A DNA stretch of 64,000 nt from Eledone cirrhosa (taxonomy: Eukaryota): positions 243,350,001-243,414,000 of the forward strand of contig OZ024743.1 of the NCBI GenBank assembly GCA_964016885.1, in the 5' to 3' direction. Positions 1 to 64,000 of this stretch are shown piece by piece. The position numbers and the translations under genes were made by a program. Numbering within the stretch: the stretch's first letter is position 1; every line of letters starts with the position of its first letter. The notes beneath the pieces were generated by a model. It made no database searches. It was not told the DNA's origin and saw nothing but the letters and a program-made list of their open reading frames with translations.

Positions 1-237
1 GCCCCAGGCCCCCTGCAGTGAGGGTTGGGGCCCACCAGTGACAGCTGTAGCAATTTATTTGTGCCCTCAGCTGGGCTTTTTAGTTTTAGGATGGTTAGAA
101 TTTTCGAATTTAATACCTGTATGTATAACTTTTCAATTCCAATTACTTGTACCAAGCTAAATTTGATATGTAAAATTGGGAGGTTTGCTGTGTATTCTAA
201 TTTTTTGTGTATGACCCATGACCAAAAGTGATCTTAC

Positions 238-282
238 CTTCAGCCATCCAGCAAAGCAACAACATTTTCCCTAACAAATCTT
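238..282 (-). CDS. Candidate micro-exon of an unidentified gene continuing left of the window
   Basis: Strong donor AAG|GTAAGA at 237, tandem AAGCAG acceptor, open frame EDLLGKMLLLCWMAE; no homology recognised. Confidence 0.25.
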
Positions 283-313
283 CTGCTTGTGATTAAAATA
301 AGAACCTTATATT

Positions 314-542
314 TTAACCCTTTAGCATTTACATTATTCTATATTTACTACTGTATTTTCACAGCAAAGGCTTTATCTTACATAATTATTGCATATAATA
401 TCGAATCAACGAGATTTTAATGTTATCTATTTTGAGAACAATACCTTAACATCAGTATTAGCAGCCATTCACAGCCTGTTTGAACAGAAAGAGGTGAGAG
501 ACTTCTGACCGGATACGGCCAGTTTAAATGCTAAAGGGTTAA
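314..542. mobile_element. piggyBac-like MITE
   Basis: TTAA-CCCTTTAGCATTTA ... TAAATGCTAAAGGG-TTAA: perfect terminal inverted repeats with TTAA target; four copies in window. Confidence 0.8.
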
Positions 543-756
543 TTGTGAAATGGAAAGGATACTAGAACATACTGTCCTAAAATTAAGATGGGATGGCTTC
601 AGACAGAACACTCACCAAATCCTTGAAGTTTCACCTCCAAATGGATATGCCTACCATCTTATATTTACAAATTGAGTATCTGCCATCATATATTTATTTA
701 CAATTTACTTGGAGTGGTAATAATTGATTTCTAATTGAGACACAAGGCCAACACAC

Positions 757-945
757 TACCTGCATCAGTTGTTAGCTGTCGGGACACTGCATCCTTCAAA
801 ACTTACATGCTTTCTGAAATTCACCAACATTACACCTGATATTCCCCTTTTATACACATGCACACATGTGTGTATCATGACTCATACACTGTTCACTTTC
901 CTGACATTTGTACATTATTCTATGTACTATACATACACCTTTGTG
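757..945 (+). mobile_element. 3' fragment of the CR1/L2-like LINE
   Basis: Matches about 11700-11885 (cctgcatcagttgtt...gacactgcatcc...catgactcatacact). Confidence 0.8.
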
Positions 946-1329
946 TGATCATGAATTAATTGTTCACAAAAAAAAAGTAATTTGCTTTAATAAATTATTT
1001 TAATAATTAACTTTATAAAAGTATAATGATGTAAAAAATCTACCAGATGACAATTCAAAATGGGGAGGAATTAAGGAAACCTGGGAGTGCAAAGGGTGGA
1101 ATGTGACCTGGGTCTCTCAGAACCTCTGGTCAAGATACAAAACAGTGAAATAGGATTTGATGATTTTTAAGTAAAAGAGGGAAAAGCAAAAATGATCTAT
1201 TTAAACTCCAATGAGCTTTTAAGGACTGGCCTTAGCCCTTTTGTTACCATATTTCTAAAGAAAGACACTGCCTCCTATGGTTTTCAAATAATCAAGAATA
1301 TGGAATATAAAGTTATGTTGGTGCCACGC

Positions 1330-1594
1330 CATCCAGGCCGAAACAAATGAGATCATGTAGGTGTCACGACAAAAAAACACACAGTCCACGCTGTAATGTG
1401 GCCGTGTAGGCAACACGGTAAAAACCTCCCAGACCCACACTGTAAATGTGGTTGGTGTTAGGAAGGGCATCCAACTGTAGAAAACCTGCCAGACAGTCCT
1501 ATGCGAGCAAGACAATCACTCTTGCCTCAAGTGGGACTACCCCCGTCCAAACCCATGCAAGCGTGGAACACGGACGTTAAACGTTGATGATGAT
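1330..1594 (+). mobile_element. RTE 3'UTR fragment nested in an older TIR-like element (about 1232-1770)
   Basis: Reverse complement of about 24050-24325; ends in (GAT)n tail. Confidence 0.75.
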
Positions 1595-2619
1595 GGGATC
1601 TAGCGTCATATATTTCTGGATATTAAGCTGGTGTTTTGAGAATTGTATAAAGATCCTTACAGGAAATTATGATGGAAAGTTTTTAGATAGATATAAACAC
1701 TTTAAAACAAACTGTTTTGTATCATAAAAGCAGGGTCAGTTTTAGGCAGTTTGATATCAAAAGGGTTGAATTATGGAATTCAGGCAAGATTGCTAATACT
1801 GTACTGATTTCTAACAACAAAGTAAACTGAGGTATACAGAAATAAGCTCACTACTCAAATACATAACAAGATATATGCAGTGTATCTCAACTAAAATTCT
1901 ATGAGATAGTAATTCAGTACTATAACCACACAACCATTTTTAGTTGTATTGTACAAGCAAGTAGATGACTTTCTTCTGAATTCAGTCTAGAAACAATAAT
2001 CTTTAATCCTTTTGATACTAACTCACCCAAGACACTCATTTTAAAGGGTTCCTATATAAATTAAAATCTTCTAACATAAATTTTATATAAGAACCTTATG
2101 TTAAGTTACTATCTTAATAATGATTTCTGATTTAAGCACAAGGCCAACAATTTTGGGAGAGGGGAATGTCAATTAAATCAACCCCAGTGTGTTACTAGTT
2201 ATTTATTTTATCAACCCTGTAAGGGTGGAAGGCAAAGCTAACCTTGGTGGAATTTAAAATCATACTTTAATAATGAAATGATTAATAATTTTAGTAAATT
2301 ATTTAAAATTCTTCATTAATCTATTAAAATAGCATGTATCTTGTTAGAAATATGGGTTAGTAGGATGAACCTGGTAAGGTGCCAACAGTAGTTCAAATAT
2401 TAAATATTTTTTTGGCTTTATAGAGAAATAAAAGCCTGTCTATGTACTTCTTGATCTTAACTATTTAACATGTCACGGATCAGGAATTAATCATAACTAG
2501 ATTCTAAGAAAGGGCACTGGAAATCTGTGAATCAAAATCTGTTGAATGAAAAGTTTCAAGTCAGAAATTGTTTATGAAAAGTGGGAGAATGTTATATAGT
2601 TCTTCTTTTGAAATGAGAA

Positions 2620-2945
2620 TTAACTTCATATATTTTGGGGCAGGTTTGGAGGAAGGGGCTGTGTCCATGACCATTGCAGGAACTCAGAGACTAATGAGAC
2701 TGGTGCTGTTGATGTTCACTTTAAATTGTTGCAGGCCAACACCTGAAGAAAGGACATGTACAGAGAGAAAATTCCAGAAGGATGATGTTCTGGATGTAGT
2801 GGTTAGTATAGTGTCAGGGTGGAGTGGGGCATATAATATGGAGGAAGAGGAGAGACAAGCGAAACGGAAGTGTCTGAGTGAAGGTGGTATGAGGTCAGCC
2901 TTCTACAAGTAGCGGAGGAGGCCATTGTAGTAGTGGTAAAAAACC
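2620..2945 (-). mobile_element. Degraded 3' end of a CR1/L2/Jockey-group LINE
   Basis: Minus-strand peptides YHYYNGL...LIPP...TSSFWNFL...LQQFKVNIN, typical of the ORF2 C-terminus of these clades. Confidence 0.5.
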
Positions 2946-3532
2946 ATGAAAATATATAGTTTATTACAGTATAGCTGTTTATTCTATTGTTCTGCGAAAT
3001 CTTAACAGAAATGGAGTCATCAAACTTCTGACATATAACACAACTATTTTGTCACAAAAATTATTAATTCTGACAATAATTTAAATTGCTATTTTCTTGA
3101 TTCCGAATTTCAAATCTAACTTATCAAAATTTATGAAACATTATCAACTCTGACAGGTTAGAATCACTAACATTATGAATTCTGACAGGTTAGAATCATA
3201 AAAATTATCAATTGTTAAAGACAAAGATGTCGACATATACTAATATTGGAAACTGTTTCAACAGACAGATGCTAATATATTTATAAATTCTGTTAGTAAA
3301 TGGATTGTGAAGCATCTGACATAGAAATCATGAAAATGATCAGTTTTGTCAGATAAGAAGAGCTACAAAATGAAGAGTTTAAGATATTTACCCAATATGG
3401 CTTTGGGACATTGAAATTATTGTCCTGAAAAGTTCTGAATCTAAAGAAATTTGTAAAGATCAGTGTTGGAAACAATGATAATAATATCCAAAAAATCTGT
3501 GACCAGCCCCTTGCTTTCAGGGAGAACAAATA

Positions 3533-3745
3533 TTAACCCTTTAGCATTTACATTACTCTATATTTACTTTTGTATTTTCACGGTAAAGGCTTTATATCAC
3601 ATATTATCGTATCTATGAGATTTTGATATTTATTTTGAGAACAATACCTTAACATCAGTATGAGTGACCAGTTATGGCCAGTTTGAACAGAATGAGGTAA
3701 CAGGATTCTGGACGGATGCAGCTGGTTTAAATGTTAAACGGTTAA
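3533..3745. mobile_element. piggyBac-like MITE copy
   Basis: Same TIR/TTAA structure as 314-542; right TIR has 2 mismatches. Confidence 0.75.
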
Positions 3746-4603
3746 GCAATAATGATGACATATACATGTATGTGCATATGTCCAGACAAAGAGAGGGAGA
3801 TAAGAAATAAAAGTAAAAGAGAAGGACAGCCACTCTCTCTTACTTTTATTTCTCTTCTCCTTCCCCCCTTCTTACTATAAAACCCTTGTCTCTGTCTGGG
3901 TCTGTTGTGTTTACAACACAAACAACAACAACTGTCTAGATGTAAAATGACGTGGTGATGGTTGGAGTGTGACAAGAGGGAGAGTGTCAAGGAAAACTTG
4001 AGAATTCAAACAGCTTTATATAGAATGTAATCAAGGAATTATTCAATTTAATATTTTTTTTACTATAAACTTCGTAATTTTTAATGGGTACTATACTAGT
4101 AGTGATACATATAGAAGTTATGTCTATTTACATAGGGTGCTTATTCTGAAACTCCACCCATCAGCTTAACTTCATGGCTAATGTCACTCAAAAATGGAAA
4201 ATACAAATATTTTTTTTAAATAGAGAAATCCATACTATAAAGCTGACAGCCGTATGTAGGTAACAAACTTTCTGCCAAATGGCTGGACCAAATGGCACCA
4301 AATTTGCACCATAGATGTAACTTTTTCCAAGTAAAAAAGTGAGGGTATTTTCGTCTACTGAATTTTGTTAAAAAATTAAAGACATTATTTAAATATTCAC
4401 TTCATTAACATTTCAAATGTCAACACTTCCGGTTATACGACATTCCTAACGTCTTCATGAACCAAAATATCATCTTCCTGTTTTCTTTCAGTTGCAACGT
4501 TTTCGAAATATTTACTTCTGCGTTCACAGATTGATTTTTATAGTTTCAGAAGATCCCATTAAGGATGAAAGCAGCGATTCTTTGCTTAAACTTTAATCTG
4601 TTA

Positions 4604-4639
<36 letters not shown>

Positions 4640-4739
4640 TATATTCGTAAAAAAAATATAAACAAACATATTTATTTCACGAAAGCACAGATGGCTTAAC
4701 GTCATTGTTACTGCCGATATGCCACCAAAAAAGTCCCAG

Positions 4740-5000
4740 CCTGCCCGCAAGTTCAGATTTTCCAGAAGAAAAAATGTTACTAGAGCAACAGAGATACTAA
4801 GCTTCGCGATTACCATCAACAAAGCTCAGGGTCAAACCCTAAAAGTGGCTGGCCTTCATCTGGGAAAACCATGCTTCTCCCATGGTCTATTGTATGTACG
4901 ATGTTCTAGGATGAGCTCGCCAAACAATCTTTTCATCTTTGCTCCTGAGGGCTGAACAAAAAATATTGTATACTCTGAGGCTCTAACAATGTAATTTATG
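4740..5000 (+). mobile_element. Helitron RepHel remnant (PIF1-like helicase C-terminus)
   Basis: SFAITINKAQGQTLKVAGLHLGKPCFSHGLLYVRCSR...TKNIVYSEAL equals Helitron helicase motifs V/VI and C-terminus; contains an in-frame stop. Confidence 0.85.
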
Positions 5001-5784
5001 TATTTTCTGTTACTTGGAATTTCCATTATGATTGTACAAATTATTGTAAAGTTTGTTAAAAAATTTGTTCTCTGTTCAGCCTTTATTGTTGTAGCTATCA
5101 ATTTTCTTTAACGTACTGGCTGCTGAACTGGGAAATCCTAAAAACTATTCAAACCCAACATCAGAGCACGTAATCCACCCCCCACCCACACACGCGCGCA
5201 CGCGCACACACACATCGCTGACTTGAGAGGGCGTGCGGTATCTTTGCATCTTTGCACTGGAGTGGAGATTCCTGAAAAGATAAAATGCTGGTAAACTTAG
5301 CCAGCTAATAATAAATAAAGTCAAAATATGACTTAATAGAAATAGTAGTCAAATTCCCCTCAAACCACACACATCTCATCTTAAAACAGGAAAAACATAT
5401 TGGAAAATGTAGTGCAAGATATACAAAAAAACAGAATGATTATTGCTGGAATGTCTTTGATCATAGATCTACTAATCAGGGTTGGCCTGGTGTTAAATAA
5501 CATCTTTGGAGTTAAAGCATTATCAATAATGGTATTTTGATAAAGTGAAAGTCTAGATCCAATGACTGACAAAATATTTGATGGTTTACAATTCAATGAG
5601 GGAGACTATGTGGGCATTTGACATGCTAGAAATAATAGCCACATCTCTCTCAAATCACAGCCAACCATCTTAAAAAAGAAGAACAATATAATCTTAGACA
5701 AATGTATACTATCAAAATTTAACTTCTCTGAAGAATTGAAAATTTGGGGGATTTTTGTTGGTATTTATTTTTATCATCTTTGTT

Positions 5785-7035
5785 GTCCTCCAAGTTCCAC
5801 ACCCATACAGCAATACCGCCTTCATGTTGGAGTTTAGTTCTTGAGCAGATCTCTTTTGATGCCCAGATGTTCTTTAGCATGACGAAAGCTGCTCTTGCCT
5901 TATCAATCTTGGCTGTGACATCTCGGTCAGTTTCCCCACATCAATCGACCACACTTACCAGGTAGACAAATGACTCCACCTCTCTGATGGACTCTCTACT
6001 GGTTGATCTTCATCAGCTCAGTTTTCTTCTTGCTTATCTTGGCTGACATGGTCTCCAAGCGTGAGATCTTGTCCTGTATCTGGTTGTGACTGTGTGACAA
6101 GAGTGCGAGGTCATCAGTAAAATCAAGGTCGTCCATTTGTGTCGAGTGTCCACAGTATACCATTGTTCCCGTCTGTTGTAGTGGTTTTTATTATCCAGTC
6201 AATGACCTGGAGGAAGAGGAAAGTTGACAGCAAGCACTCCTGATGAACTCCAGTCTTCACTTTGAGACTTTCTTACATTTGGCCGGCATGGGCGATCTTC
6301 TAGCTCATGTCTTGGTAAGTGCACTGGATGTGGGAGATAATCTTCCCAGGTACTCCTCAGTACATCGGCAACGTCCACAGTGTCTCTCTGTCCACATTGC
6401 TAAATGCTTTCACGTAGTCTATGAAGTTGATTTAGAGTGGAGAATTCCACTCCAGTGACTGCTCCACAATGATGCGTAGGCTGGTGATCTGATCAGTACA
6501 GGATCTGTTCCTGTGGAATCCTGCCTGCTGATCCCAGAGCTTGGGGTTGACTGCTTGCCGCATCCTCTCCAGTATTACTCTGTTGAGAACCTTTCCCAGC
6601 AGTGACAGGAGCATGATCCCTCGGTAGTTGATGCAGTCCCCGAGGTCACCTTTCTTCAGCAGTTTGATGATCCCTTCCTTCCACTGGGTCAGGATGTCTT
6701 CCTTCTCCCAGATCTTGCTGAAGAGCTGTGAAGAGGCATGACAGCTGTCTCTATGCCTGCTTTGATTCTATGGAGGAACTGGAGATGGATTGGACACATC
6801 CTCAGGAAACCAGCATCCTGTACCGCATGCCAAGCCCTGACCCAGCACCTGCAGGGTAAGAGAGAGAGAGAGGCTAGCCCCACGGCAGCTGGAGGCATGA
6901 CATTGAGGCTGCATTAAAAAAGCTGGAAGCCAACTGGAGTGGAGTGGTGAGAGCAGCCCAGGATCATGTAGGATGTTAGAGGGTCATCAATGGCCTACTT
7001 TCCAGAGAGCAATGGGGCTGAATGAAATGAATGAA
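5785..7035. mobile_element. Old RTE (BovB-like) LINE with internal inversion
   Basis: Minus 5785-6765 encodes RT peptides (NYRGIMLLSLLGKVLNRVILER...QQAGF...SCTDQI); plus 6766-7035 encodes the C-terminus (WRWIGHILRK) with (GAAT)n tail. Confidence 0.75.
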
Positions 7036-7237
7036 TAATTATCATCATAAGGTCTATATTCCATGTCAGCAAAGGTTGGACACAGATCTACATTCAAAAC
7101 TGGGAGCATTTTGTCATGCCACCAGTGCTAGAAAGATTGTCTTCAATAAAACTCAAGTCCTTTCTACCCTATGTTGACTGTGTTTAATTGTTGTGCATTA
7201 TACAGAGTGCTTTGAGTGCATTTTATTGCAGCACAAG

Positions 7238-7313
7238 ATATGTATATATATATATGTATATAGATGTGTATATATATATATATATATAGATGTGTATATA
7301 TATATATATATAG

Positions 7314-7366
<53 letters not shown>

Positions 7367-7370
7367 GTAT
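7238..7370. repeat. (TA)n microsatellite followed by an RTE 3'UTR fragment (7371-7625, minus)
   Basis: Direct reading; catcatcatttaac...gatgcccttcc motif shared with the RTE tails. Confidence 0.85.
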
Positions 7371-7989
7371 ACATCATCATCATTTAACATACAACCTCCA
7401 CGCTAGCATGGGTTGGATGGCTTTGTCCTACTTGAGGCAAGATTGATCAGGTGACTGTATCTCACCCGTACAGAACTGTTTCTGGCAGGTTTTCTACAGC
7501 TGGATGCCCTTCCAACCACATTTACAGTGTGCATTGGGAGCTTTTTACCGTGTCTCCTACACGACCACTTTACAGTGTGGACTGGGTGCTTTTTGTTGTG
7601 TCACTTACACGACCACTTTACAGTGGACGGAAGTGGGAGGATGGAGTAGGGTGTGTGAGGTGGGGTGTGTATATATATCATAGGGGTGTATATGATAGCA
7701 TATGTGATATGTTTATGTAAAATAAACATACAAGAGTTTTGCTATGAATTTCTTTTAAAGCTGTGATCATGTCACAGTTATCTCAATAGCAGTGAGAATG
7801 CCAGATATGGCACTGTCATAGTGTGATTTATTGTAGGTGTGAATATGAAATCATATACAGTATGGTTATGTATAACCATATATCTTGTATGTTTATTATA
7901 CATATCATATATGCTTTCATATAAACCCCTATGATGAACCACACTTTGTTAGTCCCACTTCTAATTACTACTATATATATATATTAGAA

Positions 7990-8285
7990 GACCATGGTTT
8001 TGCACCTAGAAAGTTTCCCTGGGCAAGGTTTGTTTTTTGGAAGACCAGCAGTCACCCATGCATACCAGTCTCTCTTCTCCATGTCACTGATGTTGTCCAA
8101 GGTAAAGGCTATGGCCAATACAGCTTGACACCAGAGACGTCACAACTCACTTCTACAGCTGAGTGAACTGGAGCAACATGAAATAAAGTATCTTGCTCAA
8201 GGACACAACACATCACCCTGTCCAAGAATTGAATTCCCAACCTCTCAATTGCAAGCCCAATGCTCTAACTTCTAAGCCATGCACC
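7990..8285 (-). mobile_element. tRNA-derived SINE, family 2
   Basis: Reverse complement of 45330-45470 (A/B-box head, tccttgagcaagat/cactttatttca core). Confidence 0.65.
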
Positions 8286-8287
8286 TT

Positions 8288-8545
8288 CATCATCATCATT
8301 TTACATCCGCTCTTCCCTGCTTGCAAGGGTGGCACAGCTCTTATTCAGCACAGCATCTCTCCATTCGTCATCTCCTCTGTGAGCTTCAGCAATCTGAGGT
8401 CAGCTCTCACCACCTCCACCCATGATTTTTGTGGTCTTCCTCTACTGCGCCTTCCTTCCACCGGGATTTCTTGGCACTTCTTTACCCAACGGTCATCCTC
8501 CATCACGTCTATACCAACGCAGTCTTCTCTCCCGCACACTACAGC
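8288..8545 (-). mobile_element. RTE 3' end fragment (different subfamily)
   Basis: VMEDDRWVKKCQEIPVEGRRSRGRPQKSW; (GAT)n tail. Confidence 0.75.
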
Positions 8546-8978
8546 TTATCCCTCTTATACATACATATGTACAAATATTATTTTCAAAATAATTTGAAAA
8601 CAATAAATAGTGTCTTTAATTAGAAATATGGTAATAGAAGGGTTAAGAATCAACACAAAATCCACCTGTCAGGCTACCTAGCCTATATAGTAAACAAGAA
8701 GAACACTTCAAGAACTTGTAATTTGCCAAATGAAATACCACAGAAATCCACCCTTTCATCCTTTCTTTTCAATCTATACCTACCCAACTTCTATAAAACA
8801 TACAAACATCCTTATACACACATGACATAACAGTCACATTCTTCTACCAAACTCCAGTTACTACTCTACAACTACTTCAACCATACACAAAACTTGAAAC
8901 TTGCCTCCACAAAACAGATTTAAATAACGCTGACAATAAAAAAACTGAAAAAACTCTGGGAAATTAAATCAGAACAAC

Positions 8979-11945
8979 TTGCCATCCCCTGCACATAATC
9001 ATATACTGGAATCAAGGTACAAATTGTTGTCCTTGAATGCACGTAGTCTATGCATTAAGATTCATCTTTTTGACTCCTACGTCAAAAGTATCAACCCTGA
9101 CTTCATTATAGTCACAGAAACTTGGGCGCATCCCTTACTCTGTGATGGGGTTTTCAGCATAACTGACTACAACCTGGTTCGTAAAGACCGCATTAATCGT
9201 CGTGGTGGTGGTGTAATGGTCTACGTTCGGTCAAATTTGTTGACAATTTCTTGTGTTGATTTGAACCAATCACAGCAGGAAGTTTTCTTCTGCGATATAC
9301 GTATGACCATGTCAACACAGCTACTTGGAGTCGTTTACCTTCCCCCAAATTACCATCAGGACTCTCAACTTTGTGATATCCTAAGAGGTGCTGCCAGGAA
9401 AACAGCCAATTATGTTTTTATTGCAGGAGACTTCAATCGCCCTGAGATTGACTGGGAAACCTTTCGTTGACCACCAAGTGCAAATGACTTCCTTGAGCTA
9501 GTGCTGGACTTGAATTGGTCCCAAGTAGTCACCTCCCCAACAAGAGGTGACAACACTTTGGACCTACTCTTCACCACTACTCCTGAAACGGTCATTAGTG
9601 TTACTGCTGAGGAACCTTTAGGTGACTCTGATCATGCTATGATCATTGCCAATCTATCCCTCATGGGCAGTAACAAGAATCACAACCATCTCCAAACTGC
9701 TCACTTTGACTGGAATAAAGCAGACTGGAACTCTTACTGCACCGAGCTGCAACGTCCAAACTGGCTTGAGTTCTACAACTCTGGAGATGTCAACACTGTA
9801 CTCCAGAACATCCTGAGCTCAATATGGACAGCATGTGCAGCATCGGTGCCACGTAGGTGGAAAAACATCCCCAAAGTGCAATTTGGGAGACTGCAGCAGT
9901 CCGTCTTGCCAGAAAAGAACGTCGCAATACTGAACGTGAGTACAAACTGCACAAATCAGACATCAATAGGAAGAGGCGAAATAAATCGTCCAACCACCTC
10001 AAACAGGTGACAAAAGAGGCAGTGCTTCAATTTGAGCAGCGCATAGCAACCAGCCCTGACAGTAAGGTGTTCTGGATGTATGTTCACTCAAAGCAGAGGC
10101 CTCACTCTCCAGTTGGTCCTCTTCACAATCCCCACACAAGCCAGGTTACTGACGACCCCAAGGAATGTGCAGAGCTCATTGTTGAATGTTATGCAGGCAT
10201 TTTCACTATTGAAGACCAGAGTGTACCGTCTCCACCACCTATGACACCAGACTCTATTACAACCATGGAATTTACACCTTCAATGCTGCGACGTCACCTA
10301 AAAAATAAACGCAACCATGCCTCTCCTGGTCTTGATGGTGTTACGTACCTGCTTCTTAAACGTGGTGGGTACTTCCTTCTGCACCAGCTATCACGCTTCT
10401 TCCAATTCTGTCTGAACAATGGTGCTACTCCAGAACAGTGGAAAACTGCCAGTGTCATTCCTCTGTTCAAAAAGGGTGACTGCACATCACCTGTGAACTA
10501 TCGTCCAGTCAGTCTTACTAGTTGCATTGCCAAACTGATGGAATCCTGTGTCAGAGAAACACTTTGGAACTTCTGGAAATCTCACAGTCTTATCCGGCCC
10601 TCGCAATTTGGATTTATCCCCAACTCCAGCTGCTGTGATCAACTTATCGAGTTTCTTGAAGACATCACCCGGATCACTGATGGCGGCTCATGGGTGGATG
10701 TTGTTTACCTTGACTTTGCAAAAGCTTTCAATCTGTGCCACACAAAAGGCTTATGGCAAAACTCTCTGCAATGGGTGTGAACGATGATCTTTTTAACTGG
10801 TTGAAGTCCTTCATTCTCAGTCGAAGAGAGGTAGTCACGGTTCTGGGACAGCATTCCTCACCATGTGAGATGTCATCTGGTGTACCACAGGGATCTGTTC
10901 TTGGCCCCCTTTTGTTTGTGGCATATATTAATGACATAGATGCCAACTTAAAGAATGCCACAGTACTAAAGTACGCAGATGACATCAAGCTGTACCTTGA
11001 GATAAAAAGGACAGATCCTGAACACTATAGATCTTGCTTGCAGTCTGATCTGGACACAATGCAACAATGGATCTCAGACTGGCAACTAATGCTAGCTGTG
11101 GGAAAGTGTACCACCATGCATTTTGGGAGTAAAAACCCAGCGTCCACATACTCCCTCCACAACACTAATGTCAAGAAGTCTTCTTGTGAACGTGACCTGG
11201 GCATTACGGTCAGCAGCGATTTGCGTTGGACGAAGCACATCTCTAAAATTGTCAAGAGGGCTGAGGGTGTCTTAGCATCACTCAGCAAGACCTTTGTCAG
11301 CCGCTCTCCAGCTATCTATTTAAGGCTGTACATGGCTATGGTGCGGCCACACTTAGAATTTGCATCACCAGTCTAGAACCCCTATCTTGCTCAGAACATT
11401 GACCGCCTGGAAACTGTTCAGAGACGTGCAACCAAGCGAATACCCTCCATCAGGCATCTACCATACTCTGAACACCTTGCTTCCCTGGGCATGGATACAT
11501 TGAAGCTCCGACGCCTGACAACTGACTTAGTAAACACCCACAAAATTGTTAACCATCTTGCCAACAACAACCCTGAGTACCTTTTTGATTTCCATGTGTC
11601 TAACACACGTGGACATGCCCACAAAGTCAGAAAACAGCACAGTTCCCATGACTTTCGGAAACATTTTTTCACGCTCAAAGTTGCTGAAGCATGGAACAAA
11701 CTGCCTGCATCAGTTGTTGGCTGTCGAGACACTGCATCCTTTAAAACCTCCATGCTTCCCGAGATTCGCCAACACTACACCTAATGTTCCCCCTCCATAC
11801 ACATACACACATGTATATCATGACTCATACACTATTAACTTTCCTGACATTTGTATATTATTATGTGTACTATACATACACCTTTGACGAGTTGTAGTGC
11901 ACCTGAGCACTTTACACAATAATTTCATTATTATTATTATTATTA
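8979..11945 (+). mobile_element. CR1/L2-group LINE ORF2 (APE endonuclease plus reverse transcriptase), disrupted
   Basis: EN motifs LNARS, VTETW, GDFN, LDL, SDH; RT motifs NYRPVSLTS, YLDFAKAF, GVPQGSVLGPLLF, YADD; stops at 9468 and 11374, two frameshifts; (ATT)n tail. Confidence 0.93.
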
Positions 11946-12607
11946 AATCTATGGTCTCTTCTTACTAGCAACACACTCACATGGAACAACATAAATATCA
12001 TTTAACATCATCTTTCCCTGCTGGATTGGAAAGTTCTTTACAGATTGAGTCAGTACTAGAGCAGGGTTACTGACCTCCCAGACAGGCTGGAGGTCAACAT
12101 TTTCACTATATACTGTTCCACACTCTGAGTGTATTTTATCATGGCACAAGCACTAGAGAGGTTGTCATATTTTGAACACAATTGAAAGGACCTCTCAACC
12201 CTTTATTTGGCAAGCTTTCTATGACTGGATACCCTTCCTATCACCAACCACACCACAGTAAGTATTGGGTGCATTTATCATGTAGATAGTCAACACCTGG
12301 GAGGCTGTCATGTCCTTGACACAACTGAAGGATCTTCCCAACCCTTTTTCTTTGGTAAGCTTTCTGAAGCTGGATACCCTTCCTATCACTAACCATTTTA
12401 CAACATGAACTGGGTGTATTTCATGGTACTAACACTAGAGAGGTTGTAAGTTATTGTCGCAACTGAAGAGCTCTCTATTCTCTACAGGGGTGGAGGGGAG
12501 AGAAAAATGTCGAGAAGCATGAGAGAGAGAGAGATACAATTCCTCCACAATACACACAGAAGACATAGCAAAGAATGAGAAACATACTCAGTGAAGTTGT
12601 AGGAACC

Positions 12608-12700
12608 ATTTGTACATTATTCTATGTACTATACATGCACCTTTGGTGAGTTGTAGTGCACCTGAGCACTGTACACACTAATTTTATTATTATTATATAT
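12608..12700 (+). mobile_element. Extreme 3' fragment of the CR1/L2-like LINE
   Basis: Matches about 11848-11940 including the (ATT)n tail. Confidence 0.75.
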
Positions 12701-12779
12701 TTGAACAGAAAGGAACAACATTGCTGTATAAACAATATATTAGCAGACTTGTCAACTAGCTTGCAGAAATGCTAATAAT

Positions 12780-13480
12780 TCCTTCATAATGCATGAAAGT
12801 AGTAAGCCTGCATTAAACCCATTGGAGCCTTTCCTAGTCCTACCTGAGCGGCAATTTCCCCCCACAACAAACAACAATGATAAAGAACACAAAACAGTGC
12901 ATTGTTTACCATAACAGTCTGTGCACAGACTATATTCAAAGACAACTTACACAACGAAACAAAAATATTGAAAATGAAAGATCACCAGGACAATGTAAGG
13001 GACAGAGTATTCCCACAGCAAGGTTTATACCTCACGTTTCCTGTCACTATAAAAAAAAAACAACCTCCAAATGTTCACACACATATACAAAACCCCAACA
13101 CATTATTAAAGCATTCTAAAAATATCTTTTCCCACAGGCCGTACAAGCGTAGAACAAAACACACACAACAATATTTACAACAATTTCTGTTGACCCTACT
13201 GTTGTTAACACTGCCAACACTATGTTAATACTGTGTTAACGCTGCCAGCACTAGCCACAACGCTGACACTAACCGTGTTAACATTACCAACGCTATCAAC
13301 AACGCCCCTAACACTGTGTTAATACTGCCAACCATGACCCTAACACCGACAGTGTTAACACAGCCAACACTATCAACAATGACCCTAACACTGACACTAA
13401 CGACGACTTGAAATCTGGCTTGGCTAGTCGAAATGTCGTCACGCCAGGAACCTATAAACTGATTTTTCTTTTCTTTTACA
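12780..13480 (+). mobile_element. Highly degraded Penelope-like element 3' end
   Basis: Frameshifted GIY-YIG-like peptide (CIVY...C..YI...KDHQ), low-complexity ctaacact repeats, and a hammerhead-like motif at 13397-13440. Confidence 0.4.
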
Positions 13481-14959
13481 CCTCCCGTGATATTTTGATA
13501 ACTTTTCTATCGAAAATTATACTTTCTTAACTTCTGACAAAATAGCATGGAAGGCGTGACAAGCTTTTGTTTGGTTTATGAAAATAGAAGGATCAGTCGG
13601 AATTATAGATGTCAAATACGATAGTGCAATGTTTATAATGTCTTTTGAATATAATAGCGGCGTAAATAGTTTGAATTGAGGTCAGCCGCGAATGAAAACC
13701 GAGTTGTACACTTATGGATAATAATAACATTTTAAAAAATTAGTAGACAACTTGTATTTACTGTTGTCAAACTCGAAACTTCGGACAAACTCGAATAAAA
13801 CATACCTGTAAATACAGCAGGGGGAGAAATAAAATAAGATTCTAGTTTATTGTATTTGTTAAAATCGCCAAAATGATTATTTTGCTAATAGCTGAATAAA
13901 CAAAGAATATATTTTCACAACAACTAAATATCAAATATTAATTCCAAGTGAAGAGAGAGTTTTACTGAATACATACATTAAAATCGAGATAGTTCGAACA
14001 GGTGCTGGCAAAGGGAGGTAACTCCAATTTTTTATTAAACGGGAGTTAACTGCAGGAGAGTTTTCCTGTCAACAGTGTTGCGACTGCTGTTGTTTTTTTA
14101 ATAACTGAACTGAAACGAACTTCTTCATAGTTGTCCGATCTGCTAGTAATAACAGATAAATCCCCTTCAAATTATATCTTACCGTCTAAAATAAGAAAAC
14201 AGTATATTGAATAATGTAGTTCGAGATACGACGAAAAGAAAAACAAAACCTGCTGGAATGCCTTTATTATAAGTATACTCAGCCAGAATTGACTTGAGCT
14301 ACAATAACGTGTCTCTGTGTCTGTCAAACAACGATTTCTGACTTATATGCAAAGCTATAAATTTGTCAGAGAAGAATATTAAGATGGATTGAATAGTTTC
14401 CTATGCCTGCCTGGAACTTCTAGTAACTTGGGTCTAGAATCGGTCACCCTCTCCTCTTTCTTTCGTTGCTTAATAATCTTTGCCCTTTCCCTCAAAATAG
14501 TCTTTTGCAATGGTACTTTCTTTCTCTTTGATTGATTTGTTTCTTTTAAATATTTCATATTATATAAATCATGTTTATATTTACATGCAGTATAAATATA
14601 ATAATTGTTTCTACGTTAGGCACAAAGCCAGCAATCACCCAGTGCATTACTGGTACTTTATTGTATCGACCCCGTAAGGATGAAAGGCAAAGTTAACCTT
14701 GGCAGGATTTGAACTCAGAATGGCAAGGGCCGTAATATAAATATAATATAAATATAATAATGAAGAGACGTGAAAGCTACTACGAGGCTGCGTAAAAGTG
14801 AAAACAGATTTATTGGTCTCTGATAAATGAAAGGCAAAGTTATTTTTTTAGTGGCAGGATGTAAACCTAGAATGGATAAAATAAAAATAATTGATGTAAA
14901 GCATTTAAGCTGGTCTTCTACTATTTCTGCCACCTTATGTGTGAAATCAAAGCTTATTC

Positions 14960-15200
14960 TTCCTCCATTTCTGTCACCCTATGTATTTAATTATCAAGTC
15001 TGGTCTTCCATTTCTGTCACCCTATGCATTGAATTATTAAGTCTAGTCTTCCATTTCTGTTACTCTATGTATTGAATTATTAAGTCTGGCCTTTCATTTC
15101 TTTCACCCTATGTATGGAATTAAGTCTGGTCTTCCATTTCTACTGTCCTATGTGTGGAATCAGTCTGATCTTCCGTTTCTACCACTTTATATGTAGAATC
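14960..15200. repeat. Degenerate ~40-bp tandem repeat, about 6 copies
   Basis: Unit aagtctggtcttccatttctgtcaccctatgtattgaattatt. Confidence 0.75.
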
Positions 15201-15310
15201 AGTCATGCCATCTACTATATTTATTGTACCATGCACCGCTCATATTGATTCATTAAAGTATAATCTACACCACCAAATGATTTATTCTAGATATTGAATT
15301 TTATACGAAT

Positions 15311-15988
15311 AGGCTACTTTGCTGGTCCTGGTAAAATAAACAAACATGCTTTTTGAGCTTATTTTACTGGTCCCAGTAAAATAGACCCCCATGCTATTTT
15401 GCCAGTAAATATAAATAGTATCAGTGTTGAGTTTGGGTTAGGGTTATGATGTAAATTGTCTTAATAATTAGTGGTGAAAATAAATAAACTTCTTTGTTAA
15501 ATCTGTGTATTGTTATTTTTAACATGATCTGCCTTCATAATAATTGTTTCTACTTTAGGCTCAAGGCCAGCAATTACCCAGTGCATTACTGGTACTTTAT
15601 TTTATCGACCCCGTAAGGATGAAAGGCAAAGTCAACCTCGGCGGGATTTGAACTCAGATCGTAAAGGGACGTAACTATGCTGGAAAGCATGGCGTCTGAC
15701 CCTCTACCGATACTGCCAATCCACCAATAATGGTTTCTGATTTGGGCTAAAGGCCAACAATTTTGAGAGAGGGAAAAGTCAATGAAATTGACCCCAGTGC
15801 ATTACTGGTGCTTTATTTTATTCACCTCGTAAGGATGAAAGGCAAAGCTAACCTAGGCAGGATTTCCACTCAGACCGTAATGGGTCGCTACTCTATGGTG
15901 CAAAGAATGGTGTCTGATACTCTTACTAGCAAAATGGCCTGGGGGGGGGGGGGGGGGTCTATTTTACCTGGACCTGCAAAATAGCCTC
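15311..15988. mobile_element. TIR element (MITE) with two nested tandem SINEs
   Basis: aggctactttgctggtcctggtaaaataaac at the left is an imperfect inverted repeat of gtctattttacctggacctgcaaaatagcct at the right; SINEs at about 15540-15725 and 15727-15920 (minus). Confidence 0.6.
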
Positions 15989-17709
15989 TTCCAATTTTAT
16001 ATTTAAACCATTCAGATAGCATGTTTAATTTTGAGAACACTCTAGCTGATGAAGCCAAATTAGGTTGAATGGGGATCCCTTTGTGAAACCCACATAGTTT
16101 CTCTTGATGTTATAAGTTGGAAATTATTTAAGTGTACAGCTGAGAATACTTTGTTATATAGAATTAATCATATATTCTATGCAGGACTGTTGCTACCATT
16201 AAGGCCAACTAAACAGAGGTCTAGGGTGCAAACCTGAGAAAGGCACCTTACTGAACGTTAAGATATCACGGTTTTATACAAATTTGTATAATCAACTTAT
16301 ATTAAATAATTTCCTGTGATCAATAAATATATCACTAAACATGTTTACTGCATAGCAGTGTTGTGGAAATATCCAAACAGGTGATGAAGGCTGTGTGGCG
16401 TTGTGACCTAATCCCTGATATGGCGTTGTTGAGTGTGGACTATGAAGTTAAAAATACAGGCTCGGTAATTTTCTTATTCTAGTCAGAGCAAGAAGTGTCA
16501 AAAACTAGGACTGTCAGTTTACCAAACTGAAGTTGAAATTGGAAGAATGGGGTGCATAACTGAGAGAATGGGCATACATAGGATGGCTAGCTTGGGGGAA
16601 TAAATGTCCAGGTGCTAGACCTAACTCTGTGATAAAATGCCCAGGTGCAAGACCTAACTCTGTGATTTTAAAAAATAAAAAAAACTTTTCTATTTCTCGA
16701 AAGAAAGACGCTTCGAAACTTCAGGAAATTCTTCCAATGGTAAATGAACTTTAAAAAAAATAATCAGTTCAGCAGAGTGCAAGGGAATTAACTCTTCTTT
16801 ACTCTTCATATCACAATAACGGTAAAAGATAGTTTTTGTTAACGAAATAAAAAGGAATGAAGTGATTTTTGTTACGACGTCTCCTAACCAATGGTTAATC
16901 ATTCTATCAGAAGGGGGTTTGTGCATAACTTTCAGGACATTTTCTGGATGGTTTCGAATTTAGATACAAGGCCAACAATTTTGAGAGGAAAGGAGTAAGT
17001 CGATTATATTGTCCTAATATTTTACTGGTACTTTATTTTATTGACCCTGAAAGAAAGGTAAAATTGACATCATCAGGATTTTAACTCAGAACATAAAGAG
17101 TTGTAACTAAATGCTGCAAAGCATTTTATCTGACGTTCTAAGGAGTCTACCAATCCACCACTCAAGAAATCCTCCTCATTATCATCATTTTACATTCCTT
17201 TTCCATACTGGCATGGGTTGGACAGGTTGTCACTGTCCGAGACCAGATGGATCAGAGACCTCATCATTATATGTTCCAGATTTGGCATGATTTCTATGAT
17301 CAGATTCCCATCCTAACACCAACCCCTTTACTGAGTGTACTGAGTTAGTTTTATCTTGACACTGACACTAACACTTTACAGATTGGACTGGGTGCATTTT
17401 ATCATGGTTGTCACATGCTTTGCTTGACTGAATAGTTCTTTAAATTTTAAAATAAGAGAGAATTTGGAAAGATCTAGTAATATAACTTTCTCAATGATAG
17501 GATTGTGTTTGGAACATTATTTAACAAAGGTTCTTAAATAAAATTATGATGGAAGGTTTTTAGGTAAACACTTTAAAAAAACGTTTTTGTATCATAGAAC
17601 CAACAGTCTTTTCTGGTGGATCAATATGAAAAAGGTTAATGTAATCCTCCTCAGACAGAATCAGTATGACAAAAGGCTTAACCTCTGAATTATAAGTACA
17701 GACCATTAA

Positions 17710-17995
17710 TTTTCACACTCAGAGTTGCTGAAGCATGGAACAAACTACCTGCATCAGTTCTTAGCTGTTGGGACACTGCATCCTTCAAAACTTCCATGCT
17801 TTCTGAAATTCGCCAATATTACACCTAATATCCCCCCCTCCATACACACGCACACATGTCTGTGTGTATATCATGACTCATACACTGTTCACTTTCCTGA
17901 CATTTGTACATTATTCTATGTACTATACATGCACCTTTGATGAGTTGTAGTGCACCTGAGCATTGTACACAATAATTTTCATTATTATTATTATT
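17710..17995 (+). mobile_element. 3' fragment of the CR1/L2-like LINE
   Basis: Matches about 11665-11940. Confidence 0.85.
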
Positions 17996-18074
17996 TCCAC
18001 AAGTGTCCCTCAAAAGTGCCCATTTGTACCATCCTGTGCTGTCCTTAATGTTATACTTTATGTCAACCCTTGTG

Positions 18075-18460
18075 ACAGTATCGGTAGAGGGTCGGATACC
18101 ATGTTTTGCAGCATGGAGTTATGGCCCTTTGTGGTCTGAGTTCAAATCCCACCAAAGTTAACTTTGCCTTTCATCCTTACGGGGTCAATAAAATAAAGTA
18201 CTAATAATGAACTGGGGTAATTGTTGGCCTTGTGCCCAAAGTAGAGATAATTATTATTAGAGAGCGGTGGATTGGCAGTATCGGTAGAGGGTCGGATGCC
18301 ATACTTTGACGCATAGTTACGGCCCTTGCCATTCTGAGTTCAAATTCCACCGAGGTTAACTTTGCCTTTCATCCTTATGGGGTCGATAAAATAAAGTACC
18401 AGTAATCCACTGCATAATTGCTGGTCTTGTGCCAAAAGTAGAAACAATTATTATTATTAA
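18075..18460 (+). mobile_element. Two head-to-tail tRNA-derived SINEs (family 1, more than 12 copies in window)
   Basis: A box TGGCAGTATCGG, B box GAGTTCAAAT(T/C)C, core GCCTTTCATCCTTACGGGGTCGATAAAATAAAGTACC, (ATT)n tail. Other copies near 2120, 14600, 16950, 19070, 22555, 28500, 32700, 32907, 33980, 41680, 42077, 43707. Confidence 0.85.
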
Positions 18461-18704
18461 CATTTGAATTACAGGTAAAGCCCATTAATCAGCATGACAC
18501 AGAATGTGATAAAGCCATAGAATATGACACTTGCTTATGATTCCACATAGTGTGACTGAACTCAGAACCCCATGATTGTCAGTTTCCTAACCAATTAACC
18601 ATACACACTTCATAGATTATTCAATCAAAACAAAATAACAATGGTGCAAAATTTAAGATTTATTACCAACAGTAGTGAAAAGATAAAACAGTTTTTTACA
18701 CATC

Positions 18705-18737
<33 letters not shown>

Positions 18738-18772
18738 CACATACACACATGCATGCATATATATATTATGTG

Positions 18773-18817
<45 letters not shown>

Positions 18818-19311
18818 ATTTGTTTATTTTGTCTTTGTTTATTTTGTCTTTTCAAATTAATAAAACATTTATACAATTTATTATAAAAAGATGATTTTTG
18901 ATTTGTAACTATGTCAATTTCAATATACTTTTTTCCCAACTACAAGGTCAATTCTTTGTAAGAGGGATGTTTATTACTGGTATTATTTGATCATTCCCAG
19001 GAGGAAAGATAAAAGATGAAATTAATCCAGGTGGTAAGGCATTCTCTCCTACTTTTAACCAATCTTAATATATTGGTTTCTTTGGGCGAGGCACTTTTGA
19101 AATTATCAATCACCGAGGGATGAAATGCCAAGTCAAACCCAGTGGGGATTTGACCTCAGAATGTAGAGGAACAAAATGAAATACTGTAAAGCATTCCAAT
19201 CTGATACTCTTTTATTTCCACCAACTGACTGATCAAGTCAGTCAGAATATATTCAGTGGAGATCAGATCAAAACAACATTATAAATAAGTATCCAATATG
19301 CAATGGTTTTG

Positions 19312-20023
19312 CTATAACAATTTCGGCATCTGCTTTAATTTCGCTATATCTAGTATTCTTTCATTAGCAGAAGAATTTCCAAGATCTCCTTCAGGAACTG
19401 GAGAATGAGTCGGTAAGAATCTTGGTGGATGCAAAGGAGATTGTTTCTTAGGATAAGACTTAAACATGGGTGTTGACTCAGATAAAGGCAAAAATTTTTC
19501 CTGAATATTTTGAAAGGGTTTCCTAACATTTAATCTGCTTTCGGCTAAATTTTGTCTCACTTCTTTCGGTCTTTCAAACATATTTTCAGAGGAATTTGAG
19601 ATTTGATGTGAATTAGTATTTTTAGGATGTGGATAGTTGGATGAAAAATTAATTGTCTCATCTTTGAGTAAAGTACTTTTATTTTTGCTGTCTGATTCTT
19701 CAATTAAGTGATGCTTTTCCATATACTTTCGAGTTGCAAATGTCAAATCATTTACAGACATGCCATATTTGCTAATATCTGGACTGCTTGAGTCGAGGCC
19801 ATAACGCATTATTTGACATAAGAAATTCTTATTGTTAGCCCTGGCTGTTGCCTGAGAGTTACTTTGACTGCGTAGTTTAGCCATCTGTGTTAGTTGCTCA
19901 TCTTTCAGGTACTTCAGAGCCATACCATTGATTTCCATTGAAGTTTCTGTATCTGATTCCAATAACATGGAAATATAATTGATTTTAGGAAGCAATGTAC
20001 AATCCACTGAATTGAAGCCAGAA
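19312..20023 (-). CDS. STIL: STIL last coding exon (STAN domain and C-terminal TIM motif)
   Basis: Acceptor tttcAG; LLPKINYISM...SMEINGMALKYLKDEQLTQM...LTFATRKYMEKHHLI (STAN); ends ILDIAKLKQMPKLL-stop (cf. FLDVKRLRQLPKLF). Confidence 0.95.
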
Positions 20024-21119
20024 CTGAAATAAAGGAGAAAAGTAATGAATATTCCATCACCACCACCACCACCATCTCCACCACAATTTGAGGACGATTT
20101 TGCTTCTTTTACTTTTGTCAAGTATCCTCATAACAGCTTTCTATTCATGTATGTAGTGGCATGTGTATGCAGACTTGTATTCAAATGTCACACACTCAGC
20201 CAACTGTCATATCTCTAGAAGAGTTGTTAGTTGTGTCAAGGGCATAATGATCTTCCTAGTGCTGGTGCCCCAATAACATGCACTCAGTACACCCTGTAAA
20301 GTGTTTGGTGTAGGGAAGGGAATTCAGCTGTAGATACCATGTCAAAACCACAATGTATATATTCAAGACAAGCTTACCAGCCCATCTGGGAGGTCAGTAG
20401 CTCCAAGTACAGAATTGGTTTGTGACGATCTGTTCAACCCATGCCAGCATGAAGAAACAGATGTTAAATGATGATTATAAATATATCTGTTAAGCCTATG
20501 TAAAATATCATCCTCATTATTATTATTACTAGCTGGCTCCGTGTTGTCAAAAATGACAACTAATCGTAGTATTTTATATATAAAAAGGGTACAGAACCAA
20601 GTTATTAGTTTAATAATTATTTTATTACAAACTTTTTTGTGGATAAACTATCTACAACTAACATAGATAACTAAGATATCTTGGTGTGTATGAGTATATA
20701 AATGCAGAAACACACAAACATTCACACAAGTATAAATATATTCACAATAATAATAGCCAATTAGCTGCACATATACACACACACAAGTGTGGTGAATCTT
20801 AAAATGCTGGTTATTGTTTTCTATAGTTTGTCACCACCCCTTACTTCTCAGTCATCTCCATTTCAGTGACTAACGGACAAATATATAAATAAATATATAT
20901 ACACACATTTGCTATTATTATAGTTGATTAAAACAATAGTATAATCATGCAAATTCAACCTTGTCCAGTACTGTCTCACCAAATCAACCTGAGAACTACA
21001 TTAATTTCAAGAAGAAGCTGTTCTATTGTTCGAAAAACTGGAACACTCGCTATCAGAACTGACAGAGGTTCAACATTAACAAATTATGAGGATTCTTAAT
21101 AAACAAATATATTGCTTAC

Positions 21120-21247
21120 CATAAATAGGATGTATTGTTTGAAATGAAACTCTCTTTATCAGGATTGGTTGTAGTAGATTCCTTCTCTTCTTCAATCTTT
21201 TCAGTTTCTGCTGGAGATTCTTGCTGCAGCAATTCCTTAACATATTT
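21120..21247 (-). CDS. STIL: STIL exon
   Basis: ttcAG/GTAAG borders, 128 nt, phase 0 to 2; KYVKELLQQESPAETEKIEEEKES...SYL. Confidence 0.85.
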
Positions 21248-22030
21248 CTGAATTGAAAAATGTAAAAATCATTTAAATTTTAAGAATGTGATTTAAGGGT
21301 TCTGACTGCTATTTCTAGCAAGTTGAGTGATTGTGAAAAGGCTCCTTGTTGGCTTGTGTACTACAGTATCTGGGATTGATGGGGGGATGTGACTAAAATA
21401 ATTGCAGTGTGTGCTTTTTAAAGGCAAGCATTGAAGTCTTGTCTAAAAATGTCAGTACTTTATAATAAATCGCTTATCATCATCATTGTTTTATGTCTAT
21501 TGTCCATAGTAGATCATCTTGATCATATGTTCTGTATTTGCCATGGTTACTATGGTTGGATGCCCTTCCTAACGTCAACCCCCCTTACAAAGTGTATTGG
21601 GTGCATGTTATTGTGAGACCAGCTTTGCCACTTTACAGAGTCTACAGGGTGTATTTTAATGTGGTACTAGCACTACCACTTTGCAGGGTGTACTGAGTGC
21701 ATTTTATTGTGGCACTAACATAATAAAATCACACAATCACTCACATATTTATAGGAATGTAAACATGTTGATGCCACCTAAGCCCCAAGCATCTTTTAAG
21801 GTCTAGTTTACAAGTATTAAACAAATGAGGAGTAAATTTATTGGCTAGGATGCTAGTCTCTCTTGAATAATATTTCTAACTGATCAAGTACGTTTCTCAT
21901 AGCTATGTGATTTGAAGCAATGTAGAATTAAGTATACAACTCAAATACATGACAAAATGCCTGCAATTGATTTGAACAGTAAACCTTTCACTCAACCATT
22001 TACAATAAAAGAAAAGAATGTCAAACTTAC

Positions 22031-22120
22031 AATAAGACCATCATAATATTCTTTATTTTTTATAGTTCCTGGTAACTCTTCTGCAGGCTCTTCTTCACAA
22101 TCTTCATCTATTGCTCCACT
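22031..22120 (-). CDS. STIL: STIL exon
   Basis: cttAG/GTAAG borders, 90 nt; SGAIDEDCEEEPAEELPGTIKNKEYYDGLI. Confidence 0.82.
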
Positions 22121-22835
22121 CTAAGAAATACCACAATAAGAAGCTTTTGTTAGTAGAGGCATGACAATAACACAATACATGACAATATATGACAACAATG
22201 GCACCTGACAATAACAACAACACATAACAACAGAAGACAACAACAACAATACAAAACACATAAAATCGCCTCTCCACCTCAAAGGATGATAGCAAACTCT
22301 CCTAAAACTATACAAAGTTTCTAACTTTTTCCTTACAATGTACAGGTGTTTTAAGGCCATAACATACAGGAATCAGTGTACCTATTCTAACTGGATATAC
22401 ACAGAGATACATTAGTGTCATACAGCATTTCTTGGGTATTTTTTAAACATGGCAGAGCCCATACCATCTCTATATCTAACACAGCCTATTTCTTCCAAAG
22501 AAGAAGAAGAGAGGGTGGTAGAGAGAAGTGAGAAAGAGATATAGAGGAAGAAATGACCCCAGTACTAGACTGGTACTTTTTTATCAACTTCAAAAGGATG
22601 AAAGGCAATGTTGACCTTGGTGAGATTTGAACTCAGAGTCCAGAGAACCAGAACAAATACCACAAAGCATTCTATCCAACATTCTAACGACACTACCAAT
22701 TCAATGCCAACACAACCTTATATATATAGGGTAAATAAATGGAAAGTTAAAGTTTACAAAAATATAATTAAATATATACAACTACGATAAGTATGACAAA
22801 TATTTCAAATTGATAATAATATTAGGAAAACTCAC

Positions 22836-22917
22836 CGAAGTTCTTTTGGCACACATGCTGGCACTCACTAAACTGTTGGCAGAATCACAGGTTTTCACTT
22901 CTTCATGGTCTGCAGAC
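22836..22917 (-). CDS. STIL: STIL exon
   Basis: ttttAG/GTGAG borders, 82 nt, phase 2 to 0; SADHEEVKTCDSANSLVSASMCAKRTS. Confidence 0.8.
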
Positions 22918-22964
22918 CTAAAATTCAATAATTAACTTCATCCTTTAAGAAGGCATGTAAACTA

Positions 22965-23740
22965 CTAATTTGTGTTTAAGAGTCACAGAACAGGGATCCA
23001 TATGCACCAAATTCTTCAGGAAGGATGCCTGCAGAGACATTTTTGTGCATCATGACTACAGAGCCCTTCACTACAGAGCCAAAATGGCCTATATACAGAA
23101 TGAGATCTCTCAGATACACAACAGATGTAGCAAGAGTAATGACAGACATACCAGCACAGTGGATTCCAAAGAATTCTCACCAAAAACGGTTAACCTACTT
23201 CTCTCACCAAACATCGACATGCCAAAGCAGCAGCACACAAAAGAAAAAGGACACGTGCCCCTTAGAATAACATTTGCTACCTAAAGCTGCCACATTTCAA
23301 TGAGAAGATGACAGTTGCCATCAGTCAATCCATCTGTAGGGGAGAACTGGATAAATATATGGCTGACACGTTTGGGACCCTCTTTGAGGAGACTGCTCGA
23401 CAGACACCAACAAACATACAGAGATATATGCACACTTCTTGATGGTCTTATCAACAATGCAGAAGTGTGTATGAGAGCATATGTGGTCTATAAGATCATG
23501 TGCAAAAAATGCAGCTCCTCATACATCAGAAGTACCATAAGGAGGTTACACATACGGATCAAGGAACACGTGACGAGAGACTCTTCCATTAAAAACATCT
23601 TGACAGATGCCGCAATCAAGAAATTGAGATCAGCATAGAAGCGAGTGAAAGGAATGTGGGAAATTTAAGAATTAAGGAAGCCATTTTAATTAGCCGATTA
23701 AAGGCAGAAATAAATAATAGGCATGAGGCAGAATAGTTAC
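22965..23740 (+). mobile_element. Penelope-like element remnant (RT C-terminus plus GIY-YIG endonuclease)
   Basis: YVVYKIMCKKCSSSYIRSTIRRLHIRIKEH is a GIY-YIG with Cys pair; upstream FFRKDACRDIFVH...; frameshifted. Confidence 0.8.
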
Positions 23741-24039
23741 TATAGCAACCCAGTGCATGTGCATATATTTTCCAACACATACGACCAGTTACAGAAGAAA
23801 GCTCAAATCATTCGTTTGTTTTATCTTGGACTGTTTCCGTCCCACATCTAAAAAGAGGGTAGTAACACTTGAAATATCCTGCAAAAGTACACTGGGTAAA
23901 ACATTACTTTACTTTCTATTGTTTCATTTGCCCTTTGTATTTTCTACTGCTTTTAAAACACTTATCGGTCATTTACAACACATCGCCCAATGCTTCGTAT
24001 TAACTACACTAATATACATATATAAATATATATATATGT

Positions 24040-26770
24040 ATCATCATCATCATCATCATCGTTTAACGTCCATGTTCCACACTTGCATGGGTTTGGACGG
24101 AAGTTTTCCCACTTGAGGCAAGAGGGTTGTCTTGCTCGCATAGGACTGTCTGGCGGGTTTTCTACAGCTGGATGCCCTTCCTAACACCAACCATATTTAC
24201 AGTGTGGGACTGGGAGGTTTTTACCGTGCTACCTACACGGCCACATTACAGCGTGGACTGTGTGTTTTTTTGTTGTGACACCTACATGACCTCATTTGTT
24301 TCGGCCTGGATGCTGTGGCACCAACATAACTTTACATTGAAAGGGGCGGTGTGGATGGGGTGGGGGTGGTGGGACGGGGGTGTATTTTGTTAGAGGTGCC
24401 TACTGGCTGTAGTAGGTTTTACTTTGTATTTAGGTAAGGCGGGTCTTATCTATTACTGAGTACCGCCAAAGATCTCGGTCCAGTGACATTGTCTTGGAGA
24501 GGTGTAAGTGTGTGAGGTCGGAATTTATCAGGTCGTCCCAGGTTTTTCTGGGTCTGCCTACTCCGTGGCTACCGTCTATCTTTTTTATACAGCTGTCGTC
24601 TTTCATGCGCATCACGTGACCATACCAACGTAGCCTTCTCTCGAGTAAACAACATCTGATCCCTCTTATTTCTAATTTTTCCCTTAGTTCGTTTATGCTT
24701 TGCTGTTCACGTATATTACTATTACACATCCAGCGGAGCATGCAAGCTTCGTTCCTCTCTAGTCTGCGTATATCCTCTGCACCCAATGCCCAGGTCTCAC
24801 TGCCATGCAACATTGCTGTTCGTATGCAGGCATCATACAACCTGCCTTTCATTTTTAGGGAAAACCCTTTAGCAGCTAATAGTGGTATAAGCTCTCTGAA
24901 CTTTTTCCATCCAGTTCTGACTCTAGCTACTGTACTTTCAGAGCACCCTCCCGCACTGCTGATTTTGTCACCCAGGTAACGGAAGCTGTCCACTATTTCT
25001 ATAGAACCCTCTGCGCAATTGAAAGAGCTAGTATTTTCTGGGCACTTGCTGCTACTTATTGCACCAGAGCACCGGCCACATGTAAAATCTATGTTCTTAG
25101 TTAGCTTACCTGTGATCCCACTACAACTTTTATGCACCCATACTTTGCATTTGGGACATAAAATGGAGTTTCTACCTACGCCTTTCCTACACACTGAGCA
25201 TGGCCATTTCCCGGAAGGGACCGGCGCTTTATTTTCTTTCCTACAAACTAGAACTTTAGTCTTAGCCAGGTTAATTTTAAGGCCTTTTGATTCTAGGCCG
25301 TGCTTCCATGTTTGGAATTTCTTCTCTAGTTCGGCCATTGATTCAGCTATGAGCGTTAGATCATCTGCGTATAGGAGTTCCCATGGGCAGCCGATCTTGA
25401 ACTCCACTGTTGTAGCCTGAAGGGCAATAATAAATAGTAGGGGGCTAAGAACAGAGCCCTGATGAACACCAACTTTTACGCTAAACTCTTCACTATATTC
25501 GTTGTTAATTCTAACCTTGCTGACTGTTTCTTTATACATGGCTTGTATAGCTCTCACAAGCCATTCATCAACACCTAGTTTTCTAAGAGCCCACCAGATA
25601 ATGGAACGGGGGACTCTGTCGAAGGCTTTCTCCAAGTCGACAAAAGCTAAGTATAGGGGTTTACTTTTAGCTAGGTACTTCTGTAGTTGTCGTACAATGA
25701 AAAGAGCGTCTGTGGTACTTTTGCCTGACACAAACCCGAACTGCATTTCATCTAGATCAATTCTCTCTCTGATTAGTTGCGCTATTACTTTTTCCGTGAC
25801 CTTCATGACCTGGTCGATTAATTTAATGCCTCTATAGTTACTCCTATCTAGGGCATCTCCTTTACCCTTGTAACAGTTAATGATGATGCTGCTACGCCAG
25901 TCCTTCGGAACAACCCCATTCTGTATGACTTGGTTTACTATCCGGGTGACCATGGTGTGTCCCACCGTTCCAGAGGCTTTCAACATCTCAGCAACTATTT
26001 CCGAAGGCCCAGCCGCCTTACCCGTCTTCATATCTTTGATTGCCTTACTTATTATACTACCTTCGACTAACACTGCTGGTCCCTCTATTGGGTCGATGTG
26101 GGGGAGACTGTCTTTCTCCCATTTATTCTCCTCATTTAGTAGCCTTTCGTAGTGACACTTCCAAGCTACCTTCTTATCAGCGTCAGTGATGGCAAGTACG
26201 CCATCATCATTAAGTACACACTTCTCCCCGACAATATCACGGTTTTCCTTGACACATTGCCTAGCAATCCTGAACACCTCACGTTTTTGGTCCTCACGTT
26301 GTAGAACATGCTTGAACTTTCTTTCCTCTGCTTCCCTTCTTGCGAAGTACACTTGTCTCCTAGCTTCCCTCCTGGCCACTTGATAGTCTTCTCTACTTCC
26401 CCCATCTCGCCATACTTTCCAAGCCTGCTTTTTGGCCTTAATTGACTCCTCCACCTTACTGTTCCACCACCATGTTACTCTCCTCCTGCCTACAGGCCTG
26501 CTCCAGCCACAGACTTCATCTGCCGCCATCAGCAGGTTTGCTTTCAGGAATTCCCACTGTTCCTCTATATTGTACGACTCTAATTGCTCTTCCTTACTGT
26601 CGAAAGCATCAAGTAATATGCTTTTAAATTTATTTCTGGATGTGGGGTCCTTTAGCTTCCATATTTTTCTCCTGAGGATAGTCCTCTTCTGCTGTCTAGT
26701 ACGTCTCGTCCTGACTATGAGGTCGCTAATTATCAGTCTATGTTGGGAGGTGCATTCTTCCTTCATGGGG
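24040..26770 (-). mobile_element. 5'-truncated RTE LINE (copy B) with an uninterrupted ~780-aa frame
   Basis: ORF 24430..26820: NYRGIKL, FVDLEKAFD, GVHQGSVLSPLLF, YADD, C4HC3 finger, RLRWYGHVMR; 3'UTR with (GAT)n tail; starts at the end of the EN domain. Confidence 0.95.
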
Positions 26771-26805
26771 GAGGGATTGTATATATACATACGCACACAA
26801 ACACA

Positions 26806-27050
26806 CATCATCATCATCATTTTACGTCTACTCTTCCATGCTTACATGAGTCCTTTTGAGCACAGCATCTCTCCACTCGTCGCAATCCTTTACCATGCAC
26901 ACACACATGGTTTCTACAGCTGGATACCCTTCCTGAAACCAAACATTTTACAAAGTCTATCAGATGCATTTCATCATGGCACCAGAAAGTTGTCATGTCC
27001 TTGATACAACTGAAGAGCCCTCTCAACATTTTGCTTGGCATGCTTTCTAA
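26806..27050 (-). mobile_element. RTE-tail-related short element
   Basis: (CAT)n plus tttctacagctggatacccttcct motif; similar pieces near 11990-12460, 17180, 20260, 21480, 41325, 44600, 45500, 46030. Confidence 0.6.
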
Positions 27051-27376
27051 AACTAGACAGCACCAACACTGGAGAGTTTGTTGTCTGATATTATAAATAG
27101 AAGGTAGAGAGGAGCAAGGTATACATGGCAGAGTAGTGGACCAGATGTCCTACAGCATTTCATTTTGTGCATTATGTTTTAAGTTTAAATCCTACCACTG
27201 TGAACTTTACTATTGACCCTTGTACACACATCAATCATGTACTGGAGTTAACTGATTATACCTACACACAAACACACATCAATAGGTCCTGGAGCTAAAT
27301 GAAGTAATTATACACTTCACCTAAAAATCAGTCTTGTGTCAATGTATGGAAAAACTATTATAAGAATACACTATAC

Positions 27377-27544
27377 CTGGATAACGATGTATGATAACTG
27401 GGTAGATCCAAAACTAAATCGGAATGGAAGCTTTCGACAGACTTCTGGTTGACAGAGAGACACTGGGCAACAGCAGAGAAGTCTCCATGGGAAAATTCTG
27501 TTGTGGCTAGATTATAGGAACCATCAGTTTCATGATGTGGAGAC
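27377..27544 (-). CDS. STIL: STIL exon
   Basis: T-rich tract plus AG, donor AG|GTATA, 168 nt, phase 2 to 2; SPHHETDGSYNLATTEF...LDLPSYHTSLS. Confidence 0.82.
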
Positions 27545-28039
27545 CTAAAAAAAAACAATATTAGAGATATTACAATATAAAGAGCAGAGATGCAATACAA
27601 ATGTATGTCTTTCTCTATCTCTCACTCTACAATATCAGATATTACAGTATAAAGATACCTTTAAGAACAGAGACACATTACCTCTGTATATGTGCCTGTC
27701 TGTTTCTCTTTCCCTCTCTCTCTGATACACACACACTTTTCAAAATCACAGATATTGCAGTATAAAGATCCCCTTAAGAACAGAGACAGAGTTCCTTTGT
27801 ATGTGTACCTCTCTCTCTCTCTCTCCCTCACACACTCTTCAATAAACAGTTAAAGCTGGTGGATTAACCGTGAACATTTTAAGGACTTAGCCCATTACAA
27901 TAAAAGTAGCAGAACGTGTAAATATCACGATATCACCAGGAAAATCTGCTTTAACAATATATGTTTTGTTTACAGATACATGTTAACGTTTTTTTAACTG
28001 TTTAGTCAAGGAGAGAAGGGCAGCATGCAAGGTCCTTTT

Positions 28040-28300
28040 TACAGCCCCTGTTGTTGGTAGGAGAGAGGGACAGTGCCCATGGTCCTTTTTATAGCCTTTG
28101 TGGGTGGGGAGGATAGAAGGGCAGTCTCCACGGTTGGTAGGAAGGAGGGGCAGTGCCCATGGACCTTTTTATAGACTCTGCGGTTGGGGAGGAAGTGGGA
28201 GGGACAGTGCCCATGGTCTTTTCCAGAGTTCCATGGTTGGTAAGAGAGAGGAGCAGCCTCTATGGCCCTTTTCATAGACTCTGTGGTTGAGGGAAGGAAA
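28040..28300. repeat. Degenerate purine-rich tandem repeat
   Basis: Recurrent ggtaggagagagggacagtgcccatggtccttttt unit, 4-5 imperfect copies. Confidence 0.6.
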
Positions 28301-28620
28301 ATATCCCCAACCTGGAGGCCTGGTTCAAATGCTTGAAATAGAATCGACTCCACTAAGGTCGCCCAAGGGCTTGGTGGTGGTATTAAATTGGGTGAAAGAT
28401 TAAGTCTACCGTCCAAACCATCTCAGAAAACAATGAACCAGAGTAAATATTGCAAGGTATCTCGTCCGACTTTCTAATAATTCTGACAATCTACCACTAT
28501 GGAGTGGTATTTTATTAGCCATGAAAGGATGAAAGGTAAAGTTGACCTTGGTGGTATTTAAATCAGATCGCAGAGAACCAGAATAAATACAGCAACACTA
28601 ATACATCATTATATATATAT

Positions 28621-31600
28621 TTCTATTTATTGCCATGAGGGCGCAAAAGAAGGGGACAAATACAAGGGGGAGTTTACACAAAAAGGCGAGTAAAGAAAAC
28701 AAATAACAAATATAAAATTAACAATAAAGTCCTCAATAGGGAGGAGGCGTTTTGGGGGGTCGCACACACCCCCGAAAAAAGTGTGCAACCCCTTCTCCTC
28801 AGGAGCACAGAGAGAGGGTGCTCCCTCATTCCTTCATCTTTTCCATCTACAGGCTGATGTAGAGAGAAGGCCCATTCACACGGGCCATTCTCGCCACTTT
28901 CACCCACCTTTCATAAAAACGACTGGGGTTGAGCATCTCTCTCTCCATCCTGATCCTTCTTCCGAAATGATATCGGAAGAAACGGATCAGTTGTTGGCCA
29001 GAGAGAGAGGTGCCTGACCTCCTCAGTCCTTTAAGACGCGTCCACCATACAACCTCTTTCACCATGGTTATTACGCACAGAAACACCACCTCTCCTTCAT
29101 TTTTGAAGGGGAGAGGTGGCTTAATTGTTACAATGGCTTCGGTGGTCAACCGGATCGGTCCCACCCGTGACAGCAGTCATTCGACTTAGCCCGAGCAGTG
29201 TACCAATGCATGTGCAATGGTTTCCTCGTCGCACACGCATCTGGGACAGATCTTTTTGGTGGGGTCCTTACCCAGGCGCCTGTGTCTGTAGAGCTTTTCT
29301 CGAACAGGTAGAGCCCCTCGGTAGCACTGCCAGGCTAGGAACTTCTGGAAGTTGTCCATAGGTCCCGGGCTGAATGTCCTACCGAACAGGCTGGCCAGTT
29401 CGTCTTCCTCTATGTCTAGGGCTTCTCCGAAGGGCGTCGTCGCACCTGCTGCGTACCAGCCCTCTATAGAATGTTGAGGTGGAGTCTCCACTGATAACTG
29501 GGTCCGCTTGCCAGAGGGCCGTGAGCGCCTGGGCACACTCAGTGTGCCAGGTGCCCACTTTTCTCGGTCTTTGCTTGACCCAAGATTGCAGCTCAGTGAG
29601 TGAGACGAGTCTGGGAAAGGTTCGTCTCACAAACGGGGCCCACACCGGTTGACCGGTGAGGAATACGTGGAGGTGCCGTAGCCTTAATGCGTGCTTATGC
29701 ATCATTAGCCACGGCATCCCCAGCCCTCCTTTCGAAGGGTGTTGACAGCAGATGGATCTCCTCACCAAAGGAGCCCGCTTCTTCCAAAGGAATTGGAAGA
29801 GTGCGCGCTCCATCTTGGCGAGGGTTTCCCTTAGGCAAGGCACGACGGTCAGGCGGTAGTAGATGACGCTATATAGGTGTTTGCCACTTCCGCCCGACCT
29901 TTCAGGGATAGTTTGCAACTGGCCACTTATGGGTCAGTGCAAACACCCTGTTCGTAACCTCACCCCAGTTCTTCTCCACCTGGAGGTCTGGTCCGAACCA
30001 GACCCCGAGCAACTTCACCGGGCCCTCCGTCCAGCGTCCGACAACGCCATCGGAGGGCATCGGCTTGCCCCTCCACATGCCGAGTTGCAAACCGATCGAC
30101 TTGTCCCGGTTCAGCTTAGCCTCTGTAAACCTTTCGTACTCCTCCAGTAAGGTCCCGATCACCCCGATTTTGGAGGCCGTCGACACCATACTGTCATATC
30201 ATCGGCGTAGGCCGACACCGCTTTCCACAATCCCGGTTTCAAAGGGATGCCCTGCAACAACTCCAACTTCCGCAGTAGTGGCTCGAGAGTCAATGCATAC
30301 AGAAGGGAGGAGAGAGGGCACCCTTGTCGGATGGACCGCGCGATTTCGAACGGCTCCTAGAGCAGATGCGGCTGCTGTGCATAGCAGTGATCCAGCCCCT
30401 GAAAACGGGTCCGAAGCCTGCGCTGCTAGCACCGCATCCAGGTAACCATGGTCGACCCTACTGAACGCCTTAGATTGATCCAAGTTGATCAGGGCCCCAC
30501 CAAAGCCGGGTTCGTTCCCAACCCTCTCTATGATGTATCGCATGAGGTGGAGGTTGTCATGGATGAACCTGGACAAGATAGCACATGTCTGCGCATTCCC
30601 ACCAGGTTGCCCACGACAAGCGCCAACCTCTTTGCTAACACCTTGGCCAAAATCTGTAACTCTGTATTTAGCAGAGTTATGGGCTTGAAGTTACTTATTT
30701 CGTCCCCCTTGTTCTCGTCCTTCCTCACTAGCGTGGCTACGCCCTTGGTCACAGTACAGGGAATTCTCCCGTTCTGTCGCCAGTTGCAGTAGACCGCCTC
30801 GAGGAGATCGGGGAACAAGTCCGGCATAGCTAGATATAGTTTGTATGGAAGACCATCAAGACTCGGGGATTTGGGTTTGCCGCATTGGCTCAGCACGTCC
30901 TCTATCTCAGTGGCTGAAATCGGCTCCCCTCAGGACTTCGCCTCCACGTCCGAAAGACGCGGCAAGCCATCGAGGTATGGACCGAAGTCCACTTCCCCAA
31001 CCGGCTCCCCGCCCATTCCGAACAATCGGGCAAAGTGCCTTTGAAAGGCCTCACACATCTGCTTCGGCTCAAGGATCGCCCGTCCATCCTGGTCTCACAA
31101 AGACCGGATGGTGGATTTAATTCCACTCTTGGCTTCTGTCACGCGGGCCCAGCTAACAGCTTTGGTCCCCTCGTTTCCTAGAGCACGTATTTTACTTCGG
31201 ACAACGTAGCCTTCGTGCTTCGCGTCGAAAAACTGGCTCAAAGCCGTTCTCGACACTAGCACTCTGGCCACGTCGCCGCTTCTAATTGCCTCTTCTACTC
31301 TGTCTATCAGTTCCCTTTCCTTCCTATTCGCAGCTAAAACCTTACTAAATTCTATCGAGACTAATCTAATCTCTCTCTTTAGAGATACCCACCACCTGCT
31401 GTTGACGATCGCTCCAGTCAACCGTTCCTTAACTAATGTACTAATCCGGTTCCAGTAAGCTTTACTTGCCGGTAGGGACAAGTTCAGCTTCCAGTAACCG
31501 GGACCCTGTCTATGCATTCTATCAAGGTTGACCATGCAGGTCACTAACTTGTGGTCTGAATAGCCAACCATGAGCATTTCTGGACAACTTAAAAAGTCCC

Positions 31601-32100
31601 TGTTCTTATTTCTAACTAAGAACCTATCTAGGTACGATCTAGATTGACCGCTGCGGTTTGACCAAGACCAGGTTGGCACAGTCGGGAAATCTAGTCGAAA
31701 TCTATCGGCCAAGTCAAATCGGCCGAGTAACTCCTTGAGGCTGTTACACCCCTCTCTATTGGGACATGCCCCTGCATAGTCCCAACGTGCATCCATGATA
31801 CCATTCCAGTCCCCCACTAAAAGCAGGTGAACGGGACGTCCCTAGAAAAGGCTCCAGACGCTGGAAGAAGTCGGGCTGCTCTGTCCCAAAAGGGGCATAT
31901 GCGGCTACCAGCCTAAAGGCTCCACCTTCACCACTGCCAAGGTCCAGCACCACCAGTCGACCCCCTGGGTCCAAGTGAACTATCTGTGTGGCGAGACCCA
32001 GATGTTTTTGCAGCAGAACGACAACCCCACCCCACCTCCAGGCTGACAGAGAGATGCGTGCATCTCAAAGTCATCAAAGGTGGGGGGCCAGCTGTCGCTT
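28621..32100 (-). mobile_element. Tx1/L1-clade LINE ORF2, 5'-truncated and frameshifted
   Basis: EN motifs GDWN, SYLDRF, SDHK, GPGYWKLN; RT motifs KSPSLDGLP, PITLLNTE, LINLDQSKAF; C-terminal CCHC CPRC...ETIAHALVHC; GC-rich; A-rich tail at (TA)n. Confidence 0.9.
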
Positions 32101-32219
32101 CTTCTACATTAATAACAGGTAAAGACTCTTTAAGTAATAACAGTCAGTAATGATTCTACATTTATATCAGGTAATGATAGTTAGTAATATATAAAATTAT
32201 AAGAAATACCAATTCCTAC

Positions 32220-32414
32220 CAAGTCTGACTGGAAAGAGATGAAGCAAGCCCTATTTTGTGAGTGTCTGTAGCAGAAACAGGAGGACAATTATCTGCTTTG
32301 GTCTCCAGTGGTGATCTTCTAGATGTCTGAAGACCTATTAAATTATTTGGTGTTGTCAGAGGTGGTGCTGATGCCTGGAATGATGTGTTCACACCAACTG
32401 AGTACTTCTCCACA
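32220..32414 (-). CDS. STIL: STIL exon
   Basis: tttcAG/GTAGG borders, 195 nt, phase 2 to 2; VEKYSVGVNTSFQ...LSSQT (ORF 32216..32425). Confidence 0.82.
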
Positions 32415-34334
32415 CTGAAAGGCAATAATAAATATACATAAACACACTAGATATTGAGTACTTCTCCACACACACACACTCTCTCTCTAGATATTGAGTA
32501 CTTCTCCACACACACACACACTCTTTCTATAGATATTGAGTACTTCTCCACACCGAAAGACAATAATAAATATATACACACACTGAATAAAATAAGAAAT
32601 ATTTGAAATAGATTTCAATAATATTCAGTGAGGTTAACATGCTGGGCCACTAACCACTTCATTATAAGATCAATACTTAACTACACCCATTATTTTACGG
32701 CATGGATTGGCAGTATCGGTAGAGGGTCGGACGCCATGCTTTGACGCATAGAGTTACGGCCCTTGCCATTCTGAGATCAAATCCCGTCGAGGTTAACTTT
32801 ACCTTTCATCCTTACGCGGTCGATAAACTAAAATACCAGCAATACACTGGGTAATTGCTGGCCTTGTGCCAAAAGAAGAAACAATTATTTTATGGCATGA
32901 TAAAGGCAGTGGATTGGCAGAATCCGTGGAGCATCTGACAAATGCTCTGCAGTATTTGTGCCCCCTCTTTCCTTCAAATCCAGCCATGGTCAACATTGAC
33001 TTTCATTCTTCTTGGGTTTAGTAAATAAGATACCAGTCAAATACTAGGGTCAATATAATTGACTTTACCCTCCTCCTAAAACTGCTGGCTTTGTGCCAAA
33101 ATTAGAAACCACTATTTTATGGCAAGATATCCTACTCTGATAGCCTATACATCCACCAGTCCCTTCTATTTCTGATGAGAAAACCTTAGTAACAGAAGCT
33201 ATCAATTACTACTAACAAGTCTTCAGGACAGTCTAAAATCTTCATTTCTTAGAATGCTCTTGTTACTATCTACTGCTGTACATTTATTACCTTCTACATC
33301 AAAACCTACCATCGATCCCACTGCATCTTTTGTGTACCTATTATCTACATTAACTTGTTTGATAACAACCTGACCAAAACTGGCTCTGGTTCTATGAAAA
33401 AAAAAACCCACTTATTTACAGTCCGTAACAACATCAAGGGTATTAATGAAACTTGTTAAAGAAATTTAACACAGCCTCTGATTTTGCATGATATGCTTAA
33501 AACTGAAAGCGAAAAATTAGTCAGTATATGAACTTTGTGGGGTGTTTAGGACTTAGACAATGATTGGTCAGTGGGAAAAATTCAAAAGAACCCTCAATGC
33601 TATCGTGGACTGTTGAATTAAAATTGTCAAACATAGTTTTATATAAGCTAATATACAATGTACTGTTATTTCATATTATATAATGAAATGATAATTTTAG
33701 TAAACACCTCAAAATTCTTCATTAATTAATTGAAATAGAATCTATTTAATTTGAATTAAGGTCACACTACATTTCTGCACACTAAGCAAGTTCAAAAATA
33801 TGATGGTTGTAGGGTTCTGTTTTCTTCTTTGCTAAGACTTTCGTCATTGCTAAATTGATCCTTAGGCCTCTTAATTCTCAACTTACTTCCAAAAACTACA
33901 CATCCTAAATATAGAAAAATGCTAGATTGGCATAGATATGAATTATTTGTATTATTGTGGTAGATTTGTATTATTGTGGTAGATTGGCAGTATTGGTAGA
34001 GCGTCGGACACTATGCTTCGCTGCATATAGTTACAGCCTTTTATGTACTGAGTTCAAATCCTGCCACGGTTAGCTTCGATACAGGGTCAATAAAATAAAG
34101 TACTAGTAATGCACTAGGGTCAATTTAATCGACTTTCCCTTCTCCAGGCCTGTGTCTAAATCAGAAATTATTATTGAGTTGGGACATAATACAAAATATT
34201 TTTGTTGTTTTTTTTAACAGAATTGTTTTATTTGTTAACTACCATCAACTAGATTAGTACTTATTGAAGCAACTAAGCAGACTTAGGTAAGTAGAGTTGT
34301 GAACATTGCTCAAGGGTCAAACTAAATTTTTCTT

Positions 34335-34561
34335 TTAACCCTTAGCATTTACATTACTCTATATTTACTATTGTATTTTCGTGGTAAAGGCTTTATCTCA
34401 TAAAATATCTTACATAATATCAAATCTATGAGATTTTGATATTATTTATTTTGAGAACAATACCTTCACATCAGTATGACAGACTAGTTATGGCCGGTTT
34501 GAACAGAAAGCAGTGAGAGAATTCTGGCTAGATACAGCCAGTATAAATGCTAAAGGGTTAA
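34335..34561. mobile_element. piggyBac-like MITE copy
   Basis: TTAACCC...TAAATGCTAAAGGGTTAA. Confidence 0.78.
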
Positions 34562-34581
34562 GCAATAATGATGACATATAC

Positions 34582-37500
34582 ATCATCATCATCATCATCA
34601 CCGTTTTACGTCCGTTCTTCCACGCTAGCATGGGTTAGACGGGTTGTCCTGTTGTGGGCAGTGTCTGGTCGGCTGACCATGCCTTGCTCATACAGGAACT
34701 GATCTGGCTTGATTTCTACAGCTGGATGCCCTTCCTAACACCAACCTCATTTACAGTGAGTGCTGGGTGCTTTTTCGTGGCGCCTACACGTCCACTTTAC
34801 AGTGTGGGCTGGGTGCTTTTTTGCCGTGGCACCTCCACGACCACCTTGCGGTGGGGGGGGGGGGGGGGGGGGCATATTGTTTATATGCTTCAGCATGTAC
34901 CCATGGGAGGTCGGGTACCCTGTATTACTGCGTGACGCCAGAAGTCACGGTCGTGTGTCATTGACTTTGAGAGGTGTAGTTGGGTAAGGTCGGCTTTTAT
35001 CACCTCATCCCAAGTCATCTTGGGTCTCCCCACTCCGCGGTTTCCATCAACTTCTAGTGCTCTGCACCTTTTTATGCAGCTGTCATCCTTCATACGCATC
35101 ACATGTCCATACCAGCGTAACCGCCTCTCCTGCACGCAGCATTTGATTCCTCTTATGCTCAGTCTCTCTCTCAATTCATTTATGCTTTGTCGTTCACGTA
35201 TATTACTGTTACACATCCATCGGAGCATGCAGGCTTCGTTTCTCTCTAATCTACGTAAGTCTTCCACCTTCAGCGCCCAGGTCTCACTACCATGCAACAT
35301 CGCTGTTCGGATACACGCATCATACAGTCTGCCTTTCATTCTGAGGGAGAAGCCTTTTGCAGCTAGCAGTGGTAGTAGTTCCCTAAACTTCTTCCATCCC
35401 GTTCTTACCCTAGTTATTGTACTTTCTGAGCACCCACCTCCGTTGCTAATTCGGTCACCTAGGTAGCAGAAGCTGTCTACTGTTTCTACAGGGCCCTCCC
35501 AGAGATTGGTGGTACTTGTTTCCTGTGGCTGTTTGCTTGCTGTTTCAGCACAGCTGCTGCATGTGAATCCTACATTCTTAATTAAGCTTCCTGAGATCCC
35601 GCTACATCTCTTGTGTACCCATTGTTTGCATTTGGGGCAAAGAATGGAGTTCCTACCTACACCTTTCCTACATACTGAGCAAGGCCATTTCCCTGAGGGG
35701 ATCTGGGTTCTGTTTTCTCGTCTACTTATAAGGACCTTAGTCTTTGTCATGTTGACTTTGAGGCCCTTTCTCTCTAGTCCCTGCTTCCAGGTTTGGAATT
35801 TATTCTCTAGTTCTACCATAGATTCAGCTATGAGTGCGAGGTCATCAGCATAAGGAGTTCCCATGGGCATCCGGTCTTAAACTCCTCCGTTATTGCCTGC
35901 AGGACTATGATGAACAGGAGAGGGCTAAGAACAGAGCCCTGGTGGACCCCAACCTGTACGCTAAATTCCTCGCTATACTCATTGCCAATCCTAACTTTGC
36001 TGACTGCTCCCCTATACATGGCTTGTACCGCTTTCACAAGCCATTCATCTACTCCTAGTTTTCTAAGAGCCCACCAGATTACTGCACGTGGAACTCTGTC
36101 AAAGGCTTTCTCAAGGTCGACAAATGCCAAGTAGAGTGGCTTACTTTTAGCTAGGTACTTTTCCTGTAATTGCCTCACAAGGAAGAGCGCATCAGTGGTG
36201 CCTTTCCCTGGAACAAACCCAAATTGCATCTCGTCTATATTCACCCGGTCCCTAATCAGCTGTGCTATAACTCTTTCTGTTACTTTCATGACCTGGTCCA
36301 TCAACTTTATACCTCTATAGTTTCCTCTATCTAGTGCATCGCCTTTACCTTTGTAGCAGTTGACAATGATGCTACTGCACCAATCTTTTGGTATGGCCCC
36401 CTCTAGTATTACCTGGTTAACGATACGTGTGGTTATAGTGTGACCTACAGACCCAGATGCCTTCAGCATCTCGGCAGCTATACCCGATGGACCGGTTGCC
36501 TTCCCTATCTTCATATCTCTGATTGCCTTACTTACTACGCTGCCGCTGACTTGTACTGCTGGTCCCTCTATAGGGTCTACGTGGGGTAGGGTCTCTTCTT
36601 CCCATGCATTCTCCTCATTTAGTAATCTATCATAATGACTCTTCCATGCATCTTTCTTCTCAGCACTTGTGAGGGCAAGCTCACCTTTATCATTCCGGAT
36701 ACACTTCTCTCCAATGACATCACAACTATCTCTGACACACTGCCTCGCAATCTTGAATACCTCCTGTTTCTGGTCCTCACGTTGTAAAACATGCTTGAAT
36801 TTTCTATCCTCTGCTTCCCTCCTAGCTAAGTATACTTGTCGCCTAGCTTCCCTCTTGGTCTCTATGTAATGTACCCTGCTCCCCCCGTTCTTCCATTCTT
36901 TCCATGCCTGTCTCTTGGCCTTGACTGCTTCATCTACCTTATTGTTCCACCACCAAGTCACTCTCCTCCTGCTTGAGGTCTTACTCCAGCCACAAACCTC
37001 ATCCGTCGCCTCTAGTAAGTTATTTTTTAGGAACTCCCAGTTCTCTTCTACGTTAAATGTCTCTATCTGTTCTTCTTTACTGTCGTAGGCGTTGAGTAAA
37101 ATATCTTTAAATCTGTTACTGGTTGAGGGGACTTTCAGCTTCCAGATCTTTCTTCTCCAGGTTGGCCTCTGTTTCAGGGCTCGTCTAGTTCTGACCGTGA
37201 GGTCGCTGACAACTAAGCTATGTTGGGATGTACATTCCTCACTAGGGAAGGCTTTTGTGTTTACGACCGTCCATCTGTCACGTCCTCTGATGAGGATAAA
37301 ATCTAACTGACTAGAGTGCTCCCCTGATCTATAGGTGATCAGGTGGTTGTCGGGTTTTTTAAAGTTTGTGTTACATATCGACATGTCATTGGCGTCGCAG
37401 AATTCTAGAAGTCTGAATCCTTCCTCATTCCTTGTGCCAACTCCATGGCCTCCATGTACTCTATTGAAGCCGTCGCAGTGTTTACCTACGTGTCCGTTAA

Positions 37501-39425
37501 AATCTCCTGCAATGATTAGGAAGTCCTTGTCGTCTGTTAGAGCAGTAGTGTGTATTAGGGACTCGTAAAACCTATCCTTAAGTTCGTCTGGCAGCCCCGA
37601 TTGGGGTGCGTAAGCTGATATTATTGTGGTAATTGTCTTATTCAGGACTAGTCTGAGTTTAATGATTCTTGCATTTACCCTGTACACTGAGATTACTTTA
37701 TCTACCCACTTGTCAGCTAATAGTATACCTACACCACCCATCCCATCGTCATTTCCCACCCAGAAAAATTTGTAGCACTGGCTTTTTCCTACAAGGACTC
37801 TAGCAGACCCTCCTCTCCATCTAGTCTCTTGCACACAGCATACATCAACTTCCTTTCGCTCTAGCATTTCTACGATTTCTCCTGCTCTTCCTTTCATTGA
37901 GCCTACATTGATGGTACCAACTCGGAGTTTTGGGCATTTGTCGACACTCGTAGGGGAGGGTCTCTGGGTTGGCGCTTCACGTGGGTGCTTGGTAGCTCGC
38001 AGATTCATATTTCATCTATTGATTCAGAGTTGCTCGTGTATTCCCAGCTCATCCATCCCTAACGGTGGGAAAATTGAGGGCTAGAAGGACAGTGGTGGTG
38101 GGGTAATGGCAGGGTGTGTTGGGATGCGCCAGAGGAGGAGAGAGTTAGTTAGGCAGGTAGTAGCAGCAGCAGCAGTGAAAATGGCATGCTAGGTTTGATT
38201 GGTCGAATAGACTATGGTGGTGTGTGGGGGTGGGGGGGGGGGGGGGAAATTGTGAGGTAGGAACTGAGGGTCGCATGGTAAATATCCAAGTTAATACTAC
38301 ATCAGTAAAATTAACAATAATAACGTCATGAAAAAAGCTACTAAGAGAAACCCTCGAAAATTTATCGCTAATACAGCAGGGAAAATTTAACGCTAATACA
38401 GCAGGGAACATCATAATATTAACGACATGAAAAAGCTACTAAGAGAAACCCTCGAAAATTTATCGCTAATACAGCAGGGAAAATTTAACGCTAATACAGC
38501 AGGGAACATCATAATATTAACGACATGAAAAAGCTACTAAGAGAAACCCTCGAAAATTTATCGCTAATACAGCAGGGAAAATTTAACGCTAATACAGCAG
38601 GGAACATCATAATATTAACGACATGAAAAAGCTACTAAGAGAAACCCTCGAAAATTTATCGCTAATACAGCAGGGAAAATTTAACGCTAATACAGCAGGG
38701 AACATCATAATATTAACGACATGAAAAAGCTACTAAGAGAAACCCTCGAAAATTTATCGCTAATACAGCAGGGAAAATTTAACGCTAATACAGCAGGGAA
38801 CATCATAATATTAACGACATGAAAAAGCTACTAAGAGAAACCCTCGAAAATTTATCGCTAATACAGCAGGGAAAATTTAACGCTAATACAGCAGGGAACA
38901 TCATAATATTAACGACATGAAAAAGCTACTAAGAGAAACCCTCGAAAATTTATCGCTAATACAGCAGGGAAAATTTAACGCTAATACAGCAGGGAACATC
39001 ATAATATTAACGACATGAAAAAGCTACTAAGAGAAACCCTCGAAAATTTATCGCTAATACAGCAGGGAAAATTTAACGCTAATACAGCAGGGAACATCAT
39101 AATATTAACGACATGAAAAAGCTACTAAGAGAAACCCTCGAAAATTTATCGCTAATACAGCAGGGAAAATTTAACGCTAATACAGCAGGGAACATCATAA
39201 TATTAACGACATGAAAAAGCTACTAAGAGAAACCCTCGAAAATTTATCGCTAATACAGCAGGGAAAATTTAACGCTAATACAGCAGGGAACATCATAATA
39301 TTAACGACATGAAAAAGCTACTAAGAGAAACCCTCGAAAATTTATCGCTAATACAGCAGGGAAAATTTAACGCTAATACAGCAGGGAACATCATAATATT
39401 AACGACATGAAAAAGCTACTAAGAG
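34582..39425 (-). mobile_element. Near full-length RTE LINE (copy A): 5' 98-bp monomer array, 5'UTR, EN-RT ORF with one frameshift, 3'UTR, (GAT)n tail
   Basis: ORFs 35828..38008 (VQETRW, SAYAPQ, GDFNGHVG, QLDFIL, RT motifs) and 34890..35870 (YADD onward), joined by a 1-nt deletion near 35852 relative to copy B. Confidence 0.95.
38317..39425. repeat. 98-bp tandem array, about 11 essentially identical units
   Basis: aatattaacg recurs at 38611, 38709 ... 39101 (period 98); each unit has two cgctaatacagcagggaa sub-repeats. Confidence 0.97.
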
Positions 39426-39552
39426 ATGTATTTGCACATACATGTATGTGCAAATGTATATGTCATCATTAAAGTATTAGTTGAAGAAGGAATAGTGATA
39501 AAGAATTTGGATTTGATGTTTTTAATATAAATATGAAAAAATGAATAAAAAC

Positions 39553-40877
39553 CTTTTTTCTGAAGATTCACTCTTTGTTGAGACAACAGATGAGCAAGTA
39601 CTGCATGGATTTAGAGATTGATTGAATGTCACAGCGGAGTTTTGATTAATTTTCATTTGCTGAATTTGAGCTTTAAGTTCTTGCAATTCAGCACTTTGTT
39701 GCATTAATAACCGATATATTTCTGGAGGAATAGTATCTTTCTGAATCTTTGACAACTGTGGATCAGTTTCCTGAGAAGGATCAGGACTGTCACTAAGTCC
39801 ACTGTCTTTACTGGCTCGGAAGTTCTGATCTTCTGATACATCTATTACACTGTTTTCACACTGTCTAGCACCTGTGTTCTCTTTTATAGAGCTGCGTGAG
39901 TTATTGGCTGGAGTATTGCTGCAAGAACTGTTCAAGCTGTTGATGAGGTTCAGCTTAGTCTGTGGTTGTTTATTAACAGCAATTTCTTGGTCATGTTTGT
40001 CAAGGCACTGGATGTGAGTAGTAATACAGTTTATGTTTTCGTCATGTCCCTGACACACTGGGGCTGGGTTTGGAGGGAGGATGTTTGGTGTACTTGTATG
40101 ATGGTATGAAGGACTTGGTTGAGATTTAGCATGGACAATACAACAAGGGCATGAAGGTAATGTTGGTAACTTGTCAACTGCAGTCTGTGGATATGGTGAC
40201 ATCGATGAATGAGGTGGCATAGGATGAGAATTAACTATATGATACCTTTCACACATTACAGGAGATGTAAAGCAAGGCGATGGCTTCATAAAGTTTGGTT
40301 GGGAAGGAAAAGGTCCATATGGAGAGGAATTGGGCATATTGTTCATGACTGGCTTGGGATGATGAGTATGATATGAATTTGGCAGTGGAACTAAATTATT
40401 TTGAGAATAGTACTGGAAATGAGGGTGTTGTTCTGAATTAGATCCCTGCATAATCTCTTTGTTTTGAAAATGTATAGGGGAAGGATAGACAGATCTATTA
40501 TATTCAGATACTGGCAATGGGTTTCTGGTAGGTAATGATTGTAGTGTGGGGTGATTTATATACATGTTAACATCTGTTGTAATGTTTTGATGAATGGGAA
40601 CACCTGAATACATTAATGGTTTTTTGGACTGCTGGCAGAATTGTGTTGGTGCTAAAGAAGCAGCACATATCGGATTAACAGCTTTTGAAGTTGGATATGA
40701 ATTCTTCTTTGGCAATGATGGTAAACCTTGTGTACAAACAGGAGAACTGTAATGTGATGGAATTTTATTTGGCACAGTATGTGAAGAGTTGTCATGATAT
40801 TTTCGTTGAAATGAAGGTTGACTGGTATCATTGAATATCAAAGATACTTCCGGAACAGAAAATCTGGCTTCAGGTAT
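39553..40877 (-). CDS. STIL: STIL large central exon (Pro/Ser/His-rich region plus PLK4-binding coiled coil)
   Basis: Inside ORF 39522..40910; begins IPEARFSVPEVSLIF (cf. SVPELSLV) and contains PEIYRLLMQQSAELQELKAQIQQM (cf. [24 protein letters not shown]); 1325 nt, phase 0 to 2. Confidence 0.93.
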
Positions 40878-41912
40878 CTGAACAATAAATATACAATAAA
40901 TAATTTTCAATCAATCAACTTTAAATATTAAAATATTTAAGTAGTCGTTAGAAACATTTACATTTTTTACTCTTTGGAGAATAGCCTGGTCAAAACTAGC
41001 TCTGGTTCAATAAAACAGAACTACCTATTTTAAAGAGTTCTCATTTAAATTTAAAAAATTATATATAAGAACCACTTCTTATGTTACAAATGCTATCTTA
41101 ACAAGGAAATAATAATTTTAGTAAACACCTCAAAATTTTTAATTAATTAAAATACATTATGTCATTAGAAATATGTTAACGAAGGTGTTAATGTTTTTAT
41201 GTTTTCAACATAGAGAGGATACACTAAGATTTTCATTCAATTATCATAAAATAATTACTTTTTCATTAGCAAAAGCTTGTGAAGTTGTATGGTTAGGTTA
41301 GTCCAATGAAATCATAACAGTAGATCATCATCATTTAATATTCATTTTCACTGCTAGCAAAGGTTGAACAGGTTTTCACACACCGAGTCAGTACTCAGGC
41401 AGGGCTACTGACCTCCCAGACAAGCTGTAAAGTCTACATCTCACTAACATATGGTCTCAAGTGTATTTTATCATGACATGACACTAGCACTAGAGAGGTT
41501 GTCATGTCTTTGACACAACTGAAGGATCCTCAGATAACTTTAACTGGGTTTGAACTCACAATTTAATGCCTTCAGTTTTATTCTCTACCAACTCATGTAA
41601 CAGGAAGGGAACATTTGATTATATCAACTGTGGTGTTCTAAATATTGTGTTACCTTTGTTCCTTGGAGGGAAGGAATAATAATAACCGTTTCTGATTTAG
41701 GCACAAGACCAATAATTTTGGGGGAGGGGTAAGTCGATTAAATCGACTCAGTGCATTACTGGTACTTTATTTTATCGATCCTGTGAGGATAAAAGTGAAG
41801 CTAACTTCAGTGGGATTTGAACACAGAACATAAAGGGCCATAAACTCTATACTGCAAAGCATATTGCCCAATGCTCTTTGGATACTGCCAATCCACTGCC
41901 GTAATTTTCAAC

Positions 41913-42077
41913 TTAACCCTTTAATCTATATTTACTATTGTATTTTCATGGTAAAGGCTTTAGCTCACATATTTGTCTCACATAATATCGAATGAGCAGC
42001 CAGTTATGGTTAGTTTGAACAGAAAGACATGAGAGAATTCTGGCCGGATACAGTCGGTTTAAATGCTAAAGGGTTAA
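41913..42077. mobile_element. Internally deleted piggyBac-like MITE copy flanked by SINEs
   Basis: TTAACCCTTTA...TAAATGCTAAAGGGTTAA. Confidence 0.7.
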
Positions 42078-43236
42078 TAATTGTTTCTACTTTTGGTACA
42101 AGGCCAGTAATTTGAAGGGAAGGAGAAAGTCAATTAAATCAAACCCAGTGCATTACTGGTACTTTATTTTATCAATCCAGTAAGGAGGAAAGGCAAAGTT
42201 AACTTTGGCGGTATTTCAACTGAGAATTTCAAGGGCCGTAACTAAATACCACAAAATATTTTGTCAACCACTCAAACAACTCTGCCAAACCACCTCCCTA
42301 AAAGACTAATATTTAACTACAGAAATTTTATGTAATTTGTCATGTAATAATGAGATTTCAGTGCAAGGTTTGAATTTAAATTTGAACACTTTTACTAGAG
42401 GTAGTTTCAAGTAGTGTGTTGTTTAAAGGGTTAAAATATAATTCAATGACCCTCAAACCTGTTTGGTTGTATGCAAATTACATTGCATTATTGTAGTTCA
42501 CTATCAAGTTGTTGCATATTATTTTGATCATTTTCTCTTTCATCCTTCCATTCCCTTAGTGTGTGTGTGTGTGTGGATATGTGTGTGGGTGGATGTGTGC
42601 ATGTGTACACATGGATGTGTGTGTGCATATGCTAGCAATACATGCTGTCCCATAAATACCCAAAATCAATGTGTGTGTGGATATGTGTATGCATGTGTGT
42701 GTGTGTGCTAGTTATAAACACTATTCCATAAAGGAGATAGCAATTAAACATTTAATATTCGGGAACCTGGCAGACATATCAGACACTTAATGTGTGTGTG
42801 TGGGGGGGGGGGGGGGGTTGATCATATCAACAATTTGATATAATCAGTCAACATTGTTTTATTGGAAATATTTATAGATACTAATAGTTTTAGATTTTTT
42901 TCTCACTGTTGTTCATCTTTTATACTTTTTAAATATTTTGAACTTGTTCTAATTCACAGTAAAACAAAAATATATTAAAATCTTCTGATATTCTAATTCT
43001 ATCTATATGTGTTTGAGTTGTAAATGTTTTATAAGAAGAAACCCAAAGTATTTCAACACATGATACAGTTTGCGCAGGTGATTATCAAACAATCTAACAA
43101 ACTGCCACACCTCACTTCACGTGCTAACACGCTCTTTTTTTTTGTTTGTTTTTCCAATTGATTAAATAACATGTCAGCACATGATACCTAGGGCACCAAT
43201 CAGATTACTACTACTACAACTACACACAGATGTGCC

Positions 43237-43269
<33 letters not shown>

Positions 43270-43464
43270 AGGGAGAGAGAGAGAGGCCACAAGGTCTACT
43301 CAGTTTTTAGAAATATTACAATCACAAAATACTCATACCTCAAATACAGTGAGACTTACTTAGCACAGGGTTTATATTTAGACTAAAACAATTAAAACAA
43401 TGAATTGAAAACTATTTGATATAATAATGGTTTCTACTTTAGGCACAAGGCCAGCAATTTGATA

Positions 43465-43700
43465 TAATAATAATAATGAAAATTATTGTGTACAGTACTC
43501 AGGTGTACTACAACTCATCAAAGGTGCATGTATAGTACATAGAATAATGTACAAATGTCAGGAAATTGAACAGTGTATGAGTCATGATATACACACTGAT
43601 ACATGCGTGTGAATGGAGGGGGAATATCAGGTGTACTGTTAGCAAATTTTGAGAAGCATGGAAGTTTTGAAGGATGCAGTGTCCCGACAACTAACAACAG
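43465..43700 (-). mobile_element. 3' fragment of the CR1/L2-like LINE
   Basis: Reverse complement of about 17760-17995. Confidence 0.85.
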
Positions 43701-45127
43701 ATATTATGGATTGGCAGTATCGGTAGAGGGTCGGACGTCATGCTTTCCAGCATAGTTACGTCCCTTTAAGATCTGAGTTCAAATCCAGCCAAGGTTGACT
43801 TTGCCTTTCATCCTTCAATAAAATAAAGTACCAGTAATGCACTGGGTAATTGCTGGCCTTGTGCCTAAAGTAGAAACAATTATTTCAACTAAGGTTACTT
43901 TTTTCAAAACAAAAACAAATGTATATAGGTGTATACATGACTGTGTGGTTAAGAAATTCACTTCGCAAACATGTGACAGCTTGAGCAAAGCACCTTCTAT
44001 TAGGTTGATCAATGATTTGTGAGTAAAATTTGGTAGATGGAAACTGTGTGGAAGCCTGTCATATGTACATATGTGTGTACTTACGTTGACACAGTTAAAC
44101 ATCAGAGCCATTTGTTTATGTCCTATAACTTAGCAGTTCAACAAATAGAGGCCAATAAAATAAGTACCAGACTTTTTAAAAATGTATTGAGGTTGATATA
44201 TTTGATTATATACCCTTCAAGGTAGTGTTTCAGCATAGCCTCAGTCCAGTGACTGAAACCAGTAAAATAAAATATTAAGATGCTAAGAATGGTGCAGCAA
44301 CCTTACTCCTTTTATTTCCAAACTGCTCGAAACTGCCTTTGGCTCTATGATACAGAGCTGTTAGTTTTAAAGTATTGATATTTATCAAAAAACCCTTCTA
44401 TCATAATTCAATGTATGTTATGTTCCAAACACCAGGTTAATGATAAGAAAGTTAGCTATATTACTAAATCTCTTCAAATATTTTATTATTAAAAAATATT
44501 TGAAAATTATAGGCAGTGCGTTTTATTATGAATATAGTACTCCATCTTTCCACCCACACCACCCTTTCTCTGTAAAGGTTGGTACCACAGAATATCCAGT
44601 CCAAAGTGGTCGTGTCGGTGTCAAGCATCCAGTCCACGCTGTAAAGTGGTCGTGTAGGAGACACGGTAAAAAGGCCCCCAGTCCACACTATAAATGTGGT
44701 TGGTGTTTGGAAGGGCATCCAGCTGAAGAAAAGGTGCCAGATACAGTCCTATACGAACAAGACATGGTTACCTGACCAATCTTGCCTTAATTGGGACAAT
44801 TCTCGTCTAACCCAAGCTAACGATGATGATGATGGTAGTGAAATGATTAAAGCTACAATAAGCTGAATCCAAAACCATGTTTCAATTCCTAGATTCAATT
44901 ATTTCAGTTCACTTACAATTCTATTGACTTAGAGAAAACATGATCAATACAACTGTTATTTGTTGCACTTATAAAAATAATCTATGAAAGTAATCATTCA
45001 TTTATGAATATTGTTGATAATCAAAAACATGAATAAATGAAGTAGAAAATATAGACATTTGATGTTTCATATAATTCATTACACATATATATAATAGAGA
45101 AAATGGAGGTTAAATGATGATGATGAT

Positions 45128-45128
45128 G

Positions 45129-45170
<42 letters not shown>

Positions 45171-45249
45171 TTTGTGTATATATATACGTATATATGCATA
45201 TATACATACATACACATATATTTACATATATATGTACACATACATACAT

Positions 45250-45318
<69 letters not shown>

Positions 45319-45329
45319 TATATATATAT
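45128..45329. repeat. (TA)n/(CA)n/(TG)n compound microsatellite
   Basis: Direct reading. Confidence 0.9.
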
Positions 45330-45472
45330 GGAGGCACATGGCTTAGTCGTTAGAGCATTGGCCTTGCAATCGAAAGATTGTGAGTTCAATTCTCAGTCCG
45401 GGTGATGTGTTGTTTCCTTGAGCAAGACACTTTATTTCACATTGCTCCAGTTTACTCAGCTGTAGAAATGAG
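45330..45472 (+). mobile_element. tRNA-derived SINE family 2, 5' part
   Basis: A box TGGCTTAGTCGTT, B box GAGTTCAATTC. Confidence 0.65.
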
Positions 45473-45873
45473 ATGATAGGGGCTGGGGTCCCTATCATTC
45501 CACTGCAAAGTGGACATGTAGGCGCCACGGAAAAAAAGCACCCAGCACTCACTGTAAATGAGGTTGGTGTTAGGAAGGGCATCCAGCTGTAGAAATCAAG
45601 CCAGAATCAGTTCCCGTCCCACCCTTGCAAGCAGGGAAAAGCGGACGTAAAAATGATGATGATGATGATGATGATATATGTATATATAGCATTAAATATA
45701 TACATATAGCATTAAATACCCAAATGCATATTTTAGAGCCACCCAAGGGCACTAAATATCCAGATGCACATTTTAGGGCTGGTCTAGGGCAATAAATACC
45801 TAGATGCTGGCTCTGTCTAAGGTTAAATAACAATAACACAAACAAATGAATAAACAAAAGAATTCTTAATAAC

Positions 45874-45946
45874 CTTTGATTGATGGGGAGTTGGAATTGT
45901 TCTTGGAACTATCTCATCATTCACACATGAAGAACTGGGCTTGCTT
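45874..45946 (-). CDS. STIL: STIL exon with PRxxPxP (CPAP/SAS-4-binding CR2) motif
   Basis: 73 nt; SKPSSSCVNDEIVPRTIPTPHQSK, cf. STIL EDFSPRPIPSPH. Confidence 0.9.
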
Positions 45947-46477
45947 CTAGAAATAAAAAATGCAGAAAAGTTAAATACCAACCAGGCATGAAAAACACAT
46001 ATGAATAATAAAAATTATTACAACACTTTAGTAGAAAATGCTGATGCTCCAATAAAATACTCCCAGTCCACTCAATAAAGTGATAATCCTGGTGCCACAA
46101 TAAAATGCACCCAGTACACTCAGTAAAGTGATAGTCATGGTGTCATGATAAAATTCTGGTGCCTCAATAAAATGTTAGTGGCAGAATGAAATGCATCCAG
46201 TACATTCCATAGAATGGTTGGTGTTAGAAAGCATCCAGCCGTAGAAATCATACCAAAATATGGAACGTTTGAGGAAGGTGCAGTTATCTAACCATGTCTT
46301 ATCTCAGACTCAGACAACCCCATCTAACATGGATGTATAATAATGATGATGATAAGGGATGCTATTGTGAGTTCAAACCACAAGATACTGAGTCTCAGAG
46401 AAATGATGACAAACAACCCTAATCAATGACAATATGCTGTACACCTATTCAACCATGTCAGCCTAGAAAAACTTGTC

Positions 46478-46736
46478 GAAATGAAGTTGTGTGCATGAGC
46501 ATGCATGTATACATGAAATGAAGTTGTGTGCATGAACATGCATGTATACATGAAATGAAGTTGTGTGCATGAGCATGCATGTATACATGAAATGAAGTTG
46601 TGTGCATGAACATGCATGTATACATGAAATGAAGTTGTGTGTATGAGCATGCATGTATACATGAAATGAAGTTGTGTGCATGAACATGCATGTATACATG
46701 AAATGAAGTCGTGTGCATGAACATGCATGTATACAT
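46478..46736. repeat. 37-bp minisatellite, about 7 copies
   Basis: Unit atgaagttgtgtgcatga(g/a)catgcatgtatacatgaa; starts at 46481, 46518 etc. Confidence 0.95.
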
Positions 46737-46813
46737 CTATGGTCCACAAGGCAACAACATTAAAACTTTGAAATAGAAACAAAACCTTTAAAAGAAGTAA
46801 CTAAAAGCATTAC

Positions 46814-46917
46814 TTAGATTTATCACTCAGTCTGACTGCTACATCATCTATTCTGTTCTTTTTTATGCCATATTTCAGTAAAGCCAGATCCACTTCCATA
46901 CCATCCTGGTCGTAATC
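46814..46917 (-). CDS. STIL: STIL exon
   Basis: tgtAG/GTAATG borders, 104 nt, phase 0 to 2; DYDQDGMEVDLALLKYGIKKNRIDDVAVRLSDKS, open only in the frame that joins both neighbours. Confidence 0.78.
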
Positions 46918-47401
46918 CTACAGAATAGAAGAAAACCATATTAACTCTTGATATCAAGTACCACAGGAAACCAAGACATTCTTGAAAAGTATAAAACATC
47001 ATTATGTATCACATTAAAAATTTAAGTCATTACTCTAATATGGCAAATTTTCACAATGAACTGTCAACAAATAAAGATATTATAAACATTTGAATTAACA
47101 AACCACATTAGCCAGGCATTCTTGAAAAGTACAAAACATCGCGATCATTTTATCACAATAAATATTAAAGTTTTACACTAATATTGAAAATGTTCACAAT
47201 GAGAGGCTATCATATGCTTGGTCACATTGAAGAGACCTCTTTACCCTATATTGTCTCTGACTGCCACTTTACAGAGTATGTTGGGTGCATTTTATCATGC
47301 CAACAGCACCAGAGAAGTTGTCAGGTATTTGACAACACCAGAGTCCTTTCAACAAATATGAAAAATAAGATAACATTTCCTCAAAAATGAAATATACTTG
47401 C

Positions 47402-47546
47402 CAGTTTCACAGTTTTACTGCCACAAAATGCATCCATTTCATGTGTTTTCTCATTCCCATTGATAAGGCCACATTCATAGAATTCAATCTTGCTTCCTTG
47501 TAGACAATACAGCAACAACATAAAATGATGTGGTGGCAAGCAAACT
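47402..47546 (-). CDS. STIL: STIL exon ending in a non-canonical GC donor
   Basis: Acceptor ttgcAG; VCLPPHHFMLLLYCLQGSKIEFYECGLINGNEKTHEMDAFCGSKTVKL (cf. STIL FIIVLYS...PEFYEC). The frame is kept only with donor CTG|GCAAGT. Confidence 0.82.
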
Positions 47547-47654
47547 CTGCAATACATAAAGAAAAATTCAGTTGCAAACTGGCATAAAGAACAATCTGGT
47601 TTTCTGTAGATTGCAACTGGCAACTAATAACAAACTAGAGAGACTAAAACTCAC

Positions 47655-47741
47655 CGTTGGTTTAAAGAATTGTTGTAAAGGTACCGTAGACAAGACGCCC
47701 ACACATATGGATTGTTCACACAGTCTACTCCACTTACCCAA
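47655..47741 (-). CDS. STIL: STIL exon
   Basis: CAG/GTGAG borders, 87 nt; WVSGVDCVNNPYVWASCLRYLYNNSLNQR matches STIL [29 protein letters not shown]. Confidence 0.95.
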
Positions 47742-48094
47742 CTGAAACAGATAAAATTTGTTTTAAAACATTTGTCTAACCCATGAAAGCATAGAAAAAT
47801 GAACATGATGATGATTTTATTGCAATAAGTAATAATCTCAGAAAACAAAAACAACTAATCTTTTTATATGAATAAATAAAATATTGGACTATCAACTCAT
47901 ACAGTGAAATCGAACCTGGGAACTTGTTATTGTGAAGTAAACATCTTAACTATTTAGCCATGCTGCATCCAACAAACAATGAATCAACTCATAACAATCC
48001 AATTACTGAAACATTTTTTACACATACAACCAACATCTTTCTCTCAGTCATAAAATATTAATATATTCCTGACACATGCATCATATAGGTAGTT

Positions 48095-50310
48095 AGTGAG
48101 GACAGCAGCAGCATTGTACTATTGGTTGGTGGATAGAACAGCACTGTACAGCTGGCTGGTGAGGACAACAGCAGCACTGTACAGCTGGCTGGTGAGGACA
48201 ACAGCAGCACTGTACAGCTGGCTGGTAGAGCAACAGCAGCACTGTACAGCTGGCTGGTGAGGACAACAGCAGCACTGTACAGCTGGCTGGTAGAGCAACA
48301 GCAGCACTGTACAGCAGGCAGGTGAGGACAACAGCAGCACTGTACAGCTGGCTGGTGAGGACAACAACAGCACTGTACAGCTGGCTGGTGAGGACAACAG
48401 CAGCACTGTACAGCAGGCTGGTGAGGACAACAACAGCACTGTACAGCTGGCTGGTGAGGACAACAGCAGCACTGTACAACAGGCTGGTAGAGACAACAGC
48501 AGCACTGTACAGCTGGCTAGTAGAGACAACAGCAGCACTGTACAGCAAGCTGGTAGAGACAACAGCAGCACTGTACAGCAAGCTGGTGAGGACAACAACA
48601 TCACTGTACAGCAGGCTGGTGAGGACAACAACATCACTGTACAGCAGGCTGGTAGAGACAACAGCAGCACTGTACAGCAGGCTGGTAGAGACAACAGCAG
48701 CACTGTACAGCTGGCTGGTGAAGATAGAACAGCACTGTACAGCAGGCTGGTAGAGACAACAGCAGTACTGTACAGCAGGCTGGTAGAGACAACAGCAGCA
48801 CTGTACAGCTGGCTGGTGAAGATAGAACAGCACTGTACAGCTGGCTGGTGAAGATAGAACAGCACTGTACAGCTGGCTGGTGAAGATAGAACAGCACTGT
48901 ACAGCTGGCTGGTAGAGACAACAGCAGCACTGTACAGCAGGCTGGTAGAGACAACAGCAGCACTGTACAGCAGGCTGGTAGAGACAACAGCAGCACTGTA
49001 CAGCAGGCAGGTGAGGACAACAACAGCACTGTACAGCAGGCTGGTGAGGACAACAGCAGCACTGTACAGCAGGCTGGTGAAGACAACAGCAGTACTGTAC
49101 AGCTGGCTGGTAGAACAACAGCAGCACTGTACAGCTGGCTGGTAGAGCAACAGCAGCACTGTACAGCAGGCTGGTAGGGACAACAGCAGCACTGTACAGC
49201 TGGCTGGTAGGGACAACAGCAGCACTGTACAGCTGGCTGGTAGAGCAACAGCAGCACTGTACAGCAGGCTGGTGAGGACAACAGCAGCACTGTACAGCTG
49301 GCTGGTAGGGACAACAGCAGCACTGTACAGCTGGCTGGTAGGGACAACAGCAGCACTGTACAGCTGGCTGGTAGAGCAACAGCAGCACTGTACAGCAGGC
49401 TGGTGAGGACAACAGCAGCACTGTACAGCTGGCTGGTAGAGCAACAGCAGCACTGTACAGCAGGCAGGTGAGGACAACAGCAGCACTGTACAGCTGGCTG
49501 GTGAGGACAACAACAGCACTGTACAGCTGGCTGGTGAGGACAACAGCAGCACTGTACAGCAGGCTGGTGAGGACAACAACAGCACTGTACAGCTGGCTGG
49601 TGAGGACAACAGCAGCACTGTACAGCAGGCTGGTAGAGACAACAGCAGCACTGTACAGCTGGCTAGTAGAAACAACAGCAGCACTGTACAGCAAGCTGGT
49701 AGAGACAACAGCAGCACTGTACAGCAAGCTGGTGAGGACAACAACATCACTGTACAGCAGGCTGGTGAGGACAACAACATCACTGTACAGCAGGCTGGTA
49801 GAGACAACAGCAGCACTGTACAGCAGGCTGGTAGAGACAACAGCAGCACTGTACAGCTGGCTGGTGAAGATAGAACAGCACTGTACAGCAGGCTGGTAGA
49901 GACAACAGCAGTACTGTACAGCAGGCTGGTAGAGACAACAGCAGCACTGTACAGCTGGCTGGTGAAGATAGAACAGCACTGTACAGCTGGCTGGTGAAGA
50001 TAGAACAGCACCGTACAGCTGGCTGGTGAAGATAGAACAGCACTGTACAGCAGGCTGGTAGAGACAACAGCAGCACTGTACAGCAGGCTGGTAGAGACAA
50101 CAGCAGCACTGTACAGCAGGCTGGTAGAGACAACAGCAGCACTGTACAGCAGGCTAGTAGAAACAACAGCAGCACTGTACAGCTGGCTAGTAGAGACAAC
50201 AGCAGCACTGTACAGCTGGCTAGTAGAGACAACAGCAGCACTGTACAGCTGGCTAGTAGAGACAACAGCAGCACTGTACAGCAAGCTGGTGGCTAGTGAG
50301 GATAACAACA
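48095..50310. repeat. ~33-bp minisatellite (about 67 units) with a 1146-bp higher-order duplication
   Basis: Unit gaggacaacagcagcactgtacagctggctggt with 32-bp variants; 48322-48753 recurs at 49468-49899. Confidence 0.97.
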
Positions 50311-50353
50311 AAAATGAAACATGTATTTAAAAGAAAAATAGCAAATAGCTTAC

Positions 50354-50437
50354 ATTCCAATTAGAGGCAGGGTGGAAACCTTAGGATCTGTCTCCAACAT
50401 TAACACTAATTTGCGTGTATGGTCCATGGTGACATAA
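50354..50437 (-). CDS. STIL: STIL exon
   Basis: AG/GTAAG borders, 84 nt; [28 protein letters not shown] matches STIL [28 protein letters not shown]. Confidence 0.95.
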
Positions 50438-50515
50438 CTGGAGAAAAAACAGAAGTGAACTGAACATGACATCAAACAAACTTAATTTAATGACTCAGAG
50501 GATATATATATATAT

Positions 50516-51184
50516 TTAGAGAGAAACGAAGCCTGCATGCTCCGATGGATGTGTAACAGTAATATACGTGAACGACAAAGCATAAATGAATTGAGAGAGA
50601 GACTGAGCATAAGAGGAATCAAATGCTGCGTGCAGGAGAGGCGGTTACGCTGGTATGGACATGTGATGCGTATGAAGGATGACAGCTGCATAAAAAGGTG
50701 CAGAGCACTAGAAGTTGATGGAAACCGCGGAGTGGGGAGACCCAAGATGACTTGGGATGAGGTGATAAGAGCCGACCTTACCCAACTACACCTCTCAAAG
50801 TCAATGACACACGACCGTGACTTCTGGCGTCACGCAGTAATACAGGGTACCCGACCTCCCATGGGTACATGCTGAAGCATATAAACAATATGCCCCCCCC
50901 CCCCCCCCCCCCACCGCAAGGTGGTCGTGGAGGTGCCACGGCAAAAAAGCACCCAGCCCACACTGTAAAGTGGACGTGTAGGCGCCACGAAAAAGCACCC
51001 AGCACTCACTGTAAATGAGGTTGGTGTTAGGAAGGGCATCCAGCTGTAGAAATCAAGCCAGATCAGTTCCTGTATGAGCAAGGCATGGTCAGCCGACCAG
51101 ACACTGCCCACAACAGGACAACCCGTCTAACCCATGCTAGCGTGGAAGAACGGACGTAAAACGGTGATGATGATGATGATGATA
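50516..51184 (+). mobile_element. 5'-truncated RTE (copy C), nearly identical to the 3' end of copy A and inverted relative to it
   Basis: ORF track gives identical peptides (e.g. 34654..34935+ vs 50830..51111-); the only difference I noticed is IRAD vs IKAD. Confidence 0.95.
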
Positions 51185-51579
51185 TGAATTTGATGATTGA
51201 TGATTGATGATTCTTTTCAAAATATTGCAATCTCTTCAAAAGTCGTCATTAAGTACCCGATTGTGGGCATGTGAGTGGCTCTTATGACCATCTCCAGTCT
51301 CATGATTTCTCACAAATACTGCACTTAAAACGAATACTGTAGCCTTGATCATGTTGATTACAGTGTCTGGTCAGACCACTTTTAGAAAAACAGATTTTTC
51401 CACAGACATGACATATATGGTTAACTGGCCTCCGCTGCAAAAAATCATATCAAAGTCAGCCTGAGTCTCGCCAACCACATTTGATGATTAATGAGACCAG
51501 CTCTAGAAAGCAGTACTGTTACACACATATTACATCTAAATTTTGGATTGATATATATATTTTACAGAAAGGATCCAAG

Positions 51580-51930
51580 TAATACACAATAACTGGTGTA
51601 GCAGTATTATCATCAACTGCTACAAAGGCAAAAGAGATGCACTAGACAAAGGAAACTATTGAAGCATCAAATAAATGGACCAGATCATGAAAGTTACAGA
51701 AAGAATCATTGCACAGCTGATTAAGGATCAAATTAACATAGATGAGATGCAGTTTGGAATTGTGCCAGATAAAAATACCACGGGTGCTCTCTTCCTTGTG
51801 AGGCAACTCCAGGAGAAATACCTAGCTAAAAGTAAGCCCCTCAAATCTAGTGGGCTCTTAGAAAACTAGGGGTAGATGAGTGGCTTGTGAGGGCAGTACA
51901 AGCCATGTACAGAGGAGCAGTCAGCAAGGT
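51580..51930 (+). mobile_element. Degraded internal RTE RT fragment
   Basis: MDQIMKVTERIIAQLIKDQINIDEMQFG...RQLQEKYLAKSKP. Confidence 0.85.
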
Positions 51931-52143
51931 AATCATCCAATGTAGAGTTACACCCACATAAGGTACCTGTAACTCATCAGTCAAGAGACCCAGTCAGCTG
52001 GCATGAAAAACAATATGTAATCTTTCAGTTCATAAGATATTTAGCTAGCTGTCGTAAAAGAATATATTTCATTAAATTATGTTGAAATATTGTATGAAAA
52101 ACAAACAAACAATTTAAGCTCTCCAATTCCAAAAGGCACTTAC

Positions 52144-52391
52144 CCAGATTTAGCCTTGCCCTGAAGTCTACTCAAACTCATAGGACTGGCAAGATTCTTT
52201 GCTAAAGCTGTAGTCATAATAGTGACGGGATTGATTGGCACTGCTTCAAATTTAGCTGCTGAGGTGAACACATCAAATTCAACACAGTATGCAGAATTGC
52301 CATTTTCCATCTGGACAAAAAACTTTCCAAGGACTGAGAAAAAATTCCCAATACTGATTGGATCTTTACTGGAGCAGTGATTAATGACATT
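52144..52391 (-). CDS. STIL: STIL homologue, first coding exon visible in window (STIL N-terminal conserved domain)
   Basis: Acceptor ttttctAG, donor GG|GTAAGT; 248 nt, phase 0 to 2. Translates NVINHCSSKDPISIGNFF...AVPINPVTIMTTALAKNLASPMSLSRLQGKAKSG, resembling vertebrate STIL ...PIIPTALARNLSS...QGTYKYG (recalled). Confidence 0.9.
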
Positions 52392-52403
52392 CTAGAAAAT
52401 GAG

Positions 52404-55400
52404 AGACATTAGACATATAGTCACATATTAGACATATGGTAACATATTAGACATTAGGCATATATTATCAAAGACATAAGACATATAACATCTTAGACAT
52501 TAGACATACAGTGACATAGACATTAGACATACAGTGACATAGACATTAGACATATAGTGACATAGACATTAGATATACAGTGACATAGACATTAGATATA
52601 TAGTGACATAGACATTAGACATTAGATATATAGTGACATAGACATTAGATATATAGTGACATAGACATTAGATATATAGTGACATAGACATTAGATATAT
52701 AGTGACATAGACATTAGATATACAGTGACATAGACATTAGATATAGAGAGACATAGACATTAGATATATAGTGACATAGACATATAGTGACATAGACATT
52801 AGACATACAGTGACATAGACATTAGACATACAGTGACATAGACATTAGATATATAGTAACATAGACATTAGATATATAGTGACATAGACATTAGACATAC
52901 AGTGACATAGACATTAGATATATAGTGACATAGACATTAGATATATAGTGACATAGACATTAGACATATAGTGACATAGACATTAGACATACAGTGACAT
53001 AGACATTAGATATATAGTGACATAGACATTAGATATATAGTGACATAGACATTAGATATACAGTGACATAGACATTAGATATACAGTGACATAGACATTA
53101 GATATACAGTGACATAGACATTAGATATACAGTGACATAGACATTAGATATACAGTGACATAGACATTAGATATACAGTGACATAGACATTAGACATATA
53201 GTGACATAGACATTAGATATATAGTGACATAGACATTAGATATATAGTGACATAGACATTAGATATATAGTGACATAGACATTAGATATACAGTGACATA
53301 GACATTAGATATACAGTGACATAGACATTAGATATACAGTGACATAGACATTAGACATATAGTGACATAGACATTAGATATATAGTGACATAGACATTAG
53401 ACATATAGTGACATAGACATTAGACATATAGTGACATAGACATTAGATATACAGTGACATAGACATTAGATATACAGTGACATAGACATTAGATATACAG
53501 TGACATAGACATTAGATATACAGTGACATAGACATTAGATATACAGTGACATAGACATTAGATATACAGTGACATAGACATTAGATATGTAGTGACATAG
53601 ACATTAGACATATAGTGACATAGACATTAGATATATAGTGACATAGACATTAGACATACAGTGACATAGACATTAGACACATAGTGACATAGACATTAGA
53701 TATACAGTGACATAGACATTAGATATACAGTGACATAGACATTAGATATACAGTGACATAGACATTAGACATATAGTGACATAGACATTAGATATATAGT
53801 GACATAGACATTAGACATATAGTGACATAGACATTAGACATATAGTGACATAGACATTAGATATATAGTGACATAGACATTAGATATATAGTGACATAGA
53901 CATTAGATATATAGTGACATAGACATTAGACATACAGTGACATAGACATTAGATATACAGTGACATAGACATTAGACATATAGTGACATAGACATTAGAT
54001 ATATAGTGACATAGACATTAAATATATAGTGACATAGACATTAGACATATAGTGACATAGACATTAGACATATAGTGACATAGACATTAGACATTAGATA
54101 TATAGTGACATAGACATTAGATATATAGTGACATAGACATTAGATATACAGTGACATAGACATTAGATATATAGTGACATAGACATTAGACATATAGTGA
54201 CATAGACATTAGATATATAGTGACATAGATATTAGATATATAGTGACATAGACATTAGACATATAGTGACATAGACATTAGACATACAGTGACATAGACA
54301 TTAGATCTCTAGTGACATAGACATTAGATATATAGTGACATAGACATTAGACATAGTCACAAAGACATTAGACATACAGTCACATAGACATTAGACATAT
54401 AGTTACATAGACATTAGATATATAGTGACATAGACATTAGACATACAGTGACATAGACATTAGACATATAGTGACATAGACATTAGACATACAGTGACAT
54501 AGACATTAGACATATAGTGACATAGACATTAGACATACAGTGACATAGACATTAGACATATAGTGACATAGACATTAGATATATAGTGACATAGACATTA
54601 GACATACAGTGACATAGACATTAGACATATAGTGACATAGACATTAGATATATAGTGACATAGACATTAGATATATAGTGACATAGACATTAGACATATA
54701 GTGACATAGACATTAGATATATAGTGACATAGACATTAGACATACAGTGACATAGACATTAGACATACAGTGACATAGACATTAGACATACAGTGACATA
54801 GACATTAGATATATAGTGACATAGACGTTAGATATATAGTGACATAGACATTAGACATACAGTGACATAGACATTAAACATATAGTGACATAGATATTAG
54901 ACATATAGTGACATAGACATTAGATATACAGTGACATAGACATTAGACATACAGTAACATAGACATTAGATATACATAGACATTAGACATATAGTGACAT
55001 AGACATTAGACATATAGTGACATAGACATTAGACATATAGTGACATAGACATTAGATATACAGTGACATAGACATTAGATATACAGTGACATAGACATTA
55101 GATATACAGTGACATAGACATTAGACATATAGTGACATAGACATTAGATATACAGTGACATAGACATTAGACATATAGTGACATAGACATTAGATATACA
55201 GTGACATAGACATTAGACATATAGTGACATAGACATTAGATATACAGTGACATAGACATTAGACATATAGTGACATAGACATTAGATATATAGTGACATA
55301 GACATTAGATATATAGTGACATAGACACTAGATATACAGTGACATAGACATTAGACATACAGTGACATAGACATTAGACATACAGTAACATAGACATTAG

Positions 55401-58400
55401 ACATACAGTGACATAGACATTAGACATACAGTGACATAGACATTAGACATTAAACATACAGTGACATAGACATTAGATATATAGTGACATAGACATTAGA
55501 CATACAGTGACATAGACATTAGACATACAGTGACATAGACATTAGACATACGGTGACATAGACATTAGACATACAGTGACATAGACATTAGATATATAGT
55601 GACATAGACATTAGACATACACATTAGACATACAGTGACATAGACATTAGATATACAGTGACATAGACATTAGACATATAGTGACATAGACATTAGACAT
55701 ACAGTGACAGAAATTAGATATACAGTGACATAGACATTAGATATACAGTGACATAGACATTAGACATATAGTGACATAGACATTAGACATACAGTGACAT
55801 AGACATTAGACATACAGTGACATAGACATTAGACATACAGTGACATAGACATTAGACATACAGTGACATAGACATTAGACATATAGTGACATAGACATTA
55901 GACATACAGTGACATAGACATTAGATATACAGTGACATAGACATTAGACATACAGTGACATAGACATTAGACATACAGTGACATAGACATTAGATATACA
56001 GTGACATAGACATTAGACATACAGTGACATAGACATTAGATATACAGTGATATAGACATTAGACATACAGTGACATAGACATTAGACATACAGTGACATA
56101 GACATTAGATATATAATGACATAGACATTAGACATATAGTGACATAGACATTAGACATACAGTGACATAGACATTAGATATACAGTGACATAGACATTAG
56201 ACATATAGTGACATAGACATTAGATATACAGTGATATAGACATTAGACATACAGTGACATAGACATTAGACATACAGTGACATAGACATTAGATATATAG
56301 TGACATAGACATTAGACATATAGTGACATAGACATTAGACATACAGTGACATAGACATTAGATATACAGTGACATAGACATTAGACATATAGTGACATAG
56401 ACATTAGACATATAGTGACATAGACATTAGACATATAGTGACATAGACATTAGATATATAGTGACATAGATATTAGATATATAGTGACATAGACATTAGA
56501 CATATAGTGACATAGACATTAGACATACAGTGACATAGACATTAGATCTCTAGTGACATAGACATTAGATATATAGTGACATAGACATTAGACATAGTCA
56601 CAAAGACATTAGACATACAGTCACATAGACATTAGACATATAGTTACATAGACATTAGATATATAGTGACATAGACATTAGACATACAGTGACATAGACA
56701 TTAGACATATAGTGACATAGACATTAGACATACAGTGACATAGACATTAGACATATAGTGACATAGACATTAGATATATAGTGACATAGACATTAGACAT
56801 ACAGTGACATAGACATTAGACATATAGTGACATAGACATTAGATATATAGTGACATAGACATTAGATATATAGTGACATAGACATTAGACATATAGTGAC
56901 ATAGACATTAGATATATAGTGACATAGACATTAGACATACAGTGACATAGACATTAGACATACAGTGACATAGACATTAGACATACAGTGACATAGACAT
57001 TAGATATATAGTGACATAGACGTTAGATATATAGTGACATAGACATTAGACATACAGTGACATAGACATTAAACATATAGTGACATAGATATTAGACATA
57101 TAGTGACATAGACATTAGATATACAGTGACATAGACATTAGACATACAGTAACATAGACATTAGATATACATAGACATTAGACATATAGTGACATAGACA
57201 TTAGACATATAGTGACATAGACATTAGACATATAGTGACATAGACATTAGATATACAGTGACATAGACATTAGATATACAGTGACATAGACATTAGATAT
57301 ACAGTGACATAGACATTAGACATATAGTGACATAGACATTAGATATACAGTGACATAGACATTAGACATATAGTGACATAGACATTAGATATACAGTGAC
57401 ATAGACATTAGACATATAGTGACATAGACATTAGATATACAGTGACATAGACATTAGACATATAGTGACATAGACATTAGATATATAGTGACATAGACAT
57501 TAGATATATAGTGACATAGACACTAGATATACAGTGACATAGACATTAGACATACAGTGACATAGACATTAGACATACAGTAACATAGACATTAGACATA
57601 CAGTGACATAGACATTAGACATACAGTGACATAGACATTAGACATTAAACATACAGTGACATAGACATTAGATATATAGTGACATAGACATTAGACATAC
57701 AGTGACATAGACATTAGACATACAGTGACATAGACATTAGACATACGGTGACATAGACATTAGACATACAGTGACATAGACATTAGATATATAGTGACAT
57801 AGACATTAGACATACACATTAGACATACAGTGACATAGACATTAGATATACAGTGACATAGACATTAGACATATAGTGACATAGACATTAGACATACAGT
57901 GACAGAAATTAGATATACAGTGACATAGACATTAGATATACAGTGACATAGACATTAGACATATAGTGACATAGACATTAGACATACAGTGACATAGACA
58001 TTAGACATACAGTGACATAGACATTAGACATACAGTGACATAGACATTAGACATACAGTGACATAGACATTAGACATATAGTGACATAGACATTAGACAT
58101 ACAGTGACATAGACATTAGATATACAGTGACATAGACATTAGACATACAGTGACATAGACATTAGACATACAGTGACATAGACATTAGATATACAGTGAC
58201 ATAGACATTAGACATACAGTGACATAGACATTAGATATACAGTGATATAGACATTAGACATACAGTGACATAGACATTAGACATACAGTGACATAGACAT
58301 TAGATATATAGTGACATAGACATTAGACATATAGTGACATAGACATTAGACATACAGTGACATAGACATTAGATATACAGTGACATAGACATTAGACATA

Positions 58401-61400
58401 TAGTGACATAGACATTAGATATACAGTGATATAGACATTAGACATACAGTGACATAGACATTAGACATACAGTGACATAGACATTAGATATATAGTGACA
58501 TAGACATTAGACATATAGTGACATAGACATTAGACATACAGTGACATAGACATTAGATATACAGTGACATAGACATTAGACATATAGTGACATAGACATT
58601 AGACATATAGTGACATAGACATTAGATATATAGTGACATAGACAATAGATATACAGTGACATAGACATTAGATATACAGTGACATAGACATTAGATATAC
58701 AGTGACATAGACATTAGATATACAGTGACATAGACATTAGATATACAGTGACATAGACATTAGATATACAGTGACATAGACATTAGACATATAGTGACAT
58801 AGACATTAGATATATAGTGACATAGACATTAGATATATAGTGACATAGACATTAGATATATAGTGACATAGACATTAGATATACAGTGACATAGACATTA
58901 GATATACAGTGACATAGACATTAGATATACAGTGACATAGACATTAGACATATAGTGACATAGACATTAGATATATAGTGACATAGACATTAGACATATA
59001 GTGACATAGACATTAGACATATAGTGACATAGACATTAGATATACAGTGACATAGACATTAGATATACAGTGACATAGACATTAGATATACAGTGACATA
59101 GACATTAGATATACAGTGACATAGACATTAGATATACAGTGACATAGACATTAGATATACAGTGACATAGACATTAGATATGTAGTGACATAGACATTAG
59201 ACATATAGTGACATAGACATTAGATATATAGTGACATAGACATTAGACATACAGTGACATAGACATTAGACACATAGTGACATAGACATTAGATATACAG
59301 TGACATAGACATTAGATATACAGTGACATAGACATTAGATATACAGTGACATAGACATTAGACATATAGTGACATAGACATTAGATATATAGTGACATAG
59401 ACATTAGACATATAGTGACATAGACATTAGACATATAGTGACATAGACATTAGATATATAGTGACATAGACATTAGATATATAGTGACATAGACATTAGA
59501 TATATAGTGACATAGACATTAGACATACAGTGACATAGACATTAGATATACAGTGACATAGACATTAGACATATAGTGACATAGACATTAGATATATAGT
59601 GACATAGACATTAAATATATAGTGACATAGACATTAGACATATAGTGACATAGACATTAGACATATAGTGACATAGACATTAGACATTAGATATATAGTG
59701 ACATAGACATTAGATATATAGTGACATAGACATTAGATATACAGTGACATAGACATTAGATATATAGTGACATAGACATTAGACATATAGTGACATAGAC
59801 ATTAGATATATAGTGACATAGATATTAGATATATAGTGACATAGACATTAGACATATAGTGACATAGACATTAGACATACAGTGACATAGACATTAGATC
59901 TCTAGTGACATAGACATTAGATATATAGTGACATAGACATTAGACATAGTCACAAAGACATTAGACATACAGTCACATAGACATTAGACATATAGTTACA
60001 TAGACATTAGATATATAGTGACATAGACATTAGACATACAGTGACATAGACATTAGACATATAGTGACATAGACATTAGACATACAGTGACATAGACATT
60101 AGACATATAGTGACATAGACATTAGATATATAGTGACATAGACATTAGACATACAGTGACATAGACATTAGACATATAGTGACATAGACATTAGATATAT
60201 AGTGACATAGACATTAGATATATAGTGACATAGACATTAGACATATAGTGACATAGACATTAGATATATAGTGACATAGACATTAGACATACAGTGACAT
60301 AGACATTAGACATACAGTGACATAGACATTAGACATACAGTGACATAGACATTAGATATATAGTGACATAGACGTTAGATATATAGTGACATAGACATTA
60401 GACATACAGTGACATAGACATTAAACATATAGTGACATAGACATTAGACATATAGTGACATAGACATTAGATATACAGTGACATAGACATTAGACATACA
60501 GTAACATAGACATTAGATATACATAGACATTAGACATATAGTGACATAGACATTAGACATATAGTGACATAGACATTAGACATATAGTGACATAGACATT
60601 AGATATACAGTGACATAGACATTAGATATACAGTGACATAGACATTAGATATACAGTGACATAGACATTAGACATATAGTGACATAGACATTAGATATAC
60701 AGTGACATAGACATTAGACATATAGTGACATAGACATTAGATATACAGTGACATAGACATTAGACATATAGTGACATAGACATTAGATATACAGTGACAT
60801 AGACATTAGACATATAGTGACATAGACATTAGATATATAGTGACATAGACATTAGATATATAGTGACATAGACATTAGATATACAGTGACATAGACATTA
60901 GACATACAGTGACATAGACATTAGACATACAGTAACATAGACATTAGACATACAGTGACATAGACATTAGACATACAGTGACATAGACATTAGACATTAA
61001 ACATACAGTGACATAGACATTAGATATATAGTGACATAGACATTAGACATACAGTGACATAGACATTAGACATACAGTGACATAGACATTAGACATACGG
61101 TGACATAGACATTAGACATACAGTGACATAGACATTAGATATATAGTGACATAGACATTAGACATACACATTAGACATACAGTGACATAGACATTAGATA
61201 TACAGTGACATAGACATTAGACATATAGTGACATAGACATTAGACATACAGTGACAGAAATTAGATATACAGTGACATAGACATTAGATATACAGTGACA
61301 TAGACATTAGACATATAGTGACATAGACATTAGACATACAGTGACATAGACATTAGACATACAGTGACATAGACATTAGACATACAGTGACATAGACATT

Positions 61401-64000
61401 AGACATACAGTGACATAGACATTAGACATATAGTGACATAGACATTAGACATACAGTGACATAGACATTAGATATACAGTGACATAGACATTAGACATAC
61501 AGTGACATAGACATTAGACATACAGTGACATAGACATTAGATATACAGTGACATAGACATTAGACATACAGTGACATAGACATTAGATATACAGTGATAT
61601 AGACATTAGACATACAGTGACATAGACATTAGACATACAGTGACATAGACATTAGATATATAGTGACATAGACATTAGACATATAGTGACATAGACATTA
61701 GACATACAGTGACATAGACATTAGATATACAGTGACATAGACATTAGACATATAGTGACATAGACATTAGATATACAGTGATATAGACATTAGACATACA
61801 GTGACATAGACATTAGACATACAGTGACATAGACATTAGATATATAGTGACATAGACATTAGACATATAGTGACATAGACATTAGACATACAGTGACATA
61901 GACATTAGATATACAGTGACATAGACATTAGACATATAGTGACATAGACATTAGATATACAGTGATATAGACATTAGACATACAGTGACATAGACATTAG
62001 ACATATAGTGACATAGACATTAGATATACAGTGACATAGACATTAGACATACAGTGACATAGACATTAGATATATAGTGACATAGACATTAGATATACAT
62101 AGACATTAGACATACAGTGACATAGACATTAGACATATAGTGACATAGACATTAGATATATAGTGACATAGACATTAGATATACAGTGACATAGACATTA
62201 GACATATAGTGACATAGACATTAGATATACAGTGACATAGACATTAGATATACAGTGACATAGACATTAGATATACAGTGACATAGACATTAGATATACA
62301 GTGACATAGACATTAGACATACAGTAACATAGACATTAGATATACAGTGACATAGACATTAGATATACAGTGACATAGACATTAGATATACAGTGACATA
62401 GACATTAGATATACAGTGACATAGACATTAGATATACAGTGACATAGACATTAGACATACAGTAACATAGACATTAGACATACAGTGACATAGACATTAG
62501 ATATACAGTGACATAGACATTAGATATACAGTGACATAGACATTAGATATACAGTGACATAGACATTAGACATATAGTGACATAGACATTAGATATATAG
62601 TGACATAGACATTAGATATATAGTGACATAGACATTAGATATATAGTGACATAGACATTAGATATACAGTGACATAGACATTAGATATACAGTGACATAG
62701 ACATTAGATATACAGTGACATAGACATTAGACATACAGTAACATAGACATTAGACATACAGTGACATAGACATTAGATATACAGTGACATAGACATTAGA
62801 TATACAGTGACATAGACATTAGACATATAGTGACATAGACATTAGATATATAGTGACATAGACATTAGATATATAGTGACATAGACATTAGATATATAGT
62901 GACATAGACATTAGATATACAGTGACATAGACATTAGATATACAGTGACATAGACATTAGACATATAGTGACATAGACATTAGATATATAGTGACATAGA
63001 CATTAGATATATAGTGACATAGACATTAGATATATAGTGACATAGACATTAGATATATAGTGACATAGACATTAGACATATAGTGACATAGACATTAGAC
63101 ATATAGTGACATAGACATTAGATATACAGTGACATAGACATTAGATATACAGTGACATAGACATTAGATATACAGTGACATAGACATTAGATATACAGTG
63201 ACATAGACATTAGATATATAGTGACATAGACAGTAGATATATAGTGACATAGACATTAGATATACAGTGACATAGACATTAGATATACAGTGACATAGAC
63301 ATTAGATATATAGTGACATAGACATTAGATATACAGTGACATAGACATTAGACATACAGTGACATAGACATTAGACATATAGTGACATAGACATTAGATA
63401 TATAGTGACATAGACATTAGATATATAGTGACATAGACATTAGATATGTAGTGACATAGACATTAGATATACAGTGACATAGACATTAGATATACAGTGA
63501 CATAGACATTAGATATATAGTGACATAGACATTAGATATACAGTGACATAGACATTAGATATATAGTGACATAGACATTAGACATATAGTGACATAGACA
63601 TTAGATATACAGTGACATAGACATTAGACATATAGTGACATAGACATTAGATATACAGTGACATAGACATTAGACATATAGTGACATAGACATTAGATAT
63701 ACAGTGACATAGACATTAGATATATAGTGACATAGACATTAGATATACAGTGACATAGACATTAGATATACAGTGACATAGACATTAGATATACAGTGAC
63801 ATAGACATTAGATATACAGTGACATAGACATTAGACATACAGTGACATAGACATTAGCTATATAGTGACATAGACATTAGATATATAGTGACATAGACAT
63901 TAGATATACAGTGACATAGACATTAGACATACAGTGACATAGACATTAGATATATAGTGACATAGACATTAGACATACAGTGACATAGACATTAGACATA
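52404..64000. repeat. 23-bp satellite, about 500 units, running off the window end, inside a STIL intron
   Basis: Unit gacattaga(c/t)ata(c/t)agtgacata; degenerate at 52404-52500, regular thereafter. Confidence 0.98.

Follow-up and report, generated by a model that had tools for sequence, protein, structure and literature searches.

The tandem array at 38316–39426 of the window, by which we mean the whole 64,000-nucleotide stretch of Eledone cirrhosa DNA that was analysed, is probably the truncated front of a young RTE-type LINE. Comparison with other copies suggests that the 5′ end of this LINE is built of stacked ~408-bp monomers, likely serving as internal promoters for RNA polymerase II, and that a 98-bp sub-module of these monomers has been multiplied only in the youngest subfamily.

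The window copy and its insertion site

TRF resolved the array into 11.3 copies of a 98-bp period with 99% matches. It adjoins the 5′ leader of an EN-RT element on the minus strand, and the ~11 units that the earlier note had counted directly 5′ of this leader were recovered: ten units at 38414–39393 are identical to each other, one degenerate unit lies next to the leader (38316–38413), and a 33-bp partial unit (39394–39426) marks the 5′ truncation point. By unit comparison, the degenerate unit corresponds to the single 98-bp unit (U) of older copies and the ten identical units to the U block that comes first in copies of the young subfamily. Each unit carries two 25-bp sub-repeats with the core named in the earlier note; a 33-codon frame present in each was treated as chance. 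The remainder of the element, also on the minus strand, consists of a unique 5′ leader or tether (38009–38315), which holds a CCAAT match in the motif scan and whose first ~60 bases are related to the beginning of the family's spacer S (see below), a single ORF with Pfam matches to AP endonuclease, reverse transcriptase and a PHD-type finger (34890–38008), a 3′ UTR (34601–34889) with 97–100% identity to other copies, and a (GAT)n microsatellite tail (34584–34600) with which other copies likewise end. The ORF is interrupted by a 1-base deletion near 35852, and both S and the promoter-like motif that it holds elsewhere are gone from the window copy, which, being frameshifted as well, is likely a dead daughter.

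The element is bounded by a 6-bp target-site duplication, ATACAT, at 34578–34583 and 39438–39443. Host sequence, which the earlier note had resume at 39426, restarts only at 39438; the intervening filler (39427–39437) is missing from the empty allele and can be read as neighbouring target DNA copied in inverted orientation. That allele is seen in run X1, in a contig of 2,089 bp that matches 39438–40300 and runs leftward into the left flank at 34563–34577 (15 bases), thus joining the flanks across the target duplication and placing the array inside the insertion, as had been proposed. The paralogous site at 3737–3790 of the window, where a related uninterrupted sequence had been noticed near 3757, agrees with this reading. 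Run X1 may derive from the sample behind the assembly, and the empty allele is therefore likely to reflect recent insertion in the heterozygous state, not to support the reading independently. The idea that the flanking palindrome was a product of the insertion alone was dropped, since the empty allele has one too, in imperfect form, and the insertion added no more than the filler. The 98-mer closes on itself in short-read contigs from X1, X4 and X5, as does the larger monomer in X4. Depth in X1 is 9,903 for the contig of the 98-mer versus 5.3 for a unique flank contig, a ratio that, contig depth being a rough measure, is near the number of assembly matches given below.

The insertion lies ~110 bases downstream of, and in the same orientation as, an open frame at 39553–40910 (minus strand) without a Pfam match. 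This frame is read as a large exon of a host STIL-like gene on the basis of its position and of a motif that we take to tie it to STIL; STIL_N matches lie upstream on the same strand at 47648–47740, 50350–50442 and 52140–52403. A 23-bp satellite of at least 11.6 kb (52404–64000) starts right at the edge of the last of these stretches, and a GC-rich 33-bp tandem repeat of 67 copies (48099–50290) lies between STIL_N-matching exons. Elsewhere in the window are a broken second LINE with endonuclease- and reverse transcriptase-like frames (30199–32064, minus strand), which from its motifs we take to be of the L1/Tx1 type, and a short element that occurs twice (34335–34561 and 3535–3745) and has terminal inverted repeats that end in TTAA. 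Both of its copies are followed by the same ~30-base extension, which was the target of the RTE insertion in the window copy.

An RTE family with a tandem 5′ array

Named homologues of the element's protein include Bombyx EN-RT (34% over 71%) and CFDP2-like proteins, which we assume to be RTE-type; the match to human L1 ORF2p is far lower (1e-32). An ORF of 1037–1040 aa was found in 61 of 94 copies examined, with 1039 aa in the intact copies. As in the RTE clade, this single ORF combines AP endonuclease and reverse transcriptase by Pfam with no ORF1, and the element ends in (GAT)n with no poly(A). The PHD-type finger follows the reverse transcriptase core (35550–35680 of the window, minus strand), and this EN-RT-PHD layout is common among the unnamed homologues. 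No ORF of at least 100 aa occurs in the monomer. Target-site duplications in the clade are given as 6–12 bp (PMC2887409), a range that includes the 6 bp of the window locus; among the 29 of 86 copies that lack TA-repeat flanks, ten showed no matching duplication, 12 a match of 4–5 bases (chance level) and seven a match of at least 6 bases. TA-repeat flanks were present in the other 57 of these 86 copies (loci L031–L146). Taken as a whole, the anatomy inferred from sequence fits the RTE clade as the available text of PMC2887409 describes it.

The family was surveyed by counting exact pattern matches in assembly G000, contig C1 being that of the main sampling. An exact 33-mer of the 98-bp unit gave 1,923 matches and its reversed control none, and there were 10,552 matches for the 3′ end, 488 for the leader, and 746 and 917 for the young and old variants of the spacer. 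The first 13 clusters of 98-mers on C1 all head full-length copies, in variable number, as the earlier note would have expected of a family trait, and the ORFs of these copies are ~99.9% identical. When all 93 leader-bearing copies on C1 were retrieved, chosen by the tether alone, 85 had their 5′ end inside the array and the other eight inside the tether; no other 5′ module was seen in the junctions of the leader-bearing copies on C1. Clusters of the young spacer were attached to an RTE copy in 30 of 30 cases on C1, and those of the old spacer in 31 of 31 among the first 100 matches listed, one of them internally deleted. The 5′ array is a trait of the family.

Several further features of these loci were noted. 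Three pairs (L082/L083, L096/L097 and L116/L117) share 5′ junctions and are duplicated loci, not independent insertions. Several 5′ junctions, such as that of L034, hold inverted copies of 3′-flank sequence. A second RTE-like family, ~75% identical, is often found near L031, L032, L035, L036 and others.

In this family the repeating module measures ~408 bp and comprises a 311-bp spacer (S) and one U, with 0–169 monomers per copy and 1–19 U per monomer. U itself holds the 25-bp sub-repeat in one, two or three copies, giving U-U spacings of 74–75, 95–98 and 123, and the array therefore has three nested tiers of 25, 98 and ~408 bp. Older copies contain one U per module, and tandem U (2–19 per monomer) is confined to the youngest clade with a single exception. 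In a tree of 73 informative bodies, 16 of 89 having been excluded because of excessive truncation, one clade nested among single-U copies takes in 36 of the 37 tandem-U copies, with an SH-aLRT support of only 81; the tandem-U label changes twice on this tree compared with 24.6 times when shuffled. The 37th copy, L120, carries a different small duplication. Median nearest-neighbour distances of 0.06% for tandem-U copies versus 0.35% indicate that, by this sequence measure, tandem-U copies are younger than single-U copies. Because the window copy belongs to the young clade and is cut within its first U block, only 98-mers are visible there.

The number of sub-repeats per monomer rises from one in the most diverged copies through 1–2 to 3–38 in the youngest (22 selected copies), a trend that would fit selection for dose and equally well plain slippage. 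Template slippage, which the earlier note had offered as an origin of the array, probably explains the 98-bp tier. The U block proximal to the leader was longer than the others in 11 cases, shorter in four and equal in nine (p 0.12), and the idea that it is the longest was set aside as not significant.

Predicted promoter and renewal of the array

The family module contains a candidate core promoter within S. Using a short DPE rule for the motif search, TCATTC was found at S165–170 and AGACA at exactly +28 to +32 relative to a +1 at about S167. This combination of Inr and DPE at the correct spacing arises in 24 of 3,000 shuffles. Of 243 parsed monomers, 235 keep it with exact spacing, and neither U nor the tether nor the window array contains it; the sole common variant within the DPE-like word retains the consensus. 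The Inr matches at 7/8 and the downstream element at 6/8 positions of the consensus in PMC1636488, a Drosophila consensus that we assume to apply in this host.

The distribution of 5′ ends was compared with this predicted start. Most 5′ ends are scattered outside the predicted start zone, and the truncation points often show microhomology; ends are in excess at the predicted start and immediately beyond it. On C1, 16 of 50 independent ends within S fall in S156–196 (scan p 0.03) and a further 40 ends lie in U, after four rows were dropped as duplicates or gapped. Genome-wide, S156–184 holds 34 TA-flanked junctions and three windows of the same size hold 15, 12 and 17; only TA-flanked junctions were used, distinct places were counted by hand, and the control windows had different anchors, so that catch rates may differ. 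The excess at S156–184 is 2.2–2.4-fold. Outside C1 the counts were 30 versus 14, 9 and 14 (binomial p 3e-4), an enrichment of about 2.4-fold; removal of three old-variant junctions and one duplicated junction gave p 1.5e-3, and comparison with an equally AT-rich window alone gave 27 versus 9 (p 0.002). Inspection of the junctions by eye revealed no cap-derived extra G. These observations suggest that S, not U, likely carries the predicted core promoter.

Monomers are homogenised within copies, differing at 1.5 positions within a copy versus 9.0 between copies (243 monomers, 75 copies), and private changes run through the entire arrays of L090, L125 and L084/L124. L034 and L036 have identical aligned bodies and differ in U counts and monomer number. 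Some monomers of L038/L039 are short hybrids in which the first 59 bases of the leader are rejoined to the 98-bp unit, irregularly interspersed, which suggests template switching. At the other extreme, an array of 169 monomers and 63 kb lies 5′ of one copy with an intact ORF (G000:C1:422727350-422790500; L119, L127, L128, L132-L136), and another full-length copy has an array of ~27 monomers and 10 kb (L144/L145, G000:C1:378740446-378750481). The 63-kb array contains long and short monomer variants and irregular local duplications of 11–13 monomers; a fixed higher-order period was looked for there and only local block duplications were found. Because of their length, as argued for a 50-monomer mouse L1 array that is ascribed to unequal crossing-over (PMC6454616), arrays on the 63-kb scale point by analogy to growth in place by unequal exchange.

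Taken together, these features can be accommodated by the following scheme. Transcription would start at the Inr in S (at about S167, with the DPE-like AGACA at +28 to +32) of any upstream monomer, so that the RNA would carry the downstream monomers and the daughter copy would retain a promoter. Lost monomers would be regrown by tandem duplication of proximal ones through slippage, template switching or unequal exchange; such duplication would leave monomers uniform within a copy and could occasionally run away to arrays of satellite size. The same process may also have multiplied U, and conceivably this raised the dose of a putative factor-binding motif beside the start. A bolder version, to which we give tentative and minority weight, is that a self-renewing monomer promoter built on Inr+DPE has arisen independently in an RTE-type LINE and is now escalating: a 25-bp putative factor-binding motif would have gone from one to two to tens per monomer, the higher-dose subfamily would now be spreading, and the same regrowth would be seeding 10–63-kb satellites attached to intact elements.

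The scattering of most 5′ ends would also be expected if the array were a by-product of slippage or recombination with no promoter role, transcription coming from the tether or from host read-through. The CCAAT match in the tether and the sense orientation of the window copy within the STIL gene lend this account some support, as does the report of upstream promoters and a 5′ ribozyme in the RTE element Perere-3 (PMC8501958). A start in the tether would not copy upstream monomers, however, yet 85 of 93 copies have them, and the motif in S is kept with exact spacing and coincides with an excess of 5′ ends; we regard this explanation as unlikely. Somewhat more doubtful still is the original proposal of the earlier note that the 98-bp unit is itself a promoter monomer with additive activity, the window copy being an 11-monomer promoter. 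It draws on the 40 of 98 non-redundant 5′ ends that lie in U, on the CpG ratio of U, which is the highest (o/e 1.36; the monomer has a GC content of 0.35–0.37 and no CpG island), and on the rise in sub-repeats toward the youngest copies. It did not hold up against the finding that the family module is ~408 bp: U is single in older, likewise mobile copies and lacks the Inr+DPE, the motif and the excess of 5′ ends being in S, which the window copy lacks, and since U makes up much of the length of young arrays, ends there are expected from truncation alone.

A self-cleaving ribozyme in each monomer, excising the element from longer transcripts, is very improbable. A loose HDV-like descriptor does fit U (0 of 60 shuffles), but the fit consists largely of G-U pairs and a strict descriptor finds nothing; no Rfam ribozyme was found at E<=5, only sub-threshold chance matches, the CUGANGA hammerhead core is absent from both strands, predicted folding of the unit is not superior to that of shuffled sequences (z -0.2), and only one independent 5′ end (L096/L097) lies at the predicted G. 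Membership among ribozyme-headed retrotransposons or retrozymes, with an HDV-like, hammerhead or twister ribozyme at a fixed 5′ junction, was accordingly rejected. The perfect identity of ten units might have suggested that the array is a host satellite already in place, or an artefact of assembly. This is refuted at the family level and has practically no probability left, because the empty allele lacks the array, the array never occurs away from RTE copies in the 61 clusters listed, and short-read contigs confirm both tandem tiers; the unit count given for the window copy is that of the assembly.

A stack of ~408-bp promoter monomers is probably the best account of the array. How mouse L1 monomer promoters persist despite 5′ truncation is stated to be unclear (PMC6454616), and the present family provides an independent, very young case of a monomer array outside the L1 clade. 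Its ~490 leader-bearing copies, polymorphic insertion, sister copies with identical bodies and different arrays, and three tiers whose order a tree can give make it directly testable whether regrowth takes place at insertion or later. The family also shows satellites arising from the front end of a retrotransposon. The window locus alone is of modest interest: its copy is polymorphic, probably dead, and lies next to what is read as a STIL exon.

Comparison with known systems

Among RTE elements, BmRTE/HmRTE (PMC2887409), Perere-3 (PMC8501958) and the octopus RTE-2_OV (PMC9115989) resemble the window family in having a single EN-RT ORF of ~1000–1100 aa, a 3′ microsatellite tail and many 5′-truncated copies, and RTE-2_OV also has a zinc finger, a likeness by description only (PMC9115989). 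In the available descriptions, the 5′ ends of these elements either carry a ribozyme or are unique UTRs of short length (276 bp; about 600 nt), and no monomer array appears (PMC2887409, PMC8501958, PMC9115989). The word 'monomer' does not occur in the available main text of the octopus papers PMC9115989 and PMC13282606, whose supplements may contain a consensus of this family. A search of titles and abstract openings, whose coverage stopped short of most subscription journals and Repbase, returned no report of a 5′ monomer array in an RTE element.

Two other groups of non-LTR elements share single features with the family. The A-module of Dictyostelium TRE5-A can reportedly be tandem. It is a 5′ module with promoter activity, as predicted here, in an element that, unlike the window family, has two ORFs and targets tRNA genes (PMC3159450). 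The Drosophila elements jockey, Doc, F, G and I likewise have an Inr and a downstream element at the expected distance, but their promoter is near the very 5′ end, whereas the motif in the window family is present once per monomer (PMC1636488).

The closest parallel is with mouse L1Md (A, Gf and Tf monomers plus a tether) and rat L1, in which, as here, a unique tether is preceded on its 5′ side by tandem monomers whose number varies (PMC6454616, PMC9022269, PMC5381506) and which are part of the mobile unit. In mouse L1Md the 5′-most monomer is also truncated, most monomers are found in the youngest subfamilies, and very long arrays are rare (PMC6454616). The differences are that mouse L1Md is an L1 whereas the window family is a single-ORF, RTE-type LINE without ORF1; that mouse L1Md is CpG-rich with a YY1 site whereas the window family is AT-rich (35–37% GC), has no YY1 match and has an Inr+DPE-like core; and that the window family, unlike mouse L1Md, has a ~408-bp monomer, three nested tiers, near-uniform monomers within a copy and one array of 169 monomers. 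The peak of 5′ ends in mouse A monomers is much sharper than in the window family (PMC6454616). By analogy, we infer that the window family works like the L1Md monomer promoter without being a member of that group, a mouse-L1-like design with a predicted promoter role being its best reading.
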